Shown piece after piece: positions 1 to 64,000 of a DNA stretch of 64,000 nt; position 1 is the stretch's first letter, and every line of letters begins with the position of its first letter. Source of the DNA: Vicinamibacteria bacterium (GTDB taxonomy: Bacteria > Acidobacteriota > Vicinamibacteria > Vicinamibacterales > UBA8438); assembly GCA_963578805.1 (NCBI GenBank), contig CAUZDY010000002.1:11954-75953 (forward strand). The letters are read 5' to 3'. The notes beneath the pieces were generated by a model that had not been told where the DNA came from, did no database searches, and saw nothing but the letters and a program-made list of their open reading frames with translations. The position numbers were made by a program, and so were the translations under genes.

Positions 1-325
1 CGAGCATGCGGCATCCCGAGGTGTGAACGTGCTGCGGACCCAACGTCTGGCGTTCTTCAGCGCATCACTCGCGACGGGCGCGGCGGTTTCGCTGGGCGGT
101 CCAATCGGGTTCATCGGCATCATCGTTCCGCACATCGTGCGTCTCATAGTCGGGGCCGACCACCGGGTGGTACTGCCGGCGTCGGCCTTCCTCGGTGCAG
201 CGTTTCTCGTAATTTGTGACGTCGGAGCCCGAACGTTGATGGCGCCGGTCGAACTACCGGTTGGTGTCATCACGGCGATGCTTGGGGGACCGTTTTTCTT
301 GTGGTTACTCATACGCAGTCGATAG
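1..325 (+). CDS. FecCD-family (BtuC/FhuB-like) ABC transporter permease, C-terminal part; 5' end outside window
   Basis: Open frame runs from base 2. The translation ...LAFFSASLATGAAVSLGGPIGFIGIIVPHIVRLIVGADHRVVLP...ELPVGVITAMLGGPFFLWLL is the conserved C-terminal TM region of iron-siderophore/cobalamin ABC permeases. Confidence 0.85.
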   Translation, partial: EHAASRGVNVLRTQRLAFFSASLATGAAVSLGGPIGFIGIIVPHIVRLIVGADHRVVLPASAFLGAAFLVICDVGARTLMAPVELPVGVITAMLGGPFFLWLLIRSR

Positions 326-1236
326 GCACCAGTACGACATGCCCGACGGTCGTGGCCATCCTTGTCGTGGCGATCGGGTTGCTCTCGGCCCAGAATTCCG
401 GCCCCAAACGGATCATCTCGATCGTGCCCGCGGTCACCCAGATACTGTTCGCGATCGGCGCAGAATCTCGGCTCGTTGGAATCGGAAGCTTCGATCGTCT
501 CCCCGACGGTGACGATCGCGCAGCCGAACTCGTACGCGTCGGTGGACTCCTCGACCCTGATATGGAGCGAATCTTCACGCTTCGGCCGGATCTCGTCGTT
601 TTGTACCAGAGCCACGTGGACCAGCGTCAACAGCTGGAGCGTGCAGGTATCCCGGTGCTGGTGTACGAACACGCCGGTCTTGTCGACATTACAGAAACCA
701 TCCGTGATCTTGGAGTGCGTACTGGTCGGACGGTACAGGCCGAGTCCATCGCCGCCCAAATGGACACAGGTCTGGCTGCCATCCGGGCAAAGGTCGACGG
801 CCGACCAAGACCTCGCACACTCCTTGTGTTTTCACGAGAACCAATGGCGCTCCGTAATATCTACGCCAGCGGGGGCATTGGTTTCCTGCACGACATGCTT
901 GACACGGCCGGCGGGGAGAACGTCTTTGCGGAGGTCAGAAGCGAGAATATCGCACAGGTGAGCTCAGAGGCCATACTGGCAGCAGCCCCGGACGTCATTA
1001 TCGAAATTCGATTTGACGAATATCTACGAAAGAGTGTGATCGATGACGAGCGTGACGTGTGGCGGCAACTGTCAGCGCTCCCGGCTGTCCGTAATGGTCG
1101 GATTCACTTCGTGACGGGCCATCGTTTTGTGGTGCCTGGACCAGGGGTAATTGAGGCAACCGAGGAGCTCGCGCGAATGCTGCACCCGGAGGTCTTCGCT
1201 ACTCCACAAACTCGACCGGCACCGGGTGTGGGATAA
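301..1236 (+). CDS. Periplasmic substrate-binding protein of iron-siderophore/cobalamin ABC importer (BtuF/FhuD-like)
   Basis: N-terminal hydrophobic anchor/signal. RIISIVPAVTQILFAIGAESRLVGIGSFD and the C-terminal VVPGPGVIEATEELARML are typical of this binding-protein class. The start overlaps the permease stop, suggesting one operon. Confidence 0.8.
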   Translation: MVTHTQSIGTSTTCPTVVAILVVAIGLLSAQNSGPKRIISIVPAVTQILFAIGAESRLVGIGSFDRLPDGDDRAAELVRVGGLLDPDMERIFTLRPDLVVLYQSHVDQRQQLERAGIPVLVYEHAGLVDITETIRDLGVRTGRTVQAESIAAQMDTGLAAIRAKVDGRPRPRTLLVFSREPMALRNIYASGGIGFLHDMLDTAGGENVFAEVRSENIAQVSSEAILAAAPDVIIEIRFDEYLRKSVIDDERDVWRQLSALPAVRNGRIHFVTGHRFVVPGPGVIEATEELARMLHPEVFATPQTRPAPGVG

Positions 1237-2047
1237 GCTCCTTCTCGTAGGCTTCGCTGAACAGCCGCTCGACCGCCGCCCGACCCCGCTCACCGTAATC
1301 GAGCGTCAGCTCATTGACATACATTCCTACAAACCGGTCGGTTTGGTCTTCATCGAGACCTCGCCCGTACTGCTGTGCGTAATCGATGGCCTCCGTACGA
1401 TGACCGAGCGCGTAGGCGATACTGTCGTGAAGCAGCCGGGACACGCGACGCATCGTGTCGGCACCTAGGTCGCGCCGGATCACGTTGCACCCCAATGGCA
1501 ACGGAAGACCACCCGTCCGATCGGCCCACCACACCCCCAGATCGACAATCGGGCGAAGCCCTTCTTCGGCGTAGGTTAACTGTCCCTCGTGGATGAGGAG
1601 ACCCGCGTCGACCTTGCCCTCGTGTACGGCTGGCTGAATCTCGTCAAACGGAATCACTTCGTATGCCACGCCGGGATAGTAGAGCTGCAGCGCGAGATAC
1701 GCGGTGGTCAACGTGCCGGGAATCGCAACCGTGACCCCGTCAAGATCCGTCGGTCCGTCGGCCCGTGTAACGAGCACCGGCCCGTACCGATCACCCATAC
1801 TCGCGCCATGCGGCAGGAGCGCATATCGGTCGATCAGATACGCGTACGCATGAAACGAAACAGCCGTGACCTCGTACCGTTCGTCGAACGCATTGCGGTT
1901 CAAAGTCTCGATGTCGGCCAACACGTGCCCGACATCAAATCCGTCGACATCGACCGCACCGGACGCCAGGCCATAAAACATAAACGCATCGTCAGAGTCT
2001 GGACTATGGGCAACGGTAATCTTCATAGTCTGTTCAGTCATCGTCAT
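1199..2047 (-). CDS. MqnA/MqnD/SBP-family protein (futalosine-pathway related)
   Basis: KITVAHSPDSDDAFMFYGL... and GPVLV...IPGTLTTAYLALQLY...GLLIHEGQLTY match the MqnA/MqnD fold family. The true start may be the internal Met at 2026 (MKITVAH). Confidence 0.65.
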   Translation of the reverse strand: MTMTEQTMKITVAHSPDSDDAFMFYGLASGAVDVDGFDVGHVLADIETLNRNAFDERYEVTAVSFHAYAYLIDRYALLPHGASMGDRYGPVLVTRADGPTDLDGVTVAIPGTLTTAYLALQLYYPGVAYEVIPFDEIQPAVHEGKVDAGLLIHEGQLTYAEEGLRPIVDLGVWWADRTGGLPLPLGCNVIRRDLGADTMRRVSRLLHDSIAYALGHRTEAIDYAQQYGRGLDEDQTDRFVGMYVNELTLDYGERGRAAVERLFSEAYEKELIPHPVPVEFVE

Positions 2048-2585
2048 CGTCCGACTCGGCGTAGGGCCGAGCGGCTTGTCGAACCACGATCGTTAGGCCG
2101 AAGAGGGTAATCAAGAGCGAGGCCGTCAAGCCGACGTAGGCACCGACACCCATGACCGGGACTGGCACCTCGACGGCGGTCGTCCCCTGGACGATCGCCT
2201 GGGCCTGCAATCGCGCCCAGAGCTGGTCGGCGGCCGACCTCTCCAGAAATTGCTCTCCGAGCCAGAGGATCGCAAGGGCCGCCAGTCCGACCAGCAGCAG
2301 CGGATGCCTAGAGTTTCGGCGCGTCACGACACTCAGCGATGCCAGCAACACCGCCAGTAACCCCAATCCGAGCACCCACAATCCAGCGAGGCTTGGGATA
2401 CCGCCGAGTTCCCGGTCACCCAGTCTCGTCCATGGCAGAAACGCGCTGACAGCAAGGGCCACTCCGCACGCGAGCGGGAGATAGTACGCGCGCATACTGT
2501 GGTAGAACGCGCCGTAGAGACCCTCCCGCACCGACATCGCGGGGAGTGTACAGGAGTCTAAGGACGAACGTCGATACGGAGTCAC
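2034..2585 (-). CDS. Hypothetical integral membrane protein (4-5 predicted TM helices, acidic DDDDD tail)
   Basis: Long hydrophobic stretches in a GC-rich frame. No recognisable motif. Start uncertain. Confidence 0.45.
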   Translation of the reverse strand: MTPYRRSSLDSCTLPAMSVREGLYGAFYHSMRAYYLPLACGVALAVSAFLPWTRLGDRELGGIPSLAGLWVLGLGLLAVLLASLSVVTRRNSRHPLLLVGLAALAILWLGEQFLERSAADQLWARLQAQAIVQGTTAVEVPVPVMGVGAYVGLTASLLITLFGLTIVVRQAARPYAESDDDDD

Positions 2586-2616
2586 CCACGGGGTTTTAGC
2601 TTGGACCTTGTGCCAC

Positions 2617-2955
2617 CTACGAGTTTCGATAGATCGGTCTCACGAGCGCAGCCTTCCGACCGCGGGTCGCCTTCCCCCGCGCCGGCGGGAGTGCCTTCGA
2701 ATCAAGGTTCTCGAGACCTTTCAGAATGTCCGAGGCCCAGCTGAAGATGTTTCGACCGGCCACGGTGCGCCTGAGGAACGGCATCCGGCGGCGGCGCTCA
2801 TCGGTTGGTATATCGATCGCCAGTTCTAATGCCTGTGCGAACCGCTCGACATCGTAGGGATTGATGATGTGCTGGAAAGGCTCACGGTTGGACACGACCA
2901 CGAGCGGACTTGGCCGCCGGTCTGGCGCAATCGTCGGGTCTGGGTCGCTCGCCAT
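2617..2955 (-). pseudogene. Trehalose-6-phosphate synthase (OtsA-like) remnant with large internal in-frame deletion
   Basis: 112-aa ORF. The N-terminal LVVVSNREPFQH (OtsA N-terminal signature) is joined directly to IINPYDVERFAQALELAIDIPTDERRRRM...NIFSWASDILKGL (OtsA C-terminal region). The roughly 350-residue catalytic core is absent. Confidence 0.6.
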
Positions 2956-3077
2956 CTTTCTTGCCTGGGAGTCCGTCAGCGGTTGGAACCAACGCGCGGC
3001 GTGATGGCACGACTGGAGACCAACCCGCTCGCCACTGACTATTCCAGACCAGGACCACCGGTGGGGACCGCGGTGCC

Positions 3078-3404
3078 TCAGACGTTGAACGAGAGGCCGC
3101 AGCCGCACTCGCTCTTCGCGTTGGGATTTCTGAAGATCAGTGACTGTCCGAGCATCTCGGAATCACAGTCCAGCACGGTTCCATCCAGATAGGTGTAGCT
3201 CTTCTTGTCGACAAAAATGCGAGTCCCCTCTGAGCTCTTGAACACTTCGTCGGTGGGCTTGGGTGCAGTGTCCCACCGAAACACGTAGCTCATGCCGTTG
3301 CAACCACCGGCCTTAACGCCGACGCGTAACCCGCCTTCCGTGACGCCTTCACTAGCCATGGCCTCACGAATGCGCTTCGCCGCAGCAGCAGTGACCTCGA
3401 TCAT
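3078..3404 (-). CDS. iscA: HesB/IscA/ErpA-family iron-sulfur cluster insertion protein
   Basis: 108 aa. GLRVGVKAGGCNGMSY and the C-terminal CGCGLSF are the family's three-Cys signature. Confidence 0.9.
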   Translation of the reverse strand: MIEVTAAAAKRIREAMASEGVTEGGLRVGVKAGGCNGMSYVFRWDTAPKPTDEVFKSSEGTRIFVDKKSYTYLDGTVLDCDSEMLGQSLIFRNPNAKSECGCGLSFNV

Positions 3405-3411
3405 TGTCCTT

Positions 3412-3633
3412 CTAATCAGTGTATCCGATCGGCGCTAGCGTGATGCCAAGGATCAGCCTGGAAACCTGCTTTCGTGCCTTCTCGACGGCATCCCTTGCGG
3501 CCCAGCCGAAGGCATGATGGCGGCTGGCCGGATTACCGAAAGTCTTGGCGGAAAATGGCTGCCTCGCCTCGACGACCCTCGGATCAGTGGGAGTCGTGGC
3601 ATGGTGGTCCATGTAGATCGGTCGTCGAAGCAT
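3412..3633 (-). pseudogene. Cysteine desulfurase (IscS/NifS) N-terminal remnant
   Basis: [23 protein letters not shown]...[26 protein letters not shown] matches the first ~60 aa of IscS. The sequence then diverges and stops. The PLP-Lys and active-site Cys regions are missing, and no iscU follows. Confidence 0.6.
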
Positions 3634-3663
3634 TAGACCGCGCGACCGAAGGTGAGCGGCCAA

Positions 3664-4146
3664 CTAATCGACGGAACGCATCGGGACCGCAACAGATTCC
3701 GCGTAACCTAGCCTCACGGTCACCGGGAAGGTCGACCCGTGATCATCTTCGGCGAGCTCCTCAAGCGTGAACGAGGCGAGCGACTGCACAATCCGGTCTT
3801 TGAGACGCCAAAGCGGATCTCGCACATTGCACTTCGAATACTGATCGCACGTCTCGTCTTCATCCGAACAGGCGGTCACCAGTACCGGACCGTCAATCGC
3901 CCGAATGACCTCCGCGACCGAGATCAGGCTTGCTGGCCGCGAAAGCTGGTAACCTCCAAATGTGCCTTTATGCGATTCGAGCAGTCCACGCCGGGCCAAC
4001 CGCTGGAGCACCTTGGCCATCAGCTCGACAGGGATGTTGTATCGTGCAGCGATCTCACGCGCACTACACGATGTCCCGCGCTCACTTAATACCAGAGCCT
4101 TCAACGCAATCAGCGCGTAGTCAGTCTTCTTGGACAGTCGTAGCAT
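3664..4146 (-). CDS. iscR: Rrf2-family transcriptional regulator, IscR-like
   Basis: MLRLSKKTDYALIALKAL wHTH start. The Cys cluster CSDEDETCDQYSKC fits the IscR [2Fe-2S] ligand spacing. Sits upstream of the iscS remnant and iscA. Confidence 0.85.
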   Translation of the reverse strand: MLRLSKKTDYALIALKALVLSERGTSCSAREIAARYNIPVELMAKVLQRLARRGLLESHKGTFGGYQLSRPASLISVAEVIRAIDGPVLVTACSDEDETCDQYSKCNVRDPLWRLKDRIVQSLASFTLEELAEDDHGSTFPVTVRLGYAESVAVPMRSVD

Positions 4147-4246
4147 CAGGTGCTATCAGTATAGCGCTCGGACGGGTCCGGAGTCATGGGTCATAAGTCG
4201 GGGGTCGTGGAGGATCGGAGAGCAGCGGTCACCGCGACTCGCGACG

Positions 4247-5392
4247 TCAGTACTTGGGGAGCGACGGATCCACCCCGTCGATCCAGGCGAGAATCCCGCC
4301 GCGTAAATTCTTCGCCTTTACAAAGCCGGCCTTGTGGAGCAGCTTCACCGCCTTGGCGCTCCGCGCTCCCGACTTGCAGTGGACCACCATGTCGTCGCGC
4401 CCCTCCAATTCCACCAGCCGATCCGGAAGATCACCAAGCGGGATGAGCGTCGAGCTGGGAATCCGGCAAATTTGAAACTCCTGTGGCTCTCGGACATCCA
4501 GGATGAACACTCCATCGGCCCTATCTAGACGCGTCTTGAGCTCTTCGACCGTGGTCTCTACACCCGCAGCCGGTTCGGCGACCGACAGAGCTGGAGTGAT
4601 GCCGCAGAATTGCTCGTAGTCGATCAACTCTGTGACCGTCGGGTTGTCGCCGCAAACCGGGCACTCAGGATCTCGACGAAGCTTAAGCTCCCGGAATCGC
4701 ATCCGCAACGCATCATAAATCATGAACCGATTAACCAACGGTTCACCCACTCCGATGATCAACTTGACCGCTTCTGTGGCTTGAATCGTCCCGATCACGC
4801 CCGGCAGAATCCCCAGAACGCCACCTTCAGCGCAACTTGGCACCAGACCGGGCGGCGGCGGCTCAGGATACAAGCAGCGGTAGCATGGTCCGTCCTTGGT
4901 CGCGAAGACCGATGCCTGGCCCTCGAAGCGAAAGATGCTTCCGTAGACGTTCGGTTTGCCTAGGATCACGCAGGCGTCGTTGACAAGATACCGTGTCGGA
5001 AAGTTGTCGGTGCCGTCGACGATGATGTCGTAACCGGCAAGCAGGTCCAACGCGTTCTCTGACGAAAGCGCGACATCGTGGGTCTCAACCTTTACCTCTG
5101 GATTGAGCGCGTTCAGACGGTCACGGGCTGAGTCGAGTTTTGAGCGACCCACGTCGAGCGTGGTGTGAATCACCTGCCGCTGCAGGTTGCTGTGGTCGAC
5201 CACGTCGAAGTCCACAATGCCGATTCTCCCTACACCGGCGGCCGCAAGATACATGGCTACAGGCGAACCAAGCCCGCCGGCACCGATGCAGAGCACGCTC
5301 GCTGCCTTGAGCTTGAGCTGCCCGTCCATGCCAACTTCAGGCATAATGAGATGGCGGCTGTATCGGGCAACCTCTTCGTTGCTTAACGTCAT
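4247..5392 (-). CDS. moeZ: MoeB/ThiF-type adenylyltransferase with C-terminal rhodanese domain (MoeZ-like sulfur-carrier activating enzyme)
   Basis: RYSRHLIMPEVGMDGQLKLKAASVLCIGAGGLGSP nucleotide-binding motif. CYRCLYP...CAEGGVLG zinc/catalytic region. C-terminal rhodanese with the HCKSGARS active-site loop. Confidence 0.9.
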   Translation of the reverse strand: MTLSNEEVARYSRHLIMPEVGMDGQLKLKAASVLCIGAGGLGSPVAMYLAAAGVGRIGIVDFDVVDHSNLQRQVIHTTLDVGRSKLDSARDRLNALNPEVKVETHDVALSSENALDLLAGYDIIVDGTDNFPTRYLVNDACVILGKPNVYGSIFRFEGQASVFATKDGPCYRCLYPEPPPPGLVPSCAEGGVLGILPGVIGTIQATEAVKLIIGVGEPLVNRFMIYDALRMRFRELKLRRDPECPVCGDNPTVTELIDYEQFCGITPALSVAEPAAGVETTVEELKTRLDRADGVFILDVREPQEFQICRIPSSTLIPLGDLPDRLVELEGRDDMVVHCKSGARSAKAVKLLHKAGFVKAKNLRGGILAWIDGVDPSLPKY

Positions 5393-5694
5393 CGACTCAG
5401 TCCGGTCGCCACCGAACCGGTCCCACCGGCCACTGACGGCACAATGCTGATAGTGTCACCCTCCGCAACCGGCGTGTCCTCTTTCTGGAGATATCTGATG
5501 TCGTCGTCGTTGAGATAGACGTTGACGAAGCTCCGTAGTCGGCCATCCTCGTTGTAGAGATGATTTTGTAGTTCCGAGTACTTAGCAGTCAGGTTCTGTA
5601 AAAGCTCACCTACTGTTTCTCCGTCTACCTGCACGACATCCTGCTTGCCCACATACGCACGAAGCGGTGTCGGTATCAGTACATCATTGGCCAT
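5389..5694 (-). CDS. cysO: MoaD/ThiS/CysO-family ubiquitin-like sulfur carrier with a 10-residue extension after the Gly-Gly
   Basis: 101 aa beta-grasp-like sequence ending ...GDTISIVPSVAGG-TGSVATGLSR. The stop overlaps the moeZ start (ATGA). Context is JAMM + CysM + MoeZ. Confidence 0.8.
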   Translation of the reverse strand: MANDVLIPTPLRAYVGKQDVVQVDGETVGELLQNLTAKYSELQNHLYNEDGRLRSFVNVYLNDDDIRYLQKEDTPVAEGDTISIVPSVAGGTGSVATGLSR

Positions 5695-5705
5695 GTTAAT
5701 TTGCC

Positions 5706-6140
5706 CTATCCGTTACGTCGTTCGATGTGTCCTTCATCGAACGCTGAGCGGTCTTCGCGTAGACGCCAAGAGGTCATCGCGCCAGGTTTCCCCTTCTCGA
5801 CGGCAATAATCACGTAGGTGAATTCCGGCCACGCGTGAGCCAGATCATACTGGGACGGCCGAGCTGGGTGGTCTGGGTGTGAATGATAAAAACCAATCAA
5901 CGTGTAGCCAGACTCGGTCGCATGTCGCTCCGCCGCTCGATAATCGTGTGGGTTGACGAGGAAACGTCGTCGTGGCCCTTCCTCGGTTGTGTTCGGTAGC
6001 GACAAGCACTCCCCCACGAAATTACCGATCCCAATCAAGGCGCCGCAGCATTCGTTTGGATACGTCTCACGACCGTGATTCTGGATGTGCGTGGCGACGT
6101 CGTTACTCACGATCAGCGCCTTCTCGTAACCGTTCACCAT
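5706..6140 (-). CDS. mec: JAMM/MPN+ metalloprotease (Mec-like)
   Basis: E-x-CG (NECCGALIG) and HSHPDHPARPSQYD form the JAMM zinc motif. Start set at Met 6140 to avoid overlap with the upstream gene; the ORF track extends to 6278. Confidence 0.85.
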   Translation of the reverse strand: MVNGYEKALIVSNDVATHIQNHGRETYPNECCGALIGIGNFVGECLSLPNTTEEGPRRRFLVNPHDYRAAERHATESGYTLIGFYHSHPDHPARPSQYDLAHAWPEFTYVIIAVEKGKPGAMTSWRLREDRSAFDEGHIERRNG

Positions 6141-6177
6141 TGACCTGGCTTCAGAGATTTCAGGCTTGAAGCCAGCC

Positions 6178-7515
6178 CTATTCCGCGTCAGTTTTGAAAC
6201 CATTTTCTCGCCATGCGAGAGTCCCTCCGGTAATGCTTCGTGCGTTGCGATAACCAAGAGACTTGAGGAACAGAACACCTGATAGCGAGGCGTTACCTCG
6301 CTGGCAGACGCTCAAAATCGGAGTGGCGAGATCGTTAGGAAACACTGAGAGATCGTCGCCAAGCTGCGAAAGTGGCACGCTGAGAGCGCCCGGGATATGC
6401 GCTTCTCGGTATTCCTTACTCGGACGTACATCTATTACGGATGACTTGCCATCCTGCCACTGCGCATGAGCAGTATCGACATCGATAGTCAAATTGGGGT
6501 TACCTCGAACGTTCTCCACCATCTTGTCGAGCAGCGCGTTTCTCGATGTGGCACGCTTGAGCTCCCGCGGTGTGAGGCCTGGTAGATACTTCACAACCGA
6601 CGATGCGTACTTGAACGCGCTGTCAGGAAAAAGCACAACCGCAATGTTCCCAGGTTCGTCTGGCACAAGTTTAAATGCGCCAGACAGCGCCATGGCTGAA
6701 CTTGGACCGGCGATCATGCTCTCCTCCCGATTTAGGCGCAGGCAGAGATCGAACGCATCCTGGTTTGTCACCTCAACCAAGCCGTCGTACTCATCAGGAA
6801 TGAAAAGTTTTGTTTGCTGTAGCTGACGGATACTGCGCACGCCGGGAATATCGTGTCCCTCTTCTGGGTGCACACCAAGAATCTTGATGGAACTCTTCAG
6901 CTCCTTGAGAAAACGTCCGGTTCCCGTAATCGTACCGCACGTACCGAGCCCCGCTACGAAGTGTGTCACCTCCCCCTCAGTCTGCCGCCAGATCTCTGGC
7001 CCGGTTGTTTTGTAGTGCGCCTCAGGGTTAGCTTCGTTGGCGTACTGGTTCAGCATGTGAAACTCGGGACGATCGCCGATCTCGGTAGCCTTCGCAATGG
7101 CTCCCTCCGGCGCCCCCGGTGCCGGACAGAGTGTGTCCTCCAGCTCTATCACGTCGGCGCCGAAAAAGCGTAGCATCGTGCGCTTCTCGAGTGGGATCTC
7201 ACTCGAGAGCGGCGTTGTCAGCGAATAACCTCTGACGTTTGCGATCATGGCTAGCGCCATACCCGTATTTCCGGAGGTTGGCTCAACGAGCTTTTGGTGG
7301 TCGTGCACCGTGTGACGAGCTTCCCCATCGACGATCAAATTTACTGCGACGCGATCCTTTACCGCCCCGAACGGGTTATACCACTCGAGCTTGCCGTACA
7401 CTTGGGTGTACTTGAAGGGCAACACCCGGTTCAGACGCACGAGCGGCGTAGGATTTTCGGCACTGGAAAGTAGGCCCAGAATAGAATCGTAGACACGAAG
7501 GGAATGGTTGTTCAT
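6178..7515 (-). CDS. cysM: PLP-dependent cysteine synthase (CysM-like) fused to a C-terminal rhodanese domain
   Basis: The NPFGAVKDR PLP-lysine motif and TSGNTGMALAMIA are cysteine synthase/fold-type II signatures. The last ~100 aa (VIDVRPSKEYREAHIPGA...CQRGNAS...GGTLAW) is a rhodanese domain with a catalytic Cys loop. Confidence 0.85.
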   Translation of the reverse strand: MNNHSLRVYDSILGLLSSAENPTPLVRLNRVLPFKYTQVYGKLEWYNPFGAVKDRVAVNLIVDGEARHTVHDHQKLVEPTSGNTGMALAMIANVRGYSLTTPLSSEIPLEKRTMLRFFGADVIELEDTLCPAPGAPEGAIAKATEIGDRPEFHMLNQYANEANPEAHYKTTGPEIWRQTEGEVTHFVAGLGTCGTITGTGRFLKELKSSIKILGVHPEEGHDIPGVRSIRQLQQTKLFIPDEYDGLVEVTNQDAFDLCLRLNREESMIAGPSSAMALSGAFKLVPDEPGNIAVVLFPDSAFKYASSVVKYLPGLTPRELKRATSRNALLDKMVENVRGNPNLTIDVDTAHAQWQDGKSSVIDVRPSKEYREAHIPGALSVPLSQLGDDLSVFPNDLATPILSVCQRGNASLSGVLFLKSLGYRNARSITGGTLAWRENGFKTDAE

Positions 7516-7979
7516 CGTTTAGCGAATCCTTACATACACCGTCTGTATTGCTGCTAGCGCAAGGCTGATCGTAGCATTTCGTTTAGACGCCGCGCAGGTG
7601 ACGGAGATGCTAACGTCTCGTGCGAGAAGCGACGCCGGATTGTATGGACGGCGGTGTTCGCTTATTCTGACCTGTAGGCCTGATGGAACCCTTCTCATTT
7701 TCTCACCGTGCTCGTCTTTGGGCTCGGGGTGGGCCATGGCCCGTACTCGGGGCGCACGCGAGGACGCTGACCTTCTTGGAGACCTGAGCGAGCCGGTCAA
7801 GATGGGTGAGGAGAAAGACTGAAGGTTAGTCGCGTCGGCTTCGGACCCATCGCGTGGTCGCTCGGCCTTCTTCAATTCTCAAGAATCACTACGGCCAGTC
7901 GGCCTTGAGGCGAGCCATAATCAGCACGTCTCAGTCGAGTGACGTGGGCGGACACAGCGAACCGAGGAGATAAAAACAC

Positions 7980-9182
7980 ATGAGCAACGAACCACTCGGC
8001 CCGCTCACAGGAACAACCGTCCTCGATTTCACCCGGGTTCTCTCAGGGCCGTACTGCACGATGATGCTCGCCGACATGGGGGCCCGGGTCATCAAGATCG
8101 AGCAACCGGGTCGAGGCGATGATACCCGCAGATGGGGCCCACCGTTCGAAGAGGGAGAAAGCTCATATTTCATGAGTGTCAACCGGAACAAGGAAAGCCT
8201 GACCCTTAATCTGAAGCATCCAGAGGGTCGACCGATACTTGAGGCGCTTCTCAATAAAGCTGACGTCCTGGTTGAGAACTTTCGGCCAGGGACATTGACA
8301 CGCATGAAACTGGGATACGCTGATGTCGCTGCCAGGTGGCCCGAGCTCGTCTACTGCTCCATCTCTGGTTTTGGTCACACCGGACCTCGCCGAGCGGAAC
8401 CCGGTTACGATGCTGTCCTCCAGGCCGAAGGTGGCCTGATGAGCATCACGGGCGAAGACGACGGGCCTGCGTACCGACTCGGCGTGGCAATCGCTGATAT
8501 CACCTCCGGGATGTTCGCAGCGTACGGCGTCGCGATGGCTCTGCTGGCCCGGCATCGGACGGGTCACGGCCAATTCGTGGACGTCGGCATGCTGGACTCC
8601 GTCGCGGCGCTACTCACGTATCAGGCGGGTATCTACTTCGCGACAAACCAGCCACCGCAGCGACTCGGCAACCGCCACCCGACGATCGTGCCCTACGAAG
8701 TATTAGAAGCGGGTGACGGCGAACTGGTGGTGGCGGTCGGAAACGACCAACTCTGGCGTACGTTTTGCGGCGTCCTCGGTGCGGACGACCTAGGGACCGA
8801 TCCACGGTTCGTAACGAACAAGGATCGCGTCGAGCGGCACGGGTTGCTTCGACCGATTCTCATTGACCGTCTTCGTGCCCGCCCCGCGGCCGACTGGATC
8901 TCGCTATTGACTGAGGCCGGTATCCCCTGTGGGGTGGTGCGTGACCTCGAAGAGGTCTTTTTGGACCCTCAAATTGTGGAGCGTGCCATGGTGGTCGCAC
9001 TTGATCACCCGGTGGCCGGTGCCATTCGCACACTGGGTGTTCCGGTCAAGCTGAACGACACGCCGGGCTCTATCCGTACGCCGCCCCCGACGCTCGGACA
9101 GCAGACTGAGGAGATCCTCGGAAGGGATCTTGGTCTTGAGCCGAGTTCGATCGCTCGACTGCGAAGGGCAGGGGCGATCTGA
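7980..9182 (+). CDS. Family III CoA-transferase (CaiB/BaiF type)
   Basis: GPLTGTTVLDFTRVLSGPYCTMMLADMGARVIKIE... and ...GLMSITG... are hallmarks of the CaiB/BaiF family. GAGGAG RBS upstream. Confidence 0.9.
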   Translation: MSNEPLGPLTGTTVLDFTRVLSGPYCTMMLADMGARVIKIEQPGRGDDTRRWGPPFEEGESSYFMSVNRNKESLTLNLKHPEGRPILEALLNKADVLVENFRPGTLTRMKLGYADVAARWPELVYCSISGFGHTGPRRAEPGYDAVLQAEGGLMSITGEDDGPAYRLGVAIADITSGMFAAYGVAMALLARHRTGHGQFVDVGMLDSVAALLTYQAGIYFATNQPPQRLGNRHPTIVPYEVLEAGDGELVVAVGNDQLWRTFCGVLGADDLGTDPRFVTNKDRVERHGLLRPILIDRLRARPAADWISLLTEAGIPCGVVRDLEEVFLDPQIVERAMVVALDHPVAGAIRTLGVPVKLNDTPGSIRTPPPTLGQQTEEILGRDLGLEPSSIARLRRAGAI

Positions 9183-9201
9183 GACGAGGCAGCCTCTTGT
9201 C

Positions 9202-9630
9202 TTACTCGACGAACGGCCCCAACGCGCCGAGCAGGTACTCCAGCACGTCCTCGTCACTCAAGGTCCCCAGCTGGGATCCCTCGCTGACGACTTTCTCCTC
9301 GACAAGTAAACGGCGGCCTCGGGTCCGACTGACGCGTCCCCTCAGCACTGACTGAGCACCCGTGGTGTCGAAGACCAGCTCGATGAAGTTGTCGCCGGAC
9401 GATTCGGCCGACATCCTCACGGCGTCAACGGGCGTCGAGACCCGAAAAGGGTGCCTTTCTGCCTTCAACGCAGCGGCGACAGCCTTGAACACCGGGGTCA
9501 CCACCCGGTGCAACGCCTGCTCCCCCGCACGGGTTTCGGACGCTATGCGAGCACGGCGTTCTTTCGACGCTCGTCTGGACTGGTCAATCATGTGCCGGAC
9601 GCGTTTTTGAATCTCGGAAATCTCAACCAT
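9202..9630 (-). CDS. Hypothetical protein (142 aa), last gene of the feo transcription unit
   Basis: ORF with GC-rich third positions, 15 nt downstream of the preceding gene. No recognisable motif. Confidence 0.5.
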   Translation of the reverse strand: MVEISEIQKRVRHMIDQSRRASKERRARIASETRAGEQALHRVVTPVFKAVAAALKAERHPFRVSTPVDAVRMSAESSGDNFIELVFDTTGAQSVLRGRVSRTRGRRLLVEEKVVSEGSQLGTLSDEDVLEYLLGALGPFVE

Positions 9631-9645
9631 GAACGTGGACTAGGA

Positions 9646-10080
9646 TCAGGTGCGGGGTGGCGTCCCAACCTCGTAGACGCGAACAAGTTCTATCAGCTTG
9701 TAGCCTTTGGTTTGATAGGGCGGAATGACCCGCTCAGTGCGAAGAAACTGAATCATGCCTTCGTCAGCATAGTCCGGAACTCCGATGTTCTCGTCTTCAC
9801 AGAGCGCCGACTCGATCTTCTCAAGCGTTATCACTTTGTCGGTCACCGTTCGAGCGCGCGGAAAGATGCCCCACAATCGGTCCTGATCGACACGCTGTCG
9901 GGTGCGAAATCTCAAGAAGATCTCGTTACTGATGAGGTTGTAGTCAACATCTGTTCGTGTTGAAACCGCATCTTCAATCCTGAGAAATGCAACCGTCTCG
10001 TGCTTCAGGAACCAGTCGATGAGTATCTGGGTGAAATCCCCCTCGCCGGACCACTTCTCCTGATCGAGGTGTTCGGACAT
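9646..10080 (-). CDS. Hypothetical protein (145 aa) immediately downstream of feoB
   Basis: The track ORF 9646..10485 overlaps feoB. It was trimmed to Met 10080 (MSEHLDQEKW...), 5 nt after the feoB stop. No recognisable motif. GC looks somewhat lower than in neighbours. Confidence 0.5.
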   Translation of the reverse strand: MSEHLDQEKWSGEGDFTQILIDWFLKHETVAFLRIEDAVSTRTDVDYNLISNEIFLRFRTRQRVDQDRLWGIFPRARTVTDKVITLEKIESALCEDENIGVPDYADEGMIQFLRTERVIPPYQTKGYKLIELVRVYEVGTPPRT

Positions 10081-10085
10081 TCGTC

Positions 10086-12308
10086 CTATCCCAGAAGTCT
10101 CCACACCTGAGCCACGAGAAAGCAGACCGTCAGTCCCATGACGAGTGGCAACAACGCTGCCAGTGTCGTCCATTTCACGCTCTTTGTTTCGCGATAAATG
10201 GTGTAAATGGTGGTGGAACACGGGTTGTGCAAAAGGCTGAAAAGCATAAGATTGACAGCCGTTAAGAGCGTCCACCCACCCGCTCGAAGCAACTGGCCCG
10301 TCGCGTCGGCGCTGTCGAGCTCGAACATGACCCCCGCCCCCGATCCCGCTCCGCCGACGTCGGCGGTGAGCACGGTAAGCATTAAGACGGTGGGAATGAC
10401 GATTTCGTTGGCCGGAATAGCCACGACATACGCGAGCAGGATAACCCCATTGAGTCCAATGAAGATCCCGAACGGATTCAGCCACGTCGCGGCATGCTCC
10501 GCGAGGCTTGCTTCGCCCATGTAGATATTCGAGCCCAACCAGATCACCGCGCCCGCAGGGGCCGCAAAGACGATCGCGCGCCAGAGCACGATCAGCGTGC
10601 GGTCAATCAGTGACGTATAGAGGGTCTGGAGGATGCGCGGCGGGCGATACGGGGGCAACTCAAGACTGAAGCTCGTCGCTTCGCCACGAAGGACGGTCCG
10701 TGACAACAGCCAGGACGTCACAAACATTACTAAAATTCCAAGAACCGCGATACCGACAACCGCGGCCGCCGACACGAGTCCCGCGAGCCGTGCTGGCGCC
10801 AGTGCCCCAATGAAGATCGTCGCGATAAGGATCTGTGTGGGCCATCGCCCGTTGCAAAGTGAAAAATTATTCGTGATGATTGCGATAAGTCGTTCCCGAG
10901 GACTGTCAATGACGCGGGTGGCCACCACACCGGCCGCGTTGCACCCAAAGCCCATACACATCGTGAGCGCCTGCTTACCATGGGCTCCGGCCGAGCGAAA
11001 GAGCGCATCGAGGTTGAATGCGACACGCGGAAGGTAGCCAAAATCCTCGAGTAACGTGAACAACGGGAAGAAGATGGCCATTGGTGGAAGCATGACCGCG
11101 ACCACCCAGGCCGTTGCCAGATAGATTCCGTCACAGACGAACCCATTCAGCCACCACGGAAGACCAACCGCACCACCAAGACCCTTCAGCCAAGGATGCG
11201 CCGTATCAATGAGGAGCGTCGCGAGCATCCCGGATGGAACGTTGGCACCCTCGATCGTGATCCAGAAGACACCGGCGAGTATCGCAAGCATCAGCGGAAA
11301 GCCGAGCCACCGGCTCGTCAGTAGTGCGTCAAGGGTTCGGTCAACATCGAAACCAGCCTTCTTGAGCCCTCGCATCTGAACCTTCCCGGCGATCTTCTCT
11401 GCGGCGGCATAGAGACGCTCGCTAATCCGGTCGTGAAAGTCGATTGGGAGGTCCCACCGAAACCGTCGCGCGGTATCCAGCACGTGCGTTCGTGCGGTCT
11501 CCGTTGTGACCGCGTGATCAACGATGTCTGGCCCATCACCCAACTGCCCCAGCTCTCCCGATCGAACCGCCTCAATTACCGCCTCGTCGGCGTTCAAGAG
11601 GCGGAGCGCGACCCACCGGGAATTTGGCACGCGCGGAAAAGTATCGTCAACCACCTGCGCGAGCGCGGCCACCGTGTCCTCGACCTCATCGGCATGCCGG
11701 GCCAGTCGGTACGGCCGGGTCAGAGTTTCGCCGACAGAGAGACGGTGGGCGGCGTCGAGTAGGTCATCGATCCCGACTCGGTCTTTCGCGATTCCGGTAA
11801 TAACCGGTACTCCCAGCTCTCGCTCTAAAAGCCTCGCTTCGACGGCGATGCCCCGCCGCCTGGCCTCGTCAACCAGATTAAGGTAGACGACCACACGGTC
11901 AGTGATATCCAGGATCTGCAGGACGAGGTTGAGGTTCCGTTCAAGACGAGTGGCATCGACCACGGCGATAGTGACATCGGGTCGGCCGAATAAAATGAAG
12001 TCGCGCGCGACCTCCTCGTCCACGCTCCCAGCCTGGAGCGAGTATGTGCCAGGAAGGTCGACGACCTTCATCCGCTTTCCCTGGTGAGTAAAGACTCCCT
12101 CAGCGCGCACGATCGTCTTGCCCGGCCAGTTGCCAGTATGCTGCCGAAGCCCGGTGATGGCGTTAAACACCGTGCTCTTTCCAACGTTGGGGTTCCCAGC
12201 GAGCGCGATCAGCACGTCCCACTTGTCTGGGCTCAGGCCGAGCCGGACCAGACTGTCGGTTCGATGCTGTGAGCAGCCGACGCACGAGCCTAATGACAAC
12301 CCAGACAT
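10086..12308 (-). CDS. feoB: Ferrous iron transporter FeoB (N-terminal G-domain + membrane permease)
   Basis: The GNPNVGKSTVFNAITG P-loop, DLPGTYSL, and long polytopic C-terminal region are typical of FeoB. Confidence 0.95.
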   Translation of the reverse strand: MSGLSLGSCVGCSQHRTDSLVRLGLSPDKWDVLIALAGNPNVGKSTVFNAITGLRQHTGNWPGKTIVRAEGVFTHQGKRMKVVDLPGTYSLQAGSVDEEVARDFILFGRPDVTIAVVDATRLERNLNLVLQILDITDRVVVYLNLVDEARRRGIAVEARLLERELGVPVITGIAKDRVGIDDLLDAAHRLSVGETLTRPYRLARHADEVEDTVAALAQVVDDTFPRVPNSRWVALRLLNADEAVIEAVRSGELGQLGDGPDIVDHAVTTETARTHVLDTARRFRWDLPIDFHDRISERLYAAAEKIAGKVQMRGLKKAGFDVDRTLDALLTSRWLGFPLMLAILAGVFWITIEGANVPSGMLATLLIDTAHPWLKGLGGAVGLPWWLNGFVCDGIYLATAWVVAVMLPPMAIFFPLFTLLEDFGYLPRVAFNLDALFRSAGAHGKQALTMCMGFGCNAAGVVATRVIDSPRERLIAIITNNFSLCNGRWPTQILIATIFIGALAPARLAGLVSAAAVVGIAVLGILVMFVTSWLLSRTVLRGEATSFSLELPPYRPPRILQTLYTSLIDRTLIVLWRAIVFAAPAGAVIWLGSNIYMGEASLAEHAATWLNPFGIFIGLNGVILLAYVVAIPANEIVIPTVLMLTVLTADVGGAGSGAGVMFELDSADATGQLLRAGGWTLLTAVNLMLFSLLHNPCSTTIYTIYRETKSVKWTTLAALLPLVMGLTVCFLVAQVWRLLG

Positions 12309-13351
12309 CAGGCCACCTCGGCAGCGTCGTGGTTCTCAGTCCGCTCGACTACGATCCAGGACGCCTGTCTCCTACGTAGCGCAATCAGCGCACCCCGTAT
12401 TCGGTAGGCCACGGGGTCCCCGGCCGCACTGACCAACTCGGGTGTGATCTCGGTACCACGTACGACTCCGAGGTCGAGTAGTCTTCGACGCTGAGTACCC
12501 TGACAGGCGCCGGATATCTCAATCACTCGCACCGTCTCATCCGGCTGCACATCGAGGAGAGTGATCCCATCCGACTCGGCGTGCGTGCCTGCTGGTAACT
12601 GCCTCACACTGACATTTCGCGCAGCGACCGAGTCGAGAGTCCACTCGCGGCCACCGGTGCGCACGCGAACGCCACGGTCGGTTCTCGCGATGACTGTAAG
12701 ACGTCCTCCGAGCACCAGGCCGTCATCCAGGAGCGCGTCGTAGATCTCACGTGGTTCGTCCTCGAGATGGACGACCTCCACCGTGCAGCCGGTGTCGGCA
12801 CTCAGAAGTCCGATGCCCGGCGCCGGCGGGATCTCTCCATCCGATGTAGGGATTGGATCGCCGTGCGGGTCCCAGGTCGGATGACCCAGTCTTGACTCAA
12901 GACTATCGGTTTGCTCGGGCGACAGCGAGTGCTCCATCCGCTCCGCTTGGTCGTGCCATTCGATAGGCGGTACGCCGGTTCGATCGGCCAGATACCGTTC
13001 CCAAAGACGATGGCTGCGAACGATCCGTACCGCTGTTTGCACCCCGTCGTGGGTCAGCGCCGGTCCGTCGCCATCCATCTGGACTAGACCCATTTCCGCC
13101 AAGCGGGAAAGGAGCGGGGCTGCCTGCGCCGTGGAGACCTCCAACCTTCCGGCAAGACTCTCCAACGAGCACGCCTGTCCGCTCTGCTCGCACATGAATA
13201 CATGCTTCAATGCATCCTCCAACCGGACGCGTTCGCCCAATCGGGATCGGCGCAGGAGGCGTGGCGCGACACCAACCCCTGGCCAGGCCAGGAGCGCGAG
13301 GAGAAGAGTGATCCCGAAGAACACAATAAGCGTAAAACCAGGGCCTACCAT
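12308..13351 (-). CDS. Membrane-anchored DtxR-family regulator fused to two FeoA/SH3-like domains
   Basis: N-terminal TM helix (FTLIVFFGITLLLALLAW). DtxR core (RIVRSHRLWERYLAD...HDQAERMEHSLS...DPHGDPIP). Two FeoA-like modules follow; the last (VRVIEISGACQGTQRRRLLDLGVVRGTEITPELVSAAGDPVAYRIRGALIALRRRQASWIVVE) is canonical FeoA. The stop overlaps the feoB ATG by 1 nt. Confidence 0.75.
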   Translation of the reverse strand: MVGPGFTLIVFFGITLLLALLAWPGVGVAPRLLRRSRLGERVRLEDALKHVFMCEQSGQACSLESLAGRLEVSTAQAAPLLSRLAEMGLVQMDGDGPALTHDGVQTAVRIVRSHRLWERYLADRTGVPPIEWHDQAERMEHSLSPEQTDSLESRLGHPTWDPHGDPIPTSDGEIPPAPGIGLLSADTGCTVEVVHLEDEPREIYDALLDDGLVLGGRLTVIARTDRGVRVRTGGREWTLDSVAARNVSVRQLPAGTHAESDGITLLDVQPDETVRVIEISGACQGTQRRRLLDLGVVRGTEITPELVSAAGDPVAYRIRGALIALRRRQASWIVVERTENHDAAEVA

Positions 13352-13438
13352 CGATATGTGCTCATTCCAGCTTGAGACTGAGTCCCAGTCGCGCGCAATC
13401 TGATCCAGGCGCAGAAATATTTGATATTTGACAAATTA

Positions 13439-13456
13439 AATTTTGATGATTCAAAA
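13439..13456. promoter_or_regulatory. Inverted repeat ATTTTGA-N4-TCAAAAT in the AT-rich divergent feo/ideR promoter region (candidate metalloregulator operator)
   Basis: Seen directly. It overlaps a TTGACA(13427-13432)-N18-CAAAAT promoter-like arrangement facing the IdeR-like gene. The surrounding ~90 bp is strongly AT-rich in a GC-rich genome. Confidence 0.4.
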
Positions 13457-13523
13457 TATGCAAATACATCTTGATACCCCGCATGCGACAAGTCAAGCTT
13501 AGCTCTGCGGAAGGCTGAAACAT

Positions 13524-14207
13524 TTGCCACCTACAAGCACTGTTGAGAACTATCTCAAGGCCATCTTCAAGGCCCAGACGGCCCAAGGTAAAGAGAAGCA
13601 ACTGGTCTCAATGGGTCAGCTGGCAGCTTCACTCGACGTCGTGCCAGGCACAGCGACGACCATGGTCAAGGCGCTGGCTGAGTCGGGGCTAGTCCACTAC
13701 GAGCCGTATGCGGGTGTTCGTCTAACGGATGCCGGCCACAAACTTGCGGCTTTGGTCCTTCGACGCCACCGTCTGATGGAGTTGTTCCTCGTTAAGATCA
13801 TCGGGATGAGCTGGGCTGAGGTTCATGACGAGGCCGAACGCCTGGAGCACGCGGCATCAGATCAGCTGATCGAGCGGATCGACGTCATGCTGGGGTGCCC
13901 GTCAACCGATCCGCATGGTGACCCGATCCCGAACTCCGAGGGCACCGTGGTAACGCGCGAATACGAAACCCTACTCACCTGTCCCGTCGACACGCCCGTT
14001 GTCCTGGCTCGTGTCACCGACCAGGACGCGGAGTTTCTCCGTTTCCTGGAAGGGAACGATCTAACACCAGGTCAACCGATTAGCGTGGAAATCCGAGATG
14101 CCGCCGCAGACCAAGTGGTGGTGCGTGCAAAGAACAACCGGCAGATCATGATCGGGATGCGTGCCGCTGCGAAACTACAAGTCGCACCGGCGGACTCGGT
14201 GTCGTGA
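13524..14207 (+). CDS. DtxR/IdeR/MntR-family metal-dependent transcriptional repressor
   Basis: VENYLKAIF..., VPGTATTMVKALAESGLVHY wHTH, RRHRLMELFL...HDEAERLEHA...DPHGDPIP metal sites, C-terminal SH3-like domain. TTG start with GGAAGG upstream. Confidence 0.9.
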   Translation: MPPTSTVENYLKAIFKAQTAQGKEKQLVSMGQLAASLDVVPGTATTMVKALAESGLVHYEPYAGVRLTDAGHKLAALVLRRHRLMELFLVKIIGMSWAEVHDEAERLEHAASDQLIERIDVMLGCPSTDPHGDPIPNSEGTVVTREYETLLTCPVDTPVVLARVTDQDAEFLRFLEGNDLTPGQPISVEIRDAAADQVVVRAKNNRQIMIGMRAAAKLQVAPADSVS

Positions 14208-14317
14208 GTCCCAGCCTCGTCACTCTGACGGTCATCCTAGAACGTGGTAAACAGCTTTATCTCCGTCCGTTTCGTTGAAGTCGTTTTGTGCGCGAGAGAG
14301 CAGCGATTAGCGCGGAT

Positions 14318-14950
14318 TTAGTCAACGAATACTTCGGCAATCACGATACCACTCTCGCCCGCGACCGCGTACAACAAAAAGACGCGTCCGTCCTCCTCGG
14401 AAATGGCCGGGTCTCTAAGCGGATTCACATGGCCGTAGGCCGTGCTGCCCATCGACGGCTCAAGCGGTGCGTCGGCTCCTTCCCAGTCGAATTCTGGACG
14501 CAGCAGCTCAACGGGCGCTGTTTCCGACCAGCCGCTCCAGTCACCGGACAGGTCGATCGTACTCAACAGGATCCGCTCAGGAACCTCGCCTGCCTCGGTC
14601 CAGAACACGAACAGGGTGTCACCACGCACCAGCATCGCCGAGTGACGCATGTTGGGATTGAAGAGACGCGGTCCCTCTCCGAACCCGCCAAGTGGGTCGC
14701 GAGACCGGTAGAACTGCCCCGGCATGGACATGGCGTAGGTGTAACCACCGTACGGGAAGACACGCATATCGGTCCGGCCCAGCATGTCCGGTCGCGCTTC
14801 GAAGTGAACGCCATCCAGTGAAGTGGCCACGCGAGAGACTTGACGACTAACCCCGTCGTGACCATGGGAGTACACGACGATCCGACGGTTCTCATTGTCG
14901 ACATGCACGTCGGGGGAGGCTATGTGCGGCGTCGTGACCTCCATCAGCAA
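14318..14950 (-). pseudogene. Beta-propeller glycosyl-hydrolase-like protein, probably 5'-truncated
   Basis: The C-terminal blade motif LRDPAISEEDGRVFLLYAVAGESGIVIAEV and WTEAGE... repeats resemble GH32/43/130-type propellers. Only ~210 aa. The 5' end collides head-on with the HNH ORF, and in-frame stops lie just upstream. Confidence 0.4.
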
Positions 14951-15341
14951 GTCGTGCGGTATCGGTCGGCGGCCGGCCCGCTCGGCCCGCAGACGCTCGA
15001 GTTCCTCTTACTATGAGCGTGATCCCAAGCTGAGGGCGCAAGCCATCGCAATACACGAGACTAAATGCATGGTCGAGTTGTGCAGCATGGATTTCCACAA
15101 GAGGTACGGCCCACATGGAGAAGACTTTATTGAGGTCCACCACCTCACGCCCCTAAGCACACTCGATCCCGCTGCATTGAAACGCACCGCTCCCAAAACA
15201 GACATGGTGGTTGTCTGCTTAAACTGTCACAGGATGATTCATCGTCGTCTCGACAAAATCCTTACGCTTGAGGAAGTGAACACCATGATCAGAAACCAAG
15301 CGAAAAGCCCTGGATTTGAACCGCCTGTCGGTCAGCGGTAG
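14895..15341 (+). CDS. HNH endonuclease domain protein (possibly N-terminally truncated)
   Basis: FIEVHHLTPLS ... VVVCLNCHRMIHRR is an HNH motif with a Cys zinc-ribbon pair. The recognisable domain begins near 14985. Locally low GC. Confidence 0.7.
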   Translation: MSTCTSGEAMCGVVTSISKSCGIGRRPARSARRRSSSSYYERDPKLRAQAIAIHETKCMVELCSMDFHKRYGPHGEDFIEVHHLTPLSTLDPAALKRTAPKTDMVVVCLNCHRMIHRRLDKILTLEEVNTMIRNQAKSPGFEPPVGQR

Positions 15342-15358
15342 GCTAGGCGCTTCAGCCG

Positions 15359-15850
15359 ATGACCTACACGACGATACGAGGAGCACGCCAACACTCGGCG
15401 GCGAACCAGCAACATGTGGATCGCGCAGTGGACGTGTTATTCACGGAGTTCGGAGAAGCCCGTGCGTCCCCCGACAAGCTACGTGAGAACCTGACTAACT
15501 CGCGAAACGTCCTGCTTTCATCCGACGCAGGAGTGGCACTCGTGCTGAGAGCTGGCGAGGTGGGCCAGAAACTCTGGCAGTTGTGGGTGGAGGAGAAAGC
15601 CCGAGGCCAAGGCATTGGTAGTGCGCTACTGAAACACATCATCTCGACCTACACGGCTGACCATGTGATGGAGTTGGAGTGCCCTGAGGCACGCGAAAAC
15701 TTCTACAAGCGCCACGGCTTTCACCCACTCTTTAGGGCTAGGGGGGTTGCCCGCCTCTATATGGCCGGTCCTGGAGAGAGTGAGTCAGACGTTCTGCATC
15801 GGCTGCCCGCAAAGCATCCCGCTAGACTCGTTCGGTCGGATGCGTTATGA
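15359..15850 (+). CDS. GNAT-family N-acetyltransferase
   Basis: QLWVEEKARGQGIGSALLKHII (acetyl-CoA binding motif A, R/Q-x-x-G-x-G/A) and FYKRHGF. Confidence 0.8.
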   Translation: MTYTTIRGARQHSAANQQHVDRAVDVLFTEFGEARASPDKLRENLTNSRNVLLSSDAGVALVLRAGEVGQKLWQLWVEEKARGQGIGSALLKHIISTYTADHVMELECPEARENFYKRHGFHPLFRARGVARLYMAGPGESESDVLHRLPAKHPARLVRSDAL

Positions 15851-15867
15851 GAAAAGTGCAGTTCCCA

Positions 15868-16077
15868 CTACCACGGCCTTTTGACCGTGATCGCCGCCGC
15901 CATCTCGGCCCGTTCGCGGGCTTTTCCGACCGCTCTGTCTGTTAGGTCCCGAGCGGCCCCGAGGGCCACGCTTTCAGACTCGGCCGTGAGCAGGCGTTCG
16001 AGGACATCGACGGCGCGTGGCGCGAGACCTCTGATCCTCGCCTCAGCGAGTTCCAGCGCCGCCTCCGCTTTAGCCAT
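15868..16077 (-). CDS. Small helical hypothetical protein (69 aa)
   Basis: ATG start and GC-rich third positions. The sequence MAKAEAALELAEARIRGLAPRAVDVLERLLTAESESVALGAARDL... looks helical. No function assignable. Confidence 0.35.
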   Translation of the reverse strand: MAKAEAALELAEARIRGLAPRAVDVLERLLTAESESVALGAARDLTDRAVGKARERAEMAAAITVKRPW

Positions 16078-16209
16078 TGCTTACGGGCTTTTGCCGCCGT
16101 GCGTCTCGCAGATGGCCTGTCCCTGCATAGCCGAGCGTGCCGGTTATCGATCACCGGTTCGTTTTGTTCCATGAGGTCAGTCGGCTCAATAAGGTCACCT
16201 TGTTTGAAA

Positions 16210-16330
16210 CCAAAAATGGCGGCTACAAATTCCGGGCGAGTATATATACATATTGGACCCCCCTCGCGGTTTTCGGTTCGTTCAAGATAGCCCCACAAAA
16301 AACCGATACCCGGGGATGCTAAAACCCCCG
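16210..16330. repeat. Intergenic repeat element, copy A
   Basis: Aligns with copy B (18101-18224). A 67-nt imperfect hairpin (16210-16276) is centred on TATATATACATAT. A GC hairpin (16311-16330) with an adjacent A-run (16297-16302) gives hairpin + T-run on the minus strand. Confidence 0.6.
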
Positions 16331-16514
16331 TCTGGGCCGGTCATATCCGTGGGCAGCCAGAAGGTTTGTGGGCAACGCTGAGAAGCTCAAAAGCCTTAGT
16401 GTTGCAGTAGCCCGCTTTAGGTCGTCAATACGACTCCCGCCGCCTCCACCATGTTCCCCTATAAACACAGGGGCCTTACCATGTCACTTGCCCGTCTCCC
16501 CGCACGAGGGAGAG

Positions 16515-16952
16515 CTAGTCGCCGGACTCCAACTGTTTCTTGATCATGCCCTGGATGTACTCGAACTGCGTCCGTCCACTCTCCGTTTCTTTGGAGGCCC
16601 ATTCCACATTTTGGAACGCCGTCGGCGACTCGTCCGCTCGGATTTGGTCCAAGTAGGGCGCGATCTTAGCAAAGAAGAAAAGACCCTCCCCATTGTTCTG
16701 GGTCAAGTAATCGGCATTGACGACACCGCTTCTTGCCATCCCGAAGACCATTTCCCAATAGGAGCTCAGCTGACGCCATGCACCGTTTAAAGGATGGTCG
16801 AAATTGCGGAGCTCTTTGACATCGTCATAGCTCTTGGGCCAGAACTGGAAATTGATGGCATCACGATTCTCTCGCGTCTTGGCTTCCCGGCGCATCTCGT
16901 AGACGCGAAGCACCAGATCGGCATCATGGTAATCGGGCTTTTCGGCTGACAT
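16515..16952 (-). CDS. Conserved-looking hypothetical protein (145 aa)
   Basis: Clean ORF (MSAEKPDYHDADLVLRVYEMRREAKTRENRDAINFQFWPKSYDDV...). No catalytic motif recognised. Lower GC than the flanks. Confidence 0.6.
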   Translation of the reverse strand: MSAEKPDYHDADLVLRVYEMRREAKTRENRDAINFQFWPKSYDDVKELRNFDHPLNGAWRQLSSYWEMVFGMARSGVVNADYLTQNNGEGLFFFAKIAPYLDQIRADESPTAFQNVEWASKETESGRTQFEYIQGMIKKQLESGD

Positions 16953-17142
16953 TTCGTTAACAAGTTCCTTCTAAACAAAAATTGGATTGATTCGGAAATT
17001 CGAGGAGACTCATTCTACCACGCGGTCCCACCTCCGCAGACGGAGGATGCAATGTGGGAGTGGCTACTGACTTTTGGATCCCGTTACAAAAGTAGCGGGT
17101 CAACGGGGACGGGGGTGAGTCACGCGGGTGCGCGGCGTCCCC

Positions 17143-17619
17143 TCATTGCGGAGGAGGAGGCGGCGGCGGCGCGACCGGAGCCCCGTCCTCTATCCGGACG
17201 TTCGGAAGCGCCTCCTGTAGGTTGGCTATGTCCGCGTCGGTGAATAGTGGAAATGGCGTCGGAGTGCTCAGATACCGGCTACCGCTGAGTGCGAGCTGAC
17301 GCAACGCAGGCATCTTCTGGAAGTGGACGAGACCGGCGGCAGTGACCTGGGTGCCCCAGAGATAGAGCGTCTCCAGCGCCGCCAACCCCGTGAGGTGCAC
17401 CACGCCCGCGTCGGTGACCGCAGTGCGGGAGAGGCGCACCTCTACAACCTCCCCCTGTTCGTTTTGGCTCACGCGGCAGCAGGAACCACCGCCGAGTGTC
17501 TCCACCAGCGTCTCCAACGTCGTAGGAGACGTCGGTTCCTGCTGTGCCGTGACCGGCGTACTGAACGACACGGCGGCAACGGCGACAACGATCAGACGTG
17601 CGTGGTGATGGGTCATCAC
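17143..17619 (-). CDS. Secreted leucine-rich-repeat protein with poly-proline tail
   Basis: Signal peptide (ARLIVVAVAAVSFSTPVTAQQ). LRR units (LSRTAVTDAGVVHLTGLAALETLYLWGTQVTAAGLVHFQKMPALRQLAL). C-terminal PPPPPPPQ. Confidence 0.7.
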   Translation of the reverse strand: MMTHHHARLIVVAVAAVSFSTPVTAQQEPTSPTTLETLVETLGGGSCCRVSQNEQGEVVEVRLSRTAVTDAGVVHLTGLAALETLYLWGTQVTAAGLVHFQKMPALRQLALSGSRYLSTPTPFPLFTDADIANLQEALPNVRIEDGAPVAPPPPPPPQ

Positions 17620-17935
17620 GTCTCTAGCCTAGCGCGGCGCGGCGGGCGGTTCAATGCGACGGCTCTCCGTCTCGCTATGTGTGATCACTTTCACAGAGGC
17701 TCTGTGCGCTACGTCATGGTGAGCCTGGTCGTGACTGCCTACACTGTGCGGATGGGCCGCAGACGGACACAGCAGCACTGACGGACGAGCAGTTGGAAGG
17801 AGTCGCAGGGGGCTTTGATATTGGTCCCATTGGTGGGCGTATGCGGGTTGGTTTCAGATCAATTGCCCCGCTGCCTTCGCCCTAACTTCAAGCGCGGATG
17901 AGCCGCAGATATTACCAGCAAGGAGCAAAGACGAT

Positions 17936-18091
17936 GTGTTAACCCTCGAAGAGATAGATGCGCTTAGCGGCGGCGTGGTGCGACGACGACGTCTTCAAGC
18001 GGCGAGACGACTGAACCTGGCGAGTGGGCCTTTTCCCTGTCCGATGACGCCCGCAAGCGTGCCTACACCCTGTCCACTGCGGCGTCGCTGA
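17936..18091 (+). CDS. Candidate double-glycine-leader peptide precursor (51 aa sORF, not in ORF track)
   Basis: GTG start 10 nt after AAGGAG (17920-17925). Translation: MLTLEEIDALSGG-VVRRRRLQAARRLNLASGPFPCPMTPASVPTPCPLRRR. The leader matches the LSxxELxxIxGG consensus. Confidence 0.35.
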   Translation: MLTLEEIDALSGGVVRRRRLQAARRLNLASGPFPCPMTPASVPTPCPLRRR

Positions 18092-18100
18092 TGCCTCAGA

Positions 18101-18224
18101 CCGAAAATTGGCAGCTATACATTTCTGGCGGGCATATATGTAGATCGGCCCCCCCCTGCGGTTTTTGGATCCAAATAAATCGGGCCAGAGAAAAAGGCCG
18201 ACCGGGGGTGCCGAACCCACCCCC
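18101..18224. repeat. Intergenic repeat element, copy B
   Basis: Aligns with copy A. Hairpin 18101-18168 is centred on ATATATGTAGAT. GC hairpin GGGGGTG/CACCCCC (18204-18224) has an adjacent A-run (18191-18195). Confidence 0.6.
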
Positions 18225-18325
18225 TCAAGTGACATGAGTTGACCATTGGGCATCAGAACTGGGCATCAACAGCGACCAGGCCCAGGACTCAGGTCGCCGA
18301 CTGAGCCATTTACCTCAATGTTTAC

Positions 18326-18390
18326 TGGTGCCGAGGGCGGGGTCGAACCCACACGGAGCGTAAACTCCACGGGATTTTGAGTCCCGTGTG
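18326..18390 (-). pseudogene. tRNA-Leu(CAA) 3' fragment (anticodon arm, long variable arm, T-arm, acceptor 3' strand + CCA); 5' half absent
   Basis: Minus strand reads ACGGGA-CTCAAAA-TCCCGT (anticodon CAA), GGAGtttacgCTCC variable arm, GTGGG-TTCGAC-CCCGC, CCTCGGC-A-CCA. No complementary GCCGAGG 5' acceptor strand or D-arm is present. The upstream sequence is the stop region of the di-haem gene. The T-loop is one nt short. Confidence 0.6.
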
Positions 18391-18398
18391 GTGAACGC

Positions 18399-19595
18399 CT
18401 AGAGCGAGTGCAGAAACGCCATGAGTTCGGCGAGTGCCGTCGGGGACACGCCTCCGAGACGCTCCATCGCTGGGCGTGCCTCTCGATCGTGTTTCTGTAA
18501 CGCCTCCGCGATCGTGGCCGCGCTGCCGTCGTGCAGGAGTGGTCGACGGAACCGGAGGCCCCAAAGAGCCGGGGTACGGATCTCTTCCGGTTCACCGTCG
18601 GCTTGGCGAATGCCGTCTCCGGTACCGATGTCATGCAGCAACAGATCGGAAAAGAGTGGCACCGGTTGTCGGTCGAACAACGGATTCGGATTCGTTCCGG
18701 TCATCAGTGTTGGCACGTGACACGTCGCACATCCAACTGCTCTAAACACCTCTTCCCCGGCCAATGAATCGGGTGTGGTCGCCCCGCGAGGCAAAGGAGC
18801 CAGAAACTTCATGAACGCCTCAAAATTGTCAATGCCGCGAAGACCGGTCCCTAGGTCGGGAACGTCCTCCGGGTCATCGATCGGGTCGCAGTCGCGAAGT
18901 TGAGCATCGGAAAGATGGAACGTAAGCTCCTCGGGAAACAGGTCGTTGGTGATCCCCATCTCATTGCGATACGCATCACCGCTAAAGTCGAGAAGTGAGG
19001 CCACCTGGGACTTCCACCCGAATTTACCAACTCGACGATCCCCAGAGGATCGGTCAGTTACCATGGCCGCCCGGCCACTCACACCATCTAGGTCCAGGTC
19101 AGACGGGTCCTCGAGGGCACGGATTGAGTCGTCCGAAATCGCCTCGACCAGCCCAGCGCCAAAAACTGGGATGGGAACCCGTCGGGCGATAATATTCGCC
19201 TCGGGGGGAATGACAGACTGACAGCCGTGGGTGGGAATCGAGAACAGTTGAAAGAGTGAGCCGCGTGACGGGTCGAAGTCCTCGAACTCGCCGTTGGCCA
19301 AACGCCTTCCAGCCCGCACGGTTGTCACCGGCGCGATTCCACCGATGGCCGGGATACTGTGGCATTCTGCGCAACTGGTACCATTGTAGGCAGGACCCAG
19401 ACCTTCTTCTGCGGTTTCGACCTCGAGAAAATCCTCCAGACCCAACCTGAACGCCTCGAACTCAGCTGGTGTTAGACCCGGAAGAGGATCTCCAGGTTGT
19501 GGAGACCGCTGTGCATCGGGAGCGACCTGCAACATCGCGGCGCCGACCACCGTCACAACCACGATCCTCAGTATGCGATCACGTATCGAGGTCAT
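18399..19595 (-). CDS. Periplasmic di-haem cytochrome c peroxidase-like protein (resembles the DUF1111 family)
   Basis: Signal peptide. Two CxxCH motifs (CAECH, CATCH). GLGPAYNGTSCAECH and FGWK motifs as recalled for DUF1111-type di-haem enzymes. Confidence 0.75.
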   Translation of the reverse strand: MTSIRDRILRIVVVTVVGAAMLQVAPDAQRSPQPGDPLPGLTPAEFEAFRLGLEDFLEVETAEEGLGPAYNGTSCAECHSIPAIGGIAPVTTVRAGRRLANGEFEDFDPSRGSLFQLFSIPTHGCQSVIPPEANIIARRVPIPVFGAGLVEAISDDSIRALEDPSDLDLDGVSGRAAMVTDRSSGDRRVGKFGWKSQVASLLDFSGDAYRNEMGITNDLFPEELTFHLSDAQLRDCDPIDDPEDVPDLGTGLRGIDNFEAFMKFLAPLPRGATTPDSLAGEEVFRAVGCATCHVPTLMTGTNPNPLFDRQPVPLFSDLLLHDIGTGDGIRQADGEPEEIRTPALWGLRFRRPLLHDGSAATIAEALQKHDREARPAMERLGGVSPTALAELMAFLHSL

Positions 19596-19984
19596 GGCTC
19601 GACGACGATAATTTCGCCCTGCATGAAGTTATGCCCGGCACCGCACAGCCGGGAGCACTCAAACCGAAACCTCCCGACTTCGTGCGCCTCAAAGAGTACG
19701 ACCGCTTCGCCCTGCCGGCGTTTCGGCACGGTGAGATTCACGTTGCCGCCAACAATTCGAAAGCCATGCATCGTGTCATCACTGCGGACCCTCAGCTCCA
19801 GTGTCGTCCCGACCGAAACCCGAATCTCAGACGGCGTAAAAGTGAACCGCTCAGCGACGATTTCCACGATGTGATGCTCCTGCGTGCTAGCCCAGTTGGA
19901 ACTCGGCACCAACACGGTCGCCACAACCGCCAGTATCAGGACACAGATCCGACGCAAGATTGCCTGCGTCATTAGAACCACCAT
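19592..19984 (-). CDS. Small periplasmic cupredoxin with CuA-type ligand set
   Basis: MHGFRI ... ECSRLCGAGHNFM gives H-x36-C-x3-C-x3-H-x2-M, the ligand pattern of the cytochrome oxidase subunit II CuA domain. N-terminal signal/anchor. Overlaps both neighbouring genes. Confidence 0.75.
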   Translation of the reverse strand: MVVLMTQAILRRICVLILAVVATVLVPSSNWASTQEHHIVEIVAERFTFTPSEIRVSVGTTLELRVRSDDTMHGFRIVGGNVNLTVPKRRQGEAVVLFEAHEVGRFRFECSRLCGAGHNFMQGEIIVVEP

Positions 19985-21168
19985 CCGAGACCTATGTTCA
20001 ACGAATCTGGCGCCTTGACGACGTCACTCTGACTACGGAGCACGGTGTAGTCGAGCTTGACGGCGATGTCGGGGTCTGGAAAGTAGGTGAGTCCGAATAC
20101 CAAAGCATCTCGGTCGAATTCCTTCAGCGGCTGAAACCCGGTCGGCATCCGGTACTGGGTGTCGAAGTTTTCGTATCTCACAAACAGCGCAAGTTCCCGT
20201 GGCGCCGGCAGCGGACTCACGAAGTAGGAGCTCTCCAGGTAGAAGCCTCGAACCTGCCTGGCCACGTTTGGACTCACACCAACTGTACGCTGCCTGGAGG
20301 CGTTGAGTTCGCCCATTCCGTCCAGGTAGCCGTGGGCATACTCGCCACGGGTCTCAAACTCTCCATAACGATACCGCCCGTCAAACTCGACCATCGTCAC
20401 GCTCGTATCGAATCGTAGGTCCTGGAAGCCGGTGTCGCCACTCCAAAAACTGGTGCCGAGCACGAGCCCCGGATGTCCGACATACTCAAGTCGTCCGGTA
20501 CCGGCCATCGAACGTGCGTTCGATTGAACACCCTTTTGCCGTCCCTCTCGAATTCCCTGGTCTGCGCTGAACCCTGTGGAGTCTAGGGGTGACATCAGGT
20601 AGGCTCGATACCGAAAACCGTGACGAAACTCACCGTGTACGCCGACCCCGCTATCAAACCAGGTCGTCGGAACGATCACGGTATCGACGAACGGTCGCTC
20701 TACCCCATGGAAGACGGGCGGTTCGTGCCGTTCGTTGATGATTCCGACCGGGGCGAGCAGCATGCCGGCACGCACATTGAAGGAACGGGTGATCAGGAAG
20801 TCCACGTACGCCTGCTCCAACTCAAGCTCTCCCGCGGTCTCGTTCGACACCACGGCGTGTTCGAGTTCCAGTTCGGACACAAACCGGATGCGGTCGGAGA
20901 AGCTGTGTGAGAAGAGCAAGACGAAGCGATGAAAATCGAGTCGAGCGTCCTCATCTTCCCTGTTGTTGTAGTGAAAATCCATGTATCCGGAAACCGGCCC
21001 GGTCAAGGAACCTGAGGCCGGATCCCCGGGGTCTGACCCTGACTGGCGTGTTTCAGAACCCAGAGTCTGTGCACTCGACGGTCCAGGCATCGCCATGAAT
21101 CCGAGGAGCATCACAGACGGAATCCATACGATTTTATGTAATAAAAATCTTAATTTTGGGAATATCAT
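19972..21168 (-). CDS. Outer-membrane beta-barrel porin-like protein
   Basis: Signal peptide ending SSA-QT. Alternating beta-strand pattern. C-terminal ...NIGLGWWF (terminal Phe typical of OMPs). Start set at Met 21168 because the promoter and operator occupy 21177-21220. Confidence 0.7.
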   Translation of the reverse strand: MIFPKLRFLLHKIVWIPSVMLLGFMAMPGPSSAQTLGSETRQSGSDPGDPASGSLTGPVSGYMDFHYNNREDEDARLDFHRFVLLFSHSFSDRIRFVSELELEHAVVSNETAGELELEQAYVDFLITRSFNVRAGMLLAPVGIINERHEPPVFHGVERPFVDTVIVPTTWFDSGVGVHGEFRHGFRYRAYLMSPLDSTGFSADQGIREGRQKGVQSNARSMAGTGRLEYVGHPGLVLGTSFWSGDTGFQDLRFDTSVTMVEFDGRYRYGEFETRGEYAHGYLDGMGELNASRQRTVGVSPNVARQVRGFYLESSYFVSPLPAPRELALFVRYENFDTQYRMPTGFQPLKEFDRDALVFGLTYFPDPDIAVKLDYTVLRSQSDVVKAPDSLNIGLGWWF

Positions 21169-21176
21169 ATTTTTTA

Positions 21177-21190
21177 TTTGATATATCAAA
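21177..21190. promoter_or_regulatory. Perfect 14-bp palindrome TTTGATATATCAAA at the predicted transcription start of the porin operon (candidate operator)
   Basis: Seen directly. Lies immediately downstream of the TATAAT -10 on the minus strand. Confidence 0.45.
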
Positions 21191-21191
21191 A

Positions 21192-21220
21192 ATTATAGAA
21201 CGTAGAAGAGTCCTGATCAA
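21192..21220 (-). promoter_or_regulatory. Sigma70-type promoter TTGATC-N17-TATAAT for the porin/cupredoxin/di-haem operon
   Basis: Minus strand: TTGATC (21220-21215), 17-nt spacer, TATAAT (21197-21192), within an AT-rich island. Confidence 0.5.
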
Positions 21221-21341
21221 GTGACAAACTATTGTTTAGGAGAGGTCAACTTCTACGTGTGCCCAACCCGGGCGGTCAGCGGAAACGTTCACGGAAACCG
21301 TCTCTTGACCCTCGCTCGAACCGTCAACTACCATCGACCTC

Positions 21342-21806
21342 TTGCCGATGTACTCAGTCACGAAGCGCATCGACTTCTGCTACGGCCACCGCCTCTTAAA
21401 CTACGATGGAGTCTGCAGACATCTCCACGGCCACAACGCAGTTGTCGAGATAGAGGTCCGCACGGCGTCGCTGGACGATCGTCACATGGTCTGTGACTTC
21501 GGCGACATTAAGCGAACTATCAAAGGGTGGATCGACCAGGAGATCGACCACAAGATGATCCTGCGCCGTGACGACCCTCTGCTCGAACCGCTGCGGCAGC
21601 AGGGCGAGCCAGTCTTCGTCGTAGATGAAAACCCCACGGCCGAGCACATTGCGTTTTTGATCTTTGAGCGGACTCGACACGAACGATTCCAGGTCGTGCG
21701 GGTCACGGTGTGGGAGACCCCCACTTCATTCGCGACGTATGGCGAAGCCGCCGACACCCTTCCAAAACCGCCCGCCGCGACGACCCGGACGGCGAACGTC
21801 GTCTGA
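21342..21806 (+). CDS. queD: 6-carboxy-5,6,7,8-tetrahydropterin synthase (QueD / PTPS family)
   Basis: FCYGHRL...CRHLHGHN...DHMVCDFGDIK is the PTPS/QueD zinc and catalytic motif set. Confidence 0.9.
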   Translation: MPMYSVTKRIDFCYGHRLLNYDGVCRHLHGHNAVVEIEVRTASLDDRHMVCDFGDIKRTIKGWIDQEIDHKMILRRDDPLLEPLRQQGEPVFVVDENPTAEHIAFLIFERTRHERFQVVRVTVWETPTSFATYGEAADTLPKPPAATTRTANVV

Positions 21807-21838
21807 TCTCCGTCACGCGGGCACTGTTCCGTACCGCC

Positions 21839-22303
21839 TCATCGCAACCGGGCACCCGAACCACGGGTCGTCGCGCGCGCAGACCAGTCCGGGTGCACCT
21901 GGATCTTCCGGCCCTTCAGCGGAAGGGCCACCAGGTGACGGTTTCGCTCCGACTTAAAGAACACTTGGTCGACTTTGGCCAACAGGCGAACCAGACCTCG
22001 TTCATCCGGAGCCGAAAGGATTATGACCCCGCTGCCGGCGGCGGGAGGAAACTGTCGATCGTCAAGAAAGTCGTCATCCAGGGTGACCAGCGTGCGCCGC
22101 AGTATCGATGCCGTGTGGTAGTGCTTGATGTCGCTAGCCCGTCGCATTGTCTCGTCTTCAATAACTGCGAAGACATCCCAGGTGAGACGCCGGCGCATAT
22201 GGTCCAAGATACCAGCTGGCACGTTGGCGTCAGCATAGACGCGGGGCTTCGACGTCAACTGCTCAACGTGCGACCCAAGCTCCGACGCTAATGTTCTCAC
22301 CAC
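21839..22303 (-). CDS. PIN-like (DUF5615/Mut7-C-like) putative nuclease
   Basis: RVYADANVPAGILDHMRRR...TLVTLDDDFLD...GVIILS resembles the M-x-F-L-A-D-E-N-V / L-T-x-D-K-D-F pattern recalled for DUF5615 toxins. The GTG start directly abuts the upstream TAG. Confidence 0.55.
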   Translation of the reverse strand: MVRTLASELGSHVEQLTSKPRVYADANVPAGILDHMRRRLTWDVFAVIEDETMRRASDIKHYHTASILRRTLVTLDDDFLDDRQFPPAAGSGVIILSAPDERGLVRLLAKVDQVFFKSERNRHLVALPLKGRKIQVHPDWSARATTRGSGARLR

Positions 22304-23485
22304 CTACTCCTTACGGTCACTCTCTGGAAGGCGCGTCGACATCGAGTCTCGAGCCTGGCGCTTGAGCTCAAGCAAAAGGGTTGGGCGCTGGTGATACAGC
22401 GCCTTGCGCGTTCGGCGCCCAGGCTCGGAGCTTACGACGTACTCACAAAACAGCGGAAAGGCGATCGTAGTGTCGCAGTAGGCCACCACGGTGTCGGGCA
22501 ACGCCCCAGGATTGACCTTTCCCCAACTAACCGCCTCGGAGGGCGTGGCGCCAGACAACCCACCCCAGACGACTTGGTCGGTCGTCATCTGAATGAAGTA
22601 GTCGTTCCCGCCCTTCTGGATACCGTAAACCTCCCACAGCGTCGGCTGTCCCTGAAGATAGAAGTTTTTTGGTGAACCGCCACCGAGAATGACACAGCCG
22701 TTCTTCTCGCCGGCCAGGATAATCGCACACACCTCATTCACGTCGAGGTTCGGATCGATCATGAGCCCGCTCTGGTTGATCAGCTCATGAAACGCCAGAT
22801 TCATCCCGATCGAGCTGTCGCCAGGCGAAGAGGTGTAGAGAGGAACGCCTAGTGCGGCGGCCTTCGCAACGACCGAGTACTCTTCACAGCCCGGGTGTCT
22901 GGCTCTTAGGTCTTCACCAAGCCGATAGTGTAACTCCGCCGATGAGACCGGTCCGTCGAGCTTCGCACGTACTAAGAAGTCCCGAAGGTAGGCGTCGGTC
23001 TCGAGAAGGACGTCGGCAGGAAACAGGACGTCATAGATCCGAATGACCCCGTGATCGTAGAGCTCGACGTCATCGAGAAACGGCGAACCTCGACGCAACG
23101 TGAAGTTCAATGCATAGTGGAGATCGTGGTACAGGTTCGCGCCGGTGCTGATCACAAAGTCGACGAGGCCCCGCTCCATTAGCTCAATGACACAGCCACC
23201 AAGACCGGCCGGAGTCATCGCCCCGGCCACTGTCAACCCGATGGTGGTCTCGTGGGCTGAATCCAGCATCCCGTCGGTGAAGATGTGGCAGGCCTCAGAC
23301 AATCGGGCCGCATTGAAGGCTTGAAAACCCTCATCTATAAGCGTGCGAACACCCGCCGCCCCTTTAGGCCGGTAGTAGCTGATCGGCCTGCCTCGGAGAT
23401 AGTCCCGCTGCTGGCTTTGGCCGGGTCCCGTCGACCGGTGAGGCACGTGGGAAGTGTAAACCAACGGTCGAGAGTCGTTGGTCAT
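22304..23485 (-). CDS. Deoxyhypusine synthase-like (homospermidine synthase-like) protein
   Basis: GLVDFVISTGANLYHDLHYAL, ...GGGSPKNF..., and ...ATPSEAVSWGK are DHS-family motifs. The track ORF extends to a TTG at 23533; the start is uncertain. Confidence 0.85.
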   Translation of the reverse strand: MTNDSRPLVYTSHVPHRSTGPGQSQQRDYLRGRPISYYRPKGAAGVRTLIDEGFQAFNAARLSEACHIFTDGMLDSAHETTIGLTVAGAMTPAGLGGCVIELMERGLVDFVISTGANLYHDLHYALNFTLRRGSPFLDDVELYDHGVIRIYDVLFPADVLLETDAYLRDFLVRAKLDGPVSSAELHYRLGEDLRARHPGCEEYSVVAKAAALGVPLYTSSPGDSSIGMNLAFHELINQSGLMIDPNLDVNEVCAIILAGEKNGCVILGGGSPKNFYLQGQPTLWEVYGIQKGGNDYFIQMTTDQVVWGGLSGATPSEAVSWGKVNPGALPDTVVAYCDTTIAFPLFCEYVVSSEPGRRTRKALYHQRPTLLLELKRQARDSMSTRLPESDRKE

Positions 23486-23583
23486 AGATGGTCGAGAGTC
23501 GTCGACAAGCGGCAGGACCGCTGCGAAAGCCAACCCGGTTTTCGAAGTGTGGTTCGGCTCGAGTCCAGAGTCGACAGTCGGCT

Positions 23584-23817
23584 TTATTCAATCCAATCCG
23601 GTCGGCGGCCGCTGATAGCAGTCATGAACAGGGCCGCTCCGGTTCCACCGAGGACTAGACCCAGACCATCCGACACCCAAGACTCCCACGAGAAGTCGAG
23701 CATGAGAAGACTGATAGAGAAGAGGAGGAGAACGGTCCCGACGACGCCCGCGGCGACGCGGGCCTGGGCCAGGCGTAGGAGCCTCCCGCGTGCGCGCCTG
23801 AGCGTCGGCGCCAGCAT
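23584..23817 (-). CDS. Small two-TM membrane protein, hypothetical
   Basis: 77 aa with two hydrophobic helices. Starts 2 nt downstream of the fabI stop. Confidence 0.45.
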   Translation of the reverse strand: MLAPTLRRARGRLLRLAQARVAAGVVGTVLLLFSISLLMLDFSWESWVSDGLGLVLGGTGAALFMTAISGRRPDWIE

Positions 23818-23819
23818 CG

Positions 23820-24596
23820 CTACATTCCGGTGATGTTGTAGCCTGCGTCGACCATCATCACTTCACCCGTCACGCCGCGGCTGGATGGTCCGAGGAGAAA
23901 AACCGCGGCGCTCGCCACCTCGGTTGCGTCAACCGTCCGGCCCAACGGAGCAAGGTCCCGGTAGTGCTGGAGGATCTGCGTGAACCCACCGATGCCGGAA
24001 GCCGCCAGCGTCTTAATCGGTCCGGCCGATACAGTATTGGTCCTAATGTTCGACGGTCCCAAATCGCTCGCGAGGTATCGCACCGTCGCTTCCAGCGCGG
24101 CTTTTGCCACACCCATGACGTTGTAGTTCGGGAACACACGCTGGCTTCCCAAGTAGGTTAGGGTGACGATACTTCCGCCACCGCGACGTTCCATGAGCGG
24201 TTTGGCGCCGCGAGCCAGCGCGACCAGCGAGTAGGCACTGACGTTGAGCGCTTGGAGAAAGTCGGGGCGAGTCGTCTGGACGAACGGATTGGAAAGCGAC
24301 TCGCGTGACGCGAAAGCAACACTGTGAACGAGAAAGTCCAAGCCTCCGTGTTCGGTCTCGACCGCCTGATAGAGGGCCTCGATTTCGTCGTCCCTGGCCA
24401 CATCACAGGGTACGAGTTGAGCCGGATGGCTCAGTGTCTTGGCGAGTTCTGTCGCGTTCTTGGCAAACCGCTCGTTGGCATAGCTGAGCGTTAGTTTGGC
24501 CCCAGCCTCGTCCGCAGCCTTTGCTATCACCCAGGCAAGCGAACGCTTGTTGGCAACGCCAACGATCAGACCATTGGTTCCAGTCAGGTCACCCAT
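23820..24596 (-). CDS. fabI: Enoyl-[acyl-carrier-protein] reductase (NADH) FabI
   Basis: GLIVGVANKRSLAWVIAK..., SYLG...Y-x6-K (NYNVMGVAKAALE) SDR catalytic residues, typical FabI length. Confidence 0.95.
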   Translation of the reverse strand: MGDLTGTNGLIVGVANKRSLAWVIAKAADEAGAKLTLSYANERFAKNATELAKTLSHPAQLVPCDVARDDEIEALYQAVETEHGGLDFLVHSVAFASRESLSNPFVQTTRPDFLQALNVSAYSLVALARGAKPLMERRGGGSIVTLTYLGSQRVFPNYNVMGVAKAALEATVRYLASDLGPSNIRTNTVSAGPIKTLAASGIGGFTQILQHYRDLAPLGRTVDATEVASAAVFLLGPSSRGVTGEVMMVDAGYNITGM

Positions 24597-24620
24597 TGCA
24601 ATGGCTCTGGCCGTCCAAAG

Positions 24621-25100
24621 TCAGCGAGATCGACCCTTGTCGCGACGTGATGACGGCGCGCGATTGCCGGAACCCTGACCGCTCTGCCCAGAGTTATCCG
24701 AACGCGGCGACCGCTTCTTATCACCCGATCCGCCGGCCTTCATCGATGCCTTCTGGGATCGACTCCAGCGATCACGAGACCTCTTTTGCTTGTTGGGCTG
24801 TCCAGAATCGCGGACAAAACGTCCGTTTCGGTTCGGGCTCCGACCGGGAGGCGATTCACCTCGCTCCTGTTGGTGCATCGTAAACACCGGTGGCTGCCGT
24901 GGGGCGGGCGGTGTTCCCTCAGGGTGTTTGAGCGTCGCACGAATAAGCGCACGGCGAACCGGCCCCTCATCGCGGTCTTCCGATATCTCAGACACCTCTG
25001 AAGACTCGTTGTCTTCCGGCTCGCCCGGGTCCGCCTCTTCTGGCGGTTGGATTACCGGATTTTGCTCACTCATCGGATCGGTTCGATCCTGTTCACTCAC
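24621..25100 (-). CDS. Low-complexity, predicted disordered protein (acidic N-half, basic Ser/Arg/Gly C-half)
   Basis: ORF only. No motif. A duplicated MSEQ start segment. Could be a non-coding shadow ORF. Confidence 0.3.
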   Translation of the reverse strand: MSEQDRTDPMSEQNPVIQPPEEADPGEPEDNESSEVSEISEDRDEGPVRRALIRATLKHPEGTPPAPRQPPVFTMHQQERGESPPGRSPNRNGRFVRDSGQPNKQKRSRDRWSRSQKASMKAGGSGDKKRSPRSDNSGQSGQGSGNRAPSSRRDKGRSR

Positions 25101-25293
25101 ACTGAAGCCTAAACTGAGTGCGCTGGCACGACCGTTCCTACATGTTATCCGGTGCGTCGTGCCTGACGTTGCTACGGCTTCCCGATGGCGGGAGGCTAAT
25201 ATGGGACGTAAGCGCGCAGGAATTCAAAGTCTAGCAGAGGGCCAGAGCCGAGGCAAACGGCCAAAAATTCTTCCGAAGCGCCTCCCGCCCGGT

Positions 25294-26715
25294 TTACGGG
25301 TCGACGTCACGGCGCTCGTCCTTCTGGCCAACCTGCCGTCGGACCCAAACCCGGTGCTCAGTAAGAGCCGCGGTCACGGCATCTGGATTCGTAGACTGGG
25401 GCGTCCTCCGTGCTTCAATCGAACCACGCCCAGTGATTTTGGTTGCAATGTCCTCGGCGAACAGCTCGTGATAGGCCTGCCACTCGTTTACGGTCAACGT
25501 CTCGAAGTCACGCCCGAGTTCGAGCAGGTCCCGGACGATACCCCCGACAACCTCATGCGCCCGTCGAAAAGGCAGACCACGGTTGACCAAATAGTCAGCG
25601 ACGTCCGTCGCGAGTAGCATGCCGCTGGCTGCTGCCTCACTGCGATCCCCGCGCAGCTCAAGCGTGTCAACGATGGTTGTGGTGGCCCGGAGACAACCCA
25701 ACACCGTTCGCTCTGCGTCGAAAAGCGCCTCCTTGTCTTCCTGAAGATCCTTGTTATAGCCGCTCGGGAGACCCTTCATCGTAGTGAGCAATCCGAGGTG
25801 ATGACCCAGCACACGACCGACCTTCCCCCGCACCAATTCGAGCGGGTCGGGGTTCTTCTTCTGGGGCATTAGGCTGCTACCGGTCGACACAACATCGGCC
25901 AGCTCGAAATACCCGAACTCCTCCCCGGTGAAGATGATCAAGTCCTCGGCCAACCGACTGAGGTGCACCATAATCAGAGCGCACGCGTGTAGAGTCGACG
26001 ACACGAAATCTCGGTCGGCAGCAGCATCGACACTGTTGGTAACAACTCGCGAGAAGCCCAGTCGCTCGGCAAGTGCGGCGAGGTCGACAGCATAACTCGT
26101 CCCGGCCACTGCGCCCGAACCCAGTGGGAGCGCATCCGCATCCTGTCGAGCACCGTCCAGACGAGCGTGGTCCCGCCGCAGGGCCGCGGTATGGGCGAGA
26201 AAAAAATGAGAAACGAGCATCGGCTGCGCTCGCCGTAAATGAGTGTAAGCAGGCATGAGTGCGTGTCCAGCGCCTTCCGCCTGATCAGCAAGGGCCGACA
26301 CCAATTCCGCTACCTGCTGCTGCATGAGCAGAAGGCGGCGGCGCACGTACAGTCGCAAGTCGAGCGAGACCTGCTCGTTGCGCGACCGTCCCGTGTGCAG
26401 GCGCCGTCCGACGTCCCCAACGCGCTCGATCAACTGCCGCTCGACGAACGCGTGCACGTCCTCGTCGTCACCAGTCAGAAAATCGGCATCCTGGCGACCG
26501 AGATCCAGGATTTCGTCCAGGGCATGGTGGATCGTGACCGCGTCGTCCCTCGTCAAGACGCCAGCGTTGGCCAGTGCCTCGACCCAGGCGAGGCTACCTT
26601 CGACGTCATCCTCGAATAGCCGACGGTCGAACGCAAACGACGCCTGGAACTGGAAGACATCCGCGTCAGGAACCTCTGCGAATCGACCCGACCAGAGATG
26701 GGGCTTATCGGTCAT
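25294..26715 (-). CDS. argH: Argininosuccinate lyase
   Basis: WSGRF...; the GSSLMPQKKNPD signature of the fumarate-lyase superfamily; length 473 aa. Confidence 0.95.
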   Translation of the reverse strand: MTDKPHLWSGRFAEVPDADVFQFQASFAFDRRLFEDDVEGSLAWVEALANAGVLTRDDAVTIHHALDEILDLGRQDADFLTGDDEDVHAFVERQLIERVGDVGRRLHTGRSRNEQVSLDLRLYVRRRLLLMQQQVAELVSALADQAEGAGHALMPAYTHLRRAQPMLVSHFFLAHTAALRRDHARLDGARQDADALPLGSGAVAGTSYAVDLAALAERLGFSRVVTNSVDAAADRDFVSSTLHACALIMVHLSRLAEDLIIFTGEEFGYFELADVVSTGSSLMPQKKNPDPLELVRGKVGRVLGHHLGLLTTMKGLPSGYNKDLQEDKEALFDAERTVLGCLRATTTIVDTLELRGDRSEAAASGMLLATDVADYLVNRGLPFRRAHEVVGGIVRDLLELGRDFETLTVNEWQAYHELFAEDIATKITGRGSIEARRTPQSTNPDAVTAALTEHRVWVRRQVGQKDERRDVDP

Positions 26716-27962
26716 CGCTCTCGCGACTCGCCCGAGTCTGACAGTGACGTCTCTGCGACCTGGGGTGCGCCTGATGTGGGGTTCCGTCGGGCGGCAGTTT
26801 CAACCGGAAGTCCCCAAAGCTTGATAAATCCCTCCGCAGCCGCGTGGTCGAACGAGTCACCCTCGTCGTAGGTGGCCAACGATGTGTCATAGAGCGCGTA
26901 GTCGGATCTTCGCCCGACGACACAGCAGTTGCCCCGATACAGCTTGAGGCGCGCCGTCCCGGTGACCCACCGCTGCACGTTGGCGACGAATGCATCGATG
27001 GCTTCGCGGATCGGCGTGAACCACAGACCGTTGTAGACAAGGTCTGCGTAGGTCACCGAAAGGTGGGTCTTCAATCGTTCGAGATCTTTCGGGGTCACCA
27101 GCGCTTCCAGCTCGCGGTGAGCTGCGTGCAGGACGGTGGCCGCAGGCGCCTCGTAGATTTCCCTGGATTTGATACCAACCAGGCGGTTTTCGACCATGTC
27201 GATACGCCCAACACCGTGAGCGCCGGCGATCGTTTCCAGAGAGTTCACCAGTTCAGTCAGCGGCATAGCCACACCGTTCACCGTTGTGGGCACACCGGCC
27301 TCAAAGTCGATTTCGACATAGGCAGGAACATCCGGACACTGGGTCGGGGACTTGGTGAGGGTATAGATATCCTCCGGCGGCTCGGTCCACGGGTCTTCGA
27401 GCACGCCACACTCGATCGATCGCCCCCACAGGTTGGAATCGGTGCTGTAAGGGCTTTCGACCGTCGTGGGCACCTGGATCTCATGCTCTCGCGCATACTC
27501 GATCTCATCGGGGCGCGTCATACCCCACTCACGCGCCGGCGCTACGACGCCTATCGTCGGATCGAGTGCCCGCGCTGAAACATCCATCCGCACCTGGTCG
27601 TTGCCCTTGCCAGTGCACCCGTGGGCGATCATGCTGGCGCCCTCGAAATGCGCCACCTCCACGAGCTTCTTGGCGATCAGTGGCCTACCGAGCGCGGTCG
27701 CCATCGGATACTTCCCCTCGTATAGAGCCCCGGCTTGCAACGCAGGCAAGATGTAGTCCCGCGCAAACTCCTCCCGTACGTCGACGACGTGAGCCCGAAT
27801 CGCCCCAACCGCCAGCGCCCGCTCGCGAATATCATCAAGCTCCCTGCCCTGACCAAGGTCCATCGTCACAGCCACGATTTCGGCATCGTATTTGTCGGCG
27901 AGCCATTTCACCGCGATGGATGTGTCCAAACCACCCGAGTACGCCAAGACGATTCGTTCCAT
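26712..27962 (-). CDS. argG: Argininosuccinate synthase
   Basis: The AYSGGLDTS ATP-PPase motif and GCTGKGNDQVR. Start placed at Met 27962, preceded by GGAAGGGAG. Confidence 0.95.
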   Translation of the reverse strand: MERIVLAYSGGLDTSIAVKWLADKYDAEIVAVTMDLGQGRELDDIRERALAVGAIRAHVVDVREEFARDYILPALQAGALYEGKYPMATALGRPLIAKKLVEVAHFEGASMIAHGCTGKGNDQVRMDVSARALDPTIGVVAPAREWGMTRPDEIEYAREHEIQVPTTVESPYSTDSNLWGRSIECGVLEDPWTEPPEDIYTLTKSPTQCPDVPAYVEIDFEAGVPTTVNGVAMPLTELVNSLETIAGAHGVGRIDMVENRLVGIKSREIYEAPAATVLHAAHRELEALVTPKDLERLKTHLSVTYADLVYNGLWFTPIREAIDAFVANVQRWVTGTARLKLYRGNCCVVGRRSDYALYDTSLATYDEGDSFDHAAAEGFIKLWGLPVETAARRNPTSGAPQVAETSLSDSGESRER

Positions 27963-28010
27963 GAAAACTTTTCTCCCTTCCACCCCTCAGCGTCGACCTT
28001 GATACCGCTC

Positions 28011-28463
28011 CTACCCTCGAGCCCACCCTTCGAAGAGTCTTGTAACTTCTCGGCCGGCGCGCGCATGGCGGGTAATTACGAAAATGGTGTCGTCGCCCGC
28101 CACCGTTCCGACCACCTCTCTGATTCGCGCACGGTCAATCGCCAACGCTAACGGTTGGGCTAATCCGGCATCGGTACGGAGCACCAATAGCTGTTGCACC
28201 TGATCTACGCTACGCATGTAGTCGACAACGGCCCGCCGCACAGCGGCGTCGGTACTCGCCCGACTGCCGATCGACTCGCCAACCCTCTGATACGCTCCGT
28301 CGGCGGCTTGCTTAACCAGTCGAAGCTCTTTGATATCTCGCGAGATCGTGGCCTGGGTCGCGTTGAACCCCCTGACCCTGAGCCGCCGCCGTAACTCGTC
28401 TTGACTGCCGATCGACTCGCGAGTCACAAGATCAAGAATCGCCGACTGCCTATAGTGTTTCAT
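28011..28463 (-). CDS. argR: Arginine repressor ArgR/AhrC
   Basis: RQSAILDLV...SQDELRRRL...GFNATQATISRDIKELRLVK wHTH, and a C-terminal oligomerisation domain with GTVAGDDTIFV. Confidence 0.95.
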   Translation of the reverse strand: MKHYRQSAILDLVTRESIGSQDELRRRLRVRGFNATQATISRDIKELRLVKQAADGAYQRVGESIGSRASTDAAVRRAVVDYMRSVDQVQQLLVLRTDAGLAQPLALAIDRARIREVVGTVAGDDTIFVITRHARAGREVTRLFEGWARG

Positions 28464-28477
28464 TTTTTATTCGCTAT

Positions 28478-28495
28478 AGTGAATTATTATACATA
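28478..28495. promoter_or_regulatory. ARG-box-like operator AGTGAATTATTATACATA
   Basis: One core mismatch to the E. coli 18-bp ARG box (A/T)nTGAAT(A/T)4ATTCAn(A/T). Lies 15 nt upstream of the argR start, inside the argR/argC divergent AT-rich region. Confidence 0.55.
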
Positions 28496-28568
28496 TGCTA
28501 AACATTGAACGCAATGCAGTTCCATGCCTATTAAAACCTACTTAAGAGACAGTAGCCCTCGTTTTAGC

Positions 28569-28597
28569 TTGACCTAAGAGCTTTCGTATTGTATAAA
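28569..28597 (+). promoter_or_regulatory. Sigma70-type promoter TTGACC-N17-TATAAA for argCBD-GNAT-argJF, overlapped by AT-rich imperfect palindromes
   Basis: Seen directly. GTATAAAAAATAC (28591-28603) is palindromic and overlaps the -10. AGGA RBS 7 nt before the GTG at 28639. Confidence 0.5.
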
Positions 28598-28638
28598 AAA
28601 TACTTGTATCGCATAAATATCCATTTCCAGGATCTCGC

Positions 28639-29625
28639 GTGAGGCTCCGAATCGGAGTGGTGGGCGCCACGGGATATGGAGGACAGGAGCTCATTCGGCT
28701 CCTGGCCCGTCATTCCCGTGCCGAGGTTGCCGTAGCTATGACGTCACGCGTGGGCGATGAAACGCGGACGTTGCCAGGCCTTACCCACATTTGGGACGGA
28801 GACCTGACCGCGTTCTCACTTGAGCGTCTCGCCTCAGATACCGATGTGGTCTTTCTCGCACTTCCTCACACCGCCAGCGCGGGGCTCGCCGGCGATCTAC
28901 TGTCGCGGGGTCGGCGAGTGTTTGACCTTTCCGGGGCGTTTAGGCTTCGCGATGTTGAGAATCGAAGGCATTGGTATCCGGAGACGCCGCAGCTCGAATC
29001 CTTGGCGGTATACGGCCTGACCGAGCGGCGGAGAGAGGCGCTCCGCGACGCGCGATTCGTCACGTGCCCTGGTTGTTATCCCACCGCTGCGTTGCTCGCA
29101 CTCGAACCGTTGGTGGAGGCCGGTCTCCTGGTGGGCGATGTCACCATCGACGCGAAATCTGGGATTTCGGGTGCGGGTCAAAAGCCAAGCCGCCGCACGC
29201 ACTTTTCGGAATGCCATGGGAACGTGGTCGCGTACGGCATCTTTGCTCATCGGCACGGAGCCGAAATTGAGCAGGAGCTGGCCCGTCCGGTGACGTTTGT
29301 GCCGCATCTCGTCCCTCTGGATCGAGGGATTCTTGAGACGATCTACACACGAGTCGAGCCCACAACGTCGGAGGCGACGATTGCAGCCGTCTTTGAACAG
29401 GCCTATGCGCATGCGCCGTTCGTCCGGTTGCGAGGTCAGACAAACCCAGAAATTTCACATGTCGTCCACACGAACTACTGCGACATCGGGTGGACGCTCG
29501 ACGCGGCGAGTGGACGCCTCGTCGTAGTCTCATGCTTGGACAATCTCGTCAAGGGTGCGGCCGGACAGGCACTGCAAAATCTGAACGTTGTATTCGGGTT
29601 TGACGAGACCGACGGGCTGAAATAG
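28639..29625 (+). CDS. argC: N-acetyl-gamma-glutamyl-phosphate reductase
   Basis: VVGATGYGGQELIRLL, active-site PGCYPTA. Confidence 0.95.
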   Translation: MRLRIGVVGATGYGGQELIRLLARHSRAEVAVAMTSRVGDETRTLPGLTHIWDGDLTAFSLERLASDTDVVFLALPHTASAGLAGDLLSRGRRVFDLSGAFRLRDVENRRHWYPETPQLESLAVYGLTERRREALRDARFVTCPGCYPTAALLALEPLVEAGLLVGDVTIDAKSGISGAGQKPSRRTHFSECHGNVVAYGIFAHRHGAEIEQELARPVTFVPHLVPLDRGILETIYTRVEPTTSEATIAAVFEQAYAHAPFVRLRGQTNPEISHVVHTNYCDIGWTLDAASGRLVVVSCLDNLVKGAAGQALQNLNVVFGFDETDGLK

Positions 29626-29648
29626 CCCCTCGACTGGGAGCACGCTCC

Positions 29649-30482
29649 ATGGGCGGCCGCACGCTAATACCAAGACGAACGCCGATTCTCGTCAAGTTGG
29701 GAGGCGAGCTGTTGGAGGAACCACGGCGGCTCCGCCGGCTCGCCAAGGCGCTGGTCGCAGCGAATGCCGGTCGCCCTATCGTGGTCGTCCACGGCGGGGG
29801 ACACGAAGTCGATACAGAAATGGCAAGGCTCGGAATTGCCAACCGGGCGATTGACGGGCTGCGACTCACAGATTCCGCAACGCTGGATGTCGTGGTGGGC
29901 GTGTTGGCTGGCCGGGTGAACACACGACTGGTTGCGGCCATCGGAGCCGCGGGGGGACGTCCAGTGGGGCTCACGGGAGCCGATGCCGGAATCGCCCGAG
30001 TGCGGCGAGCGAGGCGATATCGTGGATCTGACGGATCATCAGTCGACCTTGGCTTTGTTGGCCTACCCGAAAGCGATGAGACACCAGCACTCATCGGTGC
30101 CCTCATCCGAGACGGCTATATGCCGGTCATAGCCAGTGTCGGATGCGACGCCGTCGGACATCTGTTCAACGTGAACGCCGACACGCTTGCGGGAAATCTC
30201 GCACCACGGATTGGAGCGCGGCAACTGATTATTGCGGGCACGACGCCCGGCGTGCTCGATCCAACAGGTAGGACGATCCCGCTCGTCGACGACGAGTGCC
30301 TCGTTAACCTGATTCGAGAAAAACAGGCAAGTGCCGGCATGGTCGCCAAGCTGCGTGCCTGTCAGGCAGCACATATGGGCGGAGTTACTCGCGTCGAGAT
30401 CGTGGACGGCAGGCGGGCCACCTTTCTCGACCACAAACGACGGCGGGGCGTCACCCGAGTCACGGGTCACCGCGAAGCCTGA
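29649..30482 (+). CDS. argB: Acetylglutamate kinase
   Basis: ILVKLGGELL..., VVVHGGG..., amino-acid kinase family pattern in an arg-operon context. Confidence 0.9.
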   Translation: MGGRTLIPRRTPILVKLGGELLEEPRRLRRLAKALVAANAGRPIVVVHGGGHEVDTEMARLGIANRAIDGLRLTDSATLDVVVGVLAGRVNTRLVAAIGAAGGRPVGLTGADAGIARVRRARRYRGSDGSSVDLGFVGLPESDETPALIGALIRDGYMPVIASVGCDAVGHLFNVNADTLAGNLAPRIGARQLIIAGTTPGVLDPTGRTIPLVDDECLVNLIREKQASAGMVAKLRACQAAHMGGVTRVEIVDGRRATFLDHKRRRGVTRVTGHREA

Positions 30483-30530
30483 CCGTGCACAACGACCACG
30501 GACCAATTAGCAACCAAGGATAAGGACACC

Positions 30531-31742
30531 ATGACGATAGATGTCAACCAAGTAAAACAGGTTGAGGCCACCTACGTGCTCCAGGTCTATCGCCGGATCC
30601 CCGTGGTGCTCGTTCGGGGTGAGGGATCACGCGTGTACGACGCCGACGGCAAGGAGTACATCGACCTGCTGTCTGGTATCGGTGTCGCGTCGCTCGGCCA
30701 CGCCCACCCTGTACTCGCAGACGCCATCGCGGCCCAAGCACACGAACTACTGCACACATCCAATCTCTTCTTCCATCCGCTCCAAGGTCAGGTCGCCTCA
30801 GCGCTGGCCAGCCTGTCCGGTTTGACCCGGACATTCTTCACAAACAGCGGCACCGAGGCGGTCGAGGCCTGCCTGAAGTTCGCGCGGCGCTACTGGTTCA
30901 AGAATGGATCGCCGTCGAGAACGGAGCTGATCGCCCTTGACCGGTCCTTCCATGGCCGGACGTTTGGATCACTCTCCGTCACCTCTGAAGCCTCGTATCG
31001 TAAGCCGTTTGAACCACTGGTTCCTGGTGTGACATTCGTGTCCCCGGACGATCCCGAATCGCTGCATCGGGCCGTCTCTGGCAGGACCGCCGCGATCATT
31101 GTGGAGCCGATTCAAGGAGAGGGAGGCATCTGGCCTCTCTCCCCCGCCATGGCCGATGTAATCCGAACCGTGTGTGCGGATACCGGAACGTTGCTCATAG
31201 CGGACGAAATCCAATGCGGCCTGGGTAGGACTGGCCGTCCCTTCCATTCAGCCACCCTTGACCTGCGACCCGATCTGATGCCGCTGGGAAAATCGCTGGG
31301 TGGTGGTGTACCTGTAGGTGCCGCCTTGATGACCGAACGCGTCGCCGAGGCTATCGCATTTGGCGACCACGGCAGCACGTATGGCGGCAACTTGCTGGCC
31401 TGTCGTGCGGCGCTCGTGTTTCTCGACGCGCTTCAGGCAGGACTCATTGACCGCGTGAACACGGCTGGAGCCCGTTTAGAAGCTGGATTACGAACACTCG
31501 CAGAAAGATATACCGCGATCAGAGAGATCCGCGGAGCTGGCCTCATGTGGGGACTCGACGTCGATAAGACGGTAGCCGAGGTGATCGTAGGAGCCGCCCT
31601 CGACCAGGGGTTAATCATCAATCGCACAGCTGACACCGTCATCAGACTGTTGCCGCCGTTGACAATCAGCAACGACGATATCGATGCGGGGCTCACCCGG
31701 CTCGACCGCGCCATTGAAACGGTAACTGCGGGGACAACATGA
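30531..31742 (+). CDS. argD: Acetylornithine aminotransferase
   Basis: FFTNSGTEAVE..., LIADEIQCGLGRTG..., class-III aminotransferase motifs, arg context. Confidence 0.9.
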   Translation: MTIDVNQVKQVEATYVLQVYRRIPVVLVRGEGSRVYDADGKEYIDLLSGIGVASLGHAHPVLADAIAAQAHELLHTSNLFFHPLQGQVASALASLSGLTRTFFTNSGTEAVEACLKFARRYWFKNGSPSRTELIALDRSFHGRTFGSLSVTSEASYRKPFEPLVPGVTFVSPDDPESLHRAVSGRTAAIIVEPIQGEGGIWPLSPAMADVIRTVCADTGTLLIADEIQCGLGRTGRPFHSATLDLRPDLMPLGKSLGGGVPVGAALMTERVAEAIAFGDHGSTYGGNLLACRAALVFLDALQAGLIDRVNTAGARLEAGLRTLAERYTAIREIRGAGLMWGLDVDKTVAEVIVGAALDQGLIINRTADTVIRLLPPLTISNDDIDAGLTRLDRAIETVTAGTT

Positions 31743-32266
31743 CTGCCGCGACGGTAGGGGTAGAGGCACGACGACAATCCGAGTCGAGCGGCGTGATCGT
31801 GAGACCGGCGGCGCCTGAGGAAGCGGCAGCCGTATTTCACTTGATCACCGACAATCTGGAAAGCGGCCATCTACTGCCTCGTCCCCTCGGTGAAATCGTC
31901 CTGCACATTCCGCGGATTCTGGTGGCGGCTGGACCGACCGGAGTCGTGGGCTGCGCGGAGCTGACCCGTCTTGGGCCAAACCTTGCCGAGGTTCGGTCGC
32001 TGGTCGTGGCGGAGGCCCATCGAGGTCACGGCGTGGGTACACGCCTCCTGCGCCAGGTCGTCGAGACAGCTCGGGAGCAGAGGTATACCAAGCTCAGCGC
32101 GTTTGCGTACAATCCGCGGCCATTCGTCCAACTAGGCTTCTCGATCGTGCCGCACCCTTGGGTCCCCGAAAAAATCTCAACCGATTGCCATCGATGTGTC
32201 TGGTTCCGGCACTGCCAACAATACGCGGTGGTGCTCGACGTGAAGTCAAAGGTGGTGAAGACGTGA
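31739..32266 (+). CDS. GNAT acetyltransferase embedded in the arg operon (short N-acetylglutamate-synthase-like)
   Basis: LVVAEAHRGHGVGTRLLRQVV is GNAT motif A. Overlaps argD (ATGA) and argJ (GTGA). Cys-rich tail CHRCVWFRHC. Confidence 0.7.
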   Translation: MTAATVGVEARRQSESSGVIVRPAAPEEAAAVFHLITDNLESGHLLPRPLGEIVLHIPRILVAAGPTGVVGCAELTRLGPNLAEVRSLVVAEAHRGHGVGTRLLRQVVETAREQRYTKLSAFAYNPRPFVQLGFSIVPHPWVPEKISTDCHRCVWFRHCQQYAVVLDVKSKVVKT

Positions 32267-33486
32267 ACACACTGGACACGGGCAACGTCGACACGATCGA
32301 CGGGGGCATCACCGCAGCTGAGGGATTCCGGGCCGCCGCGGTTTCGTGCGGCATCAAGACTGATGCGCTGGATCTCGCCCTCATCGTCTCGGACGTATCC
32401 GCTAGCGCCGCGGGCGTGTTCACGACCAACCGCGCCGTCGCGGCTCCGGTCGTCGTGTGTAGGGAGCATCTCGAGCGGTCGGGAGGCATCGTTCGCGCTG
32501 TCGCCGTGAATAGTGGGTGTGCAAACGCCTGCACCGGTCCGGCCGGGTTGGCGGCATCTCGTCAGATGGCTGAAGCCGTAGCAGTAGCTGTAACCTGCCC
32601 GGTCGAGCAGGCACTTGTGGCCTCGACCGGGGTCATTGGGCTTCCGCTCGAAGTTGGCAAAATTAGATCCGGAATCACCGCCGCCGCGGGCAAACTCGAC
32701 CGCTCTTCGAACCGTGCGGCGGCCGTCGCGATCATGACGACCGACCGCGCTCCAAAAGAGACCGCGGTTCGGGTTCGTGTGCCCGCCGGTTCGTTCGTGG
32801 TCGGAGGGATGGTGAAGGGATCAGGCATGATCGAGCCGAGAATGGCCACGATGCTCGGCTTCCTCACCACCGATGTCTCGATCGATCCGGTGCGGCTGCG
32901 GCAGGCTCTCGTCTCGGTCACGGACGAAACTTTCAACGCTATCACGGTAGATGGCGAGTGCTCGACGAACGATTCGGTGTTTCTCGTCGCGAACGGAGCC
33001 AGCGGTGTGGAGGTTGACGAGACTGTCTACCCACTCTTTGTGGCCGGACTCAAGCACGTTTGCTCCGCGCTGGCCCGCGAAATCGTTCGCGGAGGTGAGG
33101 GCGCGACAAAGCTGGTCACCATTCACGTGACCGGCGCCGGTACACTCAACGACGCCAAGCGGGCCGCCCGAGCGATCGCCAACTCTCCACTGGTCAAGAC
33201 GGCAATCCACGGCGGTGACCCGAACTGGGGGCGTCTGGTTGCGGTGGCCGGTCGAGCCGGCGTTGCGTTCGAGCCCAGCCGTGCCAGCGTGCGTATCGGT
33301 CCCGCAATACTGTATGAACACGACACCATCTGGGCGGATCGAGAGCCGGAGGCCGCGAACCACATGCGTGGACGTGAAATTGAGGTTGAGGTGAACCTGG
33401 GCACAGACGGCGAAGCGGACGCGACCGTCTGGACCTGCGACCTGAGCGCGGAGTACGTTCGAATCAACGCGGACTATCGGACATGA
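32263..33486 (+). CDS. argJ: Bifunctional ornithine acetyltransferase / N-acetylglutamate synthase ArgJ
   Basis: GFRAAAVSCGIK..., ...ATMLGFLTTD (autoproteolytic ATML/T site), ...INADYRT C-terminus. Start set to GTG 32263, overlapping the upstream TGA. Confidence 0.9.
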   Translation: MNTLDTGNVDTIDGGITAAEGFRAAAVSCGIKTDALDLALIVSDVSASAAGVFTTNRAVAAPVVVCREHLERSGGIVRAVAVNSGCANACTGPAGLAASRQMAEAVAVAVTCPVEQALVASTGVIGLPLEVGKIRSGITAAAGKLDRSSNRAAAVAIMTTDRAPKETAVRVRVPAGSFVVGGMVKGSGMIEPRMATMLGFLTTDVSIDPVRLRQALVSVTDETFNAITVDGECSTNDSVFLVANGASGVEVDETVYPLFVAGLKHVCSALAREIVRGGEGATKLVTIHVTGAGTLNDAKRAARAIANSPLVKTAIHGGDPNWGRLVAVAGRAGVAFEPSRASVRIGPAILYEHDTIWADREPEAANHMRGREIEVEVNLGTDGEADATVWTCDLSAEYVRINADYRT

Positions 33487-34457
33487 GAATCGGGTCAAGC
33501 AAACTCGACTCCATGGCCACACCCCTCTCGGGCCGCTGCTTTCTGTCGATTCTCGACTTCGACCCTGAAGACCTCTTGCACTGCCTTCGTTTGGCCGTGG
33601 CTGTCAAGCGCGACCGTCATCTTGGCAAGGAAGCGGCTACGTCGGCAGCGCTGGAGGGAACCTACATCGCGCTGCTATTCGAGAAGCCTTCCCTCCGGAC
33701 ACGCTCAACTGTCGAGATCGCGATCCGCGAATTAGGTGGTAATTTCATCGACCCAGACGCCGATGTCGCACTCGGTAAGCGAGAGTCGCTGGCAGACGTC
33801 GGTCGCACGCTGGAACGGTGGGTGGCAGGTGCGGTGGTCAGGACATACGAGCAGGCCCGTCTGGTGGACCTCGCGAGCACCACACGCACACTCCGGGTCA
33901 TCAACGCCCTCAGCAACGAAGAGCATCCCTGTCAGGCTCTCGCCGATTGCCTAACGCTGCAGGAACGGTGGAGCAGGATGCACGGACGGCGAGTCGCGTT
34001 TGTCGGTGACGGTAATAACGTCGCGACCTCATTCGCTCAGGCGGCGACGATGCTCGGCGTGTCAGTCCACGTCGCGTCACCGGAAGGGTTCGAGCTACCG
34101 GCATCCGTCGACCAAGATGTCGAACGGATCGCCACCCACGGTGCTGTATTGCGACGGTTCCTCGACCCGGTTGAGGCAGTTCAAAACGTCGATGCGGTGT
34201 ACACCGATGTGTGGACATCGATGGGGCGGGAGTCCGAAGTCGCTGAGCGGCGGCATCTGTTTGGCCCGTATCAAGTGAACGAAGACCTCATGGCTCACGC
34301 CAAGCCAGACGCCTGCTTCATGCATTGTCTGCCGGCCCATCGCGGCGAGGAAGTTACCGATGCCGTCTTGGACAGCGCTGCATCAGTCGTCTTCGACCAG
34401 GCCGAGAATCGCCTACACACGCACAAAGCTTTACTGCTGATGTTGTTCGAGGACTGA
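33483..34457 (+). CDS. argF: Ornithine carbamoyltransferase
   Basis: FEKPSLRTR carbamoyl-phosphate motif, HPCQALAD, HCLPAHRGEE. Confidence 0.95.
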   Translation: MRIGSSKLDSMATPLSGRCFLSILDFDPEDLLHCLRLAVAVKRDRHLGKEAATSAALEGTYIALLFEKPSLRTRSTVEIAIRELGGNFIDPDADVALGKRESLADVGRTLERWVAGAVVRTYEQARLVDLASTTRTLRVINALSNEEHPCQALADCLTLQERWSRMHGRRVAFVGDGNNVATSFAQAATMLGVSVHVASPEGFELPASVDQDVERIATHGAVLRRFLDPVEAVQNVDAVYTDVWTSMGRESEVAERRHLFGPYQVNEDLMAHAKPDACFMHCLPAHRGEEVTDAVLDSAASVVFDQAENRLHTHKALLLMLFED

Positions 34458-34468
34458 AGACCCGACCG

Positions 34469-34975
34469 CTACGACTCCACCTTGGCCGCCGCTTGTTCGA
34501 CCTTCGCCGCCAGCTTTTTCTTGTACTCACCTAGTGTCGCAGCGATGTCCTCGTCAGCGGTGGCGAGAATTTGGGCGGCAAGGACGGCCGCATTGGTCGC
34601 ACCCGCGTTTCCGACCGAAACCGTCGCGACCGGCACCCCAGGGGGCATCTGAACGGTCGCGAGGAGCGCATCCCATCCCTTGAGGGGCGAGGAATCGATC
34701 GGAACCCCGATTACGGGAAGCGTCGAATGCGCCGCCACCACCCCGGCCAGGTGCGCCGCCGCGCCGGCCCCCACGATAAAAATCTTGACCCCCTGGGCCG
34801 GCGCATTTTCGACGAGTTGTCGAACGCGGTCCGGGGAACGATGCGCCGATGCCACCGTCATGTGGTACGAGATCCCTAGCTCGCGCAACAGATCGGCGGT
34901 CCTTTGCATCGTTGGAGCATCGGAATCTGAACCGATCAAAATTTGAACCTTCCGCTTAGCCATCTTGCACCTCAC
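34469..34975 (-). CDS. purE: 5-(carboxyamino)imidazole ribonucleotide mutase
   Basis: ILIGSDSD..., SAHRSPDR..., AGAAAHLAGVVAA..PVIGVP. Confidence 0.95.
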   Translation of the reverse strand: MRCKMAKRKVQILIGSDSDAPTMQRTADLLRELGISYHMTVASAHRSPDRVRQLVENAPAQGVKIFIVGAGAAAHLAGVVAAHSTLPVIGVPIDSSPLKGWDALLATVQMPPGVPVATVSVGNAGATNAAVLAAQILATADEDIAATLGEYKKKLAAKVEQAAAKVES

Positions 34976-36303
34976 GCATCATCATCGCCGGTCATCACCG
35001 TCTGGCTGGCGAGCGCCTTTTGGCCGATGTCCGTTCGATGATACTTGTTGGGAAACGAAATCTGCCCCACCGCCATGTAGGCCGCGTCAATCGCATCGAG
35101 AAAGGTCGGGCCACGCCCGACGACGGTTAATACACGACCGGCGCTGGTGACGGCCACGCCGTCACGCAGCGTGGACCCAGCGTGAAACACGATTACTCGC
35201 GGCAATGCGGCTGCTCCAGCGAGGCCCTCGATCGGAAAACCAGTTTCGTAGGCACCAGGATAGCCGCCCGACGCCACCACGACCCCCACATGCGGATCAG
35301 TATTGACGCGCCATGTAGCCCCGTTCAAGTCGCCCCTCGCCGCAGCCAGAAGAATCGGAGCGAGTTCGGTTTGCACCATCGGGAGCACAACCTGGGCTTC
35401 AGGGTCTCCGAACCGGACATTGAACTCGATGACCTTTGGCCCTGCCGGTGTCAGCATCAGACCGACATAGAGAACTCCCCGGTATTCGGTGCCTTCAGCC
35501 CGAAGGCCCTCCAGTACCGGTATCACGACCTCTCTCGTCACACGGTCAGCCAGCGATTCCGAAAACAGCGGGCTTGGGGCGAACGCACCCATGCCACCCG
35601 TGTTAGGTCCCGTATCGCCGTCAAACACGCGCTTGTGGTCTTGAGCTGCCGGCAAAGCCACGCCTTGACGACCGTCACAGACGACAAAGAACGAGACCTC
35701 TGACCCGACGAGACACTCCTCGATAACAAGCGCCGCACCCGCGTCGCCAAAACGGCCATCGACCATCGCTTCGTGAATCGCCGTTTCCGCAGACGAACGG
35801 TCGGGGGCGACTGTGACCCCTTTGCCGGCCGCCAGTCCATCGGCTTTCACAACCACCGGAAACCCGAACGCCTCGCAGGCGCCGATCGCATCGTCCGTGG
35901 TGCGACACACCCTAAACTGGGCCGTTGGAATCCGGTGGCGTGCCATGAATTCCTTCGAGAAGGCCTTGCTCGACTCGAGGCGGGCGGCCGCCTGAAGCGG
36001 TCCAAAAAGAGGGCGCCCGGCATCGGCAAAGCGATCGGCGACCCCGAGAGAAAGCGGAAGCTCTGGACCCACGATCGTAAAATCGACCGCCTCGCGGGCC
36101 GCCAAGGCAAGCAACGCCGCCGGGTCGCCACTATCCACCTTCACGCATCGTGTACGCGATCGAGATCCAGACGTTCCGTTGGTAGCCATGGCCATCCCGG
36201 CATTTCCTGGCGTGCAAATGACCTCTTCGACACAACCTTCCTGGCTGAGCTTCCAAGCCAAGGCGTGCTCACGCCCACCGGAACCCACCAACAACAGCCT
36301 CAT
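34972..36303 (-). CDS. purD: Phosphoribosylamine-glycine ligase
   Basis: MRLLLVGSGGREHALAWKL..., ATP-grasp core, ...GPNTGGMGA... Confidence 0.95.
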   Translation of the reverse strand: MRLLLVGSGGREHALAWKLSQEGCVEEVICTPGNAGMAMATNGTSGSRSRTRCVKVDSGDPAALLALAAREAVDFTIVGPELPLSLGVADRFADAGRPLFGPLQAAARLESSKAFSKEFMARHRIPTAQFRVCRTTDDAIGACEAFGFPVVVKADGLAAGKGVTVAPDRSSAETAIHEAMVDGRFGDAGAALVIEECLVGSEVSFFVVCDGRQGVALPAAQDHKRVFDGDTGPNTGGMGAFAPSPLFSESLADRVTREVVIPVLEGLRAEGTEYRGVLYVGLMLTPAGPKVIEFNVRFGDPEAQVVLPMVQTELAPILLAAARGDLNGATWRVNTDPHVGVVVASGGYPGAYETGFPIEGLAGAAALPRVIVFHAGSTLRDGVAVTSAGRVLTVVGRGPTFLDAIDAAYMAVGQISFPNKYHRTDIGQKALASQTVMTGDDDA

Positions 36304-36461
36304 TCTCTTATCCCCTTGCTATACAACATGTTGTGGCGCTCTTGGTTGACATTTGAAGAAAAGGCTATGATTGACGGCGGTTTGACTTTCATCCTATGAT
36401 GGCGGATTCGCGAACGCCCCGTGATTAGGCTGTCTCCACTGAAGCGAAGAGTCACACGTGG

Positions 36462-36508
36462 CCGGTTTCTGCCAAAAACCGGGATAGGCATTGCCGGCCG
36501 GCAATGCC
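36462..36508. other. Two adjacent hairpins in the purD/rpsU divergent intergenic region
   Basis: CCGGTTT-ctgccaa-AAACCGG (36462-36482), followed by the perfect 22-nt palindrome GGCATTGCCGGCCGGCAATGCC (36487-36508). Confidence 0.5.
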
Positions 36509-36576
36509 CTGTTTCGCGCGTAGCCTAGCATAATGCGCTTGGCACGATGGCAGCGTTGGAGGGGGTGAAATCTCAC

Positions 36577-36774
36577 GTGGCGGAAGTCAGAGTTCAGGAT
36601 AGTGAATCGATCGAAAGTGCCTTGCGTCGATTTAAACGTAAGGTACAACAAGAGGACATTATCAAGGACATCAAAAAGCACTCCTACTATTTAAAACCTG
36701 GGGACAAGCGTCGCGCGAAGCAGGCGCTGGCTAGAAAGCGGAGCCGCAAGAAGATACGGCGAGACGTCGAATAA
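36577..36774 (+). CDS. rpsU: 30S ribosomal protein S21
   Basis: AEVRVQDSESIESALRRFKRKVQQEDIIKDIKKHSYYLKPGDKRRAKQ. GTG start preceded by GGAGGGGG. The track ORF starts earlier, at 36547. Confidence 0.9.
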   Translation: MAEVRVQDSESIESALRRFKRKVQQEDIIKDIKKHSYYLKPGDKRRAKQALARKRSRKKIRRDVE

Positions 36775-36789
36775 CCTCCAAAACACCCC

Positions 36790-37678
36790 GTGACAGCGCT
36801 CGTTGTCTCTCTGCGTCCAGACCAGTGGACAAAGAACCTCATCGTCTTTGCAGGTCTAATCTTTGGCCAGCGTCTACTCGACGCCACGGCCCTTGGGGCG
36901 GCGATCTGGACATTTGCCATCTTCTGCGGTCTCTCAAGCGCGATGTACCTGGTCAACGATCTGTTCGACCGCAACGAAGACCGCCGACACCCGGTCAAGC
37001 GGAGTCGCCCGATCGCATCCGGTGCGCTATCGAGCGGCAGCGCGGTGACCTGGGTGATCGTACTTGTTGGGGTATCGCTCAGCGCGTCGTTCTCTCTCAG
37101 TTGGACTCTCGGGGTCGTGTCGGTCATATTCGTAGGACTCCTGACTGCATACAGCCGTTTTTTGAAGCACCTCGTCATCCTCGACGTCCTTGCGGTCGCG
37201 GCGGGCTTTGTTGTTCGCGCTATCGGAGGGGCGGTGGCGGTGGATGTGCCGATCAGTCAGTGGCTGCTGGTCTGCACGCTACTGCTAGCGCTGTTTCTGG
37301 GGCTGACCAAACGTCGAGATGAGCTGGTCCTCATTGGGTAACTTATCTGCTGAGCATCGACGTTTGTTGGGCCAATACAGTCCCCAACTGTTCGATCAGC
37401 TCATCTCGGTCGTCGCGGCGGCCACGCTCGTGAGCTACGCGTTCTACACTGTCGAACCGTCGACTCTTAAAAATTTTGGCACCGATAAGCTCACGTGGAC
37501 CTTACCGTTTCCTATCTACGGCATCTTTTGCTACCTCTATCTGGTTCATCGAGAGCAAGGGGGCAAGAACCCGGCCGAGATGTTACTGCGTGACCGCCCA
37601 CTCCTGGCATGTGTCGCACTTGGGGTAGTCGCTATAAGTACTGATCATTTACCGACCGCTGGTCGGGTAGGGTTGTAA
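36790..37678 (+). pseudogene. Decaprenyl-phosphate phosphoribosyltransferase (UbiA superfamily) interrupted by a +1 frameshift near 37336-37340
   Basis: ORF 36790..37341 (SLRPDQWTKNLIVFAGLIF...YLVNDLFDRNEDRRHPVKRSRPIASG) and ORF 37319..37678 (...HRRLLGQYSPQLFDQ...PFPIYGIFCYLYLVHREQGGKNPAEMLLRDRPL) are the N- and C-halves of one family member. Frame 1 ends ...LVLIG-TAA, and frame 2 continues NLSAEHRR. Confidence 0.7.
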
Positions 37679-37697
37679 AACCCGAGGACGAGATGGT

Positions 37698-38753
37698 ATG
37701 TCGGAATTCAGCATTGAGTCGGAATCGATAGACGTCGAACGCATCATGGCTCAGATCCGCGCTCGTCTCCAAGACAAACGCGGTGAGGACTACACCGAAG
37801 AGCAAATTCGCGAGCTGGCAAGCACGAAACTGGAGCGGTTTCTCGACCCGAAGAACGTCCGGTCAGGAATGGTGCCGTACTACCAGAAGAGACTCAAAGA
37901 AAAGGAAGCTGCGCTGCGCGAGACGCGTCAGGCGCCACCGTCGTTCGAGTTCGACCCGGATAGCATCTACCGGTCATCACGTGGACTCCCTGGCCAGGTA
38001 CTCTTCAGAATCCGAAAGCTTTTGAACCCTCTCCTCAAGTTCTTCTTCAACCCAGATCCGATCGTACACGCACTGACAGTGCAGCAGCAGATCAACGAAC
38101 GTCAAGCAAAGGTAATTAGCCAAATGGTACAAAGCCAGGCCGAGTTCATCGAGATCGCTGCGTTGAACTATGAAGTCATGAATAACCTCGTCGTCGAGAT
38201 GACGCGACTTTCTATCGAGATGAAGAACCATCGGATGCGAGTCGAGTCGGTCGCCGGGCGGCTGGACTTCGATGAACGCCGCGCTCGCTCTTTGGAGAAG
38301 GTCGTGCAATACCGGAAGGGCAGCGCCGGGCCCACCACGGCAGACGACGACAGCACGTCCGAGCCGAAGCGACGCCGGCGCCGCCGTGGACGTCGGCGTC
38401 CAAGTGGAGCGGCATCGACCGGCGGCGGAGAGGCATCATTGCCACAACCGTCGAGCGAGGTGTCAACCTCACCGAGCGACGCACCAGATCCTGCCGGTGT
38501 TGCGGCAACGGCTCGTGCCGAACCAGACCGCCAAACAGCCGAAGTCACAACGCCATCAATCGAGCCCCCTTCGTCACCAGCGCCGACCGATTCCTTGTCC
38601 GAAGAACCAAGCCAACCGCAGGATCGGGCGGGTACAACGCCACCGACGGCCAGTACATTCCCAGGCGCGTCGGCGCCACCGGCTGACAAAACGGGTCCGG
38701 TTTCGAACGACCCAGCGACGTCGGCAGGCGAGCCAGACCCATCTGAACGGTGA
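37698..38753 (+). CDS. Hypothetical protein: structured, coiled-coil-like N-terminal ~210 aa plus Pro/Ser/Ala-rich disordered tail with an RRRRRRGRRR patch
   Basis: ORF with an ATGA-type overlap to the first glycosyltransferase. No catalytic motif recognised. Confidence 0.55.
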   Translation: MSEFSIESESIDVERIMAQIRARLQDKRGEDYTEEQIRELASTKLERFLDPKNVRSGMVPYYQKRLKEKEAALRETRQAPPSFEFDPDSIYRSSRGLPGQVLFRIRKLLNPLLKFFFNPDPIVHALTVQQQINERQAKVISQMVQSQAEFIEIAALNYEVMNNLVVEMTRLSIEMKNHRMRVESVAGRLDFDERRARSLEKVVQYRKGSAGPTTADDDSTSEPKRRRRRRGRRRPSGAASTGGGEASLPQPSSEVSTSPSDAPDPAGVAATARAEPDRQTAEVTTPSIEPPSSPAPTDSLSEEPSQPQDRAGTTPPTASTFPGASAPPADKTGPVSNDPATSAGEPDPSER

Positions 38754-40048
38754 AGCTGGCCGTCGTCGTCCAGCGATATGGCGCAGACCTCAACGGCGGC
38801 GCGGAGCTCCACGCCCGCTACGTTTCTGAGCATCTCGCACCCCACGCCGACGTCGAGGTTCTGACAACCTGCGCCCGCGACTACATTACGTGGGAAAATG
38901 GCTTCGAACCGGGTCTCGAACGGGTAAACGGACTTCCGGTCCATCGGTTTCCGGTGTCACGGGTGCGAGACCCCGATGATTTCGGCCGACGGTCTGAGCG
39001 TGTCTTTCAGCGGACACACTCTCTGGCTGACGAGCTCAACTGGCTCGAGAGCGAGGGACCGAACAGCCCTGCCCTAGTCAACCACGTCCGAGACCACGCC
39101 GCCGACTACGACTACTTCATTTTTTTTAGTTATCGCTACTACCACGCCTATCACGGGATCAGACACGTCGCTTCCCGGTCGGTATTGGTGCCCACGGCCG
39201 AGCGAGACCCTGCGTTGGGACTGGCGATCTTTGGGCCGACATTCCGCTCCGTTCGGGCCATCATGTACAACTCGTTTGAAGAGCGCGCACTTATCCAGCG
39301 AGTCTCGTCCAACTATCACGTCCCTGGCGTCGTGGTCGGAATTGGGTCCGAGGTCCCGTCCCGCGCGAGTGCCAAGCGTTTTAGGCAACGGAGAAATTTC
39401 TCTCGGCGGTTCGCGATCTACGTCGGTCGAATTGACGAGAACAAAGGTTGCTCAGAGCTGTTCGACCATTTCGATCGATACGGACGGACCAGTGGTCGGC
39501 TGGACCTGGTGCTGATCGGTAATCCGGTGATGCCTGTACCTTCCCACCCGCGTATCCATCACCTCGGGTTCGTGTCCAATGATGAGAAGTTCGACGCGAT
39601 AGCCGCTGCCGACCTGCTGATCATGCCGTCGTACTTTGAAAGTCTCTCGATGGTGACACTTGAGGCGTGGGCCATGGGAGTGCCCGTCCTCGTCAACGGA
39701 CAGTGCGACGTCCTGTGCGGTCAAACTATCCGTGCCAATGCCGGACTCTACTACACAACATACGGCGAGTTCTCAGAAGCTATGCGACTGTTCGAGACCA
39801 ACAAACAGCTTCGGCAGACCTTTGGAGCAAATGGCCGAGACTACTTCCGTCAGCACTATGCGTGGTCCGTGATCGAACAGAAATATCTCGATATGCTGCA
39901 CCGGCTGGAGAGTGACAACCTACCGGGTAATCCCGCCGAGCCGTTACCGGGTTGGTTCGCTCGACATCGGAGAACGGTTCCCGCGACGAGTCAGATCGTC
40001 AACGATCTCCCGACCGGTCCGGTCTTGTCGGAAAGGCAGAACGGCTGA
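38750..40048 (+). CDS. Glycosyltransferase (GT-B fold, GT4-like), paralog type A
   Basis: MKLAVVVQRYGADLNGGAELHARYVSEHL...VEVLTTCARDYITWEN...; C-terminal ...PSYFESLSMVTLEAWAMGVPVLVN (E-x7-E-like GT4 motif). Confidence 0.85.
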   Translation: MKLAVVVQRYGADLNGGAELHARYVSEHLAPHADVEVLTTCARDYITWENGFEPGLERVNGLPVHRFPVSRVRDPDDFGRRSERVFQRTHSLADELNWLESEGPNSPALVNHVRDHAADYDYFIFFSYRYYHAYHGIRHVASRSVLVPTAERDPALGLAIFGPTFRSVRAIMYNSFEERALIQRVSSNYHVPGVVVGIGSEVPSRASAKRFRQRRNFSRRFAIYVGRIDENKGCSELFDHFDRYGRTSGRLDLVLIGNPVMPVPSHPRIHHLGFVSNDEKFDAIAAADLLIMPSYFESLSMVTLEAWAMGVPVLVNGQCDVLCGQTIRANAGLYYTTYGEFSEAMRLFETNKQLRQTFGANGRDYFRQHYAWSVIEQKYLDMLHRLESDNLPGNPAEPLPGWFARHRRTVPATSQIVNDLPTGPVLSERQNG

Positions 40049-40050
40049 CC

Positions 40051-41283
40051 GTGTCAGATCATTCATCTCGTCAGCTCGGCGTCCATCAAGTCATGGCGAC
40101 GCTCGGTTATGGCGACGCCATCGGTCATGAGGCACTCGGTATCCAACGAGTCCTCCGACGGGCCGGCTACTTTTCTAATATCTACGTTCAGACGGCCGAC
40201 CCGCGTCTTGAGTCGTTGACCGAAGATTACCGTGATTTGATCGCGCACAGCCATCCTGACAACATCCTGATTCATCACTTCTCAATCGGGTCAAAGGCTT
40301 CTCGAGTAGCGTTTGCGCTGCCTGACAGGATGATTCTGGTGTATCACAACATCACGCCGCCATCGTACTTCATCGGTGTGAACGCCCAGCTGGTACAGCA
40401 ATGCTACAGTGGCCGCCGCGAGTTGCATGCCTACCCGGCACGGTGCGATCTTGCGCTCGGAGACTCGGAGTTTAATCGCCAGGAGCTGAAGCACCTCGGC
40501 TTTCCGCGAACGGGCGTGTTACCGGTCATACCAAGCTTCGCGCATCTAGATGTCGAACCTAACGATATGGTGGCGACCGAGTTCGACGACGACCGCACCA
40601 ACATCCTGTTTGTCGGACGGATGATCCCAAACAAGCGAATCGATGATCTAATTCGCTTCTTTCACGCCTATCGGCTGAAATACAACCGCCAGTCTCGTTT
40701 GCTTCTCGTAGGCGCTCATGGCGGGTTCGAGGAGTACGTGGCCGCGCTCTACGACCTGATCCACACTCTGCGGGTGCCGGATGTTCACCTGATCGGCCAC
40801 GTGTCGAATGAGGAACTTACAGCGCTCTACGACGTCGCCGACCTGTTTCTGTCGGCAAGCGAGCACGAAGGATTCTGTGTCCCGCTTGTCGAAGCCTTCT
40901 ACAAACGGATCCCAGTGATCGCATACGCGGCAACCGCGGTCCCAGCCACTATGGACGCTGGAGGTGTGCTGTACGACCACAAGGATCCACGGCACGTCGC
41001 GTCGATCATCCACACGGTGGTCTCGGAGCCGGCACTCTACGGTGAGGTGCTCAGGACTCAGGACATTGCACTCGATCGACTTCGACAGCGAGACTTCGGC
41101 GCAGTGCTGTTAGGCTTCGTCGATGATGTCCGCCGGCGTCCGCGCGTGGCTGCGCCGCGTGTGGCGCCAGAGTTCTGGAGTGAGTTCAAAACCTCAGAAG
41201 CACTCGAAGACATGCGTCAATATCGCCCGGCAGCCTTTGAGGCGCTGCCGAAACAGGGAGGGCAGGAGCCGGAATTATCCTGA
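40051..41283 (+). CDS. Glycosyltransferase (GT4-like), paralog type B
   Basis: ...ILFVGRMIPNKRIDDLI...SASEHEGFCVPLVEAFYKRIPVIA. Start placed at GTG 40051, just after the upstream stop. Confidence 0.8.
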   Translation: MSDHSSRQLGVHQVMATLGYGDAIGHEALGIQRVLRRAGYFSNIYVQTADPRLESLTEDYRDLIAHSHPDNILIHHFSIGSKASRVAFALPDRMILVYHNITPPSYFIGVNAQLVQQCYSGRRELHAYPARCDLALGDSEFNRQELKHLGFPRTGVLPVIPSFAHLDVEPNDMVATEFDDDRTNILFVGRMIPNKRIDDLIRFFHAYRLKYNRQSRLLLVGAHGGFEEYVAALYDLIHTLRVPDVHLIGHVSNEELTALYDVADLFLSASEHEGFCVPLVEAFYKRIPVIAYAATAVPATMDAGGVLYDHKDPRHVASIIHTVVSEPALYGEVLRTQDIALDRLRQRDFGAVLLGFVDDVRRRPRVAAPRVAPEFWSEFKTSEALEDMRQYRPAAFEALPKQGGQEPELS

Positions 41284-41296
41284 CTCCTTAAGGTGT

Positions 41297-42361
41297 ATGG
41301 TCATTAATCAATGGGTGCCTGCGGTGCATCGCGGCGATGCAGTCGGAAACAGCGCGCTTGCTGTCCGTAACCTCCTGAGGGCCAGGGGGCACACATCTGA
41401 GATCTACGCCCTTACGATTGATGAGGACCTCCAGTACGACATCCGTTTCTTTACCGAACCCGACGCGCGGCACGGAGACATCACCATCCTACACATAGCA
41501 GTTCCCTCGCCGATGAGCGAGGCCCTGGCCGAGCTTTCGAGCGGTCGAGTCATCCAATATCACAACATCACGCCAGCTCATTTCTTCGCCCCATATCACC
41601 CGGAGATCTTCAGAATTGCGACAGTCGGACGGATCGAGCTGGCCGGGTTGGTTGGGCGAGTCGACCTCGCCCTCGGTGATTCGGAGTACAACCGCCGCGA
41701 GTTAGAAGAGTTCGGTTTCGAACGAACCCTTGTGTCTCCGATTGTCGTCAACACCGATCGCATTAAGAGTGGACGTCCTGTTCCGGCACTAGAGGACTGC
41801 CTGAACGACGGCCTCTCGAACATTCTTTTCGTTGGACGAATCGCACCGAACAAGCGGATCGAAGACCACATCAGACTGGCGGAGCATTTCAAGCGATACG
41901 TCGATACGGACTACCGGTTTATCTTTGTCGGCCGGACCGACGCGGCGCCCAGATACTACGCCACCGTCCGCGCCCTGATGCTGCAGTATGAGATGCCTGC
42001 TGACAAGTTCCTGTTCGTCGGGTCCGTGCCAGACGACGAGCTGAGTGTCTACTACCGCACCGCCAAAGCATATGTCTCCCTCAGTGAGCACGAAGGCTTC
42101 TGCGTACCGTTGGTCGAGGCCATGGCCGCGGATCTTCCTATTCTGGCGTACGGTGCAGCAGCGGTCCCTGAAACGCTTGGTGGCGCTGGCGTTTGCTTTA
42201 CACCCAAAGACCTAGAATACGCGGCGGAGCTACTCGGCCTGCTGGTGTACGATGATGCGTTACGCGACCGGGTGATCTCCGGTCAACGTCGGCGTCTGAC
42301 CGACTTTGGTCTGGCACCAGCCGAGCGAGCGCTTGACACCATGATCGCGAGCCTCACGTGA
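41297..42361 (+). CDS. Glycosyltransferase (GT4-like), paralog type B'
   Basis: Shares with 40051..41283 the motifs YHNITP..FF, LALGDSE(F/Y)NR.ELE, ILFVGR..PNKRI.D, SEHEGFCVPLVEA. Start at ATG 41297. Confidence 0.8.
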   Translation: MVINQWVPAVHRGDAVGNSALAVRNLLRARGHTSEIYALTIDEDLQYDIRFFTEPDARHGDITILHIAVPSPMSEALAELSSGRVIQYHNITPAHFFAPYHPEIFRIATVGRIELAGLVGRVDLALGDSEYNRRELEEFGFERTLVSPIVVNTDRIKSGRPVPALEDCLNDGLSNILFVGRIAPNKRIEDHIRLAEHFKRYVDTDYRFIFVGRTDAAPRYYATVRALMLQYEMPADKFLFVGSVPDDELSVYYRTAKAYVSLSEHEGFCVPLVEAMAADLPILAYGAAAVPETLGGAGVCFTPKDLEYAAELLGLLVYDDALRDRVISGQRRRLTDFGLAPAERALDTMIASLT

Positions 42362-43713
42362 AAATTGCCTTCATTGTCCAGCGCTATGGCGCAGAGATCC
42401 TGGGTGGCTCTGAGTATCACTGCCGCCTTGTGGCCGAACACCTTTCAGGCACCCACACCGTCGAGGTCTTGACGACGTGCGCCAGGGAATACACGACCTG
42501 GGAAAACGTCTACCCGAAAGGAAAGGACCGCGTGCGCGGCGTGACGGTGCGTCGATTCGAAAACGCGGAGACCCGTGACCTCAAGACGTTCAACACCTAC
42601 TCCGATTGGATTTTTTCCAATCCACACAACGCGGCGGATGAGCAAAGTTGGCTCAGGCAGCAGGGACCTTGGTGCCCGGCACTCATCGAGTATCTCGAAC
42701 AGGAACATGGATCCTACGACGCCCTTATTTTCTTCACCTACTTGTACGCGCCGACGGTACTCGGCCTTCAGATCGACCCGCGGCGGAGCATTTTGGTGCC
42801 GACCGCGCACGATGAGCCGGCCATTCGCCTCGACCTGTACAAAAAGGTCTTCTCACTCCCGGCGGCGGTCGCCTACAACACCACGATGGAACGCGGCTTT
42901 CTCCGGAAACGCTTCGGAATCGACGCGAAGATCGAGAAAGTGATCGGGTGCGGTGTCGACCTTCCACCGGGGATGGAACTTGCAGCGCCCACCGACCTGA
43001 ACCTGGGTTCTGAGGACGACAAGCCGGCAACGACCCTGAGTGATGAGGTCAACCGCAACGACGTGGCACCCGCCGCGCGCGGCGCCGTGTTCCGGCAACG
43101 TCACCGACTCTTCGGACCATTCGCGTTGTATGGGGGACGCATCAACCCTGGCAAGGGGTGCGAGGAACTGATCGAGTACTTCGGCGCCTACGCCGATGAG
43201 CAGGGGGACGCTACACTGGCGCTCATGGGAGCCAAGCTGATGCCAATTCCAGACGAACCATATATCCGGTTCGCTGGGATGTTGCCAGAGATTGAGCGGC
43301 TCGAAGCGCTTGAAGCCGCAAGCGTCGTCATCGTACCATCACCGTACGAGAGCCTATCGCTCCTCGCGCTCGAATCGTTCGCGGTGGGCACCCCGATTCT
43401 TACCAATGCACGAAGTGATGTCTTGACCGACCACTGTCAACGAAGCAACGCAGGACTGTACTACGAGAACCGAGAAGAGTTCGTCGAGTGCTTGAGACTT
43501 CTCATGGGTCACGCCGAGCTGCGGGCCCACATGGGACGCAACGGACAAGACTACGTCCGCCGCAACTACAGTTGGAGCGTCATCCACGATAAGTACGAGA
43601 CGATGATCGCGGACGTCGCCGGTCATCGGCAGACAACAAAGAGTCAGTCCAGGAGGTCGCGAGGACGCGGGCGATCCGACGGCCGACCTAAACCTCGCCC
43701 GCAGCGAAATTGA
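42358..43713 (+). CDS. Glycosyltransferase (GT4-like), paralog type A'
   Basis: The N-terminus [29 protein letters not shown]...[16 protein letters not shown] closely parallels 38750..40048. C-terminal [24 protein letters not shown]. Basic tail. Confidence 0.85.
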   Translation: [451 protein letters not shown]

Positions 43714-43740
43714 TCGCGACCGGCGGCCAGGTGCCCTCGG

Positions 43741-45264
43741 TTACGATGGCCTGCAGCGCTTACCAACGACCCCTGCGGACTTGCTGGTGCTCCCGTCGAC
43801 CGAAGCTCCCTCCGGCGCAGTCACCGACGCCTCGCCACGGGTCTTGGCCTTCCCTGCCACCGCGGTCGACCCGCCTGGGCTCCGCCGCCGTCCGAGCCCG
43901 TATCGCTTGATCATCTCGTTGAAGGTCGTCGGCTTGACCTGAAGTAGCCCCGCCGCTCGCTTTTGCACGCCACCAGCCGCCGCCAGCGAACGGGTAATCA
44001 GCATCGACTCGATTTCCTCGATCACCTTCCGTAAGGGAATACCTTCGGGAGGCAGATCGAAATCAGGCAGATGGAACGATCGAGCCGGGCGAACAGACTC
44101 AGGAATGAGATCTGGGCCAATCTGCAGGCCCGAGCTGAGAACAACGGCCCGTTCGATGACATTCTCAAGCTCCCGAACATTGCCAGGCCACTGACAGTCT
44201 TCAAGGAGATGCAGTGCCTCGGGTAGAAGTTCGAGGTCGGGCTTGTTGTTTTCCGCGCCGTACTGTTCCAAGAAATGCTGCGCCAACAACGGAATATCCT
44301 CGCGACGAGCGCGTAGCGGCGGCAGCTCAACGGTGATGACGTGCAGACGGTAGTAAAGGTCCTCACGAAAAAGCCCTTCCGAAACCCTCTGTTGGAGCTC
44401 TGTGTTGGTGGCCACGACAATCCGTACGTCGACTTTGGTCGTGTCGACCCCGCCCAGCCGCATGAACTCACGCTCCTGGATCACGCGTAGAAGCTTGGCC
44501 TGCGTCTCCATCGGCACGCTGCTGATCTCGTCAAGAAATATCGTCCCCTGGTCGGCAACCTCGAATAATCCCTTCTTTGGCGACACCGCGCCAGTGAAAG
44601 CTCCTTTGACGTGACCGAACAGGTTTGACTCGAGCAAGTCCGGGGGCAGGCTGCCTGAATTCACAGTGATAAACGGTCGATCGCTCCGCGCCGAGTTGGC
44701 GTGAATCGCCCGCGCGACCAGTTCTTTCCCGGTACCGCTTTCACCCTGAACTAGAATCGTCGTTCGGCTGGGTGCAGCCTGTTTAATCAATGCAAACACG
44801 CGCTGCATCCCCGGACTGCCCCCAATGATGTCGCTGAATCGATGACCTTGCTCTCGAAGGCTTTCACGAAGTATTCGATTCTCTGACACCAGACGGTACT
44901 TCTCGAAGGCATTGCGTAAGACAAGCAACACGTCGTCGTTCCTAAACGGTTTTTCTATAAAGTCGAACGCGCCGCGTTTGAAAGCCTCCCGCGTATTCGC
45001 AGGCGTCCCGAACGCGGTGATAATGATCACCGGTAGGTCATCATTAATCTGCTTGAGCTTCTCGAGCGTCTGAATACCGTTGATTCCTGGCATCATGACG
45101 TCGACCATCGCGATGTCAAACGACGCGGCCTTAGCGAGCTTAAGTGCCTCCTCGCCGGAGGCTGCTAGCGTCACACGATACCCTTCGCGTGTGAGTAGCG
45201 ATTCGAGGATCTCACGCATGATCTCCTCATCGTCCACGACGAGCACCGATGGGTTCTCAAGCAT
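43741..45264 (-). CDS. Sigma54-dependent response regulator (NtrC family: REC + AAA+ + Fis-type HTH)
   Basis: VLVVDDEEIMREIL...MVDVMMPG (REC). GESGTGKELVARAIH and GAFTGA (GAFTGA loop). C-terminal HTH. Confidence 0.95.
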   Translation of the reverse strand: MLENPSVLVVDDEEIMREILESLLTREGYRVTLAASGEEALKLAKAASFDIAMVDVMMPGINGIQTLEKLKQINDDLPVIIITAFGTPANTREAFKRGAFDFIEKPFRNDDVLLVLRNAFEKYRLVSENRILRESLREQGHRFSDIIGGSPGMQRVFALIKQAAPSRTTILVQGESGTGKELVARAIHANSARSDRPFITVNSGSLPPDLLESNLFGHVKGAFTGAVSPKKGLFEVADQGTIFLDEISSVPMETQAKLLRVIQEREFMRLGGVDTTKVDVRIVVATNTELQQRVSEGLFREDLYYRLHVITVELPPLRARREDIPLLAQHFLEQYGAENNKPDLELLPEALHLLEDCQWPGNVRELENVIERAVVLSSGLQIGPDLIPESVRPARSFHLPDFDLPPEGIPLRKVIEEIESMLITRSLAAAGGVQKRAAGLLQVKPTTFNEMIKRYGLGRRRSPGGSTAVAGKAKTRGEASVTAPEGASVDGSTSKSAGVVGKRCRPS

Positions 45265-45271
45265 CGTCCTA

Positions 45272-48202
45272 CTAGACGACCGCCGTCGTCTGCACGCGGG
45301 CTGGCGCCACGAGTGGGAACGGGAACGTTAATGTGAACCTCGTCCCCTGGCCAGGCTCGCTGTCACACTTGACCGCTCCGTGATGTTCCTGTACCACAGC
45401 GTAAGTAATCGAGAGCCCCAGCCCGGTTCCCTGGCCAGGAGCCTTGGTCGTGAAGAACGGATCGTAGATACGGGATAGGGACTCTGGTGCGATACCCGCC
45501 CCGGTGTCTGAGACCTCGACTACGGCCGCCTCACCATCTGTTCGGGTTCGGATACCCAGCCATCCACCGGTCGGCATCGCGTCTCGAGCATTGAGAAAGA
45601 GGTTGAGAAACACCTGCTGCAGTTTGAACTCGATGCCCTCGACGATGACCGGTTCGGCTGATAACTCTCGCCTTACCTTGACACTCCCCGCCGTGAGCTG
45701 GTGTTCGAGCAACGCAAGCACGTCATTGACGACGGCGTTGAGATCCACAGAGCCAGAGACATCGGAACGACCAGGACGGGCCAGGTTTAACAACCCATTG
45801 ACGATCTTCGCGGCACGAAACGTTTGTCGCTCTATTTTCTCAAGAATCTTTGTCTTCGGGTCGTCCGGCTCTGCATTCTCCAACAAGATCTGCGTAAAAC
45901 TCGAGATCCCTGTGAGCGGTGTGTTGACCTCGTGAGCCACACCTGCAGCAAGTAGGCCGATCGACGCCATCTTCTCCGAGATCTGCAGTTGCTCCTCGAG
46001 CTGGATCCGCTGGGTAATGTCTTCGATAATGACCATCATCCCGCTGATGTTACCAGCGGGCGTGAGCAGCGGCGCCGTCGCCACATTCACCAGTAGCCGC
46101 CGCGCCTGAGAATCACCGTCATGATGCCGTGACAGTAGCGGGACGCGGGAAAACACCGCCCCGTTCGGCGTGTTCTCTCGTGCGTGCTGCATTTGCAGGC
46201 TAAACGACCGGTCGAACAGCGTCACCAGCTCCTGGCCGACGGTAGCATCCCTGGACAAGCCGTATAGACGCTCCATGCCAGCATTCCAGCGCATCACCCT
46301 ATCATCAAGATCCAGAACCACGAGACCATCACTCAGAGACTCGATGATGTTCTCGCTGAACTGACGCATCCGATCCAGCTCTTTGGCCTTCAGCTGCAAC
46401 TGTCCGTACAATCGGCCGTTCTCGAGTGCCGTGGCCACCTGTCCGGCAACGGCAGCCAGGAGCGCCATGTCCTCACTGCTCAACGGTTCGCCGCTCCCTT
46501 TGCGCCCCAATGCCATCACCGCGATCGTGCCTTCTTCGGCCACGCACGGTATGAAATAGCGCAGACTGTGCTCGCGCCAGAGGACCCACTCGTCATCTTG
46601 CTCCGCCGATTGCCGGGGCAGGGCATCAAACACCACGGTCTGGCGACTACGCATCCGACTGCTCAGCTTCGACGTCTCAGTAATTCGCGGAGGTGTTGAT
46701 TCGAATCCGGTCCAGTGCAACGGCGTAAACGCTTCGGTCATGCCTTCCGTGCCCACTGTCGCCTGGAACAGCACCATCTGGTCGACAACCAGCGTTTCCG
46801 TGACCCGAGTCACCAGCCGGTCAGTCAGTCGGTCGAGGTCAAGGTCACTGTTTAGGTCGCGTGCAAACCCGACCAGCGCTCGCCGGTAGTCGTACCGATC
46901 GCGATAGTAGACGCGGTCTAGCATCGTCTGGATGGTGTTCTTGACCGGTGCCGCCAGGAGCGCGACGACAGCGGTCGCCAGCAGTGCGATGATCGAGTTG
47001 TGGCCATCCGATTCTTCCAGAAAGACCTCACTCGCGAGCTTTTCCAATACTAAGTAGATGGCGGCCATCGCAACCACGGCAGCGGTGTATACCAGACCGC
47101 GCTTGACGATGACTTCGACGTCATGCAGACGATAGCGAACGATTGCTGAGGCGAACGCCAAGGGGATGAGGCCGAGCGGGAGCGCGGTCACATCAAGTCG
47201 GGCAACCGGATCAAAGCCGAGTGACCAGGGTAATGCGTAGCCAAGCGTAAACGGAAGACCGCCCAGCACCGCCCCTGACACGATCCAGCGTAGCTGCCGA
47301 CGTGCTGTGACCGATCGCACTCGCTGGAGCGCTGCGATCATGATCGCCAGCCCACCGATCACGCAGGCGGCGAGATACGCCATCTCCAGTTGCCAAACAA
47401 CGTTGATCGCCGTCGTGAATGCCACGCCCTGAGCGCTGCCTCTTACCGCGGCAACTTCGGCAACCCACAAGAGTAGCGCCGGGAGGTAGACAAGCGGAAC
47501 GAACCAGTACCCGAGCTCGCTCCGGATCCGTCCCGGCGTTCGCTCAGGGAAGACCAACGCAAAGTGAATGAAGAGTGGTGCCAACAAGACCGTCGAGACG
47601 GCGTCAGCCCAGAAAAATACCCAGTCGAGCCGATCTAGCCGGCCGCTAAACGAAAAGGCGAACACGCCGAAGAAGGCGACGCTCAGCCAAAAAAAATGCA
47701 GGGTCGCCTGGTGACCGGGTCGACGTACGCGAACGGACGCACCAATGAGTAGCGCAAAGACACCCACGCCTACCAAGCCGAAGTAGACAGGCAGCGCACT
47801 CGACGGCGCCGGCTGCAACGTCAGCTCCCTGATTTCCTGGGTCCCCAGGCGAAGCACGGTGTAGCTGAGTTGAGTCGCTTCCTCGCTCGCGTGCAATCTA
47901 TCGAGAACGTCCTCTCGGGTTGAAACTGCCTCGCCGTCGATGGCCAGCAACACATCGCCGCGTAGCAGGCCGGCAATCGCGGCGGCCGTGTCGGGAGCAA
48001 CTGCCTCGGCAACGAGGCCTTGTGATCGCTCGATCCACAGAGCGCCATCCTCGACCTCGTTCCAGTTAGCGCGAACAACTACGTTCGCGGCGGCCAGGCA
48101 GAGGAGCGCGGCAACGACCCCCACCGCTAGAAGCGCACCGCCCCATCCAGCACGAAGCCACCGGTTTAATTCCCCGAAGCTCGATGGAGTAGAGGCAATC
48201 AT
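45272..48202 (-). CDS. Multi-domain sensor histidine kinase (N-terminal PDZ-like domain, polytopic membrane region, GAF/PAS, HisKA, HATPase_c)
   Basis: GLLRGDVLLAIDGEAV (PDZ-like). About 8 TM segments. The H-box GVAHEVNTPL. N/G boxes NLFLNARDAM...DTGAGI...GTGLGL. Confidence 0.9.
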   Translation of the reverse strand: MIASTPSSFGELNRWLRAGWGGALLAVGVVAALLCLAAANVVVRANWNEVEDGALWIERSQGLVAEAVAPDTAAAIAGLLRGDVLLAIDGEAVSTREDVLDRLHASEEATQLSYTVLRLGTQEIRELTLQPAPSSALPVYFGLVGVGVFALLIGASVRVRRPGHQATLHFFWLSVAFFGVFAFSFSGRLDRLDWVFFWADAVSTVLLAPLFIHFALVFPERTPGRIRSELGYWFVPLVYLPALLLWVAEVAAVRGSAQGVAFTTAINVVWQLEMAYLAACVIGGLAIMIAALQRVRSVTARRQLRWIVSGAVLGGLPFTLGYALPWSLGFDPVARLDVTALPLGLIPLAFASAIVRYRLHDVEVIVKRGLVYTAAVVAMAAIYLVLEKLASEVFLEESDGHNSIIALLATAVVALLAAPVKNTIQTMLDRVYYRDRYDYRRALVGFARDLNSDLDLDRLTDRLVTRVTETLVVDQMVLFQATVGTEGMTEAFTPLHWTGFESTPPRITETSKLSSRMRSRQTVVFDALPRQSAEQDDEWVLWREHSLRYFIPCVAEEGTIAVMALGRKGSGEPLSSEDMALLAAVAGQVATALENGRLYGQLQLKAKELDRMRQFSENIIESLSDGLVVLDLDDRVMRWNAGMERLYGLSRDATVGQELVTLFDRSFSLQMQHARENTPNGAVFSRVPLLSRHHDGDSQARRLLVNVATAPLLTPAGNISGMMVIIEDITQRIQLEEQLQISEKMASIGLLAAGVAHEVNTPLTGISSFTQILLENAEPDDPKTKILEKIERQTFRAAKIVNGLLNLARPGRSDVSGSVDLNAVVNDVLALLEHQLTAGSVKVRRELSAEPVIVEGIEFKLQQVFLNLFLNARDAMPTGGWLGIRTRTDGEAAVVEVSDTGAGIAPESLSRIYDPFFTTKAPGQGTGLGLSITYAVVQEHHGAVKCDSEPGQGTRFTLTFPFPLVAPARVQTTAVV

Positions 48203-48248
48203 CAGTCGCGTGTCGTTACCAAATCAGGGGCTTGACCTCTATTGCCGG

Positions 48249-48264
48249 TGCAAATCGTGTTCCG
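48249..48264 (-). promoter_or_regulatory. Sigma54-type promoter candidate CGGAAC-N5-TTGCA upstream of the sensor kinase
   Basis: The minus strand reads CGGAACACGATTTGCA. GG and GC have the canonical -24/-12 spacing and TTGCA is perfect. It lies 46 nt upstream of the ATG at 48202. Confidence 0.4.
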
Positions 48265-48432
48265 CCCTAAACGCGTTTCTACCTGTTTGAAACATCAAAA
48301 GAGTGATTATATGTACCGGTTATCCTCTTCGCGCTGATGTAAATCCAACAAAATGAACGACTAATTCAAAAAATAGGATCTGGTGACAATTAGACTCCGC
48401 CACGGCTGGTCACTCCCTGCAATGTTTGAAAT

Positions 48433-50418
48433 CTAAAAGTGAACGACCAACCCGCCTATGAACTGCTTTGGGGGACTAGCAACAAGAAGCTCGTCGTAGA
48501 CGGAGGCACCGAGAACATGGTCGCGGAAGAGGCTCCTGATGTCGACGAGCACCTCCCAGTTGCTACCCTCGCCCGGTGAAAACGGCAGGGTTTGTTTGAC
48601 ACGCAGAGCAAACCGCCCAGCGAGACCAGATGCCAGCCCGGCCGTGGAAGAATCGACCACCGAGAACGCAGAGTTGACTCGATACAACACAAAAATATCT
48701 GTTGCGGTCTCAGGAATCTCCGCCTCGATCGACGTTGTCACGTCGTGGATTTTCTCGGTGCCGGTTCGGAAAACGCCAACAGCCTGAGGTGACAACCCAT
48801 TGGCCGCCCAAGGCGCCCACGTGGCATTTGTCAGGCTGTAGTCGACGGTTCCCCGCACGCGACCGGCAAGCGCATGGCTGAACATCAACCCCCATCCGTC
48901 ACTACTCACGCCGCTCGCACTGGTCACGTAATAGTGGTCGGCCGATGAGACCTGGATCTGCGGCCGGATGCCAAACAGGGCGACCATCTGGTCGTTGACG
49001 TCCTGATAATACCGCCGCGCACCGACCGTCGACCCACGCCAAAAATCGCGCTCGACTGCTACTTCGAAATGCTGTGAGCGCTCGGCATGCAACGAATTCG
49101 TCGGTGACAACGAGGTAAACGTCCGTTCAGGAGGTAGCCACAGTTCGTTTACCGGAGGCAGGAACTCTTCAGCCCCAGGAGCCCGCATGTTTCGCGCAGC
49201 CGTGACCTGCACCCGGGTGCGATTCAGCGGTTCGACCGTCACCACAGCGTTTGGACTGACAAGTCCGACGCCAGGTAGATACCCGTACCGTGCCAAGCTA
49301 GTGCCGTAGTCGAGTGTGACCCGCCGGGAGGGTTCCCAGGTCCCTCGTACGTTCAACGTACCAACTTCACGACTGAAATCAGGTGTCACTGCGTCTTCGA
49401 GAACGGCCGCGCTCGGGATCAACGACTCCTGGTTCACCCGGTTGTGGATGTGCTGGCGACTGTAGGAAAGGCCCATGGTCATAGCGTGCGTCTCGGCAGG
49501 TTTCATGTTGTAGGTGCCTGACAAGACCCATGAGCCCGCATCGCCGGTCATCATCGCGCCACGTAGCCTCCAACGGCTGTCGCGCTCGGTCCCGCCCACT
49601 GCGGCATAAGCGATCTGACCTGGCAAAACGTCTGTTCTCTGCAAATCAGTTGATGAATCAACGGTCGCGCGAGTGAGCAGATGAAGCTGGCCAGAGACAG
49701 GGAAGGTGCTCGGCGCGTCGCTCATCGTCTGGTTTGCCGCCAGGCGAGGAGCGATCGCAATCAACGATTCCCCGTCACCGTCATGGGCTGGAGTGATGCC
49801 AATACCTGAATCTTTCAAGACACTCCGCCGTGCACGACGTAACCGCCACGCCTTCTCGGAGTCATCGTGCGGGGCGGGGCTGCCGGTCCCGATCGGCCCC
49901 GCTTCAACACCGGGACCGGGCAGGACCTCATCCGGCACACCGCTCACTCCAAAATCATCGGGAGCCCCCAGTTGGCCGTCCGTGGCACCAAACCCAGCGG
50001 CGATAAACGTCGGAGGCGACGAGGCAACCACCTTCCGTGGGAGCGTGACTGAGTAGGTTGTCGAGAGACCTGGCCTGACCTGGACGACAGAACGCCGCGT
50101 GGCGTCCAGGCCGGCAGCGTGGGTCCGCAGGAGGTAAGTGCCAGGGCGGAGAGCGCCGAATTCGAAACGACCATCCACGTCGCAGACAGCCAACGACACA
50201 CCGACTGGACCGGTTGCTGAAACCAGAGTCGCCTCCGCTGGCTCGCCAGCGCTGTCCGTCACCACGCCCACGAGACGCCCGGATCCAAACGCTCGAGTAT
50301 GCTCGGCCAGCCCGTTCCGTTTCGGCGATTCAGCGGCAAGAAGCGGTGACTGCCAGGATATCGTCTGGATAAAGAGGACCTGCACTACAGCGGCGACAAT
50401 ACGAAACACGCTCACCAT
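48433..50418 (-). CDS. Outer-membrane beta-barrel protein with N-terminal carboxypeptidase-regulatory-like domain (TonB-dependent-receptor-like)
   Basis: GRLVGVVTDSAGEPAEATLV...DVDGRFEFGALRPGTYLL is CarboxypepD_reg-like. C-terminal ...GGLVVHF. Start set to Met 50418 (GAGGA RBS, signal peptide). Confidence 0.75.
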   Translation of the reverse strand: MVSVFRIVAAVVQVLFIQTISWQSPLLAAESPKRNGLAEHTRAFGSGRLVGVVTDSAGEPAEATLVSATGPVGVSLAVCDVDGRFEFGALRPGTYLLRTHAAGLDATRRSVVQVRPGLSTTYSVTLPRKVVASSPPTFIAAGFGATDGQLGAPDDFGVSGVPDEVLPGPGVEAGPIGTGSPAPHDDSEKAWRLRRARRSVLKDSGIGITPAHDGDGESLIAIAPRLAANQTMSDAPSTFPVSGQLHLLTRATVDSSTDLQRTDVLPGQIAYAAVGGTERDSRWRLRGAMMTGDAGSWVLSGTYNMKPAETHAMTMGLSYSRQHIHNRVNQESLIPSAAVLEDAVTPDFSREVGTLNVRGTWEPSRRVTLDYGTSLARYGYLPGVGLVSPNAVVTVEPLNRTRVQVTAARNMRAPGAEEFLPPVNELWLPPERTFTSLSPTNSLHAERSQHFEVAVERDFWRGSTVGARRYYQDVNDQMVALFGIRPQIQVSSADHYYVTSASGVSSDGWGLMFSHALAGRVRGTVDYSLTNATWAPWAANGLSPQAVGVFRTGTEKIHDVTTSIEAEIPETATDIFVLYRVNSAFSVVDSSTAGLASGLAGRFALRVKQTLPFSPGEGSNWEVLVDIRSLFRDHVLGASVYDELLVASPPKQFIGGLVVHF

Positions 50419-50461
50419 CAGGTCGTCCTCGTTCTTCCCATGACTGGGAGTACTCGCTGAC

Positions 50462-51592
50462 TTACTCGCTGACGTTGAAGCGAACATCGCGTGCCAACGT
50501 CTGTTCTGCCACATTGTCCGTAATCTTGATCGCCAGCCTGAAGTCACCGGCGGGGAAACTCCCCAGTGGAACCGATTGCCCAGACGGAAGTCCGCCAGTG
50601 ACTGGCGTTCCTACCGGCCATGTCTGAGCATTGAACTCCTGGGGAGCCGTTCGATTAAAGAACGACTCACCCGCCGGACCGACCCGGTGAAAATCAAACT
50701 CGACGGTCACATCTGGACTCATCTCAGCAGTCAGTTGGGGATTGTAGACATAAAACAGTAACGACAAGTTGTCGCTCTTGGTGTAATTCTCATCGCGCTT
50801 CGGCACAATTTGGGTCGTCCCAATCGTATACGGATTGATTCTCTGTACCTCCGGGGAAAGAGGTGCATCGATCAGGTCCAACGTTCGTGCCATGAGGATC
50901 GTGCTCGTCTGCAACGCCTCACTCCAGAAATTCGGAACCTCCACCTCTTCTTTGAACACCATGACCATCGAACTGGCTAGCTCCTCCACTTGTAGCTCAA
51001 TCCCCCGCTGACTTCGATTTGCCGCTGCATTCCGTCGTGCCTCTTCTTGGCTCGCTTCTTGCGCCGATTCAAACGCTTGCTCACCCGCGCTATCGCGGAC
51101 GATGATGTACACGTCATAGTTCCCGCCCGGGGCCTGGAACGCCCGATGGATCTCAACGGGGCCATCGTCCGTACTGTCTTCAGACACCTCAACAAAGAAC
51201 AGATCTGAGTAGATGTCCGACTCGAGCGTCTCTTCCAAACTTGGTGGCAGCGCGTCGGCGGCCGGTGGTTCAACGTGAGGTGTGACGAACAGATACATCG
51301 CGAAGGTCGACGTGGAAAGCTTCGACGGATCCATCGTCACCGTAAACGGGACGTAGATGCTACCTTCGGCACCCTTCAGGAAGTCCACCGAAATCTCGAA
51401 CGGTTTCTCACTCGGCAGATCGCCACCTATCGCCGCACTCAGACTTTCCAAGAGTGTTTGAAACTCGTACTGCTGCCACTCCTCAAGAGCTGCCTCTTCG
51501 TCCTGCGCCAACGCGAAACCTGGATTAATTAAGAGTGTCATCGTGAAGACGCATACGGACATGACGGTGCGTCGACGGAGCTGTCTCTTCAT
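50462..51592 (-). CDS. Secreted hypothetical protein (376 aa)
   Basis: Signal peptide MKRQLRRRTVMSVCVFTMTLLINPGFALAQ. AGGAGAG RBS. Beta-rich repeats ending GDFRLAIKITDN... No catalytic motif. Confidence 0.65.
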   Translation of the reverse strand: MKRQLRRRTVMSVCVFTMTLLINPGFALAQDEEAALEEWQQYEFQTLLESLSAAIGGDLPSEKPFEISVDFLKGAEGSIYVPFTVTMDPSKLSTSTFAMYLFVTPHVEPPAADALPPSLEETLESDIYSDLFFVEVSEDSTDDGPVEIHRAFQAPGGNYDVYIIVRDSAGEQAFESAQEASQEEARRNAAANRSQRGIELQVEELASSMVMVFKEEVEVPNFWSEALQTSTILMARTLDLIDAPLSPEVQRINPYTIGTTQIVPKRDENYTKSDNLSLLFYVYNPQLTAEMSPDVTVEFDFHRVGPAGESFFNRTAPQEFNAQTWPVGTPVTGGLPSGQSVPLGSFPAGDFRLAIKITDNVAEQTLARDVRFNVSE

Positions 51593-51876
51593 CTGTACTG
51601 CTCTCCTAGAGCGCGGCTGCCTGGGTGCCGGACACCACGCCAATACTCCTACTATTTCGGTTAGGGACGGAGCAATCACACAGGTTACGACGCTCCGCAA
51701 GCTTCAGTGTAGTTCTACTTTGCCAATCATAGGTTACGTACCCACCTAAGTCAAACTTAGATTCTCGCTCCAAACTATTGCTTATGAAGGCTTTATTGAC
51801 AAGTTCCGTCCCGAGATAGTCAGGCCGTGTCACGCTGACCTCATGGTATCATCCCGGTTCCTGATCGTCCTGCGAT

Positions 51877-53439
51877 ATGCCACATCTCCAGCCACCCCTA
51901 GTGCTCATCGTTCTTGACGGATGGGGTCTGCGGCAGAATCGCGACCACAACGCGATTGCCCTGGCACGAACGCCGACATTTCACGAACTCCTACAGCGGT
52001 ATCCGCACGGGACTCTGGTCACGTCCGGCGAGGCCGTCGGGCTTCCCGCCGATCAGATGGGGAACTCTGAAGTCGGTCATATGAACCTCGGTGCCGGTAG
52101 GGTCGTATATCAGGACCTCACCCGAATCGATCAGAGCATAAAACATGGTGAGTTTTATCGGAATACCGCGACCGCGGCGGCGATGTCCCGTTGCGCTGAT
52201 GGGCGGCATGCGCTGCATATCATCGGGCTCGTCTCTGATGGCGGCGTACACAGCCATCTGCGGCACCTCAAGGCGTTGCTTCGTATGGCGCATGACCAGA
52301 AGGCATCGAGAGTCTTCGTGCACGCGCTAATGGATGGTCGAGACACAGCTCCTACCGCTGGGGCAGACTTCCTGGACCAGATAGAACGCGTCATGCGCGA
52401 GTCTGGCACCGGCCGAATAGTCACGGTCAGTGGTCGCTACCATGCCATGGACAGAGATCGGCGCTGGGACCGGACCCAGCGTGCCTACGACGCGATCGCG
52501 CTTGGTGAAGGACGCACCTCCAACTCAGCCCTCAGCCTGGTAACTGACTCCTACAATTCAGGGATCACGGACGAATTCATCGAGCCCGGTGTCGTCGTCG
52601 ACCAAGACGGCCGACCGATTGGCGCCATGGCCGAAGGCGACTCGGTAGTCTTCTTCAACTTTCGAGCGGATCGGGCTCGCCAACTGACGCAGGCGCTGGC
52701 ATTTGACGACGAATTCGACGGTTTCGAGCGCCGAGCCCACCCAAACGTAAGCGTCACAACGATGACCGAGTATGACGCCACCTACGGGCTGCCGCTTGCA
52801 TTCGCACCTCAGGAATTTTCCTCAAATCTGGCCGACGTGCTCGCCGATAGCGGTCTCAGCAACCTTCGACTGGCGGAGACGGAGAAGTACGCCCACGTAA
52901 CGTACTTCTTCAATTCCGGTGAAGAGCGTCCATACCGAGGCGAAGAGCGCCTTCTGGTTCCGTCGGCAAAAGTGCCAACCTACGATCTTAAACCTGAAAT
53001 GAGTGCGGCCGGCATCACGGAACAGCTTGTGGCAGATGTCGCCGCTCGACGCCACGACGTCATCATCTGCAACTTTGCCAACGCTGACATGGTCGGCCAT
53101 ACAGGTAATTTGGAAGCCGCCATCGCTGCTGTCTCTGTGCTCGACGGATGCCTCGAGACCATCATTAAAACGGTTGAAAAGGCTGGAGGAACCGCAATCA
53201 TTACCGCCGACCATGGGAACGCCGAAATGATGTGGGACGAGGAGCGTGACGGCCCACATACAGCCCACACAACGAATCCGGTACCGGTCCTCGTCGTGAG
53301 TCGGCATGCCCGCGGGCGTGGCTTCTCACTCCGTGACGGCTCGCTCAGAGACGTCGCGCCCACGATGCTCGGAATCCTCGGAATCGCTCCCCCAACAGAG
53401 ATGACTGGTAGGGATCTCAGAGGATGGATTGACGGATAG
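51877..53439 (+). CDS. gpmI: 2,3-bisphosphoglycerate-independent phosphoglycerate mutase
   Basis: VLIVLDGWG..., GNSEVGHMNLGAGR..., ...ITADHGNAE... Confidence 0.95.
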   Translation: MPHLQPPLVLIVLDGWGLRQNRDHNAIALARTPTFHELLQRYPHGTLVTSGEAVGLPADQMGNSEVGHMNLGAGRVVYQDLTRIDQSIKHGEFYRNTATAAAMSRCADGRHALHIIGLVSDGGVHSHLRHLKALLRMAHDQKASRVFVHALMDGRDTAPTAGADFLDQIERVMRESGTGRIVTVSGRYHAMDRDRRWDRTQRAYDAIALGEGRTSNSALSLVTDSYNSGITDEFIEPGVVVDQDGRPIGAMAEGDSVVFFNFRADRARQLTQALAFDDEFDGFERRAHPNVSVTTMTEYDATYGLPLAFAPQEFSSNLADVLADSGLSNLRLAETEKYAHVTYFFNSGEERPYRGEERLLVPSAKVPTYDLKPEMSAAGITEQLVADVAARRHDVIICNFANADMVGHTGNLEAAIAAVSVLDGCLETIIKTVEKAGGTAIITADHGNAEMMWDEERDGPHTAHTTNPVPVLVVSRHARGRGFSLRDGSLRDVAPTMLGILGIAPPTEMTGRDLRGWIDG

Positions 53440-53444
53440 TTGGG

Positions 53445-53747
53445 CTATTCGACTTCCTGATTCAGCTCGTCGGCCGCGATCCGTAGCGATCGAAGAAATC
53501 TCCGGTCGTTTGAGTTAATGTCGACCGACCGGTCTGGCTTGGCGGCTGTTGTGGCAGCCGTCACATTGGTCAGCGCATCAGACTCGTCACGGCTGCCAAA
53601 ACCGATTACGGCTTCGAGAGAAATCCGCATCTCGTAGCCAGCTGCCCTCGCCTTCTCGCGGCAGGCTGCGACCCGTGGATCTTTAGCGACACCCGCTTCA
53701 ATTGTCTCAGCTAACTCACGCGCCAGCTGATGTACGACGTCGTCCAT
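53445..53747 (-). CDS. Hypothetical protein (100 aa)
   Basis: Met 53747 is preceded by GGAGGG. No motif. Confidence 0.45.
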   Translation of the reverse strand: MDDVVHQLARELAETIEAGVAKDPRVAACREKARAAGYEMRISLEAVIGFGSRDESDALTNVTAATTAAKPDRSVDINSNDRRFLRSLRIAADELNQEVE

Positions 53748-54030
53748 TCTGTGACCCTCCTGATCGCCGCCGGACCGGGAACCGGGGCAGACCCTCATCC
53801 AAACCGATGATCTCAGGGCTGAGATGGTTTCGGTCGAAGAGGGAGAGCGGAGACATAAGGGGAAGGAATGGGTAAAAGTCGGCAAATTGTAGCACTTACC
53901 GGCCTGCTGTCAAGGTAAAGAACCCCTCATATTGTGCCCCTTTCTTTGGCACCACAATATTCTGTGCCCAGGCGCTTAGTTTGGTCTAGGTCGCTCGATG
54001 GCCTGGCCGCTGTAAAAACTGTATAGATTT

Positions 54031-55608
54031 GTGGCGCTCACCACACTAGAATCTGTGCCGATGCCGACAGCTGTACGCACACGCACGGACCTCCCCCACT
54101 GGAACCCCGAGGAAAACCTCGGCACCCCTGGTGCCTTCCCGTATACCAGGGGAATTCATGGCTCGATGTATCGAGGTCGGCTCTGGACCATGCGTCAGTA
54201 CGCAGGGTTCGGCACCGCGGAGGAATCGAATCGACGATTTCGGTATCTCCTGCACCAGGGCGTCAGCGGCTTGAGTGTCGCCTTCGATCTGCCGACGCAG
54301 ATCGGCTACGACTCTGATGACCCGTTGGCCGCGGGGGAAACGGGGCGTGTCGGCGTGGCCATCGACTCGATCGACGACATGACGGCGCTATTCGATGAGA
54401 TTCCGCTCGACCGTGTCTCGACATCGATGACGATCAACGCGACGGCGATGATTCTCCTTGCGCTCTACGTCGCTGTCGCCCGGCGCCAGGGCGTCACATC
54501 CGACGCGCTCACGGGCACGCTACAGAACGACATCCTCAAAGAGTATGTGGCGCGGGGCACCTATATCTACCCGCCTCAGCCTTCGCTTCGTATCGTGACA
54601 GATGTCTGTACGTACTGCGACGCCGAGCTTCCGAAATGGCACCCCATCTCCATCAGCGGCTACCACATTCGTGAGGCCGGCTCGACCGCAGCGCAGGAGG
54701 TCGCATTTACATTCGCCCACGCCATCACCTATATCGAGGCGGTGGTCGAGGCGGGGCTCGACGCAACTGGGTTTGGACGCCGACTGTCGTTCTTCTTCAA
54801 CGCTCATAACGACTTTCTTCAGGAAGTCGCCAAGTTCCGTGCGGCGCGACGGCTCTGGGCTCGCATCATGCGAGACCGATTCGGTGTGACAGATGCCAGG
54901 GCGCAACAGCTGCGCTTCCACACCCAAACCGCCGGGAGCACACTCACCGCACAACAACCGGACAACAACATCGTCCGGGTCGCCCTGCAGGCGTTGGCGG
55001 CCGTACTCGGAGGCACTCAGTCTCTCCACTGCAACGGTCAAGACGAGGCGTTGGGTCTACCAACCGAAGCCGCGGCCCAGATCGCGTTACGGACGCAGCA
55101 AATCATCGCGACCGAGACGGGCGTCACCAACACCGTCGATCCGGTAGGCGGCGCTTGGGCCATCGAGCGCCTCACAAACGATCTCGAGGACGAGGCAAGG
55201 GCACTACTGGAGCAGATCGACCACCGGGGGGGCGGCCTTGCGGCCCTTGAGCAGGGTTTTATCCAGGGACAGATCCAGGAATCGGCCTATCGCGCCCAAA
55301 AGGCGATAGACGACGCGAGTACTGTCGTGGTCGGCGTCAATCGCTTTACCAGCGAGGACTCCCACTCCGTCGACCCGTGGCGTATCGATCCCGTGGTCGA
55401 GACGCAGCAAATCGAGCGACTCCAAGCGCTCCGTCGTACTCGACCGGAAGCGCCCTGGCGGCAGGCCTTGGACAACGTCCGTCTGGCAGCGTCGGGAACA
55501 ACAAATCTCCTCCCGCCCATCATAGCGGCCGTCGAAGCGCGAGCAACTGTCGGTGAGATCGCAGGCACACTTCGTGAGGTCTTTGGGGAGCACCGGGAAT
55601 TAGAGTAG
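54031..55608 (+). CDS. Methylmalonyl-CoA mutase family protein, catalytic (TIM-barrel) subunit without a B12-binding domain
   Basis: [27 protein letters not shown]...[14 protein letters not shown]...[10 protein letters not shown]-like [20 protein letters not shown]. Ends before the cobalamin-binding module. Confidence 0.9.
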
Positions 55609-55627
55609 AACAGAGGAAACCAACCAG

Positions 55628-56332
55628 CTATCTCCTGCCACTAGACTCTTTACCCGCTAGTTCGTCGCTCTCGACCTTCCCATCTCTGAAGCTGATGACG
55701 CGCGGCGCGCTCGCCGCGACATCAGCTTCGTGAGTAATTAGCAGAATGGTGTTGCCCTCGGCGTGCAATCGATCGAACAGGGCGATGATCTCCGCGCCGG
55801 TCTTCGAATCGAGGTTGCCAGTAGGCTCGTCAGCCAGCAAAGTCGAAGGTCGGTTGACGAGGGCACGCGCGATAGCCACGCGCTGCCGCTGGCCACCGGA
55901 CAGCTCGTTCGGTCGATGGGTCATCCGATCTTCAAGCTCGACCATCCGTAAGGCATCAAGCGCTCGGGTGCGGCGCGCCTCCGGTGCAATACCAGCATAG
56001 ATCATCGGGAGCTCGACGTTGTGTAACGCTGTCGCCCTCGGAAGCAAATTAAAAGTTTGAAAGATGAATCCGATCTCCTTGTTCCGAATCCGCGCCAGCT
56101 CGTCGTCGCTCATGCCACCGACGTTCGTTTTGTTAAGTAGGTATGTGCCGCGGGTCGGCGTGTCGAGGCACCCAATTAAATTCATGAGCGTCGACTTGCC
56201 AGAGCCCGATGGCCCCATGATGGCGACATACTCTCCTCGCTCGATCTCAATCGACACCCTACTCAGCGCGTGGATTTCTTCCGATCCCATTTGGTAGCTC
56301 TTCCACAGATCGTGCGTCTCGATCAACGCCAT
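55628..56332 (-). CDS. ABC transporter ATP-binding protein (MacB/LolD-type)
   Basis: Walker [11 protein letters not shown], signature [15 protein letters not shown], Walker [12 protein letters not shown]. No FtsX-type permease is adjacent. Confidence 0.9.
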
Positions 56333-56341
56333 AGGCCGTAA

Positions 56342-56818
56342 TCAGGTAAGGGCGTCCTTTGTCGCCGGTCGACTCGGTCTGAATACGATGCTGCCGAGGA
56401 GTCCACCCAGTGTTGAAAACACCATCCCGAGCAAGAGCATGACGACAAACCCAAAGAGCACCGCGCTCACGCCTGCATCGCTCAACTGCCCAACCATCTC
56501 CGCCAGCTCGGGAGGGATGTCGGCATTGCCGCGCAACAAGTCGGCCATTTGGCGTTGAAGTGGCTGGGTCACCAGCTGGATGGGCACAGAGACAACCGCA
56601 GAAACGAACGCACCAAACACGCCGGCTAGGCAGCCGCCGACGGAAGCATCGGCGAGACTAATCGGTTCGCTTTGACCCTGCTGAAGCAGATACGCCGTGA
56701 TCGCTCCGCCCCCGATTAACCAAACGCAGCAGCAATTGGCCGCGGAAATGATCGGAAGAGCGGAGAGCACGCCGGTAAACATGCCGCCGATCAGAATCGC
56801 CTGCGCCCGGGAGGACAT
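56342..56818 (-). CDS. Hypothetical membrane protein (4 TM, NCCC motif)
   Basis: Hydrophobic profile only. Confidence 0.5.
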   Translation of the reverse strand: MSSRAQAILIGGMFTGVLSALPIISAANCCCVWLIGGGAITAYLLQQGQSEPISLADASVGGCLAGVFGAFVSAVVSVPIQLVTQPLQRQMADLLRGNADIPPELAEMVGQLSDAGVSAVLFGFVVMLLLGMVFSTLGGLLGSIVFRPSRPATKDALT

Positions 56819-56830
56819 GGCCCGGCTCGT

Positions 56831-58144
56831 TCAGTCGTAGTACTCCAAACCCAGGTGGGTGATGAGCTCCTCACCGTGCAGGAACCGCAGCGTATTCTTG
56901 AGCTTCATGAGTTGGATGAACAAATCATGTTCCGGATAAAGGTCAGGAGCATGGACCGGACTCTTGAAGTAGAACGAAAGCCACTCCTGCACACCGCCTA
57001 AGCCGGCACGCTTGGCCAGGTCCAGAAACAGTACGAGGTCAAGCACGATAGGTGCAGCCAGGATGCTGTCCCGGCAGAGGAAGTTAATCTTCAACTGCAT
57101 CGGGTAGTCGAGCCATCCGACGAGGTCAATGTTGTCCCAGCCCTCCTTGTTGTCACCGCGCGGCGGGTAGTAATTAATCCGAACCACGTGGTGGAGGGCG
57201 GCGTACAGTGAGGGGTAGAGGTTGGGCTGGAGGATATAGTCCAGCACCGACTTCTTGCTCTCCTCCTTCGTCTTGAAGGATTCGGGGTCGTCGAGGACCT
57301 CGCCGTCACGATTTCCAAGAATGTTCGTGGAATACCATCCGGCGACACCGAGCAGCCTCGCTTTGAGACCCGGTGCCACAATCGTCTTGATCAACGTCTG
57401 TCCCGTCTTTAAATCCTTCCCGGCCAGCGGTGATCCCGTCTGTGCCGCAAGCTCGACCAGAGCCGGGACATCGGCGCTGAGATTCGGGGCGGCGTTGGCA
57501 TAGGGCAGTCCTTCCTTGATTGCCGCGTACGCATAGATCATGCTCGACGGAATCGCCGGGTCTGACGCCTCGAGCCCCGCCTCAAACGCGGCCAGCGACT
57601 GGTGAACCGTCTGAGGAGTCATGAAGACTTCGGTGCTCCCACACCACACCATGACCATACGATCTAACTGGTTGTCGGCCTTGAACTTTCGGATATCAGC
57701 GATGACCTGGTCGGCGAGCTCACGCTTGTTGGTACCGGTCTTCAGGTTGGGACCCATCAACCGTTTGACATACTTCTGATCAAAAACAGCCGGCCACGGA
57801 CGGATCGCCTCTAGCTCTGGCCGTAACTTGTCGACCAGAGCGGGTTCGAGTACACCAGCGGTGCGGGACGCCTCATAACAATCTTCGTCGAAGATGTCCC
57901 ACCCGCCGAATACGAGGTCGTCAAGAGAGGCCAGTGGTACGAAGTCCTTGATCAGCGGCGACCGACCGTCGGTACGTTTGCCGAGTCGGATTCTTCCCAT
58001 TTGGGTGAGGGAGCCGGTGGCCGGGGCTAAATCCTTCCGGATCGCGTGCACACCGGCGACAAACGTGGTGCTGACGGCTCCAAGACCGACCAGTAAGACG
58101 CCCAGTCGTCCTTCGGGCGGAGCGATTTCATTAGGGCTTTTCAC
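56831..58144 (-). CDS. ino1: myo-Inositol-1-phosphate synthase
   Basis: GVLLVGLGAVSTTFVAGV (NAD-binding N-terminus), ...NILGNRDG..., ...SKKSVLD..., and length/overall pattern of bacterial/archaeal MIPS. Confidence 0.85.
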   Translation of the reverse strand: MKSPNEIAPPEGRLGVLLVGLGAVSTTFVAGVHAIRKDLAPATGSLTQMGRIRLGKRTDGRSPLIKDFVPLASLDDLVFGGWDIFDEDCYEASRTAGVLEPALVDKLRPELEAIRPWPAVFDQKYVKRLMGPNLKTGTNKRELADQVIADIRKFKADNQLDRMVMVWCGSTEVFMTPQTVHQSLAAFEAGLEASDPAIPSSMIYAYAAIKEGLPYANAAPNLSADVPALVELAAQTGSPLAGKDLKTGQTLIKTIVAPGLKARLLGVAGWYSTNILGNRDGEVLDDPESFKTKEESKKSVLDYILQPNLYPSLYAALHHVVRINYYPPRGDNKEGWDNIDLVGWLDYPMQLKINFLCRDSILAAPIVLDLVLFLDLAKRAGLGGVQEWLSFYFKSPVHAPDLYPEHDLFIQLMKLKNTLRFLHGEELITHLGLEYYD

Positions 58145-58193
58145 GAGTGGAGACTATAACAATGTGAGGTTTTAAGTTCTTTTATCCTTAACC

Positions 58194-58787
58194 ATGTCCT
58201 TGTTCAGGCTTAAAAAGAGTGCCGGCCCGCGGGACCTCGAGCTATCAATGGCCGGTCTCAAGATCGGAAAGTCCGTGCTGCAGGTCTACGGCAGCGACCA
58301 TGGATTGATCGCCGCCTTGGCCAAGGTTGTTGGTCTGAGCGGTCAGGCATACGCGGTCGCCCAGACCCAGGGTGACGGGGAAGCATTCGAGCGCCAGGCG
58401 GCCGACGCCGGGGTGCTGGTCGATGTCAAAGTGGCAGAGGTGGCAGCCCTCCCGTACGGCGACGATTCACTTGACCTCGTGGTCATCAAACAGGTCCTCG
58501 GTGGATTGACACAGAACGACCGAGTACTCTGCCTCCAACAGGCTCTGCGGGTGCTCAGACCCGGCGGCCGGTGCCTCGTGGTCGACACCGCGATGCGTGG
58601 TGGTCTTGGTGCAATCCTTTCCCGCCAGTCGCTCGACGTTCGATATGTCGAAGGCGGTGGCGCGCAGCACGCGCTCGAGCACGAAGGGTTTCGTGGTATT
58701 CGTCTGCTCGCTGAGCGCGATGGCCTCAGGTTCGTCGAAGGCGTGAAGTCAGCAGGTTCGACAGAGGTGGCACCCACTCAACGGTAG
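58194..58787 (+). CDS. Class I SAM-dependent methyltransferase-like protein
   Basis: LDLVVIKQVLGGL...LRVLRPGGRCLVVD resembles Methyltransf_11/25 post-I/II motifs. Motif I (VLQVYGSDHG) is degenerate. Confidence 0.5.
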   Translation: MSLFRLKKSAGPRDLELSMAGLKIGKSVLQVYGSDHGLIAALAKVVGLSGQAYAVAQTQGDGEAFERQAADAGVLVDVKVAEVAALPYGDDSLDLVVIKQVLGGLTQNDRVLCLQQALRVLRPGGRCLVVDTAMRGGLGAILSRQSLDVRYVEGGGAQHALEHEGFRGIRLLAERDGLRFVEGVKSAGSTEVAPTQR

Positions 58788-59099
58788 CTTTTACCCTTTT
58801 GCGGTTGGCCTCTGCGAAGCACACGGTGCTCAGCCCAGAGCACAGCTCCTCGCAGTGTCCTGTAGGCTCGAGGGTCTGTTCGTCCTAGTTCCGGCAACCA
58901 GGGCGTGACTCCTTCCGATCCGACTCGCGTATCCGGTGCTAGGTCACCGTTATGGACAGTGGCATGCGATCGATGTCGAGGTTCTTCACACCCGCCACCG
59001 AGTACGTGCACGCCGCGGCTATGTCGCGACGCCCTGAGCACGTCAGCGCTATCGGCCGGCTGAATTATTCGTCCGCACGCCTTCTGCTACCATCCCCTG

Positions 59100-59831
59100 G
59101 TGTCAGGGCTCGTCGTTGCTATAGTTCTTAGTGTCGTCGGGAGCGTTGGCGGACTGCTTCTAGCCTCTCTCCTTCTTCTGTTGCAGAGCCCCGTCAGGAA
59201 CACATTCGTCCCGTCACTGATCAGCTACGCTGTCGGCACCCTACTCGGCGTGGCCTTGCTGGCTCTCTTGCCCGAGGCGCTAGCTACGCTGGAACCGCGG
59301 CTCGCCTTCGGGACACTGCTCGCCGGTATCTTTGGCTTCTTCATGCTCGAGAAGCTGGTGATTTGGCGCCATTGCCATGATGACGACTGCAGCGTTCACG
59401 ACAGTAGCGCGACTCTAATTCTCGTCGGTGGAGCAGTTCACAACTTCGCTGATGGCTGCATAATCGGTGCGGCCGTGCTGTCCTCGGTTCCACTCGGTAT
59501 CAGCACGGCAATCGCCGTGGCTGCGCATCAGGTACCACAAGAAGTCGGAGACTTCGCCGTCCTGTTGGGCGCCGGGCACACTCGACGGCGAGCTCTGACT
59601 CTCAACGCCCTGACCGCGAGCGCCGGAATACTCGGGGCCGTCGTAATGTACACGGCGGCGGGCTGGATACCACGCGCGTTGCCCTTCATCCTCTCGTTCG
59701 CGGCCGGGAACTTCCTATATGTCGCCATGGCCGATCTGATCCCGGGTCTTCATCGCGGCACGATCGACGTCGGCGCGGCGCGACAGGTCGCGCTGATTGC
59801 GGCAGGGATCGCCAGTGTCATGGCGCTGTGA
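59100..59831 (+). CDS. ZIP-family divalent metal transporter (ZupT-like)
   Basis: HNFADGCIIGAA... and AHQVPQEVGDFAVLL are the ZIP TM4/TM5 metal-site motifs. 7-8 TM. Confidence 0.9.
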   Translation: MSGLVVAIVLSVVGSVGGLLLASLLLLLQSPVRNTFVPSLISYAVGTLLGVALLALLPEALATLEPRLAFGTLLAGIFGFFMLEKLVIWRHCHDDDCSVHDSSATLILVGGAVHNFADGCIIGAAVLSSVPLGISTAIAVAAHQVPQEVGDFAVLLGAGHTRRRALTLNALTASAGILGAVVMYTAAGWIPRALPFILSFAAGNFLYVAMADLIPGLHRGTIDVGAARQVALIAAGIASVMAL

Positions 59832-59964
59832 CCTTCCTCGGGGATACTTTCGTCCAACACTGCCCGGCACGTTCAGTGTTTTCGAGCAGGATTTACGAGT
59901 GACCCTGGCGCATGCCTTGCCCATCCAGTTCACGTCCGAACTAACGCTGCCGCCTGCCACCACG

Positions 59965-60207
59965 ATGCGGACCATTCACCGTGCGGTCCAAAGCAGTGCA
60001 GATTCCACAGTGTTTAATGACGTGGAGATCGATATCAAGGGACTTCCTTCCGGCAATTATCTGGTCGCCGCGGTCGATTCAGTTCAGGAGGATGAGTGGT
60101 TCGATCCTCAATTCCTTCAGCGATTACGTTTCGAGGGCATCCGCATGTCACTGACCAACGGCGAATCGAAGGATTTAAATCTCGCCTTGGACGTACCCGA
60201 TCCCTGA
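59965..60207 (+). pseudogene. Orphan C-terminal fragment of a larger envelope protein
   Basis: ...IKGLPSGNYLVAAVDSVQEDEWFDPQFLQRLRFEGIRMSLTNGESKDLNLAL resembles the extreme C-terminus of large acidobacterial secreted proteins. Only ~80 aa, directly after the ZIP gene. Confidence 0.3.
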
Positions 60208-60277
60208 ACGCCTACCCGTAGAACCTTGGCAACGACAGCCCCTGCCGCTCGGGGCCGGTGATACAATCCAGCCCCTC

Positions 60278-62959
60278 ATGCCACTACCGAGCGCCACCCG
60301 GCTCTTTCTAATCGATGGCAGCTCGCAGATGTATCGCGCATACCATGCGATCAGAGGGCTCACCGGACCTGACGGACGCTCAACGAACGCGGTGTATGGG
60401 TTCATCACAATGCTCTCTAAGCTGATCGCCGACCACCAGCCGGAACTGATCGCCGCCGCATTCGACCTCCCTGGGCCGACGTTCCGATCTGAGCTCGTCG
60501 GCGACTACAAAGCCAATCGGGCACCGATGCCCCCAGACCTCGTGGAGCAGGTTCCGTGGGTGCACGAGGCGTGCGAGGCGATCGGCGTCCCCGTGCTGAC
60601 ATCAGAAACATACGAGGCAGATGACGTCATCGGCACGCTGGCCGTGCAAGCCGTCGCCGAAAACTTCGAGGTGGTCATCGTAACCAGTGACAAGGATTTC
60701 TTTCAGCTCGTCGGCGGACCGGTCCGCGTCTTTGACCCGCGTGACACAGGGTCCTGGTACGACTCCGATGCAGTCAAGGAGAAGATGGGGGTAATGCCCG
60801 CACAGGTGATCGATGTTCTCTCGCTGATGGGCGATGCCGTCGACAACGTCAAAGGCGTCCCAGGCATCGGCAAGAAGGGAGCGCGGGAACTCGTCGGCAC
60901 GTTCGGGTCACTTGACGAGCTACTCAAACACGTCTCAGAGATCCCCCAGAAGCGCTACCGCACCGCCCTGCTCAGTCATGCGGACGCGGCCCGTCAGAGC
61001 CAGGACCTTGTCCGAATCCGGACGGATGCGCCGGTTCCGTTCCATTCCGACACACTACGGTATCGAGGTCCCGATGCGACTCGATGCTTCAAGCTCTTCT
61101 CCGCCCTTGGGTTCCGTACACTGATCGCCGAGTACGCGCCGACCGTGAAAACGGTCGCCAAGGACTATGCGATCGTGCAATCGGCATCGCAGCTCGACGC
61201 GCTAATCACAGCAGTGCGATCGAACGGCGCGTGCAGCATCCGAGTCATCAGTGACTCCTCGGATACCATGCGGTCCGGGCTTGTCGGAATCACGCTATCG
61301 ACAGAGCCAGGACACGCGCGGTACATCCCGATCGGACATCGTGCACTCCGAGACGTCAACGACGTCGATACGACCACCGCACTCGCACGACTCGCACTGG
61401 TGCTGGAGGACTCGTCGATTCGAAAGATCGGCCACGATCTCAAGTCGGATTGCCTGATTCTTGGGCGACTCGGCGTGGAGCTGGGCGGCCTGGAGTTCGA
61501 CACGCTCCTATTGAGCTACCTGCTCGATTCAACACGGCCAACCCACAAATTGGAGGACTTGTCGCTGGAGCAGCTCGGCTATCGCATGGTCGCCACCGAG
61601 GACCTCCTCGGGCGCGGCGTAAAGGCCCTAAGCTTCGCGGACCTTCCTCCTGACGCGGTCTTGGACTACGCCGGTGAACGGTCAGACATCGCCCTCCAGA
61701 TCGCCGAGCGGATGGCGCCTCGATTGACGGTCGAAGGGGTCGATGCCGTCTACGCCGAGCTGGAGCGTCCACTCGTCCCGGTCTTAATCGCCATCGAGCG
61801 CGTGGGGGTTCGTATCGACACTGAAGCCCTCTCCGTCATATCGACTCGGGTCGGACGCGAACTCGAGGCGCATCAGAATGAGATACACGAGCTAGCCGGA
61901 GTGGAATTCAACATCAACTCGCCCAAGCAGCTCTCGGGAGTCCTGTTTGACCACTTGCAGCTCCCGACCCTCAAACGAACTGGGAAAACGCGAGCGGCCT
62001 CGACCTCGGCCGAGGTGCTTGAAGAGCTCTCGCGGGTCCACGATCTGCCCCGTAAGGTCCTCGAGTGGCGTAGTCTTCAGAAACTTAAAAGCACCTACAT
62101 CGACGCCCTGCCGCTGCTAGTCAACCCAGAGACCGGTCGAGTGCATACGTCGTTCAACCAGGCCGTCGCGGCGACTGGTCGTCTCAGTAGTAGCGATCCC
62201 AACCTCCAAAATATTCCGATCCGAACGAAGCTCGGGCAAGAGATCCGTCGGGCATTCATCGCCGACCCAGGGGCGGTCATGATCTCGGCCGACTACTCGC
62301 AGATCGAGCTACGAGTTCTCGCGCATCTCTCGGGCGACGCGACGTTGATCGAGGCCTTTCGCCGGGGAGAGGACATCCACCAGCAAACCGCCAACCGGGT
62401 GTTTGGCCAGAACAGTGGGTTGGACCAACACGAGCTACGCCGTCGGGCCAAGATCGTGAATTACGCCCTTCTGTACGGGAAGACAGCATTCACGCTGGCC
62501 CGCGACATCGGTGTCAGTCAGCAGGCGGCCCAGGAGTTCATCGACGCTTACTTCGATGGTTTTCCTGCGGTCCGGACTTACATCGACACGGTCGTGGAAG
62601 AGGCCCGCGAGACAGGTGTTGTGACGACGATGTTCGGTCGCCGGCGACTTGTGCCTGAACTCACAAGCAAAAACGGTCAGATCCGGGCTGCCGCAGAGCG
62701 GGTGGCAGTCAATATGCCGATCCAGGGCACTGCCGCCGATATCCTTAAGCGCGCCATGATCGACATCCATGGGACGCTACCAGCCGGGGCCCGAATGATT
62801 CTCACGGTTCACGACGAGCTCTTGTTCGAAGTTTCAGAAGTCGGAGCCCAGGAAACTGCCGAATTCGCGCGTCAGCGAATGGAGCGGGCGGCGGTGCTCG
62901 ACGTTCCCTTGACCGTGGATGTCGGTATCGGACAAAACTGGAAAGACGCGAAGAGCTGA
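60278..62959 (+). CDS. polA: DNA polymerase I
   Basis: 5' nuclease LFLIDGSSQMYRAYHA. 3'-5' exonuclease-like region. Pol motifs DYSQIELRVLAH, RRRAKIVNYALLYG, VHDELLFE. Confidence 0.97.
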   Translation: MPLPSATRLFLIDGSSQMYRAYHAIRGLTGPDGRSTNAVYGFITMLSKLIADHQPELIAAAFDLPGPTFRSELVGDYKANRAPMPPDLVEQVPWVHEACEAIGVPVLTSETYEADDVIGTLAVQAVAENFEVVIVTSDKDFFQLVGGPVRVFDPRDTGSWYDSDAVKEKMGVMPAQVIDVLSLMGDAVDNVKGVPGIGKKGARELVGTFGSLDELLKHVSEIPQKRYRTALLSHADAARQSQDLVRIRTDAPVPFHSDTLRYRGPDATRCFKLFSALGFRTLIAEYAPTVKTVAKDYAIVQSASQLDALITAVRSNGACSIRVISDSSDTMRSGLVGITLSTEPGHARYIPIGHRALRDVNDVDTTTALARLALVLEDSSIRKIGHDLKSDCLILGRLGVELGGLEFDTLLLSYLLDSTRPTHKLEDLSLEQLGYRMVATEDLLGRGVKALSFADLPPDAVLDYAGERSDIALQIAERMAPRLTVEGVDAVYAELERPLVPVLIAIERVGVRIDTEALSVISTRVGRELEAHQNEIHELAGVEFNINSPKQLSGVLFDHLQLPTLKRTGKTRAASTSAEVLEELSRVHDLPRKVLEWRSLQKLKSTYIDALPLLVNPETGRVHTSFNQAVAATGRLSSSDPNLQNIPIRTKLGQEIRRAFIADPGAVMISADYSQIELRVLAHLSGDATLIEAFRRGEDIHQQTANRVFGQNSGLDQHELRRRAKIVNYALLYGKTAFTLARDIGVSQQAAQEFIDAYFDGFPAVRTYIDTVVEEARETGVVTTMFGRRRLVPELTSKNGQIRAAAERVAVNMPIQGTAADILKRAMIDIHGTLPAGARMILTVHDELLFEVSEVGAQETAEFARQRMERAAVLDVPLTVDVGIGQNWKDAKS

Positions 62960-62984
62960 CTCCGTCTGCCGTATAATCCGCTCA

Positions 62985-64000
62985 TTGGTTGAACCCACCG
63001 TCATTCCTCGCGCCGATCACTCAATTTCCCGCGACCAGATCGATCCCGACGCGCTCAAGGTGCTGTATCGCCTGCGCAAGTTCCACCACCAGGCCTGCCT
63101 AGTGGGCGGCGGGGTCCGAGACCTACTTCTAGGCCGGGCCCCTAAAGACTTTGACATCGGAACCTCGGCTCACCCCAACGAGGTCAAGCGGATCTTTCGG
63201 AACTGCTGGATCATCGGGCGACGCTTCCGGCTGGCCCATGTCAAGTTCGGCCCGAAGACAATTGAGGTCGCAACGTTTCGGCGTCTGGTGACACCCGACG
63301 AGCTTGCCGCCGCTGAAGCTGAAGATGAGCGTGCCGCACAAGCCCGAACTGACGCCGGTAACAAAGCGCCGCGCCGCCCGATCCGCCGAGACAACACTTT
63401 CGGGACGGCAGAGGAAGACGCGTTTCGACGGGACTTTACGATCAACGCGTTGTTCTATGACATCGCAACGTTCTCGGTCATCGACTACGTCGGTGGTATG
63501 GAGGACCTGCGAGCGGGGGTAATTCGATCGATCGGCGACCCGGGCGAACGGTTTATAGAGGACCCCGTGCGGATGCTCAGGGCTCTCTCGTTCACGGCGC
63601 GGTTGGGATTCACGCTCGATCCGCCGGTCCAACGTGCCATCAAACGCCACAAAGCCGAGATTGGCAAGGCGTCCCCAGCCCGCATGATCGAGGAGCTGTA
63701 CAAGATCCTTCGCAGCGGATTCGCGACACCAATCTTCCGATCACTGTCGGAACATGGGCTCCTGGAGTCCATTGCGCCGGAGGTTGAGCGGCGAAAGACA
63801 AGCTCACTCTGGCGGTCATTGGAACTTCTCGACACATATCGGACGAGATTTGAGAGTGCACCAGGCACGCTTACCAACCCGATCCTGTTGGGTAGCCTCG
63901 TGCAACCGGTCCAGCCACTCGACCTAACGCCACGACGGCGTGACGACAAACGTCCTCTCGACGTCAAATTGGGTCAGCTCCCCGTTGCACGCCGGGACGT
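62985..64000 (+). CDS. pcnB: Poly(A) polymerase I / tRNA nucleotidyltransferase family (PcnB-like), 3' end outside window
   Basis: Not in the ORF track because it is open to the window end. Translation ...VIPRADHSISRDQIDPDALKVLYRLRKFHHQACLVGGGVRDLLLGRAPKDFDIGTSAHPNEVKRIFRNCWIIGRRFRLAHVKFG...RRDFTINALFYD matches PcnB. The only canonical-type start in frame is TTG 62985. Confidence 0.85.
   Translation, partial: MVEPTVIPRADHSISRDQIDPDALKVLYRLRKFHHQACLVGGGVRDLLLGRAPKDFDIGTSAHPNEVKRIFRNCWIIGRRFRLAHVKFGPKTIEVATFRRLVTPDELAAAEAEDERAAQARTDAGNKAPRRPIRRDNTFGTAEEDAFRRDFTINALFYDIATFSVIDYVGGMEDLRAGVIRSIGDPGERFIEDPVRMLRALSFTARLGFTLDPPVQRAIKRHKAEIGKASPARMIEELYKILRSGFATPIFRSLSEHGLLESIAPEVERRKTSSLWRSLELLDTYRTRFESAPGTLTNPILLGSLVQPVQPLDLTPRRRDDKRPLDVKLGQLPVARRD

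What the first reader, a model, noticed from the sequence alone, without database searches (positions are those of the whole stretch)
17936..18091. Unlisted 51-codon sORF with a colicin-V-type double-glycine leader (MLTLEEIDALSGG) and an Arg/Pro/Cys-rich 38-aa core
This ORF is below the 60-aa cutoff of the ORF track. GTG 17936 lies 10 nt after AAGGAG (17920-17925). It is the only start-type codon in this frame back to the in-frame TGA at 17816. Translation: MLTLEEIDALSGG / VVRRRRLQAARRLNLASGPFPCPMTPASVPTPCPLRRR. The first 13 residues fit the double-glycine export-leader consensus (L-S/T-x-x-E-L/I-x-x-I/L-x-G-G). They share 8 of 12 positions with the colicin V leader MRTLTLNELDSVSGG. The predicted core is very cationic (9 Arg, no acidic residue) and proline-rich, with two Cys separated by 10 residues. 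That differs from Gly-rich class II microcins, so if real it would be a new peptide type. It sits in the lower-GC mosaic segment and ends 9 nt before repeat element B. Caveats: the leader is at the short extreme. TTA, ATA and CGA codons are atypical for this genome. No C39-peptidase ABC exporter or immunity gene is in the window. GC-rich DNA generates many chance ORFs.
Basis: partly seen in the sequence, partly recalled or inferred. Interest (0 to 1): 0.75.

Follow-up and report, generated by a model that had tools for sequence, protein, structure and literature searches.

The report
Truncated double-glycine peptide gene cassette
The 51-codon ORF is not a chance ORF: it is a shortened, recombinant copy of a rare, undescribed family of small exported-peptide precursor genes from uncultured marine bacteria, and it sits in a 4.2-kb strain-specific insertion where it may no longer be properly expressed.

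Summary
The ORF (17936-18091, GTG start, AAGGAG 10 nt upstream) is exactly as described. Its reading frame is genuine. Nine protein clusters (62-87 aa) from other marine metagenome contigs share the motif LTLxEIDAISGG, then VVRRRRL, then 2-4 'PxPCPxTP' repeats. Against the most divergent copies pN/pS is about 0.4 in this frame and 1.0-1.9 in the other two.

Intact homologues start at an upstream ATG and have 23-35-residue leaders. In three loci they lie divergently next to a PF05118 Fe/2OG hydroxylase gene, which suggests a RiPP-type precursor.

The window copy is a chimera. The 5'UTR of a sister peptide family (Nif11-related leader MTTQQNDTAALTDEQLEGVAGG) is joined at the 8-mer AGACGATG to the middle of the family-2 leader. 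The sister family's ATG (17934) is therefore out of frame (M-C-stop), and only 13 leader residues remain behind GTG 17936. The upstream sister gene in the same array has lost its RBS and ATG.

No leader HMM matches. No C39/ABC exporter or hydroxylase is in the window. The double-glycine reading is supported. The colicin-V/microcin label and full functionality of this copy are not.

The parts
14211..18399 (.). 4.2-kb strain-specific insertion that carries the peptide array. It also carries HNH, GNAT, DUF4760 and LRR genes.
   Evidence: Relatives with 86-89% nt identity (L022, L024, L026; contigs of 4.5-7 Mb) align to window 12001-14210 and 18400-20991. In them only about 45 nt separate the DHOR gene from the Fe-dependent repressor gene.
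17680..17695 (+). Perfect CRP/FNR-type palindrome TGTGA-N6-TCACA upstream of the array, inside a conserved promoter-proximal block (about 17676-17763).
   Evidence: It is the only match in the window (0.06 expected). The same box lies about 100-120 nt upstream of the first peptide gene in L005, L007-L011, L013 and L015.
17766..17885 (+). Decayed family-1 peptide gene (…DTAALTDEQLEGVAGG/FDIGPIGGRMRVGFRSIAPLPSP*). It has lost its RBS, its ATG and its first codons.
   Evidence: Compared with the intact genes in L005 (P0001, 69 aa) and L007 (P0007), a 40-nt deletion has removed AAGGAG and the ATG, and one core repeat is missing. The family has 19 homologues.
17891..17936 (+). Family-1-type 5'UTR copy (CGGATGAGCCGCAGATATTACCAGCAAGGAGCAAAGACGATG). 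It contains the SD AAGGAG (17920-17925) and the crossover 8-mer AGACGATG (17929-17936).
   Evidence: The left part aligns with family-1 5'UTRs. From AGACGATG onwards the sequence aligns with the interior of family-2 leaders, codons E-D-D-V.
17934..17942 (+). Out-of-frame remnant of the family-1 start codon: ATG TGT TAA (M-C-stop). It overlaps GTG 17936 and is better spaced from the SD (8 nt).
   Evidence: Read from the sequence. The homologous ATG is the true start in family 1.
17936..17974 (+). Retained 13 codons of the double-glycine leader (M/V-LTLEEIDALSGG).
   Evidence: Conserved as LTLxEIDA[IV]SGG in all family-2 members. Residues -12 L, -7 I, -4 L and GG fit the determinants in PMC6363468.
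17975..18091 (+). Core VVRRRRLQAARRLNLASGPFPCPMTPASVPTPCPLRRR plus stop. It holds two 33-nt 'PxPCP' repeat units (18020-18042 and 18053-18075).
   Evidence: Homologues have 2-4 such units. P0024 and L015c end in ...PCP[ML]RRR, like the window.
18086..18215 (.). A diverged second copy lies at 16192-16330.
   Evidence: Copies were found after arrays in L007-L012, L015 and L021. Covariation gives no support for an RNA structure. There is a terminator-like hairpin on the minus strand at 18214-18198.

Best explanation
The sORF is an authentic but N-terminally truncated, recombinant member of a small uncharacterised family of double-glycine-leader peptide precursors (called 'family 2' here).

Intact members are 62-87 aa long:
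- a 23-35-residue leader ending in LTLxEIDAISGG;
- a cationic block, VVRRRRL;
- 2-4 eleven-residue PxPCPxTP repeats.

In three loci the gene is divergently paired with a PF05118 Fe(II)/2-oxoglutarate hydroxylase gene. The family therefore most likely encodes RiPP-type precursors. The inferred pathway is modification of the core, then cleavage after Gly-Gly and export by a C39-peptidase ABC transporter encoded elsewhere.

In the window, recombination at the shared 8-mer AGACGATG placed the body of a family-2 gene behind the 5'UTR of a sister family. That sister family (family 1) has a Nif11-related leader, MTTQQNDTAALTDEQLEGVAGG. The event removed the native ATG and at least 14 leader codons, and it left the family-1 ATG two bases out of frame (M-C-stop). 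Only GTG 17936 can open the frame.

The result is the last cassette of a two-gene array behind a CRP-type box. The first gene of that array is already a pseudogene, and the array lies inside a 4.2-kb strain-specific insertion.

Shown: family membership, coding constraint on the frame, chimeric structure, accessory location.

Inferred: cleavage and export at Gly-Gly, hydroxylase modification, and that this copy is an orphan cassette translated weakly or not at all. I lean towards decay (about 55:45) rather than full function.
For: Family membership:
- Nine homologous protein clusters with E-values from 6e-19 to 9e-11.
- An exhaustive profile search finds only 6 genuine 50%-identity clusters. 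They include P0047 (distant, keeps SGG and the GPxPCP repeats) and P0048 (same leader, unrelated core).

Coding constraint:
- Window versus L018, L019a and L019b gives dN/dS of 0.20-0.27.
- pN/pS is 0.38-0.47 in this frame and 1.0-1.75 in the other two frames.
- 26-31 of the 50-56 differences per comparison fall at third codon positions.
- The other two frames contain stop codons.
- The Arg block is kept through synonymous changes (CGA/CGT versus CGC/CGG).

Chimera: alignment A6.

Sister family and its decay in the window.

Leader homology:
- hhalign gives 90% probability, in register on the GG.
- A 106-aa precursor next to related arrays passes the TIGR03798 Nif11-leader cutoff (47.8 bits against 32.3). 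Its core resembles family-1 cores.

Hydroxylase adjacency: L019, L018, and L015, where the gene is split by a transposase.

Accessory insertion.

Other decayed copies: L008 and L009 have a frameshift plus a stop; L015c has a stop.

Minimal leader: the last 13 leader residues suffice for cleavage by LahT150 (PMC6363468).
Against: - No curated leader HMM hits the sORF or any family-2 member, even at E<=10.
- No Peptidase_C39/ABC exporter was seen in the window, nor within 10 kb of the arrays in the related loci examined. Cleavage and export therefore rest on analogy.
- The block just after GG (VVRRRRL) is as conserved as the leader itself. That is unusual for a leader/core boundary.
- Against 'decaying': the ORF is intact and keeps all 20 family-invariant residues. 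Its length difference from P0024 is an in-frame loss of 11 codons, one repeat unit. It has a strong SD. Its 13-residue leader equals the experimentally defined minimum.
- The window sequence is identical in five contigs from different samples, so population data say nothing about constraint.
Confidence: 0.6

Rival explanations
1. The window copy is a fully functional minimal-leader precursor. Translation starts at GTG 17936, either directly or by reinitiation after the overlapping M-C-stop mini-ORF. The 13-residue leader is recognised by a PCAT encoded elsewhere in the genome, and a cationic Pro/Cys-rich 38-mer is secreted.
For: - Intact ORF with the SD 10 nt upstream.
- All family-invariant residues are retained.
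- An in-frame 33-nt repeat difference, and the same ...PCPxRRR end as P0024.
- Thirteen leader residues are sufficient for LahT150.
- In-frame fusions between family-1 5' ends and family-2 bodies recur elsewhere (P0021, P0022, P0025: MTTEQNNTAA-RKPH...). Placing family-2 bodies behind family-1 expression signals may therefore be selected.
Against: - The better-spaced ATG 17934 competes and is out of frame.
- The neighbouring cassette is dead.
- No hydroxylase or exporter is nearby.
- dN/dS against close copies is 0.66-1.07.
- The N-terminal leader part, which a modifying enzyme may need, is missing.
Confidence: 0.3
2. The Gly-Gly is not a processing site. Family 2 encodes small unprocessed proteins, for example Cys-Pro-motif metal- or haem-binding peptides or nucleic-acid-binding poly-Arg peptides. 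The resemblance to export leaders is convergent.
For: - Conservation continues straight across the GG into VVRRRRL.
- There are no leader HMM hits.
- No PCAT was found near any copy.
Against: - In-register profile match to the family-1/Nif11-type leader.
- P0048 keeps the leader up to SGGV and then carries an unrelated core.
- Family-2 genes sit in arrays with other GG-leader peptides that have unrelated cores.
- The positions at -4, -7 and -12 fit the C39 determinants.
Confidence: 0.08
3. A chance ORF in GC-rich intergenic DNA with a fortuitous leader-like motif.
For: - It was not called by the gene finders used for any of the five contigs that carry it.
- An overlapping 104-aa antisense ORF shows how easily ORFs arise in this DNA.
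Against: - Homologues at 60-85% identity keep this frame, with pN/pS of about 0.4.
- The motif count is 2 against 0.015 expected.
Confidence: 0.02

Closest known systems
Nif11-type and NHLP-type double-glycine leader RiPP precursors (Haft et al. 2010; prochlorosin ProcA and LahA substrates of LahT, PMC6363468)
   Same: - Leader ending in hydrophobic-x-G-G, with hydrophobic residues at -4, -7 and -12.
- Many precursor genes with one conserved leader and unrelated cores.
- Precursor genes are often remote from the transporter.
- A true TIGR03798 precursor sits next to related arrays, and its leader end is homologous to family 1. Family 1 in turn aligns with the sORF's family.
   Different: - The sORF family has no Nif11 domain and fails TIGR03798 and every other leader HMM.
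- Its leaders are 23-35 aa (13 aa in the window), against about 60-80 aa.
- No LanM, rSAM or other class-defining maturase is nearby. The only recurrent neighbour is a PF05118 hydroxylase.
Colicin V / class II microcins and class II bacteriocins with short double-glycine leaders
   Same: A short leader of about 15 residues. Export by a C39-ABC transporter is the presumed mechanism.
   Different: - The core is strongly cationic and Pro/Cys-rich with 11-residue repeats, not Gly/Ala/Ser-rich.
- There is no immunity gene and no CvaA/CvaB-like pair in the window.
- The source is an uncultured marine bacterium.
- The short leader is an artefact of recombination.
GG-leader RiPPs tailored by Fe(II)/2OG Asp/Asn hydroxylases (CinX in cinnamycin; SmaO, PMC12186529)
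   Same: A precursor with a GG motif next to an Fe/2OG hydroxylase gene. Family-2 genes in L018, L019 and L015 have a divergent PF05118 gene. PMC12186529 shows that such enzymes hydroxylate Asp in GG-leader precursors.
   Different: - There is no lanthionine synthetase or ATP-grasp partner.
- The target residue is unknown, and the window core has no Asp.
- The hydroxylase is absent from the window.
- It matches LpxO and OlsC models only far below their cutoffs.
Proline-rich cationic antimicrobial peptides (Bac7, oncocin, apidaecin); comparison from my own knowledge only
   Same: Composition rich in Arg and Pro. This hints at a possible intracellular target if the peptide is antimicrobial.
   Different: Those peptides are eukaryotic and share no homology with this family. 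They lack the Cys-containing PxPCP repeats and have no GG leader.

Membership tests
Double-glycine (C39/PCAT-processed) leader peptides | Gly-Gly (or GA/GS) at positions -2/-1 | tested here: met
   SGG lies at residues 11-13 of the sORF. S-G-G is invariant in 11 aligned family members and is kept in the distant members P0047, P0048, P0050 and P0051.
Double-glycine (C39/PCAT-processed) leader peptides | Hydrophobic residues at -4, -7 and -12, shown by mutagenesis to be needed for LahT150 (PMC6363468) | tested here: met
   The sORF has L(-4), I(-7) and L(-12). The criteria were read. These residues are conserved in the family.
Double-glycine (C39/PCAT-processed) leader peptides | Conserved leader joined to variable or unrelated cores | tested here: inconclusive
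   P0048 has the family-2 leader with an unrelated core, and the arrays mix GG-leader peptides with unrelated cores. However, VVRRRRL just after the GG is itself invariant in most members.
Double-glycine (C39/PCAT-processed) leader peptides | Match to curated leader profile HMMs (TIGR01847, TIGR03798, TIGR03793, NF038167 and others) | tested here: not met
   No NCBIfam or Pfam family at E<=10 for the sORF, for an extended version of it, or for P0021, P0024, P0026, P0027 (leader region) or P0028. The sister family gives only weak hits, E=0.014-0.19.
Double-glycine (C39/PCAT-processed) leader peptides | Cognate C39-peptidase ABC exporter (with or without an HlyD-like partner) in the locus or genome | tested here: not met
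   None was found among the window ORFs I scanned (ORFs of about 320 aa and above, plus the neighbours of the sORF), nor in the precomputed Pfam lists for L001. None lies within 10 kb of the arrays in L007-L012 and L015-L017. Whole genomes could not be searched.
Double-glycine (C39/PCAT-processed) leader peptides | Demonstrated cleavage after GG and export | not testable with these tools
   This needs an in vitro protease assay or peptidomics.
Class II microcins of the colicin V type | Gly/Ala/Ser-rich, non-cationic core, with immunity and CvaAB-type export genes in one operon | tested here: not met
   The core has 9 Arg, 8 Pro and 2 Cys. The neighbours are LRR, DHOR, DUF4760, GNAT and HNH genes.
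Nif11-like leader peptide family (TIGR03798) | Nif11-type N-terminal domain scoring above the TIGR03798 cutoff | tested here: not met
   No hit for the sORF or its family. The 106-aa neighbour of related arrays does pass, at 47.8 bits against a cutoff of 32.3.
RiPP precursor (enzyme-tailored peptide) | Recurrent co-location with a modifying enzyme | tested here: inconclusive
   For the family, a PF05118 hydroxylase lies divergently adjacent in L019 and L018, and in L015 in IS-split form. For the window copy, tblastn with the hydroxylase found no match in the window.
Family 2 of this report (LTLxEIDAISGG-VVRRRRL-PxPCP repeat peptides) | Sequence homology in the same frame, with purifying selection | tested here: met
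   E-values from 6e-19 to 9e-11 against nine clusters. dN/dS of 0.20-0.27 against divergent members.

The most novel reading that the evidence does not exclude
Family 2 together with its PF05118 Fe/2OG hydroxylase defines a new RiPP class: hydroxylated, cationic PxPCP-repeat peptides. Its precursor genes, along with Nif11-related family-1 genes, would be reshuffled as cassettes by recombination at short shared 5'UTR/leader sequences. These cassettes lie within CRP-box-controlled arrays bounded by a conserved 125-nt element. On this reading the window copy is a working minimal-leader (13-aa) variant produced by that shuffling.
Probability: 0.2. Interest if true: 0.65.

Novelty: new variant of a known kind. 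Interest (0 to 1): 0.5.

Why it matters
Double-glycine-leader peptides are a well-known kind, but this family has no curated model and, as far as my literature searches reached, no description. Its distinguishing features are a poly-Arg block, PxPCP repeats and a recurrent PF05118 hydroxylase neighbour.

If the family is confirmed, three things follow:
- It adds a new precursor/maturase pairing from uncultured marine bacteria with large genomes (related strains yield contigs of 4.5-7 Mb).
- It gives a natural example of leader swapping and leader truncation by recombination between precursor cassettes. That bears on how RiPP libraries diversify.
- The window copy is a natural test of the 13-residue minimal C39 recognition motif that was defined in vitro.

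For genome annotation, it shows that an uncalled 51-codon ORF can be validated by family-level dN/dS even when the local copy is probably decaying.

Tried and rejected
- tRNA, tmRNA and Rfam scans of the window found nothing. A tRNA-like 3' fragment that I read by eye at 18318-18395 (-) is not supported by ARAGORN even at 80% of its normal thresholds.
- An exact look-up of the 51-aa product found no called gene anywhere.
- DNA pattern scans with GTTAACCCTCNAAGAGATAGA gave one true locus in metagenome contigs (L013) and one chance hit in genome contigs, a Syntrophobacteraceae gene reading RELTLEEIEKIY. Cluster look-ups gave no organism names either.
- I considered that a different frame (A[FY]xLS repeats, open for 89 aa in L008/L009) was the real one. 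I rejected this because that frame has stops in most copies and pN/pS above 1.
- I considered that the 1-nt deletion in L008/L009 refuted coding. I rejected this once intact, more divergent homologues were found.
- A consensus RNA fold of the 125-nt 3' element showed no covariation support.
- A profile search of PDB sequences with the family alignment found nothing.
- The sigma-70 promoter scan found no promoter, and found only a minus-strand terminator-like hairpin.
- A literature search for PF05118 together with RiPP found no paper.

Full report
**The observation.** GTG 17936 to TGA 18091 encodes 51 codons, translating to MLTLEEIDALSGG/VVRRRRLQAARRLNLASGPFPCPMTPASVPTPCPLRRR. AAGGAG lies at 17920-17925, and an in-frame TGA at 17816 has no other start codon between it and the GTG.

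First, an ATG at 17934 overlaps the GTG (ATGTG) and reads M-C-stop. Second, a leader-like motif, ALTDEQLEGVAGG, lies 146 nt upstream behind a repeat of the same upstream sequence (GCGGATG[G/A]GCCGCAGA). It has no start codon of its own.

A specific leader regex hits the six-frame translation of the window only at these two places. It hits 0.015 times on average in simulated sequence. The regex was defined after seeing the data.

**Source of the window and the sister family.** The window is JGI contig Ga0310120_10000093. Four further contigs from other samples carry the sORF region unchanged.

One of them, L005, differs just upstream. There the upstream unit is an intact, gene-called 69-aa ORF: MTTQQHDTAALTDEQLEGVSGG followed by a Pro-rich core, preceded by AAGGAGcgcagacgATG.

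That peptide has 19 homologues with an almost invariant 22-residue leader and hypervariable cores. They are often in tandem and lie on contigs of up to 2.3 Mb. I call this family 1. It gives weak hits to several double-glycine leader HMMs, at E=0.014-0.19. In several genomes it lies beside a 106-aa protein that passes the TIGR03798 Nif11-leader cutoff. That protein's leader end (LSDEQLGGVAGG) and core (FIVGPIHHGGRMRG) resemble family 1.

In the window, the family-1 unit has lost 40 nt containing its RBS, ATG and first codons, plus one core repeat. It is a pseudogene.

**The sORF's own family.** A protein search with the 51-aa product found nine clusters of 62-87 aa, with E-values from 6e-19 to 9e-11, on contigs of up to 2.75 Mb. 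I call this family 2. Its architecture is:
- a leader, such as MTAKPHGDAPD- or MT(TEQNNTAA)RKPHAVETCEDDV-, followed by LTLxEIDAISGG;
- an invariant VVRRRRL block;
- 2-4 eleven-residue PxPCPxTP repeats;
- a variable end, such as ...CPWTP[EK]D or ...CP[ML]RRR.

An exhaustive HMMER search of 1.84 billion representatives found only six genuine 50%-identity clusters, so the family is rare. They include P0047 (distant, but with SGG and the GPxPCP repeats) and P0048 (same leader, unrelated core).

**Evidence that the frame is coding.**
- The sORF frame is open in all divergent copies, while the other two frames carry stops.
- Window versus L018, L019a and L019b gives dN/dS of 0.20-0.27, with dS at or above 1.
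- pN/pS is 0.38-0.47 in this frame and 1.0-1.75 in the shifted frames.
- 26-31 of the 50-56 differences per comparison fall at third codon positions.
- The RRRR block is kept through synonymous codon replacement.
- Against close copies, dN/dS is 0.66-1.07, based on few changes.
- Some copies are dead. L008 and L009 have a 1-nt deletion and a CAA-to-TAA stop. L015c has a stop at the same Gln codon.

**The window copy is a chimera.** Alignment A6 shows that window 17891-17936 matches family-1 5'UTRs (…ACCAGCAAGGAGCnnAGACGATG). From AGACGATG onwards the window matches the interior of family-2 leaders, where GAAGACGATGTGTTAACC encodes E-D-D-V-L-T.

The shared 8-mer AGACGATG (17929-17936) is the crossover point. 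The event had three consequences:
- It removed the native family-2 ATG and 14-22 leader codons.
- It put the family-1 ATG two bases out of frame.
- It left the Val codon GTG 17936 as the only possible start, 10 nt after the SD. The dead ATG is 8 nt after the SD.

Other family-2 genes are in-frame fusions to family-1 N-termini (MTTEQNNTAA-RKPH…; MTDEQLDEREEAMTRKPH…). Recombination between the two families is therefore recurrent.

The window core has one 33-nt repeat fewer than P0024 and ends the same way (…PCPLRRR against …PCPMRRR). It retains all 20 family-invariant residues.

**Is it a double-glycine export leader?**

For:
- SGG is invariant.
- L(-12), I(-7) and L(-4) are exactly the positions whose mutation impairs the C39 protease LahT150. 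The last 13 leader residues suffice for cleavage in vitro (PMC6363468).
- The family-2 leader profile aligns in register on the GG with family 1 (hhalign 90%).
- P0048 swaps the core after SGGV.
- The arrays mix GG-leader peptides with unrelated cores.

Against:
- No curated leader HMM hits any family-2 member.
- Conservation continues across the GG into VVRRRRL.
- No C39/ABC exporter is present among the window ORFs I scanned (those of about 320 aa and above, plus the sORF's neighbours). None lies within 10 kb of the arrays in the related loci examined.

The whole genome could not be searched.

**Context.**
- A PF05118 (Asp/Asn-hydroxylase-type, Fe/2OG) gene lies divergently next to family-2 genes in L019 and L018. 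In L015 it is split by a transposase. GG-leader RiPPs tailored by Fe/2OG Asp hydroxylases are known (PMC12186529). The window has no such gene.
- The array lies behind a perfect TGTGA-N6-TCACA box at 17680-17695. This is the only one in the window (0.06 expected), and it is conserved upstream of arrays elsewhere.
- The array is followed by a conserved element of about 125 nt. Covariation gives no evidence that this element forms an RNA structure.
- Relatives at 86-89% nt identity have DHOR and the Fe-dependent repressor gene about 45 nt apart. Window 14211-18399 is therefore a 4.2-kb strain-specific insertion.
- Codon usage: TTA and ATA are rare in the window's genes, CGA is not. GC3 is 0.54 for the sORF and 0.68 for the 24 genes sampled. 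The insertion is not clearly lower in GC than its flanks.

**Verdict.** The sORF belongs to a real, undescribed family of double-glycine-type peptide precursors with a conserved Arg/Pro/Cys-rich repeat core. It is not a colicin-V-type microcin, and its 13-residue leader is a recombination product.

I lean about 55:45 towards an orphan cassette with impaired translation rather than a working gene, for these reasons:
- the competing out-of-frame ATG;
- the dead neighbouring cassette;
- the absence of a hydroxylase or exporter nearby;
- the loss of the N-terminal part of the leader.

The intact frame, the strong SD and a leader of exactly the minimal length keep the functional alternative open.

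Noticed in passing
window 17680-17695; also L005 5299-5314, L007 9882-9897, L008 3291/9882/19268, L009 2773/9621/17706/18788, L013 120-135, L015 9674/12656: A perfect CRP/FNR-type palindrome, TGTGA-N6-TCACA, lies about 100-120 nt upstream of the first gene of essentially every peptide array examined. It is the only such site in the 64-kb window (0.06 expected). This suggests the arrays are controlled by a CRP-family regulator.
   Followed up: partly
window 18086-18215 and 16192-16330; L007 10709-, L009 10393- and 19296-, L012 622-, L015 13233-, L021 321-: A conserved element of about 125 nt (consensus GATGATGCCTCAGACCGAAAAATGGCGGGTATACATTCCGG…GCGGTTTTCGG…AAAAAGGCCGACCGGGG) follows the last peptide gene of the arrays. 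Partial copies lie upstream of arrays. It has no Rfam match and no covariation support for a structure. It carries a terminator-like hairpin on the minus strand. It may be a recombination or mobile-element boundary.
   Followed up: partly
window 14211-18399: The whole segment between the DHOR (DUF1111) gene and the Fe-dependent repressor gene is absent from five related long contigs (86-89% nt identity), where the two genes are about 45 nt apart. The insertion carries HNH, GNAT, DUF4760 and LRR genes as well as the peptide array. In strain variant L005 the far side of the array abuts entirely different DNA.
   Followed up: yes
L019 74-790(-), L018 3-170(-), L015 10392-10718(-) + 12146-12547(-): A PF05118 (Asp_Arg_Hydrox) Fe/2OG oxygenase gene is divergently paired with family-2 peptide genes. 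In L015 it is split by a Transposase_mut insertion, and the adjacent peptide copy carries a stop codon.
   Followed up: partly
L008 9356-9676(-), L009 9095-9415(-), L011 9095-9415(-), L015 9112-9420(-): A 102-106-aa Nif11-leader precursor sits divergently upstream of family-1/2 arrays. The L008 copy scores 47.8 bits on TIGR03798 (cutoff 32.3). Its core (FIVGPIHHGGRMRG…) resembles family-1 cores, so family 1 looks like a short-leader derivative of a Nif11-type precursor.
   Followed up: partly
L008 19821-19823, L009 18260-18262, L015 about 13200: Independent family-2 copies carry a stop at the same Gln codon (…PCP[LM]*PMRG…, where intact copies have Q). This may be recurrent truncation after the second repeat or shared ancestry of decayed copies.
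   Followed up: no
L027 828-1112 (NCBI GCA_035092465.1 JAYKCK010056939.1): A third, unrelated GG-type peptide (…MNSELTMDQMASASGG/HMDKAAVDVAKDVV…) lies between a family-1-like gene and the distant family-2 member P0047. This is a mixed array of three different double-glycine peptides.
   Followed up: no
window 18318-18395 (-): By eye this looks like the 3' part of a long-arm tRNA: a stem-loop with CAA in the loop, then a stretch ending in …GGTTCGACCCC…CACCA. It directly abuts the DHOR stop codon. ARAGORN does not call it even at relaxed thresholds, so it may be an att-site remnant or nothing at all.
   Followed up: partly
L008 3410-3637 and 3929-5056; L009, L010 and L011 equivalents: Peptidase_M10 (matrixin-type) genes recur a few hundred bases downstream of another family-1 peptide gene (core TPHYTDFTGRFQFVGG…). 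The surrounding regions are dense with transposases.
   Followed up: no
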